From: the human T2T-CHM13v2.0 reference genome, Homo sapiens
NCBI RefSeq assembly: GCF_009914755.1
Contig: NC_060929.1
Strand: one strand, 5' to 3'
Length of the DNA stretch: 64,000 nucleotides
Made by a program: the position numbers and the translations under genes
Notes under the pieces: model-generated
The model's input: only the letters and a program-made list of their open reading frames with translations
Databases searched by the model: none
What the model was told of the DNA's origin: nothing
In this document: positions 1-64,000 of the stretch, piece after piece
How positions within the stretch are numbered: the first letter of the stretch is position 1
Layout: each line of letters opens with the position of its first letter

Positions 1-1607
1 TTTTCTTAACGAGCCAGATTTTCCTATTGTTTAAATTGTTTCCTTAATTCTTCCAAGCGATTGGAGTGCTATGCCCTGGAGTATCAAAACTGCCTTTAAT
101 GTTACCCTGATGTCCCAAATGTTATACTTCCAAAAGCGTAGTTGAGGCAGTTGAGAAGATCTGGCTCAATTTAATGTTCAATTTTAAGTACCAGGGGCTT
201 TTGCATGATATCTTATTCTCTCCCTGGAGGATTATATTAATTGGAACAGGAACACTGAAGTGGTAACACACTTAGCATTATTTATCTCTGCATTAGGGAC
301 ACTAAGGACCTATTTAGCTGGTGGGAGAATCAGAAGCATCATTTTCAGTTCCTAAAGAAATCAAGTTTTATCCCTAATCCTTTGCATGTCTCACCAAGCC
401 CCTCTCTTGCCTTATTGAACTATTCACTTTCTCAAAGGAACACTAAGAATTAATAACAAATATGCATATTGTCCAAAGGGACCAGCATTTTGTCTACTTC
501 TAGACTTCCTAATTTTTTAGATTTGCTGACTGTAGCATAAGTTTGATTATTTATTCTTTCATATTTTTGTTGTTGCTGCTGCCGTTGTTGAACATCAAGG
601 CAATTTCATAATGTTGACTTGAATACTTTCTTCTGATGACCTAAGATTTTTATTTCAGTACATCTACTCAGAGTTGCTATAGATCAAGTTTAAAACAAAT
701 CTATCATATCTATCATAATGTTATAAAATACATGTCCTTCAAATTTATTTTTTTCTCAGATTTTGTGTGTGTTTGTTTAAGTTTAACCTTAACTGGAGTT
801 TCCCTTTAGAGCTTGCTTTGTTGGCCTTAAAAATGTATTCTTTATGTTTAAAGATTTTAGAGATACTTACTATATAGAGGAATTGAAAGGAAATATCAAT
901 GATAACCTATTAAAATGCATTTAAATAGACTTCCACACATTTTTATCTGTACTCCTCCTTTCAAGAATAGAAAAGAGCAGATCATTTGCATTTCTTCTTC
1001 CTCACTTTCATCCCTGAGAGTGGCCATCACAAAACTTGTATTTTCATACATTAAACCAACATTTATTTTACAAACCATTTTTTTCTTTCATCTGTCTTAT
1101 TTTTTGTATTATAAATAATGCATACTCATGTATGCATTGTACAAGCTGCTGAATTACATGAATTCCTGAAAGTACACAAAAAGATGCAAAGAAAAAAACA
1201 ATAAAATATCTCACCTATATTTTTATTTCTCTGAGATACCTACTGTACCGTTTTGCATATTGTCAGTTGTCTTCTAAAATTTTTTGCATATATATTATGT
1301 TCACAAGACTTTTTATCAATTTGGTGTTACCTTTGGAGAACAGTGACAATTGACCACCAGGACGTGTCTATTATTCTAAATTTTAGATCTTTGAATGTTA
1401 TTTAAAAGACAAAGTGATCCATTGCATCATTATTTGCTGGAAAAGCTCAACTGAGGTCAGGGTCATCTCTGCATCAGGCTCCTGAGAACTTAAACTTGCA
1501 AGGGAGACATTGCTCCTAACCACTATTGCCTATAGACGGGCAGTTACAAGGGATAACTGCTTGTAGACATCAAAATGATTCAGTCTTCTCCAGAAAAGAA
1601 AAGCATT

Positions 1608-2010
1608 TAGTATAGTTTGGATATTTGTCCCCACCCAAATCTCACATTGAATTGTAATCCTCAATGCTAGAGGTGGGGCCTGGTGGGAGGTGTTTGGATC
1701 ATGGGGACACATCCCTCGTGGCTTGGCAATGCCTTCATGATAGTCATTTCTCAGAAGATCTGATCACTTAAAAGTGTGGCGCACCCCCTTACCCCACTCT
1801 CTGTTTCTCTTGTTCCTGCTCTGGCCATGTGACGTACCTGCTCCTGCTTTACCTTCTACCATGAGTAAAAGCTTCCTGAGGCCTCCCCAGAAGCAGCTGC
1901 TGGCACTATGCTTCCTGTGCAACCTGCAGAACTGTGAGCCAATTAGACCTCTTTCCTTTTCAGTTACCCAGTCTCATTTCTTTATAGCAGTGTAAGAATG
2001 GCCTAATACA
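1608..2010 (+). mobile_element. MaLR solo LTR, MST family (MSTA/MSTB-like)
   Basis: Starts ..TATAGTTTGGATATTTGTCCCCACCCAAATCTCA, contains GGTGGGGCCTGGTGGGAGGTG and CCTGCAGAACTGTGAGCCAATTA, and ends CTAATACA, as in MST LTR consensus. Confidence 0.9.
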
Positions 2011-2539
2011 GCAACTGAAAGGAAAATATCAACTTGACAATGAAAATTAATGAAATAGCATTTTATTTCTTTGGCTGCAAAAAAATGCATTTAACTGACC
2101 ATTGTGAACAGGTATATAATTTATAATTCTAAAGATGGTATAATGTAATCAAGCAGTCTCCCTGGTAAAAGTAATCTTAGTTTGCCTAATTTTTTTATTT
2201 CTTTCCCAAGTATTTCTGGACTTAGTTGCTAACATCCTGTTAAGGCCACAGTACATTTCACTGTACAAATGCCTGAGTTAAGTACAGAATTTTGTGTTTT
2301 AATCATTTCATCTTCTACCCCAAATCACATCTCATATGACTAAAAGTCTTAGTCTATCATAAAATGTCCAGTAGGATTCTCCTGTATGTACAGTATTGAA
2401 TGAGATCAGAAGACATCAAATAGAAAACCATGAACCAGACCTGCTCACAGTTATCTTCCTTTAGGGCTAAACTTTTAAAAACCATTTTAAAATCTTTTGC
2501 CAACATTTAACAATTGGAAAAATACACTTAATGTTGTGA

Positions 2540-2877
<338 letters not shown>

Positions 2878-2884
2878 GTGAATT

Positions 2885-3209
2885 GCTTTTCTTTCTTCTT
2901 TTTTTTTTGGTGTGCGTGTGTGTGTGTTTGAGACAGAGTTTTACTGTGTCAGGCTGAAATGCAATAGTGCCATCACAGCTCACTGCATCCTCCACCTCAC
3001 TGGGCTCAAGTGATCTTCCCACTTCAGCTTCCTGAGTAGCTGGGAATGCAGGCATGTGCTACCATGCCTGGCTAATTTTTGTACTTTTTGTAGGGACTGG
3101 GTTTTGCCATGTTGCCTAGGTTTGTCTCAAACTCCTGAATTCAAGCAATCTTCCCCGCCTTGGCCTCCCAAAGTGCTGGGATTACAGGCGTGAACCACCA
3201 TGGCTGACC
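2885..3209 (-). mobile_element. Alu (AluJ-type)
   Basis: CATCACAGCTCACTGCA..GGGCTCAAGTGATCTTCCCAC (J-type diagnostics); T/TG-rich tail. Confidence 0.93.
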
Positions 3210-3768
3210 ATCTTGCTTTTCTTTTTTTATAAATCAAGAGATTAGGTAATCTTGGGGTTGCATTCAAGCAACCATCGGCTTGGACCCAGTAGTGCTACCA
3301 ACTTAAATGTGGGGCATGCTCTCTCGCTCACCATCATTCCACCATTTCCAGGTCATCTACACCTGGCTACTTTTACATGTTAACCTATGTCTGTATTCAG
3401 GTTTCTGACTTATTTTCTATGTGTTAGTTATGATTCCTTTTCATCATTTAACCTCTTCATATGCTAATATTCTAGCTGCACCACTTAACCAATTATTTTG
3501 CTTTACTTAGATTTGTTCCTACATCTGAGATAACCTTTTTATGTTGTTGTATGTTTCAGTAGGTCCTTTCCCTGTATATTGTTATAATTATCTCTTGTCG
3601 TATTTCCACACTCCAGATAAACCATTTATAACTTTCTGGTTTAATGTGGTCTTACGCCTGGTGGAATTCCTTTAGCCTGTGATGTTTCCGCTTTTCAAAA
3701 TACCCTTGCTCTTCTTATCCACCCTTGGATATCACTTATGCATTCTCTAAGCATCACTGCCAATGCTA

Positions 3769-4185
<417 letters not shown>

Positions 4186-4575
4186 TTACTTCATTTATGA
4201 CCCTAGAGTGCATTTGTTGATTTGTTTACCTATAGCCCCTAAGTAAGTTTCTCTACTCCCAGACTTGTTCCTTCAGGTAAAGACTATGCATCATGCAGGC
4301 TTACTGTGTCCACACTCAACTACATGCTCAGACAGATATAGTCCATTTTATACTTCTCTAATTGTTTCATTAAGTTGTGGTTTATTTGACAACTTTCATA
4401 AAATTAATATTTCTTTTTTTTTTTTTTTTAAGACGGAGTCTTGCTCTGTCGCCCAGACTGGAGTGCAGTGGCATGATCTCAGCTCACTGCAAACTCCGCC
4501 TCCTGGGTTCAAGCAATTCTCTGCCTCAGCCTCCCCAGTAGCTGGGATTACAGCCACCACACCTGGCTAATTTTT

Positions 4576-4886
4576 GTCAGGGTCATCTCTGCATCAGGCT
4601 CTTGAGAACTTAAACTTGCAAGGGAGACATTGCTCCTAACCACTATTGCCTATAGGCAGGCAGTTACAAGGGATAACTGCTTGTAGACATCAAGATGATT
4701 CAGCCTTCTCCAGAAAAGAAAAGCATTTAATATAGTTTGGATATTTGTCCCCACCCAAATCTCACATTGAATTGTAATCCTCGATGCTAGAGGTGGAGTC
4801 TGGTGGGAGGTGTTTGGATCATCGGGGCACATCCCTCATGGCTTGGTACTGTCTGCATGATACTCATTTCTCAGGAGATCTGATCA
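4576..4886 (+). repeat. Direct local duplication of 1456-1766 (includes the 5' part of the MST LTR)
   Basis: Ungapped match at offset 3120; about 18 mismatches in 311 bp by eye (~94%). Confidence 0.97.
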
Positions 4887-4896
4887 TAGATCTCCT

Positions 4897-5170
4897 GACA
4901 TGTCCTGGTGGTCAATTGTCACTGTTCTCCAGAGGTAATACCAAACTTATAAAAAGTCTTGTGAACATAATATATATGCAAAAAAATCTTAGAAGACAAC
5001 TAACAATATGCAAAATGGTACAGTAGGTACCCCAGAGAAACAAAAATATGGGTGAGATATTTTATTGTTTTTTCTTTGCATCTTTTTGTGTACGTTCAGG
5101 AATTCATGTAATTCAGCAATTTGTACAATGCATACATAGTATGCATTATTTATAATATAAAAAATAAGAC
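4897..5170 (-). repeat. Inverted local duplication of ~1094-1368
   Basis: GTCCTGGTGGTCAATTGTCACTGTTCTCC is the reverse complement of GGAGAACAGTGACAATTGACCACCAGGAC (~1335-1363); the match continues to AAAAATAAGAC, the reverse complement of GTCTTATTTTT at 1094. Confidence 0.96.
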
Positions 5171-6499
5171 CAATTTCTTATAAAAAATGAGACTGATTGT
5201 ATTTTAGTAGAGATGGGGTTTCACCGTCTTGGCCAGGCTGGTCTTGAACTCCTTATTTTGTGATCCACCCTCCTCAGCCTTCCAAAGTGCTGGGATTATA
5301 GGCGTGAGCCACTGCTCCTGCCCTAAGCTAATATTTCTACCCTGTATGGGTACAAGTCTTCGCCCTACTGCTTCTCTTCCCTTCCCCCACTTTTTCTTCC
5401 AGCTCTCCTGCAGTCTGGAGCATCACACATACACTCAGATACAGACACTCACACACACACTACCAATACCACCACCTCTACAATTACATAGCAGAGTAAT
5501 CATAATAAGTATCTACTAATTTGAAAGGTTTTGGTAGTACAGAAATACAGGTTTAGCATTTGCAATATAAATATCAGACTTTTTACCTGCCACACTGCCT
5601 TTTATAGTTTATTAAATTTTACTTAAAATGCTGTTTTAAAGTAAACAATGAAAATGATAATTTCATCAGAGCTAGAATTAAAAAGAAATTTTAAAGGCTC
5701 CAAAGACTCTTACCTAGTATGAATCATGTAGAAGGGGCTGTTTTCAGAAAAGAGTTTAAAATTTTTTCAATAAGCTGTGATGGAAGGTAACTACAGAAAG
5801 CTCTCCATGATCAGTTTCGTGTCTAGTTGTAAAAGTGGGCCTTGAATACCCTCATTTGTGTGCCTGATGTGGAGTTGTCTGTCTTTATGGGATTTTACAC
5901 AGCTGACAGCTAATGCAGGTGTTTAAATGCAAAATCTGACACCAATGTCTTCCCCTAAATGACGCTTCAATTCATAAATTATATGAATATGAGTAGCACT
6001 ATTCATTTATGAAATAATGCAGCTATCACTTAGTAATGCAATTCAAAACATCTTTCACTTTATTTAGCCATTTCCAACCCCATTACATGTGCCTATGAAA
6101 AGAATAAAAATTGATTAGACAAGGAGTGAAAAGTGGGCAAAAGCATTTCCCAGCATGTTGCCTGACTCATGGCAAAACGATGGAGCTGTAGCATTTTATT
6201 TCCTATTGAAGAGATGTTTCTTGCTTAGGTGGCCTGTTTCTGATTAAAAGCATCTTTGTAATATTGCATTCACTTCCATAAAAAGAATATGCTCTGTGCC
6301 AGGAAAGAGTCTGGTACTAATTGCAAAAAAAGATGTTACTGCGGCAAGACAGGATATTCCCGGTTCTGAAGCTTGTAGGATGGGGGGTCTAGAAAATGTA
6401 GCACATCATTTCCCTGTAGCTTCTACTTTCTCTGTGTTGGGTCAATAATAAAAGTGGAAATGATATAACCATCACCAGCAGCTAAAACATCAATGATAG

Positions 6500-6700
6500 C
6501 TATAACTTTTTCAGGGCTTTGCAAATATTATTTCCTTCAAATATATTACTTAACAATTGTCAAAACAACCTGGAAATGTGGAATTATTATCCTGTTTTAC
6601 AGATGTGGACTTTGAGGCTCAGCTATGTTAAGTGACTTGCACAGCTAGGTAATGAATGCTAGACCCAGGTCTGTCGGGCGCAAGCCCGTGCTCTTTCCAC
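6500..6700 (-). mobile_element. MIR SINE
   Basis: MIR core ATTATCCTGTTTTACAGATGTGGAC..TGAGGCTCAG..GTTAAGTGACTTGC. Confidence 0.8.
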
Positions 6701-9700
6701 TTTCCCCGAGAGTGACTTTCTCCAGAATGTCAACTTCTCATCTCCCATTCCTGTAACTACATAATTTAGGGTTTACAGTGCCTGTGTGAGAAAAGATAGA
6801 AAGCTCCCATTGACTGTCGTCCCAAACGTGGTTCACAGGCCTGTATGACAGGGGAACTCTTTGCTTGCTTTCATAATTTTTTGAGATTTCTAATTAAAGC
6901 ATTTCGCTGTTTAGGGTTTTCTTTTTGAATTTTGGGAAACATCTAGATGTAGATCTATTCTGTCTTTTTCAGGAAGAGAAGGGAGAACGCATGTCTGTCT
7001 CTCTGGTGGCACTTGGGGAGTGTCATCCTGGCCGGCCATCCATCCTCTATGAGCTCCAGACACAGCCTGTGGTGTACTCGTGCAGGGAAGCAATTGAGAA
7101 GCAGCACAAATTAGAGTTCTGTGAAGAATAGCTTGTCAAAGGATAAGGGACATATTTTACATTTACTTTTGTGAAATGTGGTATTTGGGATGAGGATCTT
7201 GCATTTTGAGCAGAATGTTGCTAATTTCTCACATGGTCTTTATCGAGAAGTACAAACTCAGTGGGCAGTATACAGCACGAGGAACATGTCCCAGGAAGGT
7301 TGTGAATTACACTGCCAGATGGCCTCAGCTCCCCACGGGCTGCTCCAAAGTCATACAGATTCTTTTTTCATTAATTTCAAATTTTCCCTAACATTTTCAT
7401 AGGCATAAGACTTTTAAAGGGGGAAAATAGCCATTTTAATAAAAAAAGAAAATAGTTAGTTTGGACATACACATTTTGCAGGTGAATACAGTCCTATATT
7501 TATTAAAAAATGAATACATGATACGATAATATCTATGTTCAAAATACATTTACATTTGTAATGCATCACTTATTAGAAATAGATAAGTTTTATCATTGTT
7601 TCCCTCTCAAGATTGTATGCTTATTAGTGGCAGACAGAGCTTTATAGACTAGTGGTTTCTGTGTTCTATTCTAAATATGACATGAAACTTATTGCATAGA
7701 ACTTCCCTCCTTTTTCTCTTTTGATTTATTTCTTTTCCAGAATCCTACATAATCCTGATTTTGAATTTTCAGTCAGCTGGACTCTTTACCAGGTCTGTAC
7801 AGGAAAAGGTATCAGATTGGATTCTCAGGCTAAAAATGCCATAGTTGGAATGAAAGGAAAGGATTTAAGTAAACATGGCCAACACCGAAAAAACTTTCTG
7901 TTAAATATAGACAAGAAGACCATAAAACAATGGGTAGAACTAGAATGTGTTTCTTTGTTTTAAAACCCCACCCTCAGGCTTGAAACCATAGTATAACTTC
8001 TGAAGCAACTGTCGTGGATATATTCTGGAAGACCAAAGAAAAATTAATCCTATCCTTTTAACATTGATATAAATTCATTAGGTCTATATATTTTTTCCCT
8101 CTACTGTGTAGAATCTGAAAGTGGTATTCTTGAAATTATTAACACAGTACAGATGGCCTATTCTAATCAATCTGGCTTCTTCGCAGTCCATGAACACACC
8201 GTGTTTGCTCCACCTCAGATGGGTCATTCTGTTTCTGTCTATTCACCTGTCTCCGTTCTTGCCTCCAAGATTCACATATGACCCTTCAGTATCACAAAGT
8301 ATACTCTAGTGAGCGCAGCCTTCCCTTGCTTAGAAAAAGTGTAGCCCTTAATTGTTGCTTAGTAGTCTCTGCTATGCTGCTCTTTGGTATGAGTTTGCCT
8401 TCACAACTATATTGCGCCTTCTCAACTATATTGTGGGCTCGCTAAAGGGAAGGAACCTGTCATATACATCCCTCAGCACAAAGCAAAGCTTGGACTCTCA
8501 GGAAGAGCTTGTTGACTTGGAGACTGCTTTCTGCCATGTAATTTTTATTGTTTTATGGAGGGAGATTCTGCAGAGCATAAACTATGTCCTTGAAACCAAG
8601 CACTCTTGGGAACTATATTAATTTAGGGCACATGGGCCCTATTTATTTACTGTTTCAATATACTGAGTTGGATGTACTATCAATCACACAATCTGGCAGT
8701 ATTTTAAAAATGCAATACTTCTTCTGCATGTTTCAGCTTTGCTCCTTCTCTGATGACCTTTTGGAAGCAGCGGAGTGGGTCTAGGAGAAGAGAAGTACTT
8801 GTCATGCTCCGTCAACTTCTAGAACCTGAATTTAAAAACCTAAAGAGATCAAGAATTCCTTTTGTCGTTTTCTTAAAGAAGAAATACCATCTCCACCAGT
8901 AGAGAAAAGCATAGTATAGGCATACCTTCTTTTATTGTGCTTAGCTTTACTGCACTTCACAGATAATTGCATTTTTTACAAATCGAAGGTTTGTGGCAAC
9001 CCTGAGCCAAGGAAGTCTATTGATGCCATTTTTCCAACAGCATGTGCTCACTTCATACTTCTTTGTCACGTTGCGGTAATTCTTGCAATATTTTAAACTT
9101 TTAAATTATCATATCTGTTATAGTGATCTGTGATCAGTGATCTTTGATGTCACTATTGTAATTATTTTGAGGCACCACTAACTACTCCCATATAAGATGT
9201 GAACTTAATCTAGAAATGTGTGTGTCCTGACTGCTTCAACAACCAGATGTTTCTTTGTCTCTCTCTCTCTTCTTGGTCATCCCTATTCCCTGAGATACAA
9301 TATATTGAAATTAGGCCAATTAATAGCACTACAATAGCCCCTAAGTGTTCAAGTGAAAGGCCACTTTGCACGTCTGTCACTTTAAATCAAGCACTAAAAA
9401 TGATTGAGCTTAGTGAGGAAGGAATGTCAAAAGCCAAGATAGGCTGAAAGCTAGGCCTCTGTGCCAAGCAGTTAATCAAGTTGTGAATGCAAAGGAGAAG
9501 TTTCTGAAGAAAATTAAAAGTGCTACTCCAGTGAACACACAAATGACAAGAAAGCAAAAGAAACTTCTTGCCAATATGGAGAAAGTCTGAGTGGTCTGGA
9601 TAGATAAAACCAGCCAGAACATTCCCTGAAGCCAAAGCCTAATCCAGAGCAAGGTCCTAACTCTCTTCAGTTCTATGAAGGCTGAGAGAGATGAGGACAC

Positions 9701-9851
9701 CAAAGAAGAAAAGTTGGCAGCTAGAAGAGGTTGGTCATGAGGTTTAAAGAAAGAAGCTATTCCATAACATACCAGTGCAAGGTGAAGCAGCAAGTGCTGA
9801 TGGAGAAGACGCAGCAAGTGATCCAGAAGATACAGCTAATATCATTGATAA

Positions 9852-10103
<252 letters not shown>

Positions 10104-11148
10104 TGAAGTCAACACTTGGCTTTAAAGCGTCAAAGGACAAGATGAATCTTTTTTTTAGGTGCTCATGCAGCTGGTGACTTACAAGTGGAAGCCAATGCTC
10201 ATTTACCTTTCCAAAAACCCTATGTCCCTTGAGAATTATGCTAAATTTATTCTGCCTTTGCTCTATAAGTGGAACAACAAAGCTTGGATGAGAGCACATC
10301 TGTTTACAGCTTGGGTTACTGATTATATTAAACCTACTGTTGAGAGCTACTGCTGAGAAAAAAAAAATCATTTCAAAATATTACTGCTCATTGACAGCGC
10401 ATCTGGTCACCCAAGAGCTCCAATGGAGATGTACAAGGACATTAATGTTTTTATACCTGCTAACAGAACATCCATTCTATAGCCCATGGATCAAGAAGCC
10501 ATTTCAACTTTTAAGTCTTATTATTTAAGAAATACATTTTGTAAAGCTATAGCTGCCATAGGTAGTGATTCCTCTGTGGATCTGGGCAAAGTTAATTGAA
10601 AATCTTCTGGAAAGGATTCACCATTGTAGATGCTACTAAGGACATTTGTGATTCATGGGAAGAGGTCAAAATATCAACATTAACAGAATTTTGGAAGAAA
10701 CTGATTCCAACCCTCGTGGATGACTTTGAGGGATTCAAAACTTTAGTAGAGGAAGTCACTGCAGATGTGGTGGAAATAACAAGAAAACTAGAATTAGAAG
10801 TGGAGCTTAAAAATGTGACTGGATTGTTGCGATCTCCTGATAAAACTTGAATGGATGAGGAGTTGCTTCTTAGCAAATAGCAAAGAGAGTGGTTTCTTGC
10901 GATGGAAACTTCTCCTAGTGAAGCTGCTGTGAGCATTGTTGAAATGGCGATAAAGGATTTAGAATATTCCACAAACTTAGTTGACAAAGCAGTGAGAGGG
11001 TTTAAAAGGATCGACTTTAATACTGAAAGAAATTTTACTGTGGGTAAAATACTATCAAATGGCATCACATGCTACAGAGAAAAAGTTCAAGAAAGGAAGA
11101 GTTAATCAATGTGGCAAACTTCACTGTGACCTTATTTTAAGAAATTGA

Positions 11149-11450
11149 GGCTGAGCATGTTGGCTCATGCCTGTAATCCCAGCTCTTTGGGAAGCGAAGG
11201 CAGGGGAGGATCACTTGAGGCCAGGAGTTCAAGATTGGTCTGGACAAAATAGTGAGACCCAGGTGCTACAAAAAAATTAAAAAATAAGAACAATTAGCTA
11301 GGCATGGTGGTGTTTGTACTGTAGCTACTTGGGATGCTGAGGCAGGAGGATTCCTTGAGCCCAGGAGTTTGACACTGCAGTGAGCTATAATCATGCCACT
11401 ACACTCCAGCCTGGGCCACAGAGAGAGACTATGTCTCTTCAAATAAGAAA
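11149..11450 (+). mobile_element. AluJ-type inside Tigger1
   Basis: GGATCACTTGAGGCCAGGAGTT and GAGCCCAGGAGTTTGACACTGCAGTGAGCTATAAT; TSD AAGAAATTG on both sides. Confidence 0.92.
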
Positions 11451-12082
11451 GAAATTGTTACAGCCACCCCAATCTTCACCAGTCATCACCCTGATAAGTC
11501 AGCTGCCATCAACAATGAGGCAAGACCCTCCACCAGCAAAAAAAATATCACTCACTGAAGGTACAGATGATAGCATTTTTAGCAATAAAGTATTTTTAAT
11601 TAAGATATGCATTTTTTTTAGATATAATACCATTAAACACTTAATAGACTGCAGTATATTTTAAACACGACTTTTATATGCACTGGGACACCAAAAAAAT
11701 GGTGTGACTCACTTTATTGTGATATTTGTTTTATTGCAGGGGTCTGGAATGGACCTGCAATAACTCCAAAGTGTGCTTGTAATTTTAGTCACCCTTAGAA
11801 TTATACCCATTGAATGAGAAGGTGAATGCTTATCTTATAGCAGCATTTGTCAAGGTGGACCTATGACATTATTCCTGTTTTTTCTTTTCATTTAGAAGTC
11901 ATCTGATTTCAGTGTGTCTGAGATGTCATGGTGCATATGAGGCCTATATAGGACCAAGCCCCCAGGCACTCTTAGTCAAGGTACATTTCAATAACGTATT
12001 GTAAATAGGGCTTCTCAGGCAATCAGGTTCCCTGGAAGCTTTGAGTTAGGTAATGGATCTAGTAGAGAGCAGCTTAGAGTAG

Positions 12083-12428
<346 letters not shown>

Positions 12429-14282
12429 AAATTTAAAATGTATCCAGGTTACTGTTGAAACACCCGTCGTTTGGAGGACGTCTGAACAGAGCAAAAAAAG
12501 GACAAAGCTATCCTGTATAAAGGATACATAAAGCTGGAACCAGCCCAACAAAAAGGTACTGCCAGAAACTCTATGAAGTAACTAAGATAGGGATCATTTT
12601 GGTCTTAACAGGGATTATGAATGAGAAGGAGAGATTTAGGCAAAAGGCTCATCAGCTAGGTCAGACCCACATGTAGATGTGGGGTGGGGATGGGGTAATC
12701 TGAAGTCTGATGCTGTCATAAGTATTCTGAAAGCTAAATCCATCCTGAAAATGTTGGGGCACATGGCAAATCTAGCCCTGACCTTCCTTACTGGGGTGTG
12801 ATATCCTCTCAAACTGCTCCCCGATCTCACTCTCATTGCCTCAGGGTTCCACACTCAGCACATTACCGGCCTCACTCATGGCAGTACAGGGGTTATTGGG
12901 AACTCTCAGAAAGACTCCTGAGAAACCAGGTAGGTTTTGGCTTTGACTTGAAGACGGCATTAGTTGGCCCAAGACTGTTTAGCCAAAGTAGTTCTTGCCT
13001 CTGTCCTAGAGTGAACCCAAAGCCTCAGTCGCCAAATTACTCTGATGGGTCTCGTGGGCTTTCCAAACCACAGGGGCCCACTCTGGGCAAGAGTTTGACT
13101 CCAGAATTAACCTCAAGCTCAATGTATTTCTTTGGAATCCTTCTGGCATGGAAACAACCTTCCCCTGGTAGGCAGCCCGTGTGTGGTGCGGCATTGCTCA
13201 ACACAGCACATTCCCCTTAATGTATGACTTCAGAGGGAAGGTGGGGCTAAGGCTGGAGGGCTGAGGTTAGAGGTTTCTCAGAAATGCCTGTCTTACAAAG
13301 CAGTTATTTTTCTCAGTTGAACTACTTTGAGCCTATTGCTTTCATTTTCCTCAAATATCTATCAGTGCCTTGTACCTTATGAGCAAACAAACTGAAACAG
13401 AAAGTCATTTTTAAGTTAATTTTATATTTGGTACAGGATTAGAAACTGTGCTGTGTTCACACACCAGCTATAGCCTGTAGCACAGAAGCCGTGCCTGCTC
13501 TTCCAACACATCGCAGTGATATTCAGTTAGAAGGGGATTAAGGATAAGGAAAAAAAAAAGGTCAGTATCTATTTGTAGGTAATTCTCGAAGTCTCCTTTC
13601 AGAATCTCAATTACTTCTTCTTACTTGTATTTTTTTCCATGTGTGTCATGGACTTAGATTTTTTGGAAATACCAACGTCCTACGTTCTCATCAACAGCCA
13701 TGGATCAAAATGCCAATTACATTTTATTGCAGTGTCCTGAGCTGCCCAGTCACCTCATGCTAAATTTGGGTTTAAATAAATAGAGTATTTTAGTTCCAGT
13801 GGTACTAGAAAGCAGCTAGAATAAAGACGGTTTGGTGTATTATTTTTGTACTGCTGTAATACGAAGGATAATTTTGAGAGTTATTTTTTGTTTTGTTGTT
13901 TTAAATTAAACAAATATATTTAAGATACTGATCTTTTTCATGAAAGATCCCCAATAAATTAAATATATAACCAGATCTAGTTTCCATTCTGAAAGTGCCA
14001 AGTAGAAACAGAGTTGCCAGCCTCTTAACCACTTTAGAACCTTTGACTATGTTCAACGACACACTTCTGGTATTATTCTCTAGTTTTTCGTGTGGGTGCA
14101 TCTTCTCTCCCCAGCAGGTGCCTAAGGAGAAGGACTCGTGTTCTTCTTCCCTGGACTCTCTGGGAGTACCCACCATGGACCTGGTATACAGTTAGGGAGT
14201 CAAGAAATACTCGCTGAAATAATTTGCTCTTAATATAAAATTAAAGTTATACTATCTAGACTTATTTTTAAAACACTATTTT

Positions 14283-14600
14283 GGCCGGGCGCAGTGGCTC
14301 ACGCCTGTAATCCCAGCACTTTGGGAGGCCGAGGCGGGCAAATCACGAGGTCAGGAGTTCAAGACCAGCCTGGCCAACATGGCGAAACCATATCTCTACT
14401 AAAAATACAAAATATTAGCTGGGCGTGGTGGCAGGCTCCAGTAATCCCAGCTACTTGAGAGGTTGAGGCAGGAGAATCGCTTGAATCCAGGAGGTGGAGG
14501 TTTCAATGAGCCGAGATCATGCCACTGCACTCTAGCCTGGATGACAGTGCAAGACTCTGTCTCAAAAAAAAAAAAAAAAACACAGACACACACATACCAA
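14283..14600 (+). mobile_element. AluS-type
   Basis: GGCCGGGCGCAGTGGCTCACGCC...; poly-A; TSD AAAACACTATTTT. Confidence 0.95.
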
Positions 14601-14619
14601 AAAACACTATTTTTTTTAA

Positions 14620-15130
14620 CATATATACATATATGCAGTACAAAATATAAACTTAGAAGTAAGGCTTCTCTTACCCTTGTCTCCTAGTCACCCAGCTTTC
14701 CTCATGAGAGGCCACTAGAGACTTCCCGCGTAACTTTTCAAAAATACTACATTCACTTATACACATCCATTTAGAGAAATATATATGTATGTATCAAATG
14801 CCACAAAAGTATATACATTGTCCTGCACTTGATTTTTTTTCACCTAATAATACATCCTGGAGAATGTCCCATGAAGCTAGTACATTTGTTGTTGGCATTT
14901 TTTTAAGAGCTGCATAAGAATACAGTCTACAGATGTATATTTCCCCAAACTTATTACTATTATAATCATGTAACAGTAATAGTTTTGTATACATGACATT
15001 TTATAAAGGTGTGTGACCAAAGGATAAATACCTAGAGACAAAATTGCTTTGTAAAGGCATTGACAAATTGCTCTCTACTAATTTTCTCTCCAACCAACTT
15101 ATAATGCATGTGGTGAGTATTTCCTTGACA
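14620..15130 (-). mobile_element. Old L1 (L1ME-like) 3' fragment
   Basis: Degenerate motifs TTTTTTCACCTAATAATACATCCTGGAGA and TTTTTAAGAGCTGCATA typical of antisense L1M 3' ends. Confidence 0.55.
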
Positions 15131-15169
15131 TGCCCTGTGATACCCAAGTGAAGAATATGACATTATTAA

Positions 15170-15395
15170 TGGCAAACACTTACATGGTACTTAGTCTGTG
15201 CCAGGCACTGGTCTATGTGCTTTACATATATTATCTCAAATAAGACTCACAACAACCTTGCGAGGGAGGCCCTTTCATCATCTCTAATTTGCAGATGAGA
15301 TAAAACATTTTGCCTTAGGTCACCCAGCTGGTAAATAGCAAATGACATCTGAGCCCAGCCTGTCTGGCTCCAGGAGTCAGCTCTTGTAACCATGA
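15170..15395 (-). mobile_element. MIR SINE
   Basis: TGTGCCAGGCACTG..TGCTTTACATATATTATCTCA..CTCACAACAACC..GCAGATGAG. Confidence 0.85.
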
Positions 15396-15499
15396 CCCTA
15401 AATTGTGCTAATTATGACACTTTTTCATAGTTATTCTGTATGAGATAAAATAAGAATATCTCAAGAAATACATGTTCTACAGTTGAATAGGGAGGACTG

Positions 15500-16350
15500 T
15501 AACCCTCCTTGTTGCAGTCTTTTACACTGACCTGAGTCCCTCCCCATCACTTCTGGAAGAATTGAGCTCCTGGTTCACTAGCATATTCTCTAATGTCAGT
15601 GTGGTCATAATTTAGGGGGATATCGATGTGCATGTAGATGAAGCTTTTATTACCTTGGCCTCTCAGTCTCAATGACCTTACCCTCTACTGTACCTCAGGT
15701 CTCTTTTCCTGTCATTATAAATGACATCTAGATCTTGTCATCATCAATGACTGCATGTCTTTTATAATGTGCATTTTAAGCTTCCTGCCCTCAGACCAAT
15801 AGTTCCTATTTTTCTCAGTCACTCCCTCTAACGTCCTTACTCTACCAGACCTTTCACCCAGTGAGGTCTTCATTCTATTGATTCTATCATATTTTTCATT
15901 GTCTACCTCCACATTGATGCCCTCATTTTCCCCCTTATGCAGCAGCTTAGGTTTCACAGTCCATTGCCACAATCATTCTTAACCAGACTCTTAACATAGC
16001 CTTTTAATAAGTCTATTTGCTCTCTTGCCCCCTTTCAATGTATTCTCTAAACAGCAGGTGACTCTATTAAAATGTAAGTGAGATTAAGTAACTTGTCAAC
16101 TTAAATTCCTCCAATATCCTCCCATTTTACTCAGAAAAAGGCAAAGTACTTTAAATGGCTTACAAGGTGCATCTCTTGCTTTATTTCATACAATTCTCCC
16201 ACTTCCTTACCCAGCATAAGCCACACTGGCTTCCCTTTGGTTTCTCTGACTCTCCTGACTAGCTTCTGCCCTGAAGCCTTTGTATTTGTTTTGTGCCTTT
16301 GCCCAGTACATCCTTCCTCCAGATATCCACATGGCACCCTCTATCACTTC
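15500..16350 (+). mobile_element. L2 LINE fragment
   Basis: Pyrimidine-rich L2 motifs (CTAGATCTTGTCATCATCAAT, AAAATGTAAGTGAGAT, GCCACACTGGCTTCC). Confidence 0.65.
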
Positions 16351-17292
16351 CACAATCCCAAGCAAGGTAGCATTGCAAGTATGATAATTTCAGTGGCAGA
16401 AGTCAGATGTGCAAATATTTACTTTATTAATTTTTGCTACTGAGTTCAACATCGTACATTTCCTTTCATAAACTGAACATTTAATCAGGCTTGAATCACT
16501 TATTGTTAAAACTTTTTGTTAAGTTAGGAAGCTTTCTAACTTAACAAAAAACGCTCTTTCTCATACTCTTTTCCTCATAACTAATATAAATTGAAGATAA
16601 GAGCTTAGAGACCTAACATAGGAATGGGGATGGATTTGTCCCAGAGCGATAGGTTCTGTAGAGATCGATTTTTGCTTGAAATGTATACTTCCTATTTAGC
16701 TGTTTGCAATTTGTTTGTAACAACAAAGAACTGGAAATAGCTTTGATATCTACAAGTAGAAGATGATGCCCGGCATATTTATATGATAAAAGGCTATATA
16801 GCCATTAAAAAATCAGTGAAAAATATCTGAAAATGTTGACATGGAAAGATTGTCAAACTAAGTGAGAAAGAATTATAAATGAGAAAAAGATATAGAGCAG
16901 TGTATACGAAGTGATTTCTATATATTTTATTTACATATAGCTAAATGATAGTCTAGTTAATATGACATAAATAAATAAATAATATTTCTTTTAATTATGC
17001 ATGAGAAACCACAAAAAGTTTACTTTGGGGAAAGAGTGTTTAAGGAGACTTAGTTTTTATTCTATTTTTTTTACAGCTTTATTTTAAAATCATGCACATA
17101 TTTTAAATTTTTATTTAAAGTTTAAGTTATACTAAAATATTAAACTGCATTATGTTGTATGAACTTATTTGTTATTCAGTAGAGAGCATATCACTTTCAG
17201 ACTCTTACTGAGAATGTAGTACTATGCCAGGTGCTGAGAAGGCCATAAAAGAAGAAGAATCATTGTTGTAAGGAAATTTAAAATATGATAGA

Positions 17293-17667
17293 TGACATAG
17301 ATTGGCTGTGTCCCCATCCAAATCTCATCTCTAATTTCAGTTCCCATAATCCCCACATGTCATGGGAGGGACCTGGTGGGAGGTCATTGAATCATGGAGG
17401 TGGTTACCTTAATGCTGTTCTCATGATAGTGAGTGAGTTCTCATAAGATCTGATGGTTTTACAACGGCCTTTTCTCCCTTTTGCTTGGCACTTCTCCTTC
17501 CTGCCACCACGTGAAGCAGGATGTGTTGCTTCCCCTTCTGCCATGATTGTAAGTTTCCTGAGTCCTCCTCAGCCATGCTGAAGTGTGAGTCAATTAAACT
17601 TCTTTCCTTTATAAATTACCCAGTCTTGGGTATGCCTTTATTAGCAGTGTGGGAACAGACTAATACA
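17293..17667 (+). mobile_element. THE1 solo LTR (MaLR)
   Basis: TGACATAGATTGGCTGTGTCCCCATCCAAATCTCATCT...GACTAATACA; TSD ATAGA/ATAGG. Confidence 0.93.
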
Positions 17668-18809
17668 ATAGGGAAAATATGATTCATAGAAACAACAGGA
17701 GAAGAGCAAGAAATGCATATCATTCAAGCCAATGTCCATGAAGTGGATGATAGATATCATATGAATTGAGACAAAGAGAACCTTGGTTGGCAAGTGCCAT
17801 CAGGTAAAGGTGATGTAACCTGAATTTGGTGTTGAAAGAAATGTAGGAATTATACTAAAATAAAGAAATGGAGAAGATAATCCAAGTAGAAGTAACATGT
17901 ATCAGAAAGCTTTAATAAGGCCACAGGTAAGAAACCAGTAAGCTGAAATGTTGTAGAAAGGTAGATTGGCACCAGCATGAAGATTGATAGAAATGGATAG
18001 AGAGTGGGGAGGAAACAAGTTTGAAGACAGAAATAGAAATGAAAGCCCGAGTATTTCAGTCTGAAATGGAAGAAAATAATTTGCATATAGAGAAAAAGAT
18101 GAATCCAAAATGTGATGAAAAAGAAAAAAACCCTCTCATATAGAGCCTGATTAAATATTAGCACTGTAAAATGATTTTCAGCAAATAAATATTTCCAAAA
18201 AATTTTCCATTGCTCTTTGGGCACATATTGATATAATACATATTGATATACTATCATGTCTGTACAAGTAAGAGCTGAAGAATAGAAAAACAGTTTTATG
18301 AAGGGTTTAGCAATACAATTAGAGATAGAGGTGGATGCAAGTAACTATAAGTCTGTTAACAAAATTGAATATAAATTCCAATCTTATTCTCAAAAAAGCA
18401 GGAAAACAAAATAAAACATACTAAGAATAAACGATGGCAAAATTTAGATGTAACAGAAAATATTGATAACCTGGGCAGATGGAATGAGAAAAAAATACAC
18501 TGCTAACTCATTGTCTCTATGAGGAAGGAAATGAATGGTTCTATGGGACTCTTAATGTAATGCTTCAACCTTGACTCCAGACATGGGGAAATAAAGTGTT
18601 GTCTTCCTAGCTACTTCCCCTGATTTGGCCCTACCCTCCAGGATGAGGTTAATAGAAGGGAGTAGAATCCAAGATCTGGTCTGACAAGGGCAGGGAGTAG
18701 AATTCAAGGTCTAGAATGATTACATTGCCATGAACTGTTACACAGAGTACCAGAAGACTGAACGTCTGCGTTTGGTCAAAGAACATTTCCTAATAGATAG
18801 GGGTTCCTT

Positions 18810-19446
18810 GCTTTTACACTGTTGGTGGGAGTGTAAATTAGTTCAACCATTGTGGAAGACAGTCTGGCGATTCCTCAAGGATGTAGAACTAGAAATACCA
18901 TTTGACCCAGTGATCCCATTACTGGGTATATACCCAAAGGATTATAAATCATGCTACTATAAAGATACATGCACACGTATGTTTATTCCGGAACTATTCA
19001 CAATAGCAAAGACTTGGAACCAACCCAAATGTCCATCAATGATAGACTGGATTAAGAAAATGTGGCACATATACACCATGGAATACTATGCAGCCATGAA
19101 AAAGGATGAGTTCATGTCCTTTGCAGGGACATGGATGAAGCTGGAAACCATCATTCTGAGCAAACTATCACAAGGACAGAAAACCAAACACCTCATGTTC
19201 TCACTCATAGCTGGGAGTTGAATAGTGAGAAGACATGGACAAAGCACAGGGAACATCACACACTGGGGCCTTTCGTGGGCTGGGAGGCTGGGGAAGGGAT
19301 AGCATTAGGATAAATACCTAATGTAAATGACGAGTTGATGGGTGCAGCAAACCAACATGGCACATGTATACCTATGTAAAAAACCTGCATGTTGTGCACA
19401 TGTACCCTAGAACTTAAAGTATAATAAAAAATAAAAATAACAAAAA

Positions 19447-19475
<29 letters not shown>
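18810..19475 (+). mobile_element. 5'-truncated L1PA (ORF2 C-terminus, 3'UTR, poly-A)
   Basis: Translation LLHCWWECKLVQPLWKTVWRFLKD...KKMWHIYTMEYYAA is the L1 ORF2p C-terminus; G-rich 3'UTR and (AAAT)n tail; TSD-like ATAGGGGTTCC / ATAAGGGTTCC. Confidence 0.97.
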
Positions 19476-19477
<2 letters not shown>

Positions 19478-19787
19478 AAGGGTTCCATTAATCAGCAGTG
19501 CCATAGTAACTAGATGAGACAACTTGGATGCAAAACTACAACTCCATGATTTATTACTTAGCATCTACGCCAATCTCAGTCAGCAGGAGTAGCAATAAGT
19601 CTGTGATACCCAGAAGGTCTTTCTTATGCTTCATTTTATGAGTGTCACATTCTTCTCCTACATTGACCCCTATCTTAATCTCCATTAAAAATCATTTCCA
19701 AACGACTTCTAGACTCTCCGTTAGTGTGGCACTCCAAGTACATGCGGCTCCTCCCTTAATTATTGTTTACTTCATTTGCATCTGCGA

Positions 19788-20089
<302 letters not shown>

Positions 20090-20214
20090 TGCATCTGGTT
20101 TTTCTTTTGAACATTTATTTTAATACGATAAGGTTCTTTTGTCAGATCAATGCAATAAGTCAGAACTTTTAGTGCTGCCTGGTCTGGTTTCTAATATGTT
20201 CTGGCCTGCCCTTT

Positions 20215-21191
20215 TGTGGTAGACTGAATAAGAGCTCTGAAAATGTCTACACCCTAATCTCTGGAATCCATACATTTGTATTAGGTGGAAAAGGTACTGT
20301 CCAGATGTGATTCAGGTGTACACCTTGAGATGAAGAGATTATCTTGGTTTATCCATTTGAGCCTAATCTAGTCACATGAGCCTTTAAAAGAGGGGTAACT
20401 TCCAGCTGCAGTCAGTTACAGAGAAGTGCAGTGTGAGAACAAATCATTACTGATTTGAAGACAGAGGAAGAAGACTATGAGTCAAGGAAAGGGGGTGAAA
20501 TCCAGATGCTGAGAACAGCTCTCAGCTGACAGTCAGCAAGGAAACAGGACCTCAGTTGTACAATTACAAGAAGTGAATTCTGTCAACAGCCTAACTGAGC
20601 AAGGAAGCAGATTCTTCCCCAGAACATGGCACTCCAAAATATGCCACTTTGGCATAAGGATGATTTTGAGTTGAAGGCTTTTAAGATTTAACAGATGCAG
20701 AAAGAAGGCTTCCTTTATCTGACCAAAACAGAACTTTTGAGAAATGAGGGCTGTTGTAAACTCTCTCTCCAGAGGAAGTTTTGTGTCCGTGAAGAAAGCG
20801 GAAAGTTGGCACCAAGATGACCTTTACAGACAAGCCTCACTCTATTTGTTTCCCCCTTCTATTTACCCTCCGACAGTTTGCCACCTTGGAAGCCTGAAGC
20901 CTTTTGTTTTGTCACTTCTCTACAAATGTATTGTTCTTTGTTAAAATTGTTTATGTAAGCCCAAGTTCTAACCACTCCTTTGAGTTGCTCACCTCTAAGT
21001 TTCTCCCAGGTGTATTCCGGGTGCATGTGTTAATAACTGAGTTCTGCTTGCTTTTCTCTTGTTAATCCATTTTCCTGTCAATTTTATTCACAGGACTTCT
21101 CACCTACAGAAACTGTAAGATTATAAATTTGTGCTGTATTAAGCCAATACAATTATGGCTATTTTTACAGCAACAATAGAAAATGAATATA
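20215..21191 (+). mobile_element. MLT1 (D/E-like) LTR, interrupted at ~20620-21092
   Basis: TGTGGTAGACTGAATAA...GAGATTATCTTGG...CTGACAGTCAGCAAGGAAAC; resumes GACTTCTCACCTACAGAAACTGTAAGA...CAGCAACAATAGAAAATGAATATA. Confidence 0.85.
20620..21092 (+). mobile_element. ERV1-class LTR fragment (MER34/MER39-like) nested in MLT1
   Basis: CCAAAATATGCCACTTTGGCATAAGGATGATTTTGAGTTGAAGGC and TTTTCTCTTGTTAATC motifs. Confidence 0.7.
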
Positions 21192-21399
21192 CCTTCCTTG
21201 TGTGGTTAAGAGAATGCAAGTTATTCCCTGGGTTTTACTTTTCTCTTTTCTTATTTTATTTTTCGTTTCTACTCAGGATGAAATGGATAGATACAATTCT
21301 TCATTTCATAATCTTTCAGTTGCTTCTGGCCAATTCTGATGTTTATCTATGGGTAGTATAAATAGATTATCTTTCTGATAAATGCATCTCACTCAACAT

Positions 21400-22859
<1,460 letters not shown>

Positions 22860-25800
22860 TGATAATGCAATTCTTATTTAAAAATTACCCTTATGAAAGT
22901 TCTTCTGACCCCTCCACAAAACTACATTTGTTCTACTCTACCATGAGTCTGATGCCATTCTAAGAAAGGGACAGGAGAAATTTATATGTAGGTACCGTAG
23001 ATGGTTGCCAACCGTGATTAGTTCTAGGCAGCAATGGGCAGACTTCTGTGATAGAAATGTGTACCCCAATGATACACAACATGCCACCATAAGAAACACA
23101 GTTCTTTAAAAGTTCAGCTGCCTTTTAAAGATATGAACCATTAAGACTATTATACCTAGATGAGTTTATTGGGTTGCTTTACTCCACAATGAAAAGAGAA
23201 ATGAAGGAAAATGGACCATTAATGTGGTTTTGGTTTGCAAACACTTCAAATATCTTGTCCCCTCTTCTTTCTCCAGCATCACTATCGTAATCAGTTCTTC
23301 CCAAGCTTCTACCACATTTGCACAGGTGTAATCTGATGATACCTTGGTTTGGCTGGCTACACACACTTCTAGCCTCTGTTATAGATTTCTTTAATGTGGA
23401 GGTATGGGATGGCCACTGAGACTCACTTTTTACTTACACATTTGTATCCTAGAAGTGTGGGAACATTAGTGCACAAGGATTATCCTCTGCCAAAAAAGGA
23501 GGAGAACATTTGGCCAATTGCTTCCCCTCTCATCCCAACAGCGGAAGGCAACTCAGTAACAAGCTCTTGACTTGGCTTTCACTCCTTCAAGGTTTCAGCT
23601 GCCCTGCTACTCATTCCTTCTACCTGGATCACTTCCTCCAATTAGTGTTTAGCTTTTTCTATGGATGTTAAAAATCACTGACCAGTAAAAATTAAAGGAA
23701 TTAAATTCCTCATGAAGAATTCTACCTACTTTAGGGGTAGAGAGAATGGGTCAAAGAATGGAAAGAAGAATATTTTTCAGCCATTTCACTTCATTTTGCT
23801 TTCACTTGTTTAGTATTAAGTAACAAGACTAATTTGACAATCCCTTCTCACACCCATAAACTCTCACATCCAGGAGAGTTAGAAAATATTCCCCTTCAAT
23901 TTTTAAGAATGAATCCTGTCTGATGCTGCCAATGTGCATGAACTATAGTCTTTAAATATGTATCAATTTTTTGAAGCCATAGGTTTAGAATAAAAGGTTA
24001 AAGAAACACATTTCAGGAAAGTCAGGGATACAATGACAGAACGTTTGCATGAAAGCCCTTTGGCATTCTTTCAAAAATTTTAAAACTTATTATTCAGCAA
24101 GAGAAAGACTGGTTAATACCCTCTGTGATTTCAGAGAAATTAACACTTCAGCAGATGTCAAAGATGTTTTTTTCTTTAAATGAAGACCTTGCTCCAATTC
24201 AAGCTTTGGAGCAAATTTTCTACAGGCATACCCAAAAGCATTTATGGACTATAATGAAGGTCTATTGTAGGAAATGTCTAAATTATCCAGTTTGGGGAAA
24301 AAAGAAAGAGCAAACATTAAAAGCAATGGGGATGAAATAGATGAAAGCCTGTGGTTTACATTATTGTTCACTATTTTTTTCCACTCCTCAGATTAGAACT
24401 TTCTTTGCAGCATGCCATAAATACATATTTCTGTTTTATAACAATATGTGTTATTGTACCACAGGTGACCAAATGGGATTTTTTTTGGTTTTGTTTTTGT
24501 TTTTCCTATTGACTGCTAGCTGTCTGTCTTGCCAATAGTGTTAGAAATGAACAAAGATGTAGACCTCAAACTTAGGTTATCAATCCTGGGGACAGTAATC
24601 TGCTCAGAATTTAGGGCTCTGAGGTTGGTCTGCGTCTGTCCAATTATAATGTCAATCCTGAGGGAGAAGAACTAGAACACAAGGAGGAAGAGTAAGCACC
24701 AAGCTGGAGACAGATTCAGGCAGTCAGAAACAGTGGTGTGCTCTGACCTTGAGTGATATTTTAGATTACTGCTTCACTCTTCCTTTCCTTGAATGTGAAG
24801 AGACACTGTAATTGTGTAGCATAAATTTTCAAGTCTCCATTTAGGCTATAGGGAAAAGTGTAAGAATTCCAATTAGATTTTACGTTTATCTTCACCCTTT
24901 TTAGTTCCCTGCTGTGAGTCAAGGGAATTATATATGAGCACTAGTTAATTGTCTAGGGGTTAGAGATATCTATTATTAAGCACCAATGAGTCCAGAAGTA
25001 CAACCTATTTCAGAATCCATACTCTATTCTAATTTTCCTTTGGGTCAGGGAAGAGCAAAGCAATGGCATGAATTTAAATTCTTGTTCCACAAGAGAAAAC
25101 AATGTCCAAGAACCAAACTGTTTTTCAAAAATAATCAGCTCTCCAGTTGGCTGGGTTCCATTATGGATTTACTCTTAATGCAGAAGCTGCAGAGGTAAAA
25201 AGTGTTAAACACTTCTTAGAACAGAGGCAGCAGATTACTCTGTAGTCTATTGAGCCACAAGAGAAGTGCATGCATATGCATCTTTTTTTATTACTAGAGA
25301 GCATTCTATGGGAAGGATCTGGTGGCACTTCCTAAATTCCCTACAGTCTGCAACTCTGAGATTTCCTTTTTTTACAGTTTTACACTTGTAGACGAAAAGA
25401 TCTAAACAGCTTGACAGTTTCTTAGTTAATCTGATCATTTGGGGCAGCCAGATTAAATAATTCAGGTCCCGGTTGAAATACGATTGACCTGGATGACCTG
25501 GTTTGCCGGTTTGCAATTATCCAGTTGACCCAGATATTGCCAAATCTCCACTTCATGGCAGTTTTACAACACTTGGAACCACTGCTTTAAGTATCCGTCT
25601 CCTGAGACTTAAGCTGGCTCCTGCTGCTAATGAGATTAGTTACACACATGTTGCCTACTCGAAACCTCCTTCATTGCCAAAAAATCCAGCTTTAGAAGTA
25701 GATAAAAGACAATGAGATTGTTAGAGAATTAGGGTTCAATGCCATTTTGGAGGGTTAGCCAAGGTCATACTTTCATAGTGTAGGGGGAACAGGAATATCA

Positions 25801-28695
25801 TAGGAATTAGGGAAAACTGATAATTTCCATTTTCACTTCAGCATCACTGGGGGCTTGAGTTAGAGTAGCCACCAGATTAATGTGGCTTCTACAACTACTG
25901 AGGGCAAGCTTTCTGTAGGGTGCCCTTGGTGACTGGGTCTAAGTTTTCTCAGGAAATCCTGTTAGAATTTTCACTGGCAGAGTTGTGGAAAGATGACAAG
26001 GCTGCCTGAGAGCCCCACCTCCCTAGTATGTTCTGGTTGGCAAGACTGCCAACCAGAGTGGCTTTGAGCCCAGGCTGAGTGGCCAAAGCCACCCCAATTA
26101 TGCACAGTGTGCATTTAGCAAAGCCCTGGTTGGCAGGCATTTGGGGTCATGTAGACTTAATTTTCATTTTCAAAAACACCCCTGAAGCAAGCAGTGGGTA
26201 CCCCTAAAGAGGTTTGCTGCATATTTTGCCCCTCGTTCTATATTACCTCATGTAAATAAGAGGTAGTTTTCTCCATGGGTTTAGTTTCATGTAGAACACT
26301 AAACAGGGAATTACAGCTGTGGCACAAAATTGTAGTAAAAATCGAATCAGTGGGAGCAAGTCACAAAATGTGCTTTTACCCTGAGAATTTTCCTCATTGT
26401 CACCCTTATATTGCAAATTACCCAGTTACATATCGCATAAAGAGGTGTGTTTATAAAGTCAAATTTTATAAAGGTCAAATTTCTCACTCTAATTTATGCA
26501 TCAAAAGTGAATATGCAGTCATAAGTAATTTTAGTCTCATAACCAGAAAAAAAAAACACACACCTCTAGGTATATTTATCTAAAATATAACAAAAGATGC
26601 TTATATATGAAAAATAGTGAAACAACAGAAAAAAAGAAATTATCTTAAACTGCAGTCAAATAAACTTGTATTATATATTAGAAGCTTTCTAATTCTAACT
26701 CTGGAATGTTTTATGAAGAGAAACGATGCTATCTGGTTGTCAAAAGATTTTTTTTAGGTAAGATTTAATTAATTAATTAGAAAATTTTCAGAATGACTTA
26801 TTTATTTAGAAGCAGAGGTGAAACTAAATGATTTTTAGAAGCCCCTTGTGAACCTAGTCTTCTGTATTCAAATTTATTGATGATAAATTTGCCTTGTGTA
26901 CCTGGGAGGCATAAATATTAAAGAGGACACTAGACTCTCCCTACTCTACATTCACCCTTTCCTATTAAGAAAGCCCTTCCTGGAATCATTCAAGAGGACT
27001 CAGTAAAAAGTAGTTAACTTCAAAGTGATACCAGGAATTGGCAGTTTCAGCCCACATTGTAGTGGCGTGCTAGGGTATATGCATCCTTGATTTCATTATA
27101 ATTATCTGTTCTTTTTCTCCCCATCCCCCTTACCCCACCTGGTTTTATAGCAATTTCTCAACCCCCTGATAATTAGGGTGGTCAGTCTTCACGGGAGTTT
27201 GAATTTCAAAATCTTGAAAGGGTTCTTGGATTGTAAAACAAGACTAAGATGAATGTTATTTGCTGGAGAGGAGGGAATCTTAAGCACTGGAAGGTGTCAA
27301 AAGTCCAAAGCATTTTTAGGATTCCCATTAGGAAAGCTCTTGGGAGTGGGAATTGTCTAGTAAATATCACTCAGGTGAAAGGCTTTCGGGGAGTTGACCT
27401 AGGAGGTCACAGACAATTTTTTTTTTTTTTTTTCTGACTGGAATTTCTACCTTATCTCTCTGGTTCCCAACCTTGTCCCTGATGTTGGGTTGCTGTCTTT
27501 CTCTGGAATGTCAATAACTACCTCATTTTTTACCTTTTTTTAAATCTCTTTTTGTTTTCCTTAGGCCTCTGGAATTTGGGCCAACATGACACCAATTGCA
27601 TACTCTCATGGAGGCCCAGCAGCCTCCTGGACTTCATTTTCACCTTACTCTTCCTCAGTGACAATAGCAAAAAAGAAAGGAAATAAAAATATATTGAAAA
27701 CAAGGAAAATATGGGCCTAAAAGGTGTTGGAAGGAAAGGGACTAACATTAGATCAGAAGAAGGCACTATTATGTAAGTTTCAGCTAGAAATATGCAAGAA
27801 TATGCTAGAATACTCTGCAAAACACAGAAACTCACTTTCATTGGATTGTTATTTTATCAAAATCAGACAGATGAGACTGTCAGAAACACTGCATCCACCT
27901 AGTAATTGTATCTGCCATCTGTACTGTGATCCTTAGCAACCAATTGTTATTCCAAGCATAAGGCTATATGAAATGCCCAGAGTATCTCCAGATTCTACAG
28001 ATATTTTAAAAAGATACAGTTTTCATTCTGGCTGCCAAATAAATAAGCAAACAGAATTATATCATAAAAACATGGTCAAAATCAAGCAAAAATTGTTTCA
28101 TTAACTTACTTGAACTGTCATTTCTCTCAGTGTTTTAAACACTGGTATCCAATATGTTCTATTTACTCTTTTACAATTGGATGGTCTCTGGTCTTAGTCC
28201 CATAAGTATGTGGGAATAGTGCCAATCCCCAGGAATGGCACCTGGGCCCAAGGAATATCCGTATGCACGCATGCTTCTATAGGGATGGAGGTGTAGTGTT
28301 AGCTACGTACACTTGAAGTATGTCTAACTGTCTTTTCCAGGTTGCTCTCCGGGGCCAGCTCCCAGCAAAGACATAAAGCAAGTGAATTGTGCTTTTGGTG
28401 CTCTAAGCTTTGCCATTTTTATTCCCCATTCTTTAGTATTCACTACCCTCAGCTTTATTAACTTTGTCAAAATTTAGTCTCAGGAAAAGGTCTCCTGGAA
28501 ATATTTTTAAGTCTTAGTATGAAATTTGAAATGTCACTCCTTCTAGGGTGATTTGTTTTTATTTTTAATGCTAACTATAGAGTAAAATTCTGTATCACTT
28601 TTAAGGAATTCCACACATCCTTGGGTAGGTGAGAAAGAGATTCTGGAGGGAGATCAAAGAAAGCCCTCTCAGGACACTAAACACTCCTTGAGTTC

Positions 28696-28696
28696 A

Positions 28697-28741
<45 letters not shown>

Positions 28742-28745
28742 ACAC
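28696..28745. repeat. (CA)n microsatellite
   Basis: About 25 CA units with two TA interruptions. Confidence 0.97.
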
Positions 28746-30229
28746 TCTAAGGTGAAAGAATTAATGTATATCACCTTTCTGACATGTGTTAGAAGGCACA
28801 GCAGTTATTGGTATGTTTCTCACTAAATTCTATGCTGCAAGTAAGATTCAAGAGAGAGGTTAAATTATTTCATAATGGTCACACAACTATTTAAAATTAA
28901 GTCCACAATAAAAACATCAGCCAACGCCTAGTCTCTTTTCTCTGTATATTCTAATCATTTTTGTTGATTTGAGTTTGTATGGAAAGCATTAATGGAGCAT
29001 TTTCTGGGCTCAAATTCACATAAAATTACTGGAGGAACCAAATGAGAAAAATGCAAAATCCTCTCAGAAACCTCAGGGAGAAGCCAGACCCATTTTAATG
29101 TCTGAGGTCTTCATTCATTTTTTTTTTCCATTTCTGAAGAGACTCTTCATTTATCATCTTTGCGTCATCCTTTCCTTTGGTTAACGGATGGTGTTACGCA
29201 TATTCTTTGATTACTGACTGATCTTTTATAACTTCTATTTTGTGAGGCATGAAACATTTCGCACCACAAAACATGGCATTTTCACTATAGAGTAACTACA
29301 TATTTATTTCCCTGAAAATGTCCCTGAGATCTGGGTGCTTCATTTTCGGATTTTCCAACTTTTTCCCTTTTATTGATTTCATTATTACTATCAACATCTT
29401 GTCGCGAAATTGTTTCCTTGAAAATCATAGGCAAAATTAATATAGCATTTGTTCACAAATGCTATTGTATTCTCTACTTCCTATGAGAACACATGTCCTA
29501 ACATTAGATGAACTTACAGGCATCAGAACAGGTAAGAAGTGCCTGATATTGAATCTTTTTAATGTTTGACCTTTCTTCATTTACTGCTCTTTAATCACCT
29601 ATGTGCATACCAAGAAGAAAAGGTCATAAACATCATTTCATTCTTTAACTATTACTGATTAAGTAAAGGCATATTAAAACGATAGTTGACTTCCATTAGC
29701 AAGGCAAGTCAAGCAGTTCATAAGTTACCTGTTTTCATTTATGCAATAAATATTAGTAACCTCCTATCACATATGCCAGGCACTGTTTTTGAGTTAGGGA
29801 AATAATGGGGAGCAAAAGATGTGTCTCTACTCTCCTACAGGTTAATTGGGGAGACAAGTAGCAGTCAAACAGAAATGCAAATGAATTTATCATTACAAAT
29901 TAAGACATGTATTCTATCAGAAAAAAAAGAAGAAAAGAAGAAAAGAAAGAAGGAACCAAAGAAAAAACAACTTTATATGTGAGTTTAAACCAAGGGAACC
30001 TACCCTAAAATGAGAATTTGAGGAAGTTAAAGGGAAGCTTCAAGAAAAAGGGATCTTTAAGCTGAGATTTGAAAGATGAGGAAGGTTAAATTAAGAGAAA
30101 ATGATGAAAAAGCTTTTATAAACAGAGAGTATAATCAAATACATGGCATTTGGAAAGAGAATGGAGACTTTAGAGATAGACAGAAGGCAACTTGGCTGGA
30201 GCTCATAGACTGAGGGACAGAGTGATCAT

Positions 30230-30922
<693 letters not shown>

Positions 30923-30932
<10 letters not shown>

Positions 30933-31125
30933 ATCATTAATAAGGCTAGGGTGATAAGCAAACGCCAGACCAGGTGGATATTTTAGGATGTTGAGGATGT
31001 TGCTGTTTACATTAGGAGCAATGGATTAACACAATCATTAATAAGGCTAGGGTGATAAGCAAACGCCAGACCAGGTGGATATTTTAGGATGTTGAGGATG
31101 TTGCTGTTTACATTAGGAGCAATGG
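30923..31125. repeat. Perfect 101-bp tandem duplication
   Basis: GATTAACACAATCATTAATAAGGCTAGG...CATTAGGAGCAATG occurs at 30923 and 31024 with no mismatch seen. Confidence 0.97.
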
Positions 31126-31789
31126 GAAGTAACTGCAGTGTTTTAAGCACAGGGGTATCATAATTAAACAGCTTTGCATTTTGAAAATATTTTTTATGCT
31201 CCTGACAGAGTTTAGGTTTGCTGAACACAGAGAACTCAGTGACCAATTTTGTCCTTTAACGTCCAATTATTATAAAGATTTGATGGGAGAGAAAAATGAG
31301 GGATACACTCTTTAATGCTATTTGGGAATTTCTTTCTTCCTTTCTCTCTTCTGCCTTCCTTTCTCCCTTCTTTTATTTCTGTCTCTCTCTTCAATCGATA
31401 GTATCACTTCCTACTTCTTCAAATAGAAAAGCTACTTGAGAAAGCCATTCACTAAGCTTCACTTAGAAAGATGTGTAGAAGACTGTGAATTCTTATACAT
31501 GGTGTGAAGAAACAGTAATAAATAATAACCAGTGGCCAAATGCAGATTTATAATCTAGAGGCAAATTTGTTTTTCCATTGGATATAATGCTGTGCAGGGG
31601 AAATATGATGTAATTCCATATTTACAAAGATATTCTAATCCAGAGTGGAATGTTATTCAAAAAAACCCATGGATGTTTGATAAAATTATAGTATTAAAAG
31701 GAGCCTCTTCATCTAGACAGAAGTACACCAATAAATACTGAGCAGATGTTTATACTATTTCTCTTAGTGCTCAAAGACGTGAATATTTA

Positions 31790-32275
31790 ATTTATTTATT
31801 CATTCATTCATTTACTAAACACATTTTTATGGATCCCAACCCTATGCCAGGCACTGGTTCTTAGGATATAGGAGAGAACTGAAGAGATAATGATTTTGTT
31901 TTTCTGGGGATTATATTTTGAGTGGGGTAGACAATAAAGAGATAAGCAAGGAAATAGATGGTATGTTAGATGATACAAACAAAGGGAGGTGGGATTGCAA
32001 GACTGCGATTGGGGGGCTTGATATATATATATATGTTTTAAACATTTATATTTATATATTTATATTTGTATATATGAAAAATCACCATCAGTGAGGTTTT
32101 CTCTTAATATACCTATCTTACACATATAATACTTATGAATGTAAGTACATAATACTTATGAATGTAAGTATTATATATGTGTATGTATATATGTGTGTGT
32201 GTACATGTATATATATGTATGTATGTATATGTATATTAAAAGAAAACCTCACTGATGTGGCATTTGAGCAGGTTA
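31790..32275 (-). mobile_element. L2 3' fragment with an internal AT/GT-rich fold-back
   Basis: ATTCATTCATTCATT tail, CCTATGCCAGGCACTG, CCTCACTGATGTGGCATTTGAGCAG. Confidence 0.75.
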
Positions 32276-33150
32276 GAATGCTGACAGCCTAAATCAAAGA
32301 AAACCCTTTTACAATTTTTTCTCAGCCCATTGGGTAAAGACACATAAAGAGTCACCTTAAATGTTATTATTTTTTTAACACCATGTTTAAATGTTGTTTT
32401 CTTGGTATTTGATATTAGAAAATCATGCCAGTGCTACCTCATCCGCAATCTGCCATCCCCTCTTCTGCTTTATTTTTAATTGCTCGAGGCCGATCTACTT
32501 CTGGCTCTGCCTGAAGTGCCTGCTATTTGATGATTATGGATGCTATGAATAGCATGTTTGGGAAAAGATTCACTTCATTTGCAATACAGTTTAATTATAA
32601 AAGAACTTTTTAAACTAATGTTTTCTTGCTAATTCCTTTCTCAAACTTGGTCTTTCTCTTTGTTTAGCAGATGTGTTTTCATTATAAACCCATTTAGCAA
32701 TTTTGAAACAAGTTCACAACAGAGCCCATTTTCTAAACAAATCTGCACAAATATGCAAACTGAACTTGACATTGAGTTTTACAGCTGCAACAATCAAAGG
32801 ATAAATAGTTTTGTCAAGAATTACCATTCTGAGATTGGAGATTAAATCATTTTCATTAATGAAATTCATTTTCAGGGCAGTATCATCGAATACTGTTACC
32901 TGTCTTAATATTCAGAAACAAAATATCATATTTATGTATAATACCATTGATTTTAAAGTATTTAGTTAAGAATCTACTTCTTCAACTCAATAGTACGAAA
33001 ATACGTCAAGCAAAATCTACACACATTTTAAAAATTGCCTTTATGTAAATACTTTAAGGTTGCCTGTCTGTTGTTGGCTTCAATATTTCATAGAATTCTT
33101 TTTAAGTGGATCAAATTATTCAATGTGCACATATGGGTTGTATTATAAGA

Positions 33151-33523
33151 TATTATGGACTAAATGTTTATGTCCTCCCCCACTTCATATGTTGAATCCC
33201 TAAGCCTCAGTGTGATGCTATTTGGGGATGGGGATTTTGAAAGATACTTAGGGTTAGATGAGGTCATGGCAGTCGACTTTTGGTCTGATGAAATGAGTAT
33301 CCTTGTAAAAGACACCAGAGAACTTGCTCTCTCCCTCTCCTCTCACACACAAAGAGATCATGGCTGCATACAAGTCAAGAGAAGAGGACTCAAAATGAAA
33401 CCTACCTTGTTGTTATCTTGATCTTGAACTTCCCAGTCTCTAGAACTGTGAGAAAATAAATTTCTGTCATTTAAGCTACCTGATCCATCATACTTTGATA
33501 TGGCAGCCTGAGCAGACTAAGAT
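33151..33523 (+). mobile_element. MLT1A-like LTR
   Basis: TATGGACTAAATGTTTATGTCCTCCCC..TTCATATGTTGAA...TAGAACTGTGAGAAAATAAATTTCTG...GCAGCCTGAGCAGACTAAGA. Confidence 0.88.
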
Positions 33524-35439
33524 TTAAGCTGTATCTGTTCTGTTAATAAGTGAATTCATCGATAAATACAATATGACAGAAATACTAATCTGATGTTTTT
33601 CTGTGTAGGACATTGGAATAATGAAGCAAAAATATAAAAAAGAAACTGGCAAAGCACATGCACAATGGGCATTCAAGTCATCTTACTGAATACAAACAAG
33701 TACTTAAGAAACACTGACATCACAGGGTCCTGATTCTCCTTACAGACACTTAAAATTCAGAAGCATATGCAAATGAATAGTCCACCTTCAGGCCTGCCTA
33801 GTTTTCAATAGTGTTTGACCTATTAGGCAATATATTAAGGAAAATCAATAAAGTTGACATCTCACTATGGTAGTGATGTTTATTTATCTTTATGTAGTTG
33901 AACTCTTTTATTTTTAAGGAGTATATGAAAATTTTAAATTTTTGTTTAGTTTTTGGACCAGCATAGAACTATTCAAGACATAACTGAAGAACTTATATAA
34001 AATTACTGCTATGATTTAAGTATGTTTTTTATTTTGTGGAAATCTGAATAACATGACATAGAAAGTTATATTCAAAAACAATTGTTAAATATGGTATGAG
34101 AGAGATTGCATGACTAAAATTCCCTCGAGGATTTATGAAAGATGCTTAAAACCACATACAATTTCCTTGTTTTTTTTTTTTTATCACCTCAGTCAGAGTG
34201 AAAGGTAAGGTCATAATGCAAATATTATTTTTACCTAGAGATTAAGGATATGAGAGGGAGGTATTGAATTTATTTTCTCAGTCATGTTTAAAATTAAGCC
34301 AGTTTCCCTTCTCATTCATAGAGTCCACAATAATGTTACAACTTGCCCTTAAATGTCTGGTGAATAACAATTAATGATTAATTACTAGGTCTTTTCAAAT
34401 ATTTTTAATGGTTTGTTATAGGAGATAGTAAATACTAACTAGCCCTTGGTTATGCTTTCTTTTCAACTTAAGTTACATTAAGGTTTAATTCTATCTGAGC
34501 TGAAATAAATCATGCAATTGGGTGTAATTTGTTGGGGGAAAAAGTCTCAAAACAAAACATAAATCATATGCACACAAAACTAATTAAATTAAGTATGATT
34601 CAGAAAAATCTAAAGCACTAAGAAATCAGGACATTCTTACAAGTTAACCTTTGTCAATATGTTCATAGAATTTTAAGTTATTTTGAATAGACAATAAAGC
34701 TACCCAACCAAATTGTGCTCTACATGTACACATTAAACCTTGACCAATATTAATTAGCAAGCAGGCACACAAGAGTTCATGTGGTATCTTTTTTAAGCTC
34801 TCTGTCCTTTGAGGAGCTACAATAATCAATTTATACAAATTGTCACTCACAGCAGAACTAAGAGTCTAGAGGCAAGATTCTTTTACTATCTGGTTGCATC
34901 AGGCAACCAGAAATCATGTGAATTCAAATGCCTGAATTGGCAAGAATAGGGCTTATCTCATAAGTATCTTAACCAACTTATGTATATTGAATACCTTTAA
35001 TTTAACCAATTAAAACTCATTTCTACCATTTGTGATGGTAATTGAAAAGTCACTATTATCACCTATTAAAGCCTACCTCTTACCTTTAAATATAGTAATT
35101 AGCATATCCTTGATTGGTGATGGAGAAATGGATAACAAAATCACTTTGGGCTGTCTCTAGAATGGACTTCAGAAATAGAATGTCAGGGACTGATTTAGCA
35201 CCAAGATTGTAGCCCAGCCTGAAGAATACACATATAGCATCATATTCATACTACACAAAGAATTTTAAACCTGACGAGCTCATCTCTGTCCAACCTATCC
35301 ATTAGGTTGTGTCTGACACCAATGATATATCCTGAGATCTAATTTAATGCAAAATAGATTAGTGCTAATTGTAATGCCATCTAAGAATGATTTTAATTGC
35401 TTTCATCTTGACTTTTCTATTCATTTTGTGTCATATTTA

Positions 35440-35780
35440 CAGTATGCCACATATTGTATTAAACCACCCACATTGTTGAACTCAGGCTTTGTGATATGAC
35501 TTCATTTGACCAATAAAATATGAGTAGAAGTGGAGTGTAATATTTCTGAGAAGGTTTAGGAGGCAGAATATGGTCAACTGTGTTCTCTTTTCTCTCTATC
35601 ACAAGGCTGACAATATTTCAAGCAGATAATTCACACCAGTGTGGGTCAAGAATTAAAATATGGAGCAAAACTGCATTCAACTAATAAGAGTCATATAGCA
35701 TAAGTGAGAAATAAATCATTGTTGTTTTCAGCCACTGAGATATTGGAAATACTATAACATCAATTAAGATATCCTAACAG
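35440..35780 (+). mobile_element. Old MLT1 (H/I/J-like) LTR
   Basis: TGACTTCATTTGACCAATAAAATATGAGTAGAAGTG...GAGAAATAAATCATTGTTGTTTTCAGCCACTGAGAT. Confidence 0.7.
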
Positions 35781-36456
35781 GGTGTAGCCATAGCAAACTA
35801 CCCAGAATTACAAGTAGAGGCTTACTATGTCTTCATTAACAAACCTGGAGTGTGGAATTTGAAAGCTGCTAAGTCTGGGTTACATCCTGACTGCAGCTGT
35901 TACTAGCTTTGTGACTGACTTGTCCACTCTTTGTTTTCCATCTTATTATAAACAAATATTAATAATAATTAAAATAGAACTAATAATATTATTCAGAGAC
36001 TCTAATGAAAGTTAATTGAGAAAATGTGTCTAATATTCTTATGATAAGGCAATATATTATATAAATTTTTTGTTATATGATTATAATGACTTAATTGATG
36101 TCTTAAAAAATACTCTGCTGTGATTCCTTTCTGTGGATAAACCTTATAGGCATAGCATTTCTACTTACAAAAGGAGTTAGGAGTTTGTTTTTACACTTGT
36201 TCATGAAAAAGCTTATTTGCAATTTGATTTCCTAGCACAACTTTGGACATTTCCTTATACTTTTTATATCCAAGGGTAACATTTTATTGGAAGAGCCTCA
36301 TGGCATTGGCAAACTGGAAATATATGCTGAAATATCCACATTTTAGATCAGCAGTTCTCAAAGTTTCTGTTCTTAAAAATTTCTTGGAAATCTCAAAAGT
36401 TGTTGAGGACCCTAATGAGTTTTTGTTTATGTGGGTGATATGTAATGCCTTTATTA

Positions 36457-36880
<424 letters not shown>

Positions 36881-37443
36881 AACCAGGGAATTTCAAATTT
36901 TTTATTTGTTAAAATAAAAATATTACCATTACATATCATTAAAATAATGTTTTATAAAATAACTTTATTTTATGAAACAAAAACTAATGAGATGAATGGA
37001 ATTATTTTAAATCTGTGCAAATCTCTTTAATATCTGACAGTTAAAATATAGCTGGATACTCATACTGCTTTTGTATTCTGTTATCATATGTTGCTTTGGC
37101 TGAAGTCTATAGAAGAAATATGACTTCAAACAGTTGCAAAACGAAGAAATATTTTAGTAGCCTTTTAAAAATTATGGATATTATTCTTTGATATTATACA
37201 AAAACTTGATATGTGGTAGTTTCTTAAAGGTCAGTTGTAGTGTAAAATCTGAAATTATGTAAATGAGCTTTTTTATTGTTATATTAAAATTCAAAGGTCT
37301 ATCTTACACTTTGAACAAATCTGTTACACATTTATGATTGATTTTATAACATCACAGGTTGGTCACTTGAAAATATAGTTTCACTGAGGTACAGTTTTTT
37401 AAAAGGCTGACATATTTCACTTTATATACAAAAATCATATTTA

Positions 37444-37737
<294 letters not shown>

Positions 37738-38118
37738 TCACATTTATTAATTTCCCTACCAATTCCATCAGAAATGTCTTAAGTTTTAGGATGCTCTCAG
37801 GTTCACAATGGCAGATACAATTTATCATTCTAATTTCCATGTGGAAGTCATATTTTATTACTTGCAACAAATATCATGAGTTGTTTTTCTGAGCTGACAG
37901 GTTCACATCATTCATTTTGACAAAACACATGCCAAATACACAAGTCTGTATTATTGTAATTTGTTTTTAGTCATTCCTTCAAATAAAAATTGGTTTCCAC
38001 CAGAAAAGTCGCATAAGTGCCTTTCCTGGAGACCACTGTCATACTCCTACATGCAGCAGGGGTGTCTTACCCATGCTTCCTACTCAGTTACACAAACTAC
38101 TCGAAAGATGTGAATTCA

Positions 38119-38478
38119 AATTGATCTCATATAAGTAAAATGTAGAAAAGAAGATACTAAACACTAGGAAGGGAAATGGGGGATATAGGGAGAGAATTGC
38201 TAAAAGAAAAAATTATAGCTAGATAGGATTATTAAGCTCTAGAGTTCGATAGCACTGTAGGATAACTATAGTTAAAAATAATATATTATATATTTTCAAA
38301 CAGCTAGAAGAAAGAATATTGAATATTCCCAAAACAAAGAAATGATAAATGTTTAAAATGAGACATATGCTAATTACCCTGATCTGATCACTATACATTG
38401 TGTATATTGAAAGATCACTGTGTACCCCATAAATATATACAATTATTATGTTTCAAGTAATAAGAATAAATGATCTAA
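38119..38478 (+). mobile_element. L1MA-type 3' end inside Charlie1a
   Basis: AAAGAAATGATAAATGTTT..ATATGCTAATTACCCTGATCTGATCA..GTACCCCATAAATAT; TSD AAAGATGTGAATTCA / AAAGATGTGAACTCA. Confidence 0.85.
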
Positions 38479-38909
38479 AAGATGTGAACTCAGGGTAGAG
38501 TCTTAAAATATAATTCATTTTATTCATCAAAGACTTTAAGTAAAATGGGCTACTATGCCCCCCCACCTCCATCTTGTTTTTGAAGTTGCGAGTACATGAA
38601 GAAGAATACCACAAAGACTAGTGTGGTTTGATGCCATTGCCCTGATTGTGCTAAGACAGAACTTTTATCTACAACTGCTTTTGCAGTATGAGTGCAAATG
38701 TCAACGCAATGAATAAAAAACACAAATAATGTTATAGTTCCGTTATAGAAATAGTTTTTACCTCTTAGATTCACTGAAATGGTCTTGGGGTCTGGGGGCT
38801 CCAAAGATCACACTTTGAGAACTACTGTTTTAGATAAATGGTTTCCACCTTTGTTTTTGGCTTGGGGATAATGGACTCCTTTAAGAATTTGATGTGAAAA
38901 CCATAATGA

Positions 38910-39160
38910 TAATAATAATAGCTGCCATCTATGTAGAGCATCTAATGTGTCAAATATATACTAAGAATCTTGGACATATTATTTTATATAACCTAAACTA
39001 GAGAGCCATAAGAGATGTATTATTAGACCCATTTTACAATGAGAAAATTGATGGGCCTGAAAGATTACGTAATGTTCCAGGATCCGCTAGCTTTTAATTT
39101 GTGGAGATGAGAATAGGACCCTGGTATTTCAATTACAAAACCCTAGTCATTCTTAACTAC
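38910..39160 (-). mobile_element. MIR SINE
   Basis: AATAATAATAGCTG..CCCATTTTACAATGAGAAAATTGA. Confidence 0.7.
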
Positions 39161-39191
39161 TAGGTCAATTCATTTTTAATAGAAATACATA

Positions 39192-39511
39192 GAGTAGTCC
39201 CTACTTATTCATGGTTTTGCTTTCTACAATTTCAGTTACCTGTGGTCAGTCTGAAAATAAGTGAGTACAGTACAATAAGATGTTTTGAGAGAGAGAGAGA
39301 ACACATTCATCTAACTTTTATTATAGTATAGTGTTATAACAGTTCTATTTTATTATTATTGTTCAGCCTTAATGTATCCATTTTAAAATTAATCAATTTA
39401 TCAATTAATCAATTTTAAATTTATCATAGCATATGTAGGATTTTATGCTATTTGTAGTTTCAGGCACTCATTGGGGGTCCTGGAACATCTGTGGATAAGG
39501 AGGGACTATTA
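39192..39511 (+). mobile_element. MER44A (Tigger7-derived MITE)
   Basis: AGTAGTCCCTACTTATTC..TTTCAGTTACC..GTGAGTACAGTACAATAAGA...GGATAAGGAGGGACTA; TA flanks. Confidence 0.88.
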
Positions 39512-41139
39512 TATTTGAATATAAATTGGAGACGACGCAGGAACCTGAAAAGTCAATTTATATAAATACTTATTTGTTGGAATCTATCTAGATCACTTAT
39601 ACATATTCCAAGTAAGACTTTTTTTGGGGTGGTTTGCCATGAAGCAGCACTATTTACACCTTTTCCTATAGAAAACCCTTGCTTTTGTTCTATCTTTTGA
39701 TTCCTATTTCTACATTATTTTATATTGTAAAAATTTAGTCTCCCATATCATGGAGAGTCATTTATAAAATTTTGGTAGAAAAGTTGACAACTTCTTTTTT
39801 AAAGTCTAGATCCTTTCTTTTTGAAACTGATGGAATTTCAGTGGTTCTATTTTATTCACATGCTCACTTGAGACCCTCATATCACTTTAGATTAATCAGA
39901 CACAGCTTCCTTTTCCAAAAGGGTGTTATTTTCTTTTAGATGCTACTTCTATGGGAAAAGGACCTTGTTTGATGTCTATGTTGTCTCCTGTGTGACTCCA
40001 GATAAGCAAGACATGGCAATGAGGGGGTGTCTCATATACTTTACCCTGCCAAGGACTGATAACCCAATGGAGTGTGTTCATTTCCTACTTCGATTGATTC
40101 TTCCCTCTCAGATGACAAGTTCGTGGAATTTGTGGGGACTCTGCTCTAAGAGTGGTAGCCAGGTGCGTTGCCAGTCACCCACATCTAGGCTGAGAGAGAG
40201 TAACTAGCCACCAGCATAGGACACACTAGCTGTGTGCATTCTGTGGTTTTCTCAGAGGGCAGACGACGTGGTTGCTGGCTCTGTGTGGTTGCCATTCACA
40301 CCTACTTCTGGACTTGAACTGGCAAAAAAGGAGTATCTATTGCTATTGAAAACTCATATAACCACTCTTACTGATGATAGGCTTCAACAAATAGTTCCTG
40401 GGCACTTACTGCAGGCACAGTGTTAGAAACACGGAAGCAACAGAAGCAAGACAGCAGGTTCTGGCTCTCAGAAAGTCTGTTGTTTATGGGTGAAGTCAGC
40501 TGTAAATATATAATTATATACTCAGTTATTGTCTACAAGTAAACACATCATTGGTGTTCTTTTTACTTCTGCTTGGTTATAAGAAAAAATTACTTTAGAA
40601 AAGGGAAAAATCTTTCCAAACCACCCAGCTAGTCTCACCCCAGGCCTCTCCTGTGGGCTACTAAGCTGCAGCCACACAAAACACCTTCCTGAACATACCA
40701 TTCATTCCTTTGCCCCCTTTCTCTTCCAGGAAAGTGACTCCTTCTTTAAGCCCCAGTTCAAGTGTTACCTTATCTGTGGAGCCCTCTTCAACTTTCCAGT
40801 GAGAGCAAATTGGTCCCTCTGTTGTGTTTCCTGGAACTTGGAGAAAGCAAAAAGCATGAAGTTTCCTTTCCAGGAGTAGGAATTCAGAGCTCTTGCATTT
40901 GAAGTCCAGCTCTGCTACCTCTTGTGTGATAGTGGACTACTTGCTTAAAGTCACCAAGTCTCAATTTCCTCAACTAAGGTATGGAATAGGTTGACTGTGC
41001 CCCTTTGTGAAATAACACCAGGAGGCCTAGTGTATAGTAAGCACTCAGGGTTTATGTCTAATAATATCCTAGTGACTGCAATTCATCTCTTAGTAGTGTA
41101 ATTAGTTGTCTATCTGTCTTCTTCATGAATCTGAGAACG

Positions 41140-42035
<896 letters not shown>

Positions 42036-42043
42036 AAAAAGAG

Positions 42044-42355
42044 GGCTGGGTGCGGTGGCTCATGACTTTACGTAATCCCAGCATTTTGGGAGGCTGAGGT
42101 GGGTGGATCACCTGAGGTCAGGAGTTAGAGACCAGCCTGGCCAACATGGTGAAACCCTGTCTCTACTAAAAATACAAAAATTAGGTGGGCATGGTGGTGC
42201 AAGCCTGTAATCCCAGCTACCTGGGAGGCTGAGGCAGGAGAGTTTCTTGAACCCCGGAAGCTGGAGGTTGCAGTGAGCCGAGATGACGCCATTGCACTCC
42301 AGCCTGGGTGACAGAGAGAGACTCTGGCTCAAAAATAAAGGAAGAAAGAGAAAAT
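42044..42355 (+). mobile_element. AluS-type
   Basis: GGCTGGGTGCGGTGGCTCA...GATCACCTGAGGTCAGGAG...GCACTCCAGCCTGGGTGACAGAG. Confidence 0.95.
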
Positions 42356-43632
42356 AAATTGCCTCCCCTACCCCTTGGAGTCTGTGCATAGTTTGGTTTA
42401 GAGGAAATACTGAGTAAACACTAATTTAGGTTTAAAAAATTCCTTGTGGTAGGTATTTGAATTTACAGATTATCTCATCAGTTTGTATCTTTAAAAGAGA
42501 CTAGGAAGGATGATTTCTTGTGTGAACAAGTTTTTGTATTCCATTGAGCTGTGGATTTTCAGTGCTTGTATTGGGGTCATTTTTAGAAACCCCTTATGAA
42601 AGTGTTTATTATTTAGTGCTTTCCTCCCACAGCACTCACCTCACAGCTGGAAAGTGTATAAAATGTTATTTATTTTGCAGTGAGAGGGGTGTGTGTATGT
42701 GTGTGTTTTCTCCTGTGTCTGGAAGCTTGAAAGAAGGTAGAACTTATCTTTGCACTTGTGAAATTTTTATTTGGGCTTTTGAATCATAAAAATTTTTCAT
42801 TAAGAGGTTTAGATCATCCATGACTAGTTTTTACTCTAAAAGGCAGTGTCATATTTACAAGGGCTTAGAAGGAATAATTCTAGTGCAAGGTCGGAATGCA
42901 GCCAGCATTTATAGTAATTGGCTTTCCCATCATTCCATGGCTATTACGATTTAATAATTAAGTCTACAGCCAGGTTGCAGGGTCATTCTTTCTCATTTGT
43001 TCAATATTTTAAAATATAAATTATGTGATGTTATCTGAAAAAAAATTCACCCTCCTAATTTTATTCTTTTGGAATGTGTCTTTCAGTCTTGAAAATATCA
43101 GTGTTTATCCTAAATATATTAGTAAAAACCTTTTGTTCAGGTTACAGGTGATGTGTATGCATATATACAAATACACTGCCAGAAAAGACAACTACATATG
43201 TACATAAATATAACATTTCTTTGATAGCAGGGGAAGTGAATAAGCAGAGTATTAGTGATGCTCAGATATCAGTTACTCAGAGAAGTACATGTTACAGATT
43301 TCTAATAATTAATTTTTTAAATGGCCACAGAGCCAACAATTTGTGAAGTGGCCAGATTAATTTTTATTATGTTTTGTTGCAATATGATTTTTTTGCTTGA
43401 TCACTGAAAAGGAAAAAAAAAACAAATCTCTTTTACTGATTCAATAGTGTAACACCAAATGTAAAATAAGCCACTAAACATAAGGTATAAGTCTGTGGGT
43501 GGGAAATTGCAAAATTTAAATGACTTTATTATCAAAGGAAAAGGCAAGAAGAATAGAAAAGAGTTCAGTTCAGTTTAGTATGGGGTATTTGCATATGTGA
43601 GTGTTCTGTGCTCACTTGCAGGTCATTGTGAG

Positions 43633-44259
43633 TTGTTTTTTGTTTGTTTGTTTGTTTTTTCACTGTTTGCTTTTATTGGGAAACGGACACAGGGCATATC
43701 AAGGGGTGGGAAGCCAGTTGATGCCTTCAGGCAAGACCCACAACAACTGCAGCCAGAATCGGGAACACCTCCATGGCCAGGCCTCAGCCCAACACCACAA
43801 GGGTATGGGCAGAAGAGGTCCACCTTTCCGTATTGTGGTCACCAGCCTTTTCCAGGAAAATCAGTGGCCCCATAGTGAGGTATGCTTCTTTTGGTCTTGC
43901 GCCTGCAGTTGCTAGAAGCAGATTTGTGCCACAGTGGGGTGCCTTCTGGAATGACCTAGAATGCCACAGTCACCCTATTAAGGTGATATTCACAGATGTC
44001 AGCAGTGTCTTCTACTGGGGACCAGCTATTGGAAAACTTGCTGAAGGAACAGGCTTTGTTTAGTTGATCTGGGACTTGGTCAACCAGATTGACCTTCAGA
44101 TAACAGGTGATATATATTGTGTTTCTGGAGACATTAGCAAAGTGGAAGACATTCACTGTGAATGGGAAAGCCTGGTAAAATAGGGCTTTGAAGGCAGAAG
44201 AGGCATCCAAGAGACCATCCACAAGACAGCTGTGGAAGTCAAGGGTGGTGTGGAGAGGC
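43633..44259 (-). pseudogene. ZP3 (pseudogene): Processed, 5'-truncated pseudogene of zona pellucida glycoprotein 3 (ZP-C domain end, EHP, TM region, poly-A remnant)
   Basis: Minus-strand translation [67 protein letters not shown] matches ZP3 ([63 protein letters not shown]). After frameshifts it reads LTMGPLIFL, a hydrophobic TM segment with two in-frame TGA stops, and ASHPLICPVSVSQ*. The TAA stop lies inside AATAAA (43677-43672), followed by an (A/AAAC)n tail. No introns. Confidence 0.95.
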
Positions 44260-44569
44260 ACTTTCTCCTCTGTACTGACACTGTGGTGGTGAAAATGGCT
44301 CATGATTTTCTGAGGAGCAGGCTCTTTAGCTCAGGCCTGTCTGCTCAGCCTGAAAAGGAACCGTGTCATGTATAAAAAGTGACTTTCTCACCAGGGCTGA
44401 GGCCATGTCTGTGTACTCAGAACCAATTTAGCGTGTAAGAAAAGATGAGAGAGAGAGAGAGAGAATCTTTGTAAACCTTACATGTATATTTTATTTTCTC
44501 TTAATAATTTTATCATCACTTAGTGACAAGAAAATATATTCGAGAGAAAATGACCATCCCTTTTAGTAG

Positions 44570-44730
44570 CCTTGAAACTATTTACAAATTGCCCTCTCTG
44601 GGTCTCAATTTCTTTATTTGTAAAATGAAAAATGTTAAGGTGATTGTGAAGATTAAATGATTTCATAAATGTAAAACATAACTATGCCTGATTTATAGTA
44701 TGTGCTTCAATGAGTATTAGCCATTTTATT
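44570..44730 (+). mobile_element. MIR SINE
   Basis: CTCTCTGGGTCTCAATTTCTTTATTTGTAAAATG..GATTGTGAAGATTAAATGA. Confidence 0.8.
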
Positions 44731-44807
44731 GTCAGAGTGGTTGTCATTTTCTAGCCAATGAGTTTGTTCTGCAATTCATTGTCATAAGTAGTGACATTAA
44801 ATTTGAC

Positions 44808-45428
<621 letters not shown>

Positions 45429-48240
45429 TTATTATTCACTGGAAGAACTTCAGATATTTCCTATAAATAAATGGTTCTCAAATTTCACTGTGCAACAAAT
45501 AGTTTATTTCTAGAGCTTTTGGTTTTAGGTTTCAGATTGAAATTGGTGAAGGCTAGATCCTTAGAAGCATTGAAAGAGAAGCAGGGACAGGTAGGAGACT
45601 GCAAAAGATGACAGTGATTTTGACTAAATGGCATTCTTTACACTTTCAACGTTACATTTGAGAAACCATATTAAATTTACTTTCCATTTTATAGCTACTT
45701 TGAAAAATCTTACAGAGGTTTCTTCTTGAACCCATCTTATGAGTTACACGGCCACCATTTCTAGCCTTGTGGATCAGTACAAAACATTAGTAATAAGAAT
45801 GATTCACTTGGTGTATTTCTTTATAAAAATGTTGAGGGATGTTTTGCTTTACTAATCTCATTTCTCTTGCTCTCATAGAATTTGAGAATCACACATTGAC
45901 TAACAAGTCAGATTTAGAATGTGATGTGAGAGCATGTACAATACTCAGGATGTGAATGAAAATTATCTTTCTAATAGTTATTTTATAAGCTGCTTTGGCA
46001 TATAAGAACATTATTAAGAGCAGCAAGATCTCAGTTCTAAAGCTACATTTTTCTTTTTTAAATTCAGGATTCTGAATTCTGGATGAGTACTTTTCAAGGT
46101 GAATGGTTGCAATCTCAAGGTGTGTTGCAATGGTCTAATTTCTTGAAAATTAAAAAATCCTCCAACTACAGAAATTCAATAAACTTTGGAACACTTGAAA
46201 TGAGCAATTGGTGAGTGGCAATAGGATCTATCCAATGAATTGTAGGCAATACCCACAGACTGTCTCTTCGTATCCTAAGTTGTTATTTTGCATGTTTTAA
46301 AAAGTGGACATTGATACAAGCTACAAATGGAGGCCTTTCATATTCAAGCATGAATTTGCCCATTTAACATTATAGACCTTTCCAATAAGGGTATGTACAG
46401 TTTCCATCACACCTGTAACTAAATTTGACCTTGTTTTGTAAACATATCACCTTGTTGTATGTATGCATTTGAAAACACTCATTTTAATTTGAAATATATA
46501 ATTCAGTATATTTAGCTAAACTTTAATACATAGTGACTCAAGAGATACTCTCACAAATACCTCAAGCAGGAGGCCATTTGTAAGACATCCAAAGACAAGT
46601 GACCACAGGCATGAGGCCTGGGCAGGGGATTTTGAAATAGCAGCCAAAGTAAACTGTATCTTGTTAAATGAGCATGTTATTTAGAAACAAAGTTGCCCTA
46701 TTGAGAAGTGTACTTTTGAAATGTTTCCAACTTTGGGGTGACATTAAGCAAAATAAGAGTTAAAATGGAGTCCTTCAACCTTGTACTTTGTTAGAAGTTA
46801 GGCATCAGGCTCCTCAGCGGAGATACCATTTTAGGATTGGGATGGAGAAGCAGCTGAAGAGAAAGAAAAGCACTTTGCTAAGACAGGATATGCCTATGTA
46901 CTCTGTCTCCACAGCTGCATCCTCAGAGAGGATAAATGAGAGCATATTCTCTCATTAATCAACCAAGAGGGATCACACACACAGAGAAAGGATCCAATCA
47001 AGTTGTGCGGATGTTTTGGTCCGTAAGTGCAATCACTAATTGCCTGGATATGTGCCTGCAATTCTTAGAGTTGGCCCAGGGCTGCTCTTGTTGGGAATCT
47101 AGTCAGACTTGCAAGATCCAGCTTCCCAAATCCTGTCGATAGATAGCTAGAGCTTCCGATCTTGACACGCTCAGCTATCTCTTGCTAGATTTTCCGGAAA
47201 GGAAGTGGCAACCGGATTTTAAGCAGCTTAGAAACTTAATGGCTGAGGAGATAGGGCTGGGAATGAAATGGAATCCCACGTCTTTCAGAACAGCCTCACT
47301 TATTTAATTTGGTTTATCTCTGTATTTTTTTCTTTACATCATGTGTAGCTTTTACTTATAAAGAAACCATGTTGAAGACTCTACATTTAACGAATGTCAA
47401 TGAGACCGTTCATGTCTGCTTTAAGCTAAGTTCCTCATGAGCCTGAGAGAAAAGCTATTTCCAGTTTGGAATGAGTTATAAGGCGAAGCTGTGCAGTGGG
47501 ATCTAGACAGCAATTCTTCACAGCAAGATTTTATTATTTAAAGACACACTGAGAGAAGCTTTGATTTGTTCTGCTGTAAGGGGCCCTAGATTCAGTCTCT
47601 GCTCTCACCCTTTGCTTTCCCTTAGAGGAGATGGAGGCTGCAAAGGGTCAATAACTCGCAGATTACTCTGTGGTAGATCCCAAACTAGTTCCCTAGTGTT
47701 TTGGTTCTCACCACAGCGCTTCAGTTTGAAGTGAATTTCCAGATAATTCATATTCAAATGTAAGAACCAAACACATTCTGAAATAAAAGATAATTTTTCT
47801 CACAGAACATTTTGCTTGCTTTACCTCTATTAGAATAGTCCATTCTTAATTATTCGCAATGTATATTTTAAAAGACGAATCCACATCTACCATGAAGTGA
47901 TGGAAAGAATCTATAATGTATTAGCTATACTTTGAATTTTACTTCCGGTAGGCACATTATAGGAAGGTGGGTTTGGTTGCAGATTGAAAAGAGACAAGAC
48001 TGTTTTATTAAAAGCTTTGCCTTTTTGCATGTATGTATTTCTCTTCAGCTCCCTAAAAACGACAAAATTTGTTCTTATATCCTCCAGGTTATGTGGACAA
48101 GTGTCGGGAGGTGGGATTGGGTGTCCATCCCTTGGACAAGCTGTGTAGCCTCCACATAGGCATAGTATATTTTGCTGAGACTTTCAAAGATGCATCTGGA
48201 GAGAAGGTACACCCAAAAGACTAAATTAGAAGATGGTAAC

Positions 48241-48658
48241 TGATAGGGTTTGGATCTGTATCCCCATGAAATCTCATGTTGAATTGTAATCCCCAGTGTT
48301 GGAGTTGGGGCCTGGTGAGAGGTGATTGGATCATGGGGCTGGAGTTCTCATGAATGGATTAGCATCATTCCCTACGTGCTGTTCTGGTGATAGTGAGTGA
48401 GTGAGTGATTGTGAGATCTGGTTGTTTAACCAGATCTCTCTCTCTCTTCCTCCTGTTCCAGCCATATGAAGTGCTCGCTCCCACTATACCTTCCACCATG
48501 ACTATAGGTTTTCTGAGGCCTCCCCAGAAGGTGAGCAGATGCAAACTGCTGTGCTTCCTGTGCAGCCTGTGGAACCCTGAGCCAATTAAACCCCTTTTCT
48601 TTATAAATTACCCAGCCTCTGGTATTTCTGTATGGCAATGCAAGAACGGACTACTACA
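48241..48658 (+). mobile_element. MST solo LTR (MaLR)
   Basis: TGATAGGGTTTGGATCTGTATCCCC..AAATCTCATGTTGAATTGTAATCCCCAGTGTTGGAG...GGACTACTACA; TSD GTAAC/GTAAT. Confidence 0.92.
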
Positions 48659-49720
48659 GTAATAGAGATGTTAAAAACATTTGTAAAAGAGGGACTGTAT
48701 GCATAACAGAAAACAAGGGAGAGATTCTGCCTTTGCAGATTTGAATGCAGCAGCCAGGTTTTCCTCAACAGATTTTGACGTCATGGAATAGTTTTAGTTT
48801 TTATACATCTTGTTTGTTTTGGAAGTTTCTACAAATTTTACCTTCTTGAAAACCATAATTTTTCTTCAAGAATGTAATCTTTGTGACTTAAGAAATTATT
48901 GTATATTGAACCCAGGTTTAATAGAGCCTCAGAAAAAAAAAAAAAGAAAAGAAAAAAAAGAAAAAGAAAAAAGACAGTGTGAGCCATACAGCAAGTGGGA
49001 ATCAGTCCGAATGCTCTTCTTGTCAATAGAGGTAAAAGGCCCAATCAATAGTAGGACAAAGAGGCTGAATGGCTGTCATTGGCAATTTAATACCATTCCA
49101 TTCCACCTCTTCTTTAGACCTCTCTCTCCTTTACTGTCAGCCATATCACTTTGCAAATTAGGCTTTTTGAGATTTTTAGGATGGCATTGCTGGTGGTAAA
49201 TCCATGCAACCAAAAGCCACGTGTACCCTAAAAGCTACTGAAATAAAAAAAATTAAGAAAAAATATGTTAATTTAAAAAAGGAAATAAGCATGTTAGGTA
49301 GTTTTGGCAGGAAGGACAAAAATTTTGGGGTGGGGCTAGAGTAGGGCTGGGATGTACGATCAGAATGGGGCAGAGATGAGCAGGACTAACTCACAGAAAC
49401 TCAAGGAGAGAGAAGGTTGCCACTCAGTCAGAAAGTGTATTTTGCATGAAACTCTGGATTTGAAGAGGAAAGAATATCTTTATGAATTCTCTTTGTGTGT
49501 GTGTGTGTCTCTATGATCAAAACTTTAGTCATAATAGCTTTTGACTCTCTTAAAATTAAAATAGACATTTCTTGTGTTTAAAAATAAATGCACATTCATT
49601 GAAAAAAATACTGAAAATACAGAAAAGTGAAAAAAGATAACTCCTATAATTCTATAGAAATAAATACTGTTAACATTTTAAAATCTTCTTTCCTGCCCAG
49701 TAGTCACAGAAATATATTTT

Positions 49721-49939
49721 CAGAGCCACACCTTAGTGGTGGGATGGTAGAAGAGGCCTCCCAACAGTTCAGACTCTCAGGGATCCACTGTCTGTGGAGA
49801 ATTTAAGAGCAATAATAAAACCATTAGTGAATTTGCTTTTATTAAACACCATAAGCCTACAATTCTAAGTATCAGTAATAAAATATTACTATCCTCCAAG
49901 GAGACACACTTCCAAAGTCTTGCCCTTGGTATGCTACTT
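49721..49939 (+). mobile_element. Short hAT-Tip100 (MER97-like) element
   Basis: TGTCTGTGGAGAATTTAAGAGCAATAATAAAACC..TGCTTTTATT..CAATTCTAA; end CCCTTGGTATGCTACT. Confidence 0.55.
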
Positions 49940-49979
49940 TATTTTTGTTTTGACAAATCAGATCATTTTGTAAATATTT

Positions 49980-51700
49980 TTTCAGTATGAAATGAATCCT
50001 GAACATTTTCATTTGTCACTAATCAATATGCTTTTATATTACAAATTTTACATTTGCTTATCATGTTATCGTATTAAGCAAATTTTATGTTTAAGCAAGA
50101 TATACAATATTTACAATATAAGCAAATTTTACATTTGCTTATCATTTATTTAAACAATTCCCTATTTTTAGTTATTTAGGCTGTTTCTTGTTTTTCTCTT
50201 TTACACTTGATTATTTGTACTTACGAATGGAACTATTAAGTCAAACTGTATGGAAAAAATATAAGGCTTTTAATACATAGAAAATTTCACTGTAGAAAAT
50301 TATTACTACAGGCAATCCATCCAGCAATGTGAGAGAGCAGACATTTCTCAACAGCAGTGCCAACATTAGAATTTATCTTAAAACAAAACAACACAAAAAC
50401 ATACAAACAAAAGACTTGGGCAATTTGACAAAGCAATTATTGTATCTGATTATTGTTTTAATTTACATTGCTTTGACTAGAAGTGGGGCTGAGCACTTTT
50501 TTGTATGTACCATTTTTATTTCTGTTCTTATAGTCAGCCTCTTTACGTCTTTTAACAATCTTTTCTCTCTTTTTAACTGGAGTGCATGTGTGTAGTCATA
50601 CAAATCTTTGTATGTTAAATGTACTGTTACCTTCTGTTTGTTATATCCTTGAGATACTTTTAGGAAGCTTATCATTTGCCTACAGATTCTACTGATTTTG
50701 CTTCTGAAACTTTGAGTTAAAAATAAATCTTTGAATTTAATGTTATTCTATCCTATCTTTAATAGTTTCCAAAAATCAACAGTGTAATTACATTCCTTCA
50801 CGTCTTCTTCTAGCATTTTCTTCTTTAAATTCAATGTTACACTTAATTGGGAATATATCTTTGAGTGTGAAATAGTGAGTCCGTTAAGACACTTTATTGA
50901 ATATCAGTCCATCCTCTCCTCTCTGATGTGAAATAACATTTTCATATATATATATGCATAGTTGGGTTTTGGAGCTTTGATTTATATTCCACATATTCTA
51001 TATTTATGACAGCACCATTATATTTTAAGAATTGTTCTTCTATATTTCTATATCAAGCACAGTATATTTCCCTCAATAATATATGTATAAAATATTTTCT
51101 TGTATTTTTGTCAATCATTTATTCTTCTAGACATACTGGAAAATCATACCAAAAAATCCAAAAAAGAATTCCTAAGATTTTTATTAGAATTACACCAGTT
51201 TCTAAATTTATTGTGTTATAATTTCAACATTAAATGATTTCTATTTTAATTTAATGAGGTTTTTCCCATAAGTACTTTATAAATGCTTTAAAAATACAGT
51301 TTTTATAGAATTAGCAAATAGTTTTTCTATTTTTTAAAAAGCTAGAGAGATGCACTAGAGATATATTGGTCTTCCCCATAAATGGATTTTGAAAATTTCT
51401 TGTATTTCTGACTGTTTAACTACATTTATGTTGATATTTTATTATGGGGCACATAAAGGTCAATGAGTCTTGTATATTTATTGAAAACTCTACCTATTAA
51501 CAATATAAAATAATGAATTTCTGATGTGATGTTTTTCCCTGGATTTGTTTCTTCTTAGGCTGATACTTACTATCACTGTTTTCTTTTATTTACATTTTTT
51601 CTGATCAGTTTTTTGCTCATTATTTTACTTCAAATCTTTTACCTAATTTTATTTTAGATACGTCTTATACAAACAGCATTTTTATAATTGAGGAAAATAG
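49980..51700 (-). mobile_element. Old, degenerate L1M fragment(s)
   Basis: CCAGCAATGTGAGAG..TTTCTCAACA..TGCCAACA and TTGTTTTAATTTACATTGCTTTGACT..GCTGAGCACTTTTT typical of antisense L1. Confidence 0.6.
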
Positions 51701-53479
51701 TATAATTTAAGATCCAAATTGACTTAAACAGCATCTGTCTTGAGGAACTAGGGGAAGATATGGTAACAGGTGGTAGCATAATTTATATTCCTGAAAAAAG
51801 AAAATATCTAGCTCACTTGCATTTACATAATTTTATAGAAGAGGGAAAATGAATTTTGAAATTCCAAAGCCTATTCTTCTGGGCCTCTAAAAGATGAGAC
51901 CAAGAGTACAAGGGTTGTTTGAATAGTGATATTATTGACTTTGGAAGAGCAAAGATAGGATGGAAGCCTATTTGTGGCTCAAAAGCTAGATAAACTACTC
52001 TTCTAAGAAAGGAGGGTTGTTGAGTTTTCTACAAGCACAATGGGTAAGGAGTTCTTGGAATTCTGAGAGGGCTGGAGATTGGCAGGGAGTTTTGATGAAA
52101 GAAGGACATACAACAGGGTGACACAGCACCTTCCACGGTACCCAAGCTTCGGTGATGACTGCAACCCCTACCACTGCTTGTCTGTGAGGATGGGAATGGG
52201 GAAATTCAGGAAAAGAACAAGAGCAGAAGATGGAGAGGCTGGAGGTCAGATGAAAGTGAAATTCTGAGTTCAGAAATGAAAAGACTGTGAGCCCAGCAGT
52301 AACTATAGGTATATACCATGCCAGAGCATTGAGCTTGTAAAATATGGGATAATACAAAGAGTGTTTGTTTGTTTTAATTTTATAGGAGAGTGTTATTTTG
52401 TAATCTCACCTACATTTGAATTACATATATTTGGGATTTTTTTTGTTTGTTTGTCTAACTTAGCCTGGCATTCTTTACGTTTTAATAGGAAGCATAATCT
52501 GCTTATATTAATCACCATATCTGATATATTTGGGCTTCTTACCATCCCATTGTTTTCTATGGTTACTTGTTATTTTACCCTACCCTTTTCACTTCCATGA
52601 TTTGGAAGCTACATGTGCTGTATATTTTTAATAGTGGTTACATTTGACATTTAAAAATATTTGGACTTACTGTTTTTGCTTAATATTCAATGTGAAGAGT
52701 GAAGCTGTAATTAGAAGTTAGGTTAGATGAAAATTAAGCCTTACTTTATTTTCCTTCTCCTCTGCCTTGCCACTTCTTAGTGTATTATTAACAATCACTT
52801 TTCATTCTTGCTCTGTTGTGATTCTTATTTATCCCTTTGTGAGTTGAAACAATATCTAATCGTTTTCAGAAAGGGTACATGAATTTCTTTTTTGACCACT
52901 TATGACTAAAATGCCTTTCTATTGCTTTTTCACATGAGCAGAATCAAAGATGAAGAAATAAATCTTGGGTTTAACTTTTCTTTTTCCTTCTCAAAACTCC
53001 ATAGCTATGGCTTGATTGTTTACTGGCATCAGTGTTGGGAAGGAGATATCTAAATCAAACTTGAATTTTGTGTTCGTTTGAAAGTGATCTGCTTTTCTAT
53101 GTGGTAATTGGATGCCTCCCAGCCCCCTATGAAATGTAAGGGTCATAACTAGGATATGTTAAATATTGTCACTTTTCATTATTTACATTTTATATTTGCC
53201 AAATCTCTTTGATAAAGATTTAGGTCTTCAGCTTAAACATTTTTTTAAAATAAATTTTTAAAATTAATTTTGTGATTTCTTAAAAATTGTTTTTCTTTTT
53301 CCTGGAATGCCTAGTATAGGTTGAATTCTCTGAGTCTTCCACATCTAACATATTTCACTGCATTATATTCATCTATTAGTCTTACTTGTTTGAGTTCTGG
53401 GTTGATTTCCTGAGTTTACATTCTACTACAGTAAAATAATCTTAGGCAGAATCCAATCTACTCTTCATTCTCTTTATCA

Positions 53480-53998
53480 GAGCTCAGAGTGCAGGTAATA
53501 AGGGGGTGCATTGTCTGAAGAGACTTTAAAAACAATAATAAACCCAACTAAAATCAGTTTGCTTTTTATTATCATCATGTGCTAACAATTGTAATAATGG
53601 TGACTTAAGGTATAGCTTGAGTCTTCAATCCCGCATTTCAATAGTGATTGTAAAAATTAATAATCGATCTATAGTTATTTGTCAGTTTTCCTATGTGATC
53701 ACCTGGAGTTTTTATTTGTGTTTAAAATAGAAAGGAGTGAAACAGAGTGAGAATGGCAATGCAATCATATTTTTCTAGTAAGCACAAAATTTAGTTCATG
53801 AACAAAATATTTTCCTGCATTTAAATATTTTTTAAAATAAAACTTTATTCCATTTAATGTTAACTGTTTTAAAACTAAAAAGAATAAGTAAAATAATGAT
53901 TATTACTGATTATTACATGATTATTATTTTTGCCATATAGAGAAAGGTGGTTTAAAAATTATCTACTCTGGTTATCAAATGTGTTAGGTATGCCACTG
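53480..53998 (+). mobile_element. hAT-Tip100 (MER97-like) DNA transposon fragment
   Basis: GTGCAGGTAATAAGGGGGTGCATTGTCTG..TTTAAAAACAATAATAAA..GCTTTTTATTATCA; terminal TAGGTATGCCACTG. Confidence 0.7.
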
Positions 53999-55439
53999 CC
54001 AACTATGATGATAGCTTCTTGTAGCTGCTCATTCCATGAAGAAGTTTTATCAATTAAGTTTTCTCTTTGGGACAGCAATCTGTTCTTCAAGAAAGTCCCC
54101 ATTTGCTGATATTTCTTTCTCTGATTGCTGACTGTAGAATAGAAACTCCATAAACTGAGATGCTGCTTGGCGTGGCCATCTGGTGTACCCCGACCTCCTT
54201 TCTCTCCCTGTGCCCCCAACTCTGTGTGAATGGAACCATGTGGGATTTGTTCAAATTCTCCCACACTTATTTCCTAGGTAAATTCAATTTTTGCATGTCT
54301 CTAGGTCTCTCTTAGTCCAGTCCTGTCTGGACTCTATCTTGAAGAAATTCACCAAAGCTTCTGATTTTTGATGGCATCTTTTCTAATTTCCAGATGGGTG
54401 GCAGTTTTTCCCTATTTTTAATTTTTATTTCCATAGACCTTCCATACCTCGAGAGGGTAGTGGGAAAACATCTTTGCTCATGTCACTATTTTACCCCCAA
54501 TTCTCTTCTTATTGTTTTAAATACCCCTAATTCTCCCATTAGATTCATTTCTGGAAGAGGTGTTAACAAACAAGGTACGTGTGTGTGTGAAAGTGTATGT
54601 GCACGTGCAGCGTGTGTGGGTATTAATTTTAAAGACTGCAGCTGTTCAAAGGAAGCACTTGAGTAATCCTATAATTATAGTGTACTGAATAGTTTTAATG
54701 AATTCATGCAATTTAGATTTTCTTTCTTTTAATAAAATTCATGTAGGAGTCTGAATAAGGGTACTGTTATGACAGATTATTGACTTAGAATTTTTTTAAG
54801 TCAAAACATGCTTGTATTCATCAAAGAGGATACCCAGGAAACAGCTTTAACCAATTCAGGAAATATAACTTTTATGATGCCAAAGAGAACACCCACAGTA
54901 GCTTGTAGAGGTAGCAGAACAGGTTAAGAATTATTGTTTTGAAGCTGCAGGTTCAGAATCTGTTTAGGGAATTGTGGTATACCTAGGACTTTAAAACTCT
55001 TTATTTCTAGTCTATATTTTTCAGAGTTGATGTTTTTCTACTCGTAGATTTATCCAATGTAATGTAACTTTGGTAAAATTGATTCTATGCAATGTATGTG
55101 ACTGATACAATGCAGCTGAATCCCTGAATCCCTGGCCTTTAAGGCATTACCAGCAAGCCAGTAATTTTGGCTGCAAGTACAGCAAGGATGTCCAACTTCT
55201 GGGAAAGATCAGAGGGATTTAGATAGTTCAGTACTGAGATAAGAACCAAGGGTTAATAGGTAAAATCCTGTTACTGACATAGTATAATTTTCTAAAATTA
55301 ATAATTAATTTATTTGAAAAATTAATATTTATGGTGTTAAAGAGGTAAGTACATAAAGAAGGGAGAAGGAAGGCTATTTAATAAGTGCAAAATTTTTAAA
55401 TAATAATAGTAACTTACAGGACAAAAACAAATCATTTGT

Positions 55440-55960
55440 GCAGGTGGGGGCAAGGAGATATTTCAAATTCTAGCTTCCTCTGCATCTCTGGCTTATGTTC
55501 TGAGAGTATGTCTCTCAAATCCACTTCACCACCTCCTATGCACATCCTTTGCCCTATCTCCAGTGAACGGTGCACCATTTCCTGAAAACAATTTTCATAG
55601 CATTCTTCCTTTGTATATATTAATCTTTCTGCTTGGAATGTCTTTCCCATTTTTAATTGCCTTGAAAATTTCTACTTATGTATCAGGGTCCAGTTTGCAT
55701 GTCCCTTATTCTATAAAATTTTCTTACCAACTATAAGTACACAGTGGAAGTTACTATGATCCCTGTGCCCACAATAAGCCATTACCTTCACCACTTCCAG
55801 TATTTTGTTCCTACTAGCTTCTGCTATATTGTTTGTAATGTGTGCCTTTTTCATGTCCCTCTCCGCTGGTTTTCATGCTCCTTGAGAACTGTATTTCAGT
55901 ATCTTAAACAGTGTTTGCTATTTTGTAGAAGCTCAAATAAGTTAAACAAATGAAGTGAAT
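55440..55960 (+). mobile_element. L2 fragment
   Basis: CTTTCTGCTTGGAATGTCTTTCCC; 3' end GCTCAAATAAGTT..AATGAA. Confidence 0.55.
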
Positions 55961-57229
55961 AAAACAATTCTATAATATTAGATTCACCTTCATAACATAG
56001 ACAAAGTAAGTTGTCTAAGAAAGATGGATGTGTTAATATAACTGCATTTATTTAACTCAGGAATAAAGAAACATTAAGAGTGCTATAGTACGTTTGGAAG
56101 GTGGGCTTTCTAGAACATTGGACTATTAGAGATACAGATAACATTTAAGGGGAAATAAGGCACTTGACAATGCTTTTTCCTTGTAGATGAGAAAACTCAT
56201 TTATGTTAAATTTGGATCGGGAACAAGGATGTTTGTTAATAGTCTCTTCAAAAGAAGTATATAGAACATGGCTGCAAGTTTTTCTGGATTGGTGATGAAA
56301 GACGGAATGTAAAAGAGTACTGGTATAGCAAGTATTTTTCTTCTTTCTTAACGCTGGCAGGATCTCAAAGGCAAAGAGTATCCTGAGAAACTGAGTAGAG
56401 GAAACAGAAAACTCACCCTAAAGTTATGTCATTCCAGCAGCATATTCTATAACACCACCTACAAGTGATTCATTTGGTATCCATGACTGAATAAATTAAG
56501 AATTTATAGCAGGTGTACATGTATGAGCTTTCTCTGCCATCTGTGATCCACCTGCAATGCTGAAAATTATTTATATAGGATTGCATTGGTCATTTTCATC
56601 AGCACTGCTCTTACCAAAGACTGTACAATGTGGAAGGTCTTTGATTTCAAAGAAAAGCTCTTCAGACCCCCAGTAAAGTATTAATGGAAATTAGGTTAAT
56701 GTGTATTTAATGTGGATTTGTAAATGTGTCCACTTTTAGGGTATTCACAAACATGTGTAGCTTGCTTAAGATTATCTGATAGTTAACCTATGACCTAGTT
56801 GATCATATCTGCACCTGAACTCAACCTCTTTATGGTTTTGCCCTTTCTGCTTTGAATGCTAGCTCCCATTTCTAAAATTGGTAGAAATGTAAGTGGTGTA
56901 TTTCAGATTCTGTCTCTGCCTTGGAAAACTGTGGCTCTAGTAGCTGATTACAGGAAGCTTATTAACCATTGTGCTAAGGCACATTTGTGTGCCTGAAATG
57001 GCATGGATGAGACATTGACCTTTTCAATCCCCAGAGTGGCCAGAAGTAAGCCCTATGATGGTATCTCTGACTACAAGCAGCCTCATACTTTCATCTGAGT
57101 CTACTGTTTAAATGCAATTCTTCTTTTATGTGTGCCATGATGTGAAAAGCTTGGAAAGCACTGAATTGTAGCATGTTGTTACTGAAACCCATGAGATGTA
57201 TCTGTAAGAGAATTACAGGGACATTGAGA

Positions 57230-57490
57230 AGATCATAGCACGGTGGCCAGAAGCTTGGACTTGAAGACATGCTGCCTGAGTTTGAATCCTTGGTCTCTTC
57301 TTTACTAATTGGACAACACTGGATGAATACTCAGCTTCTCTATTCCTTACTGTTCTTAACTGCAAAATGGAGATAATAACAGAAGCTAGCCTATAGGATT
57401 GAGAAGATTGATTAAATTAATGCAGCTAGCCAGAGGTCTTAGAACATGCCTGACATACAGTAAAGGCTATGAAAGTGTTTACTATTATGA
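57230..57490 (+). mobile_element. MIR SINE
   Basis: CTGCCTGAGTTTGAATCCT..CTGCAAAATGGAGATAATAACAG..CTTAGAACATGCCTGACATACAGTAA. Confidence 0.85.
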
Positions 57491-59839
57491 TTGACTTTCT
57501 TGGTTAAGAATATGTTTAATTAAATATCATATAGTTGAAAAGAACATTTGTCTCTAGCACTTAGATTGCCATCATAGAGATGTTTTCATCTGTAAGAACT
57601 ATGAGCAAGCTCTCTATGTTCTTAGTTATTCGGGTAAAATGTATAGTGCTAAGGACTTCTTTTCAAATTCTCATTTTATTGATATCAATCTGTAAGCAGA
57701 AGCTTCAAAGTCTAGATAAGTTTTATAAAAATTAAAATATTTTTTTCTTGGGCCAAATCATCTGTGACTTAAATAGATTCATGATAGAAAAACAAAACAA
57801 AATAAAACAAAACGGGTGAATTGTAATAGTTTGTAAGCAGATCATTCAGTTCACCATAATGTTCCACTAGGGAAAAAACTTGGGGAGCAAACTGACATTG
57901 ACAGCTCCATCATTCCTATGAGGGTAGTCAGGTGATGGTACAGGGCGTCTGCTTAGGAAAAGAACATGGAAATGGGTTCCAGAACTTAAGTTGGTTTTAT
58001 ATGTGGGCCTGAGAGTGGACACCCCTGCTACTTAAAAGCCGAGGTCATGCCCCTGACAGGACATTTTCTCATCGAAACAGTCTCCTATACCAAGCAACAT
58101 TTTTAGTAAGACTTTAGGACTTATCTTTGATAGATTAATATGAGCTAGAGGTCCCAAATGGATATAAAATTATGATTGAATTGACTCAAACTATAAAATT
58201 TCATATTTGAAAATGTGTGAAATGTGATGATTATGACTCTTTTTTGAACTATGTGTGGCACGTGTGTAACTTTTTGATTTGTAGTTAAAGCTGACAAGAC
58301 TTTAATCAATAGCATCTTTATTAGTGGTACCCAAAGAATTGTTATACAAATTGATACCATTAGGGATCTTTCTTTCTACATATGACATTATATTTAAAGG
58401 ATACAAACAAATATTTTTTTCATCTCATACTGTTAATTCAATGCTTCAGTTCATTTCAGTCCAACACACATCGGATAAATGCTCCCTCCCTGAAAATTCT
58501 CTACCCGTTAACTAACATTGTGATCAAGTCATAAATTAATCAGGCAGTTTATTCACCCCACTGCTGCAGTCATTCTCCAGTAGCAACTTGGACGCTTCAG
58601 AGAGTAAGTTGACTATGGAAGTGCACAAAATGGCATCTTAATGACCTGAAAGAGCTAATATAGTTCTGTAAGTGCCTAGCTAAATATCACAGAGTGACTT
58701 GGACGCTGGGGAGCGAATGGCTCATTATTCCACTCTGCTGAGCTAAATCATTTGGTTCTCTCTATTTGCTGTTGGCATTTCTCTTTTCCTTTCTCTGCTC
58801 ATGCATAAAGGATATTGATTTAAATAAAAGATACTGTAAACATGCACTTTGTTAGGGAAGTCTGACTATGCAAGTATAATTTCAAAGGTCAGAGTTCTCC
58901 CCATGCTTGATTTACATTAATTTGTGCTTGAAGAAAATGTCTACTTGAGTAAATAAATTTTTAAAAAATTTGATTCACATATTGTTCTGTGTTCTTTTAT
59001 CATGTTCTCCCAGAAGTGATCAAAGAGGAAAATCATATTTACTGGAAAACCTCATACTTGGAATCAGCTCAATATAGTACAATAGATTAAACCTCTGGGA
59101 AAAATAAGGAGCCTGAAATTTAAGTTTGTCTGAAAGAATCTGGAACTCTTCCTAAAATGTCTTGCCACAGTGAAGTAAACCGCTTTTATTTTTAAAGATT
59201 ATTTTACGGCTTTCTAGGACAACACACTTTTTTAGTTCCACAAGAAATGTTAAAGGTGTATCTTTACTGACATGCGAAAACTGACAAAAATAAAAATAAA
59301 ATGATATAAATATGGCCTGTATATTGCAAAAATGCCAAATAATGTAATGCATTTTACTCCAACAAAAATTGCCTTTCAATGCCATTGTTTTTGCACATAA
59401 ATTCACTTTTCAGGGCTGATTTGCTCATATTAAAAAGTTCTGCCATCAATAAGATTAATAAACATTAGCTTAGAGGGCTGTTCCTCCATTTTCAATTGTT
59501 TATTTAGCATTTTATTACTTTAGTTACTCTGTAGAGCCAAAAGATAAATGTGAATTAAATCTTTGTAAGCTAATGACCAAATATAGTTGACAACAGTGAC
59601 ATAAGCACACAATTTATTAATTAGGCAGTATCATATATACATATTTTTAATCTGGGTGGGTTTTTTTTTTTTGGTTTGTGTGTTTTTGCCAGACAGATTT
59701 GTTTCCAATTTACAGCTTTATGTTTTATTAGATAAATTGTGAAATGGGGATAATCATTTCTACCTGAAAAATTGTTGGGAAAATTACTGATAATAATGGT
59801 GACCAGTCAGTGATCATTTTATTGTGCTCACTCTTCCTG

Positions 59840-60010
59840 CAACATGCTAAGTACCACATTGTTTTGTTTTAACCTTACGACAAAACTTCGAAGTAGATAG
59901 CAAGATTGTTATACTTACAGATGAAAAATTGAAGTCAAGTGATGTAATATTCAAGACCACATCGCTATGAAATTGCAGAACCAGGAAGGGAATTTTCCCA
60001 GTCTGACTCT
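59840..60010 (-). mobile_element. MIR SINE
   Basis: TTACAGATGAAAAATTGAAG..CAAGACCACA..CCCAGTCTGACTC. Confidence 0.65.
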
Positions 60011-61643
60011 CAAAAGAAAAAGAAAAAGGAAAAAGAAAAAAGAGCTTAACCACTGAATTGAGTTGTTGCTAACTCTGGCTGTGAGTAATGTTTTTAAAGA
60101 ACATAGACTGTTGCCTGGACTCTGATCTGATAGGAGCTCAGTAATTAGTAGCTATAATTAAACATCATTATTGTTTTAATATTTAATAAAAGTCACCTTA
60201 ATTATTGAGAATTTAAAATTATTGCTGGAATTAGTGAGGTTTTACTTGTCTTGGTAATTGTAATTCTAGACCTACCATCAGCTTACGTTGTTGCATTACA
60301 ATATTTCTGATAGCATGAGTTTTTCTGTGCTTGAATTCGAACTGTAAGCCCAATACTTGTTTCACTCTCAAATCCTCTGGAATTATAAATACTTTTGACA
60401 GATTTATAGTCATTAAGTTGTCAGATGTGAATACAGAATACAGAATCAATTCTATATCTGTTTTAGGCACATGTGGGTCATTTGTTTACTACTCCATTCC
60501 CATAAGATTTAGGCTTCCAGTGCCTAGTTCATAAAACTTTCTTTCATTCACTTGAATTATTCCCCATACCCCAATTTACATCCCTTCACCTCTGCTTCTT
60601 CTTTTTTATTTACTCCATACTCATTTTCCCCCATAAAACTGTTATAGTGCAGAACATACATAGTACAACTTTTATGTCACTCTACATATAACTTTACTAT
60701 TTGCCTCTGTCTCTAGATGTTGCTAAAATCCTCAATAATGTTTCCCAGGAGGAGAATCCTAGAGGCAGGTAGTTCATATAAAGTGCTTTCTGCATACACT
60801 TAACTATTACTCAGACATTTGTAGTAGTTTTGTTTTAAGGTGAGCATAGTCCTTTTTTGTTTCATGGTATGGGTCATTTTTTCTTCATAAATGCTGAAAG
60901 TGTTGTGCTCAGGTACGGAATTATGATGAAGCCTTGTAAACTCGAGGTGTACCTGATATTTTCAAGTGAAGGAAAGCAATTCTGACCTAGAAGTAGACCT
61001 GGCCATCTTTTTAAGAGTAAAATGAATAGTTGTTGCTAGTTATGCTGCTCTTTAAATTATCATATCTTGAATTATATTTTTTGGAATAGAGGGCTGGGAA
61101 CAAAGATCAAAAAGACTATTTAATTTCTATGAGGGCATTATTCTGTCATTAGGTGCTATAGACCAGAAGGTGTTTATTCATGCCTAAGAAATGTAATAGG
61201 CTAAAATGTATATATGTATGTGTGTATATATATGTAGAGTTTTGTATATATTTGTATATATATACATGTATTATATATAATGTGTGTCTATATGTACAGA
61301 CACATAAAATCGCATGAATTCTAAAGTGGTACTTACATTTATACAAATAATATACTATATGTATTATATATTATAGAGTATGTCATGTAATTCAGTCAAA
61401 TAATTCCTTTTATTTACAAAAACTAGATATTTAACTATATTTTTATTTGCCTTCAATTATATGGTAAAAGCTCTAGTTTCACATTTCCCTGTGGGTGTGT
61501 GTCTGTGTGTGTGCATCTATAGAGTTAATGTATTTAATGTAATAAAGAGTTTTGCTATTTCATCTTTTCAATGGTATTATGTATTTTTAATGTTCATTAT
61601 GATGTCAAGTAATTTATCTCTCACTTTAAAAGAGAGTACCTGA

Positions 61644-62002
<359 letters not shown>

Positions 62003-62039
62003 CATTATTTCTATTTTTTAAGTTTAACAAAGTCAAATA

Positions 62040-62313
62040 GGAAGTCAAATACTGCATGTCCTCACTTCTAAGTGGGAGCTAAATAATGCGTACACAAGCA
62101 CATAGAGAGTGGAATTACAGACATTAGAGACAGAAGAAATGGGAGGGTGGGAGGAAGGGTGAGGCCTGAGAAATTACCTAAAGGGTACAATGTACACTAT
62201 TTTTGAGTGGTGATTACACTATAACACCCAGACTTCACCACAGCAAGATATATCCATGTAACAATACTACACTTGTACCCCCTAAATCTATAAAAATAAA
62301 ACTGAAAAAAAAA
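62040..62313 (+). mobile_element. L1PB-type 3' end
   Basis: TACTGCATGTCCTCACTT..AAGTGGGAGCTAA..GGGTACAATGTACACTAT..CCCAGACTTCACCAC..CACTTGTACCCCCTAAATCTATAAAAATAAA and A tail. Confidence 0.9.
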
Positions 62314-63199
62314 ACACAGAATCGTATAACTTTAGAGTTGCAGTGAATCGGAATAGAAATAGGTTATTAAATCAGACTCTTCATTTTACATGATATTTAA
62401 AACTGAGGTGTGTGGGTATGTTTATGTTTTCATAAATGAATAATTAAAACAAAACGCTTGATACTGAAGTGTTGGGGTTTTTGAGCGTCTTTTTTAACTC
62501 TTAGGATTTTCTGTGACATTCTAACTAGGAAGGAAAAATTATCCATTACTTGGTTTTCAAATTCCTTTTAAAAATTTTATAACAGCATCACTTTCTGGGA
62601 AAGCGTCTCCTAAAATGGCCTGAGGTAACCTCTATGGGATAATGGTTTATAAATACATTTTAGTTAGTTCGGTTGTAATTAGTGACACATGAGTGAAGAA
62701 CCATATTTTAAGTTCATGGATACTGAGCTTAGTGAATGATGTTTTGCTTTATAAGAGTCTGTTGGGGGCCATTATGAATAATGATGAGGAAAGAATGTAT
62801 ATTTGCATCTATAGTGCATGCCCCACGGCAGCAAGGCCTTGAGAAACCTCACTGTCCAGGTTCCATTGCCTGAGTGGCATTGCAGACTACCCTCCCCAGC
62901 AGAGCAAAGCTGCAATCAGTGTGTTGCTGCGAGGATCATTACCTTTTTGACACCACTTTTATTGCTTCTTTCATCCTAAATTTCTTTGAGGATGAGTTTT
63001 ATTCATTCTATAACTATAATACATCTAGTTTTGACATCTTTTATCAGTAATTACAAAAGAATCAGTAGCATGGAATTTGAAGCAATTCAGATATTTTCTA
63101 ACTCAACTGTGTCTCTTGCTTATGTAGAGCTTTTGATATGAAACACGACAAGCAAACTTTCCTGTTTTGTACAGTGAGGATCAGGGACAGAGAATTTGC

Positions 63200-63465
63200 T
63201 CAAAATCTCCTAATTCAAGACAACCTTTGCACATTCTTTCTAAACCAACAACATCCTCATCTTTCTCTATTTCTTTTTTCTACTTTGTGTTCCTTCTAGC
63301 ATGTGTCACTCCTTGACATTATAATATTTAATTATTATTTCACTCTCTGTATACTCAATAGAATGTAAGTTTTATGACAATAAAATTTTTATCTATTTTC
63401 TTCACCAATGACTCTTTAGTGCCAGAAATCTGTCTGGCATATTTTTACTGGATGAATGAATGACT
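63200..63465 (+). mobile_element. L2 3' fragment
   Basis: TAGAATGTAAG..TCTATTTTCTTCAC..AGTGCC..TGTCTGGCA..GATGAATGAATGA tail. Confidence 0.7.
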
Positions 63466-64000
63466 GGATTCTGAATATGAGAACTTTGAAACTTTGAAGC
63501 TTATATACATTTAGTATATATATGTAATCACTTTATAGATTGACAGTTCCAGGGCAGTAGGCTACAGCATTCATCCCGTACTAATTCTGACTATGTTCTA
63601 GGTTTTAGGATATGGGAAGATGAATAAGATAGAATCCCTGCCCATATAGAACTTATCAACTCATAGAACTTTATAGTAATCTAATTTTCTGGGGCTGGGC
63701 TTAAAAACGGTAACAGTAGAAGTGCTTCTTTTGGTTATAGAAAGTGTAGGATGCTGAATTCGAATGTCGTGAAACATACCTACAGTAAATCCCAGAAGAG
63801 AGTTAGTCTTAGGAGTTAAGCCACTGTTCATATCAGACATGAATGAATGCAATATTAGCATATTAGCAAGGGGTGGTAATTTATTCACCCAATAGCACTT
63901 ATGATAACAGTTTTTATTAAAACTATCGATTGAACCTAATGTGTTCTTTGTATGTCAACATATATTTATATCTGCAAATTACCTAGAAGGGAGCACAGGA

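What the first reader, a model, noticed from the sequence alone, without database searches (positions are those of the whole stretch)
4576..5197. Complex multi-segment templated insertion patching a break in the middle of an Alu
Seen: one antisense Alu, with matching outer TSD-like flanks, is split at its central linker (…TTTTTGT | TGTATTTTAG…). The ~620 bp insert is a mosaic of nearby DNA. Segment A (4576-4886) is a direct copy of 1456-1766, entered through a GT microhomology. Segment B (4897-5170) is an inverted copy of 1094-1368. A ~27 bp filler follows. The donors remain intact ~3 kb upstream, and the insert has no poly-A or TSD of its own. Known: short local segments copied in switching orientations with microhomologies are the signature of FoSTeS/MMBIR or Pol theta-type templated insertion. 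Inference: this is a fixed germline fossil of multi-step template-switch repair. About 6% divergence between copy A and its donor implies an old event that postdates both the MST LTR and the Alu.
Basis: partly seen in the sequence, partly recalled or inferred. Interest (0 to 1): 0.8.

Follow-up and report, generated by a model that had tools for sequence, protein, structure and literature searches.

The report
Alu break patched with copied DNA
An old chromosome break inside an Alu repeat was mended by copying two pieces of single-copy DNA from 3 kb away, one forwards and one backwards; this is a clear but ordinary example of a repair scar already catalogued by the hundreds in the human genome.

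Summary
One antisense Alu with a 10-nt exact target-site duplication is split at its T-rich linker; the halves overlap by 4 nt. The 620-bp insert holds a direct copy of 1456-1766 (293/311 identical) and an inverted copy of 1094-1368 (257/273 identical plus 3 one-base gaps). In the whole T2T genome the non-LTR parts match only themselves and these donors. K2P divergence is 0.061 and 0.062, so one event made both.

Two details are new. The 10-nt A/B junction is an 11-nt snap-back copy of the end of A. Most of the right-hand "filler" is a second copy of the end of B.

There is no poly-A and no target duplication above 4 nt, and the donors are intact. This is a germline, polymerase-made patch of a double-strand break.

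[quoted passage not shown] 2009, PMC2671141): 824 proximal cases, 20 chimeric. This locus is absent from the chr5 rows of their proximal table. It is a new member of a known kind, of modest interest. SDSA, FoSTeS/MMBIR and an RNA template cannot be told apart from sequence alone.

The parts
1094..1368 (+). Donor of segment B. Single-copy DNA, still intact.
   Evidence: In the whole genome, 1000-1460 matches only itself and 4897-5170 (2 of 2 candidates).
1369..1455 (+). An 87-bp stretch between the two donors that was not copied.
   Evidence: no second copy in the window or in the genome.
1456..1766 (+). Donor of segment A: 154 bp of single-copy DNA (1456-1609) plus the first ~157 bp of a MaLR-type (MST-like) LTR. 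The LTR runs on to about 2012.
Evidence: Matches to dispersed copies start near 1600-1612 and end near 2012.
4402..4414 (.). Left target-site duplication of the Alu (exact core TAATATTTCT at 4405-4414).
4414..4577 (-). Left half of the antisense Alu: poly-T (the Alu's A-tail) 4414-4429, then the body up to the linker, ending ...TTTTTGT.
   Evidence: aligns to the intact Alu 2560-2900 and ends at its position 2751.
4576..4886 (+). Segment A, a direct copy of 1456-1766. It is entered through the 2-nt microhomology GT (4576-4577).
   Evidence: 293/311 identical, K2P 0.061.
4887..4898 (+). A/B junction. Bases 4888-4898 are the exact reverse complement of 4871-4881, the end of segment A (snap-back; 11-bp stem). 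T4887 is unassigned. GA at 4897-4898 is shared with the start of B.
   Evidence: exact 11-nt match; 5 of 20000 random window positions show an inverted match this long; hairpin -10.2 kcal/mol, z -3.0.
4897..5170 (-). Segment B, an inverted copy of 1094-1368.
   Evidence: 257/273 identical plus 3 one-base gaps, K2P 0.062.
5171..5178 (.). Eight nucleotides (CAATTTCT) with no convincing template.
   Evidence: only 1-2-mismatch matches of a 13-mer elsewhere in the window, as chance would give.
5179..5196 (-). Second, short copy of the donor end (donor 1108-1091, equal to the end of segment B at 5156-5173). 15 of 18 bases match; the best 15-mer matches 14/15.
   Evidence: reached by 2 of 3000 shuffles of the filler and by 5 of 3000 random window positions.
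5197..5323 (-). Right half of the same antisense Alu. It begins TTGT, which repeats the last 4 nt of the left half.
   Evidence: begins at position 2748 of the reference Alu.
5326..5338 (.). Right target-site duplication of the Alu (exact core at 5329-5338).

Best explanation
A double-strand break, or a collapsed fork, in the T-rich linker of an antisense Alu was repaired in the germline by DNA synthesis primed at microhomologies on a donor region about 3 kb upstream on the same chromosome. The donor was copied, not cut out.

The patch reads, from left to right:
- Alu ...TTTTTGT, joined through the shared GT to donor 1456-1766, copied forwards.
- An 11-nt snap-back copy of that segment's own end.
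- Through the shared GA, donor 1368-1094, copied in the opposite orientation.
- Eight untemplated or unassigned nucleotides.
- A 15-19-nt re-copy of the same donor end.
- Re-joining to the Alu, with TTGT present on both sides.

Both long segments have the sense of the donor + strand, so both were made on the donor - strand and in the same direction, from start points 1094 and 1456. Two models give exactly this product and cannot be separated here.
(a) The two 3' ends of the break each invaded or annealed to the same donor strand and were joined afterwards. This is the chimeric SDSA model of Pace et al.
(b) One nascent strand switched serially from a leading-type template to a lagging-type template about 400 nt behind it (FoSTeS/MMBIR), with two short abortive Pol-theta-like steps.

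Shown: the anatomy, that the donors are single-copy, that the two segments are equally diverged, and the microhomologies. Inferred: the break itself, the polymerase(s), and the order of steps.
For: - Copy relationships and orientation.
- Local origin. In the whole genome the non-LTR part of A, and B plus the filler, match only themselves and the donors (2 of 2 candidates each; reciprocal search).
- Not a transposition. The copy spans a boundary between single-copy DNA and an LTR and stops after ~157 bp of a ~400-bp LTR.
- One Alu with its own target-site duplication and contiguous halves.
- Direction of copying. The donors are intact and the insert sits inside a younger element.
- Single event. 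K2P is 0.061 versus 0.062 and Fisher p = 1. The small fillers share the large segments' state where the present donor differs: G4875 with its snap-back complement against donor A1755, and T at 5158 and at the matching place in the re-copy against donor position 1106.
- The divergence accrued later and on both sides. Of 13 differences in the LTR part, polarised with 40 other genomic copies, 6 are derived in the donor, 6 in the insert and 1 is unclear.
- Snap-back and re-copy exceed chance.
- No poly-A; duplication of at most 4 nt.
- The features match the published class: microhomology 2-9 nt, filler 1-68 nt, TSD 4-21 nt, donor under 5 kb away, chimeric acceptors (PMC2671141, sections read).
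Against: - No outgroup genome was available, so no empty pre-insertion site was seen. The break and the single-step origin are inferred.
- The two copied pieces (311 and 275 bp; 622 bp in all) are large for this class. The proximal mean is 162 bp and the maximum 619 bp. They are far larger than typical Pol-theta templated inserts.
- Eight nucleotides (5171-5178) and T4887 have no template.
- Mismatch density is uneven: 5/154 in the single-copy part of A, 13/157 in its LTR part and 16/273 in B. The difference is not significant (chi-square p = 0.17; Fisher p = 0.087 for the two parts of A).
- That both segments come from the same template strand would also fit a single-stranded RNA template.
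Confidence: 0.8

Rival explanations
1. RNA-templated repair resembling twin priming. A single antisense (minus-strand) transcript spanning 1766 to 1094 bridged the break. The top-strand 3' end primed internally at GT and was extended to the RNA's 5' end, giving A. The bottom-strand 3' end primed near the RNA's 3' end, giving B in the opposite orientation. The 87 nt between them were lost, as happens at twin-priming inversion junctions. The reverse transcriptase could be L1 ORF2p acting without its endonuclease (class 2 templated sequence insertion) or Pol theta.
For: - Both long segments have the same sense and lie in tandem on one template strand, which a single-stranded template explains most simply. 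This is my own derivation.
- The order 'inverted 5' part, direct 3' part, internal deletion' is the twin-priming architecture (passages in PMC12350158; the original twin-priming paper was not held).
- Class 2 TSIPs lack a TSD and a poly-A and show microhomology and extra nucleotides (PMC5110952).
Against: - There is no poly-A tail and no TSD of 5 bp or more.
- The T-rich strand of the target is used for the internal segment and not for an A-tail, which is the reverse of canonical target-primed reverse transcription.
- The donor is only 3 kb away. In Pace et al., 0 of 39 inspected proximal (<5 kb) events had poly-A/T tails, against 17 of 29 inspected interchromosomal events, which argues for DNA templating of proximal events.
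- No antisense transcript is known here, and the LTR points the other way. The LTR's orientation is from recall of LTR termini and was not tested.
Confidence: 0.1
2. End-joining capture of two free DNA fragments, for example from a shattered sister chromatid or from replication by-products, ligated into the break in random orientation.
For: The insert has two segments in opposite orientation with short junctions. Fragment capture at breaks is known (introduction of PMC5110952).
Against: - Both fragments come from within 673 bp of one another and from 3 kb away, and the donor locus is intact.
- The junctions carry templated snap-back and re-copy tracts, which need a polymerase and not only a ligase.
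- There is microhomology at three junctions.
Confidence: 0.06
3. Several independent events: for example, A inserted first, B inserted later, or a later inversion or deletion reshaped a simple duplication.
For: None directly. It cannot be excluded without outgroup genomes.
Against: - A and B have equal divergence.
- Getting from B-gap-A to A-B' needs at least three rearrangements.
- The fillers carry the same ancestral states as the large segments.
Confidence: 0.03
4. A nested transposable-element insertion (LTR or other repeat) or an assembly artefact.
For: About a quarter of the insert (4730-4886) belongs to a dispersed LTR family: 4633 first-look candidates, of which 40 were scored.
Against: - The remaining ~465 bp are single-copy apart from the donors.
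- Only the first ~157 bp of the LTR are present, joined to the LTR's own upstream flank.
- There are no terminal repeats and no element-type target duplication.
- At 6% divergence from the donors, this is not a collapsed or duplicated read.
Confidence: 0.01

Closest known systems
[quoted passage not shown]
   Same: A transposable element is interrupted by at least 50 bp of non-element DNA whose only other copy lies under 5 kb away on the same chromosome. There is no poly-A. The junctions show microhomology, filler and a short duplication, and the donor is retained. Chimeric acceptors built from two donors are described: 20 cases, 5 of them with the second donor within 3.5 kb of the first.
   Different: - This locus is not among the chr5 rows of their '<5 kb' sheet. 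I saw places 1-90 of 125 chr5 occurrences, which cover all chr5 rows of the '<5 kb' sheet and the first rows of the '>5 kb or different chromosome' sheet. A prefix search for coordinates 83.0-83.4 Mb found none on chr5. My estimate of the hg18 position rests on recall.
- Their filters remove inserts that carry annotated repeats or have more than two genome matches. That would remove this one because of its LTR piece.
- The two donors here are only 88 bp apart, against 289-3,432 bp in their five cases.
- At 622 bp the whole insert is as long as their longest proximal case (619 bp).
- The passages I read do not mention snap-back or re-copy tracts, or the opposite orientation of two neighbouring donors.
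Germline MMBIR-type templated insertions (MMB-TI; Osia et al. 2021, NAR, PMC8421209; passages read)
   Same: Insertions templated from nearby sequence with microhomology at each switch. 'Complex' events copy forwards and backwards from up to five templates, and they occur as inherited germline variants.
   Different: Those were found from short reads with thresholds of at least 10 or at least 25 bp, so they are mostly much shorter. Here the segments are about 300 bp and the event is old and presumably fixed.
Polymerase-theta end joining / SD-MMEJ templated insertions with snap-back synthesis (e.g. PMC4912351, PMC5728401, PMC2943611; search listing and abstracts only)
   Same: The 11-nt snap-back at 4888-4898 and the repeated short copy at 5179-5196 look like abortive in-cis and in-trans synthesis between rounds of annealing.
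   Different: The two ~300-bp copies from 3 kb away are much longer and more distant than the inserts usually ascribed to Pol theta. The enzyme cannot be identified from sequence.
L1 twin priming, and class 1 / class 2 templated sequence insertion polymorphisms (PMC5110952 passages; PMC12350158 passages)
   Same: The architecture is an inverted 5' part plus a direct 3' part with an internal loss. Class 2 TSIPs likewise lack a TSD and a poly-A and show end-joining signatures.
   Different: There is no poly-A, no TSD of 5 bp or more, and no L1 sequence. The donor is local rather than distant. RNA involvement is unsupported.
Small inverted or complex duplications in long-read human structural-variant catalogues (Schloissnig et al. 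2025, Nature, PMC12350158; passages read)
   Same: Inverted duplications have a median length of 284 bp, mostly with 1-15-bp microhomology, and are ascribed to replicative mechanisms. Segment B (275 bp) fits this.
   Different: Those are polymorphic and were annotated within 2 kb of the insertion point. This one is old, lies 3 kb from its donor, and combines a direct and an inverted piece.

Membership tests
Repair-mediated duplication (Pace et al. 2009) | A transposable element is split by at least 50 bp, and the two fragments abut within +/-30 bp of each other in element coordinates. | tested here: met
   the left half ends at reference-Alu position 2751 and the right half starts at 2748. The insert is 620 bp.
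Repair-mediated duplication (Pace et al. 2009) | The inserted DNA has one parental copy, on the same chromosome and within 5 kb. | tested here: met
   2 of 2 genome matches are self and donor, for the non-LTR parts. The donors lie 2.8-3.5 kb upstream. The LTR part has thousands of relatives, but its best match is the local donor.
Repair-mediated duplication (Pace et al. 2009) | No added poly-A or poly-T tract of 5 bp or more at an insert end. | tested here: met
   The T5 before GT at 4571-4575 is the Alu's own linker; the intact Alu at 2743-2751 has the same run. The A6 at 5183-5188 is internal and is templated by the donor.
Repair-mediated duplication (Pace et al. 2009) | Break-repair signatures at the junctions: microhomology 2-9 nt, filler 1-68 nt, deletion, or a short duplication. 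| tested here: met
   GT (2 nt), GA (2 nt), fillers of 10 and 26 nt, and TTGT on both sides.
Repair-mediated duplication (Pace et al. 2009) | An empty orthologous site in an outgroup species. | not testable with these tools
   No primate genome other than the window's own assembly is held.
L1-mediated insertion (TPRT, twin priming, class 1 TSIP) | A target-site duplication of at least 5 bp flanking the insert. | tested here: not met
   At most 4 nt (TTGT), of which GT is also donor sequence.
L1-mediated insertion (TPRT, twin priming, class 1 TSIP) | A non-templated poly-A tail 10-30 nt downstream of a polyadenylation signal. | tested here: not met
   neither insert end carries an A- or T-tail.
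L1-mediated insertion (TPRT, twin priming, class 1 TSIP) | Insertion at a 5'-TTTT/A-3' endonuclease site, with the T-run priming on the A-tail. | tested here: inconclusive
   The target is T-rich (TTTTTGT/ATTTT). However, the T-rich 3' end adjoins the internal or 5' segment and not an A-tail (reasoned).
FoSTeS / MMBIR complex templated insertion | At least two template switches between nearby templates, with changes of direction and microhomology at the switches. | tested here: met
   Four or five junctions and two direction changes, with 2-nt microhomologies at three of them.
FoSTeS / MMBIR complex templated insertion | Origin at a stalled or collapsed fork, through one-ended replicative synthesis. 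| not testable with these tools
   The product is identical to that of two-ended SDSA.
Pol theta-mediated end joining | Dependence on POLQ; short templated inserts copied from sequence next to the break. | not testable with these tools
   Only the two short tracts (11 nt and 15-19 nt) have the expected form. The enzyme cannot be read from sequence.
Nested LTR / retroelement insertion | A complete element or solo LTR, with its own termini and target duplication. | tested here: not met
   Only ~157 of ~400 bp of the LTR are present, fused to the donor's single-copy upstream flank.

The most novel reading that the evidence does not exclude
Both ends of the break were extended on one and the same single-stranded template: a local antisense transcript, or an exposed lagging-strand template. 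On the transcript version, this scar would be a germline fossil of RNA-templated (twin-priming-like, poly-A-independent) double-strand-break repair from a nearby nascent RNA. The tandem arrangement of the two copied tracts on one strand, 88 nt apart, would then record where the two primers sat.
Probability: 0.1. Interest if true: 0.6.

Novelty: new member of a known kind. Interest (0 to 1): 0.3.

Why it matters
The locus is a clean, fully resolved natural example of how the primate germline patches a break with nearby DNA. It has five junctions and two orientations, and it includes snap-back and re-copy tracts. The Alu frame around it defines the pre-break sequence to the base.

It also shows that catalogues which discard inserts carrying any annotated repeat, as in Pace et al. 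2009, miss such events.

The patch left a 311-bp direct repeat pair and a 275-bp inverted repeat pair, 3.1 and 3.5 kb apart. These are possible substrates for later deletion or inversion.

No function is suggested. The site is intergenic, about 104 kb from EDIL3 by the hub's table, and the only RefSeq functional element in the window (a silencer at 20331-20625) is 15 kb away.

Tried and rejected
- Dispersed-repeat origin: rejected by whole-genome searches.
- Error-prone synthesis as the cause of the mismatch cluster at the 3' end of A: rejected. The 13 LTR-part differences split 6 donor-derived, 6 insert-derived and 1 unclear.
- A template for 5171-5178, or for the whole 27-nt filler, elsewhere in the window: none found with up to 5 mismatches. 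It is too short for the genome DNA search.
- Annealing of the two nascent strands at the AGATCT or GATC palindromes as the origin of the A/B junction: I worked this through by hand, and the predicted junction sequences do not match the observed one.
- Other low-copy local duplications of this kind in the 64-kb window: none. Only a perfect 101-bp tandem duplication turned up.
- The original twin-priming paper (PMC311219) is not held. The endonuclease-independent L1 paper (PMC1920257) was not read, because my query had a term the tool rejects and I did not repeat it.
- Orthologous primate loci and human population variant sets: no tool holds them.
- Alu subfamily: not tested. I think it is an AluS from recalled diagnostic positions.
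Full report

The repeat scan of 1-7000 finds a direct pair, 1456-1755 / 4576-4875, at 94%. It also finds three colinear inverted pairs that together join 1128-1368 to 4897-5137 at 92-96%.

Global alignment refines these:
- Segment A, 4576-4886, equals 1456-1766: 293 of 311 identical, no indels.
- Segment B, 4897-5170, is the reverse complement of 1094-1368: 257 of 273 identical, plus three single-base gaps.

A search of the window's own 3.1-Gb assembly gives E = 6e-133 and 2e-109 for these two matches. A self-BLAST of the whole 64-kb window shows that these are the only low-copy dispersed duplications in it.

**The frame is one Alu**

I aligned each half to the intact antisense Alu at 2560-2900. 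The left half ends at that Alu's position 2751 (...TTTTTGT). The right half starts at 2748 (TTGT...). The halves therefore abut with a 4-nt overlap.

The element has its own poly-T (4414-4429). It also has its own target-site duplication, TAATATTTCT, exact at 4405-4414 and 5329-5338, and 11 of 13 when extended.

The insert therefore arrived in an Alu that was already in place. I believe it is an AluS, from recalled diagnostic positions; no tool tested this.

**The insert comes from the local donors and not from a repeat family**

- The non-LTR part of A (4576-4729) matches only itself and 1456-1609 in the whole genome: 2 of 2 first-look candidates.
- B plus the right filler (4897-5197) matches only itself and 1094-1368: 2 of 2.
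- The reciprocal search with 1000-1460 gives the same result. It also shows that 1000-1093 and 1369-1460 were not copied anywhere.
- Only insert positions ~144-312 (window ~4719-4887) hit a dispersed family: 4633 first-look candidates, 40 scored, giving 42 matches. The 39 matches other than the insert itself and the two donors have 79-90% identity. With the donor LTR as query, the 38 matches other than itself and the insert have 82-87%. The local donor matches at 92-94%.
- The family is a MaLR-type LTR. In the donor it continues to about 2012.

So the copy took 154 bp of single-copy flank plus the first ~157 bp of a ~400-bp LTR. No transposition can do that.

**One event, and an old one**

Mismatches are 18/311 in A and 16/273 in B (Fisher p = 1). 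K2P distances are 0.061 and 0.062.

Mismatch density looks uneven: 5/154 in the single-copy part of A, 13/157 in its LTR part and 16/273 in B. The difference is not significant (chi-square p = 0.17).

I asked whether the dense patch near the 3' end of A reflects sloppy synthesis. I fetched 40 other genomic copies of the LTR part: 20 found by both the donor and the insert queries, 10 found by the donor query only and 10 by the insert query only. I then counted states at the 13 differing sites. Six are derived in the donor, six in the insert and one is unclear. The divergence is symmetric, as expected for decay after the event.

At 1.0-2.2e-9 substitutions per site per year (recalled rates), the event dates to roughly 14-30 million years ago. 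For comparison, I looked at the Table S1 rows of Pace et al. that I saw. Events with 5.8-6.6% donor-acceptor divergence are labelled HCO, HCOR or 'All primates'. Gene conversion between the copies would make this age a minimum.

1. Entry. GT (4576-4577) is shared by the Alu linker and donor 1456-1457.
2. A/B junction. Bases 4888-4898 are the exact reverse complement of 4871-4881, the last bases of A.
   - An inverted match of at least 11 nt next to a random window position occurs in 5 of 20000 trials.
   - The stretch folds into a 12-pair hairpin at -10.2 kcal/mol, z = -3.0.
   - The snap-back arm carries the complement of G4875, whereas the present donor has A at 1755. So it was copied from the freshly made A, or from the donor as it then was.
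3. GA (4897-4898) is shared by the snap-back arm and the start of B.
4. After B ends at donor 1094, eight nucleotides (5171-5178) have no template.
5. Bases 5179-5196 repeat the donor end (donor 1108-1091, which is B's end at 5156-5173): 15 of 18 match, and the best 15-mer matches 14/15.
   - This is reached by 2 of 3000 shuffles of the filler and by 5 of 3000 random window positions.
   - The first copy (base 5158) and the re-copy both carry T where the reverse complement of the present donor has C (donor position 1106).
6. Exit. TTGT is present on both sides of the insert. Because GT is also donor sequence, the true target duplication is 0-4 nt.

There is no poly-A or poly-T addition.

**Mechanism**

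Both long tracts have the sense of the donor + strand. Both were therefore synthesised on the donor - strand, in the same direction, from start points 1094 and 1456. The first tract stops 88 nt short of where the second begins.

Two DNA-templated models give exactly this product:
- (a) Each 3' end of a two-ended break invaded or annealed to the same donor strand, was extended, and the two products were joined. This is the chimeric SDSA model of Pace et al..
- (b) A single nascent strand copied 1456-1766, snapped back for 11 nt, and switched to the opposite template ~400 nt behind. It then copied 1368-1094, slipped and re-copied 15-19 nt, and re-annealed to the Alu. This is FoSTeS/MMBIR with Pol-theta-like abortive steps.

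I cannot separate these from sequence. I put 0.8 on 'DNA-templated, polymerase-made patch from the proximal donor, single event'.

**Rivals**

The main rival is an RNA template, at 0.1. A single antisense transcript would naturally make both ends copy the same strand, and it gives the twin-priming architecture. Against it:
- There is no poly-A and no TSD of 5 bp or more.
- The T-rich end is used the wrong way round.
- In Pace et al., 0 of 39 inspected proximal events had poly-A/T tails, against 17 of 29 inspected interchromosomal events.

Three further rivals are unlikely:
- Ligation of free fragments (0.06).
- Several independent events (0.03).
- A nested repeat or an assembly artefact (0.01).

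**Comparison with what is known**

The closest described class is the 'repair-mediated duplication' of Pace, Sen, Batzer and Feschotte 2009 (PMC2671141). I read the abstract, sections 6 and 7, passages of section 21 and Table S1.
- They found transposable elements interrupted by at least 50 bp whose only other copy is nearby.
- There are 824 proximal (<5 kb) cases in human, with mean length 162 bp and maximum 619 bp.
- Junctions show microhomology of 2-9 nt, filler of 1-68 nt and TSD of 4-21 nt.
- Twenty acceptors are chimeric. In five of these the second donor lies 289-3,432 bp from the first.

Every feature of that class that I could test is met here; only the empty orthologous site could not be tested.

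The locus itself is not in their '<5 kb' sheet. I saw places 1-90 of 125 chr5 occurrences, which cover all chr5 rows of the '<5 kb' sheet and the first rows of the second sheet. The only row near 83-84 Mb is an LTR16B acceptor with a downstream donor. A prefix search for 83.0-83.4 Mb found no chr5 row. My hg18 position estimate is from recall.

Their pipeline drops nested-repeat inserts and inserts with more than two genome matches. That would exclude this one because of its LTR piece.

Related descriptions:
- Germline complex MMBIR-type templated insertions, with up to five templates (PMC8421209, passages).
- Inverted duplications of median 284 bp with 1-15-bp microhomology in 1,019 long-read genomes (PMC12350158, passages).
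- Class 2 templated sequence insertions (PMC5110952, passages).
- Pol-theta and SD-MMEJ snap-back synthesis (listing and abstracts only).

I ran no search aimed at this locus by name.

**Verdict**

The finding is real, was correctly read by the first stage, and is now resolved to the base. It is a new member of a known and numerous kind, not a new mechanism.

Its particular points are the two neighbouring donors copied from the same strand in opposite final orientation, and the snap-back and re-copy tracts. It also has an unusually large total size for a proximal event, and it had escaped the published catalogue. Interest 0.3.

Noticed in passing
window 30923-31125: A perfect tandem duplication: two copies of a 101-bp unit, 100% identical, with no indels. 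It is either very recent or polymorphic. It was the only other low-copy duplication in the window's self-comparison.
   Followed up: partly
window 1727-1732: Three donor-derived substitutions within 6 bp (1727, 1729, 1732). At these sites 39, 36 and 40 of the 40 other LTR copies share the insert's state. This looks like a multi-nucleotide mutation cluster that arose in the donor after the copy was made. The insert has a smaller cluster of its own at 4797/4799.
   Followed up: partly
window 1456-1766 / 4576-4886 and 1094-1368 / 4897-5170: The event left a 311-bp direct repeat pair 3.1 kb apart and a 275-bp inverted repeat pair 3.5 kb apart, both ~94% identical. These are possible substrates for later deletion, duplication or inversion of the segment between them, which holds three Alus. 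Population data were not available.
   Followed up: no
window 2560-3237 and 3873-4190: The 2.8 kb between donor and insert contains two adjacent antisense Alus (about 2585-2880 and 2885-3215) and one sense Alu (about 3880-4190) with a long, interrupted A-rich middle linker. They form several 50-120-nt inverted pairs with one another and with the split Alu (I1, I5-I12).
   Followed up: no
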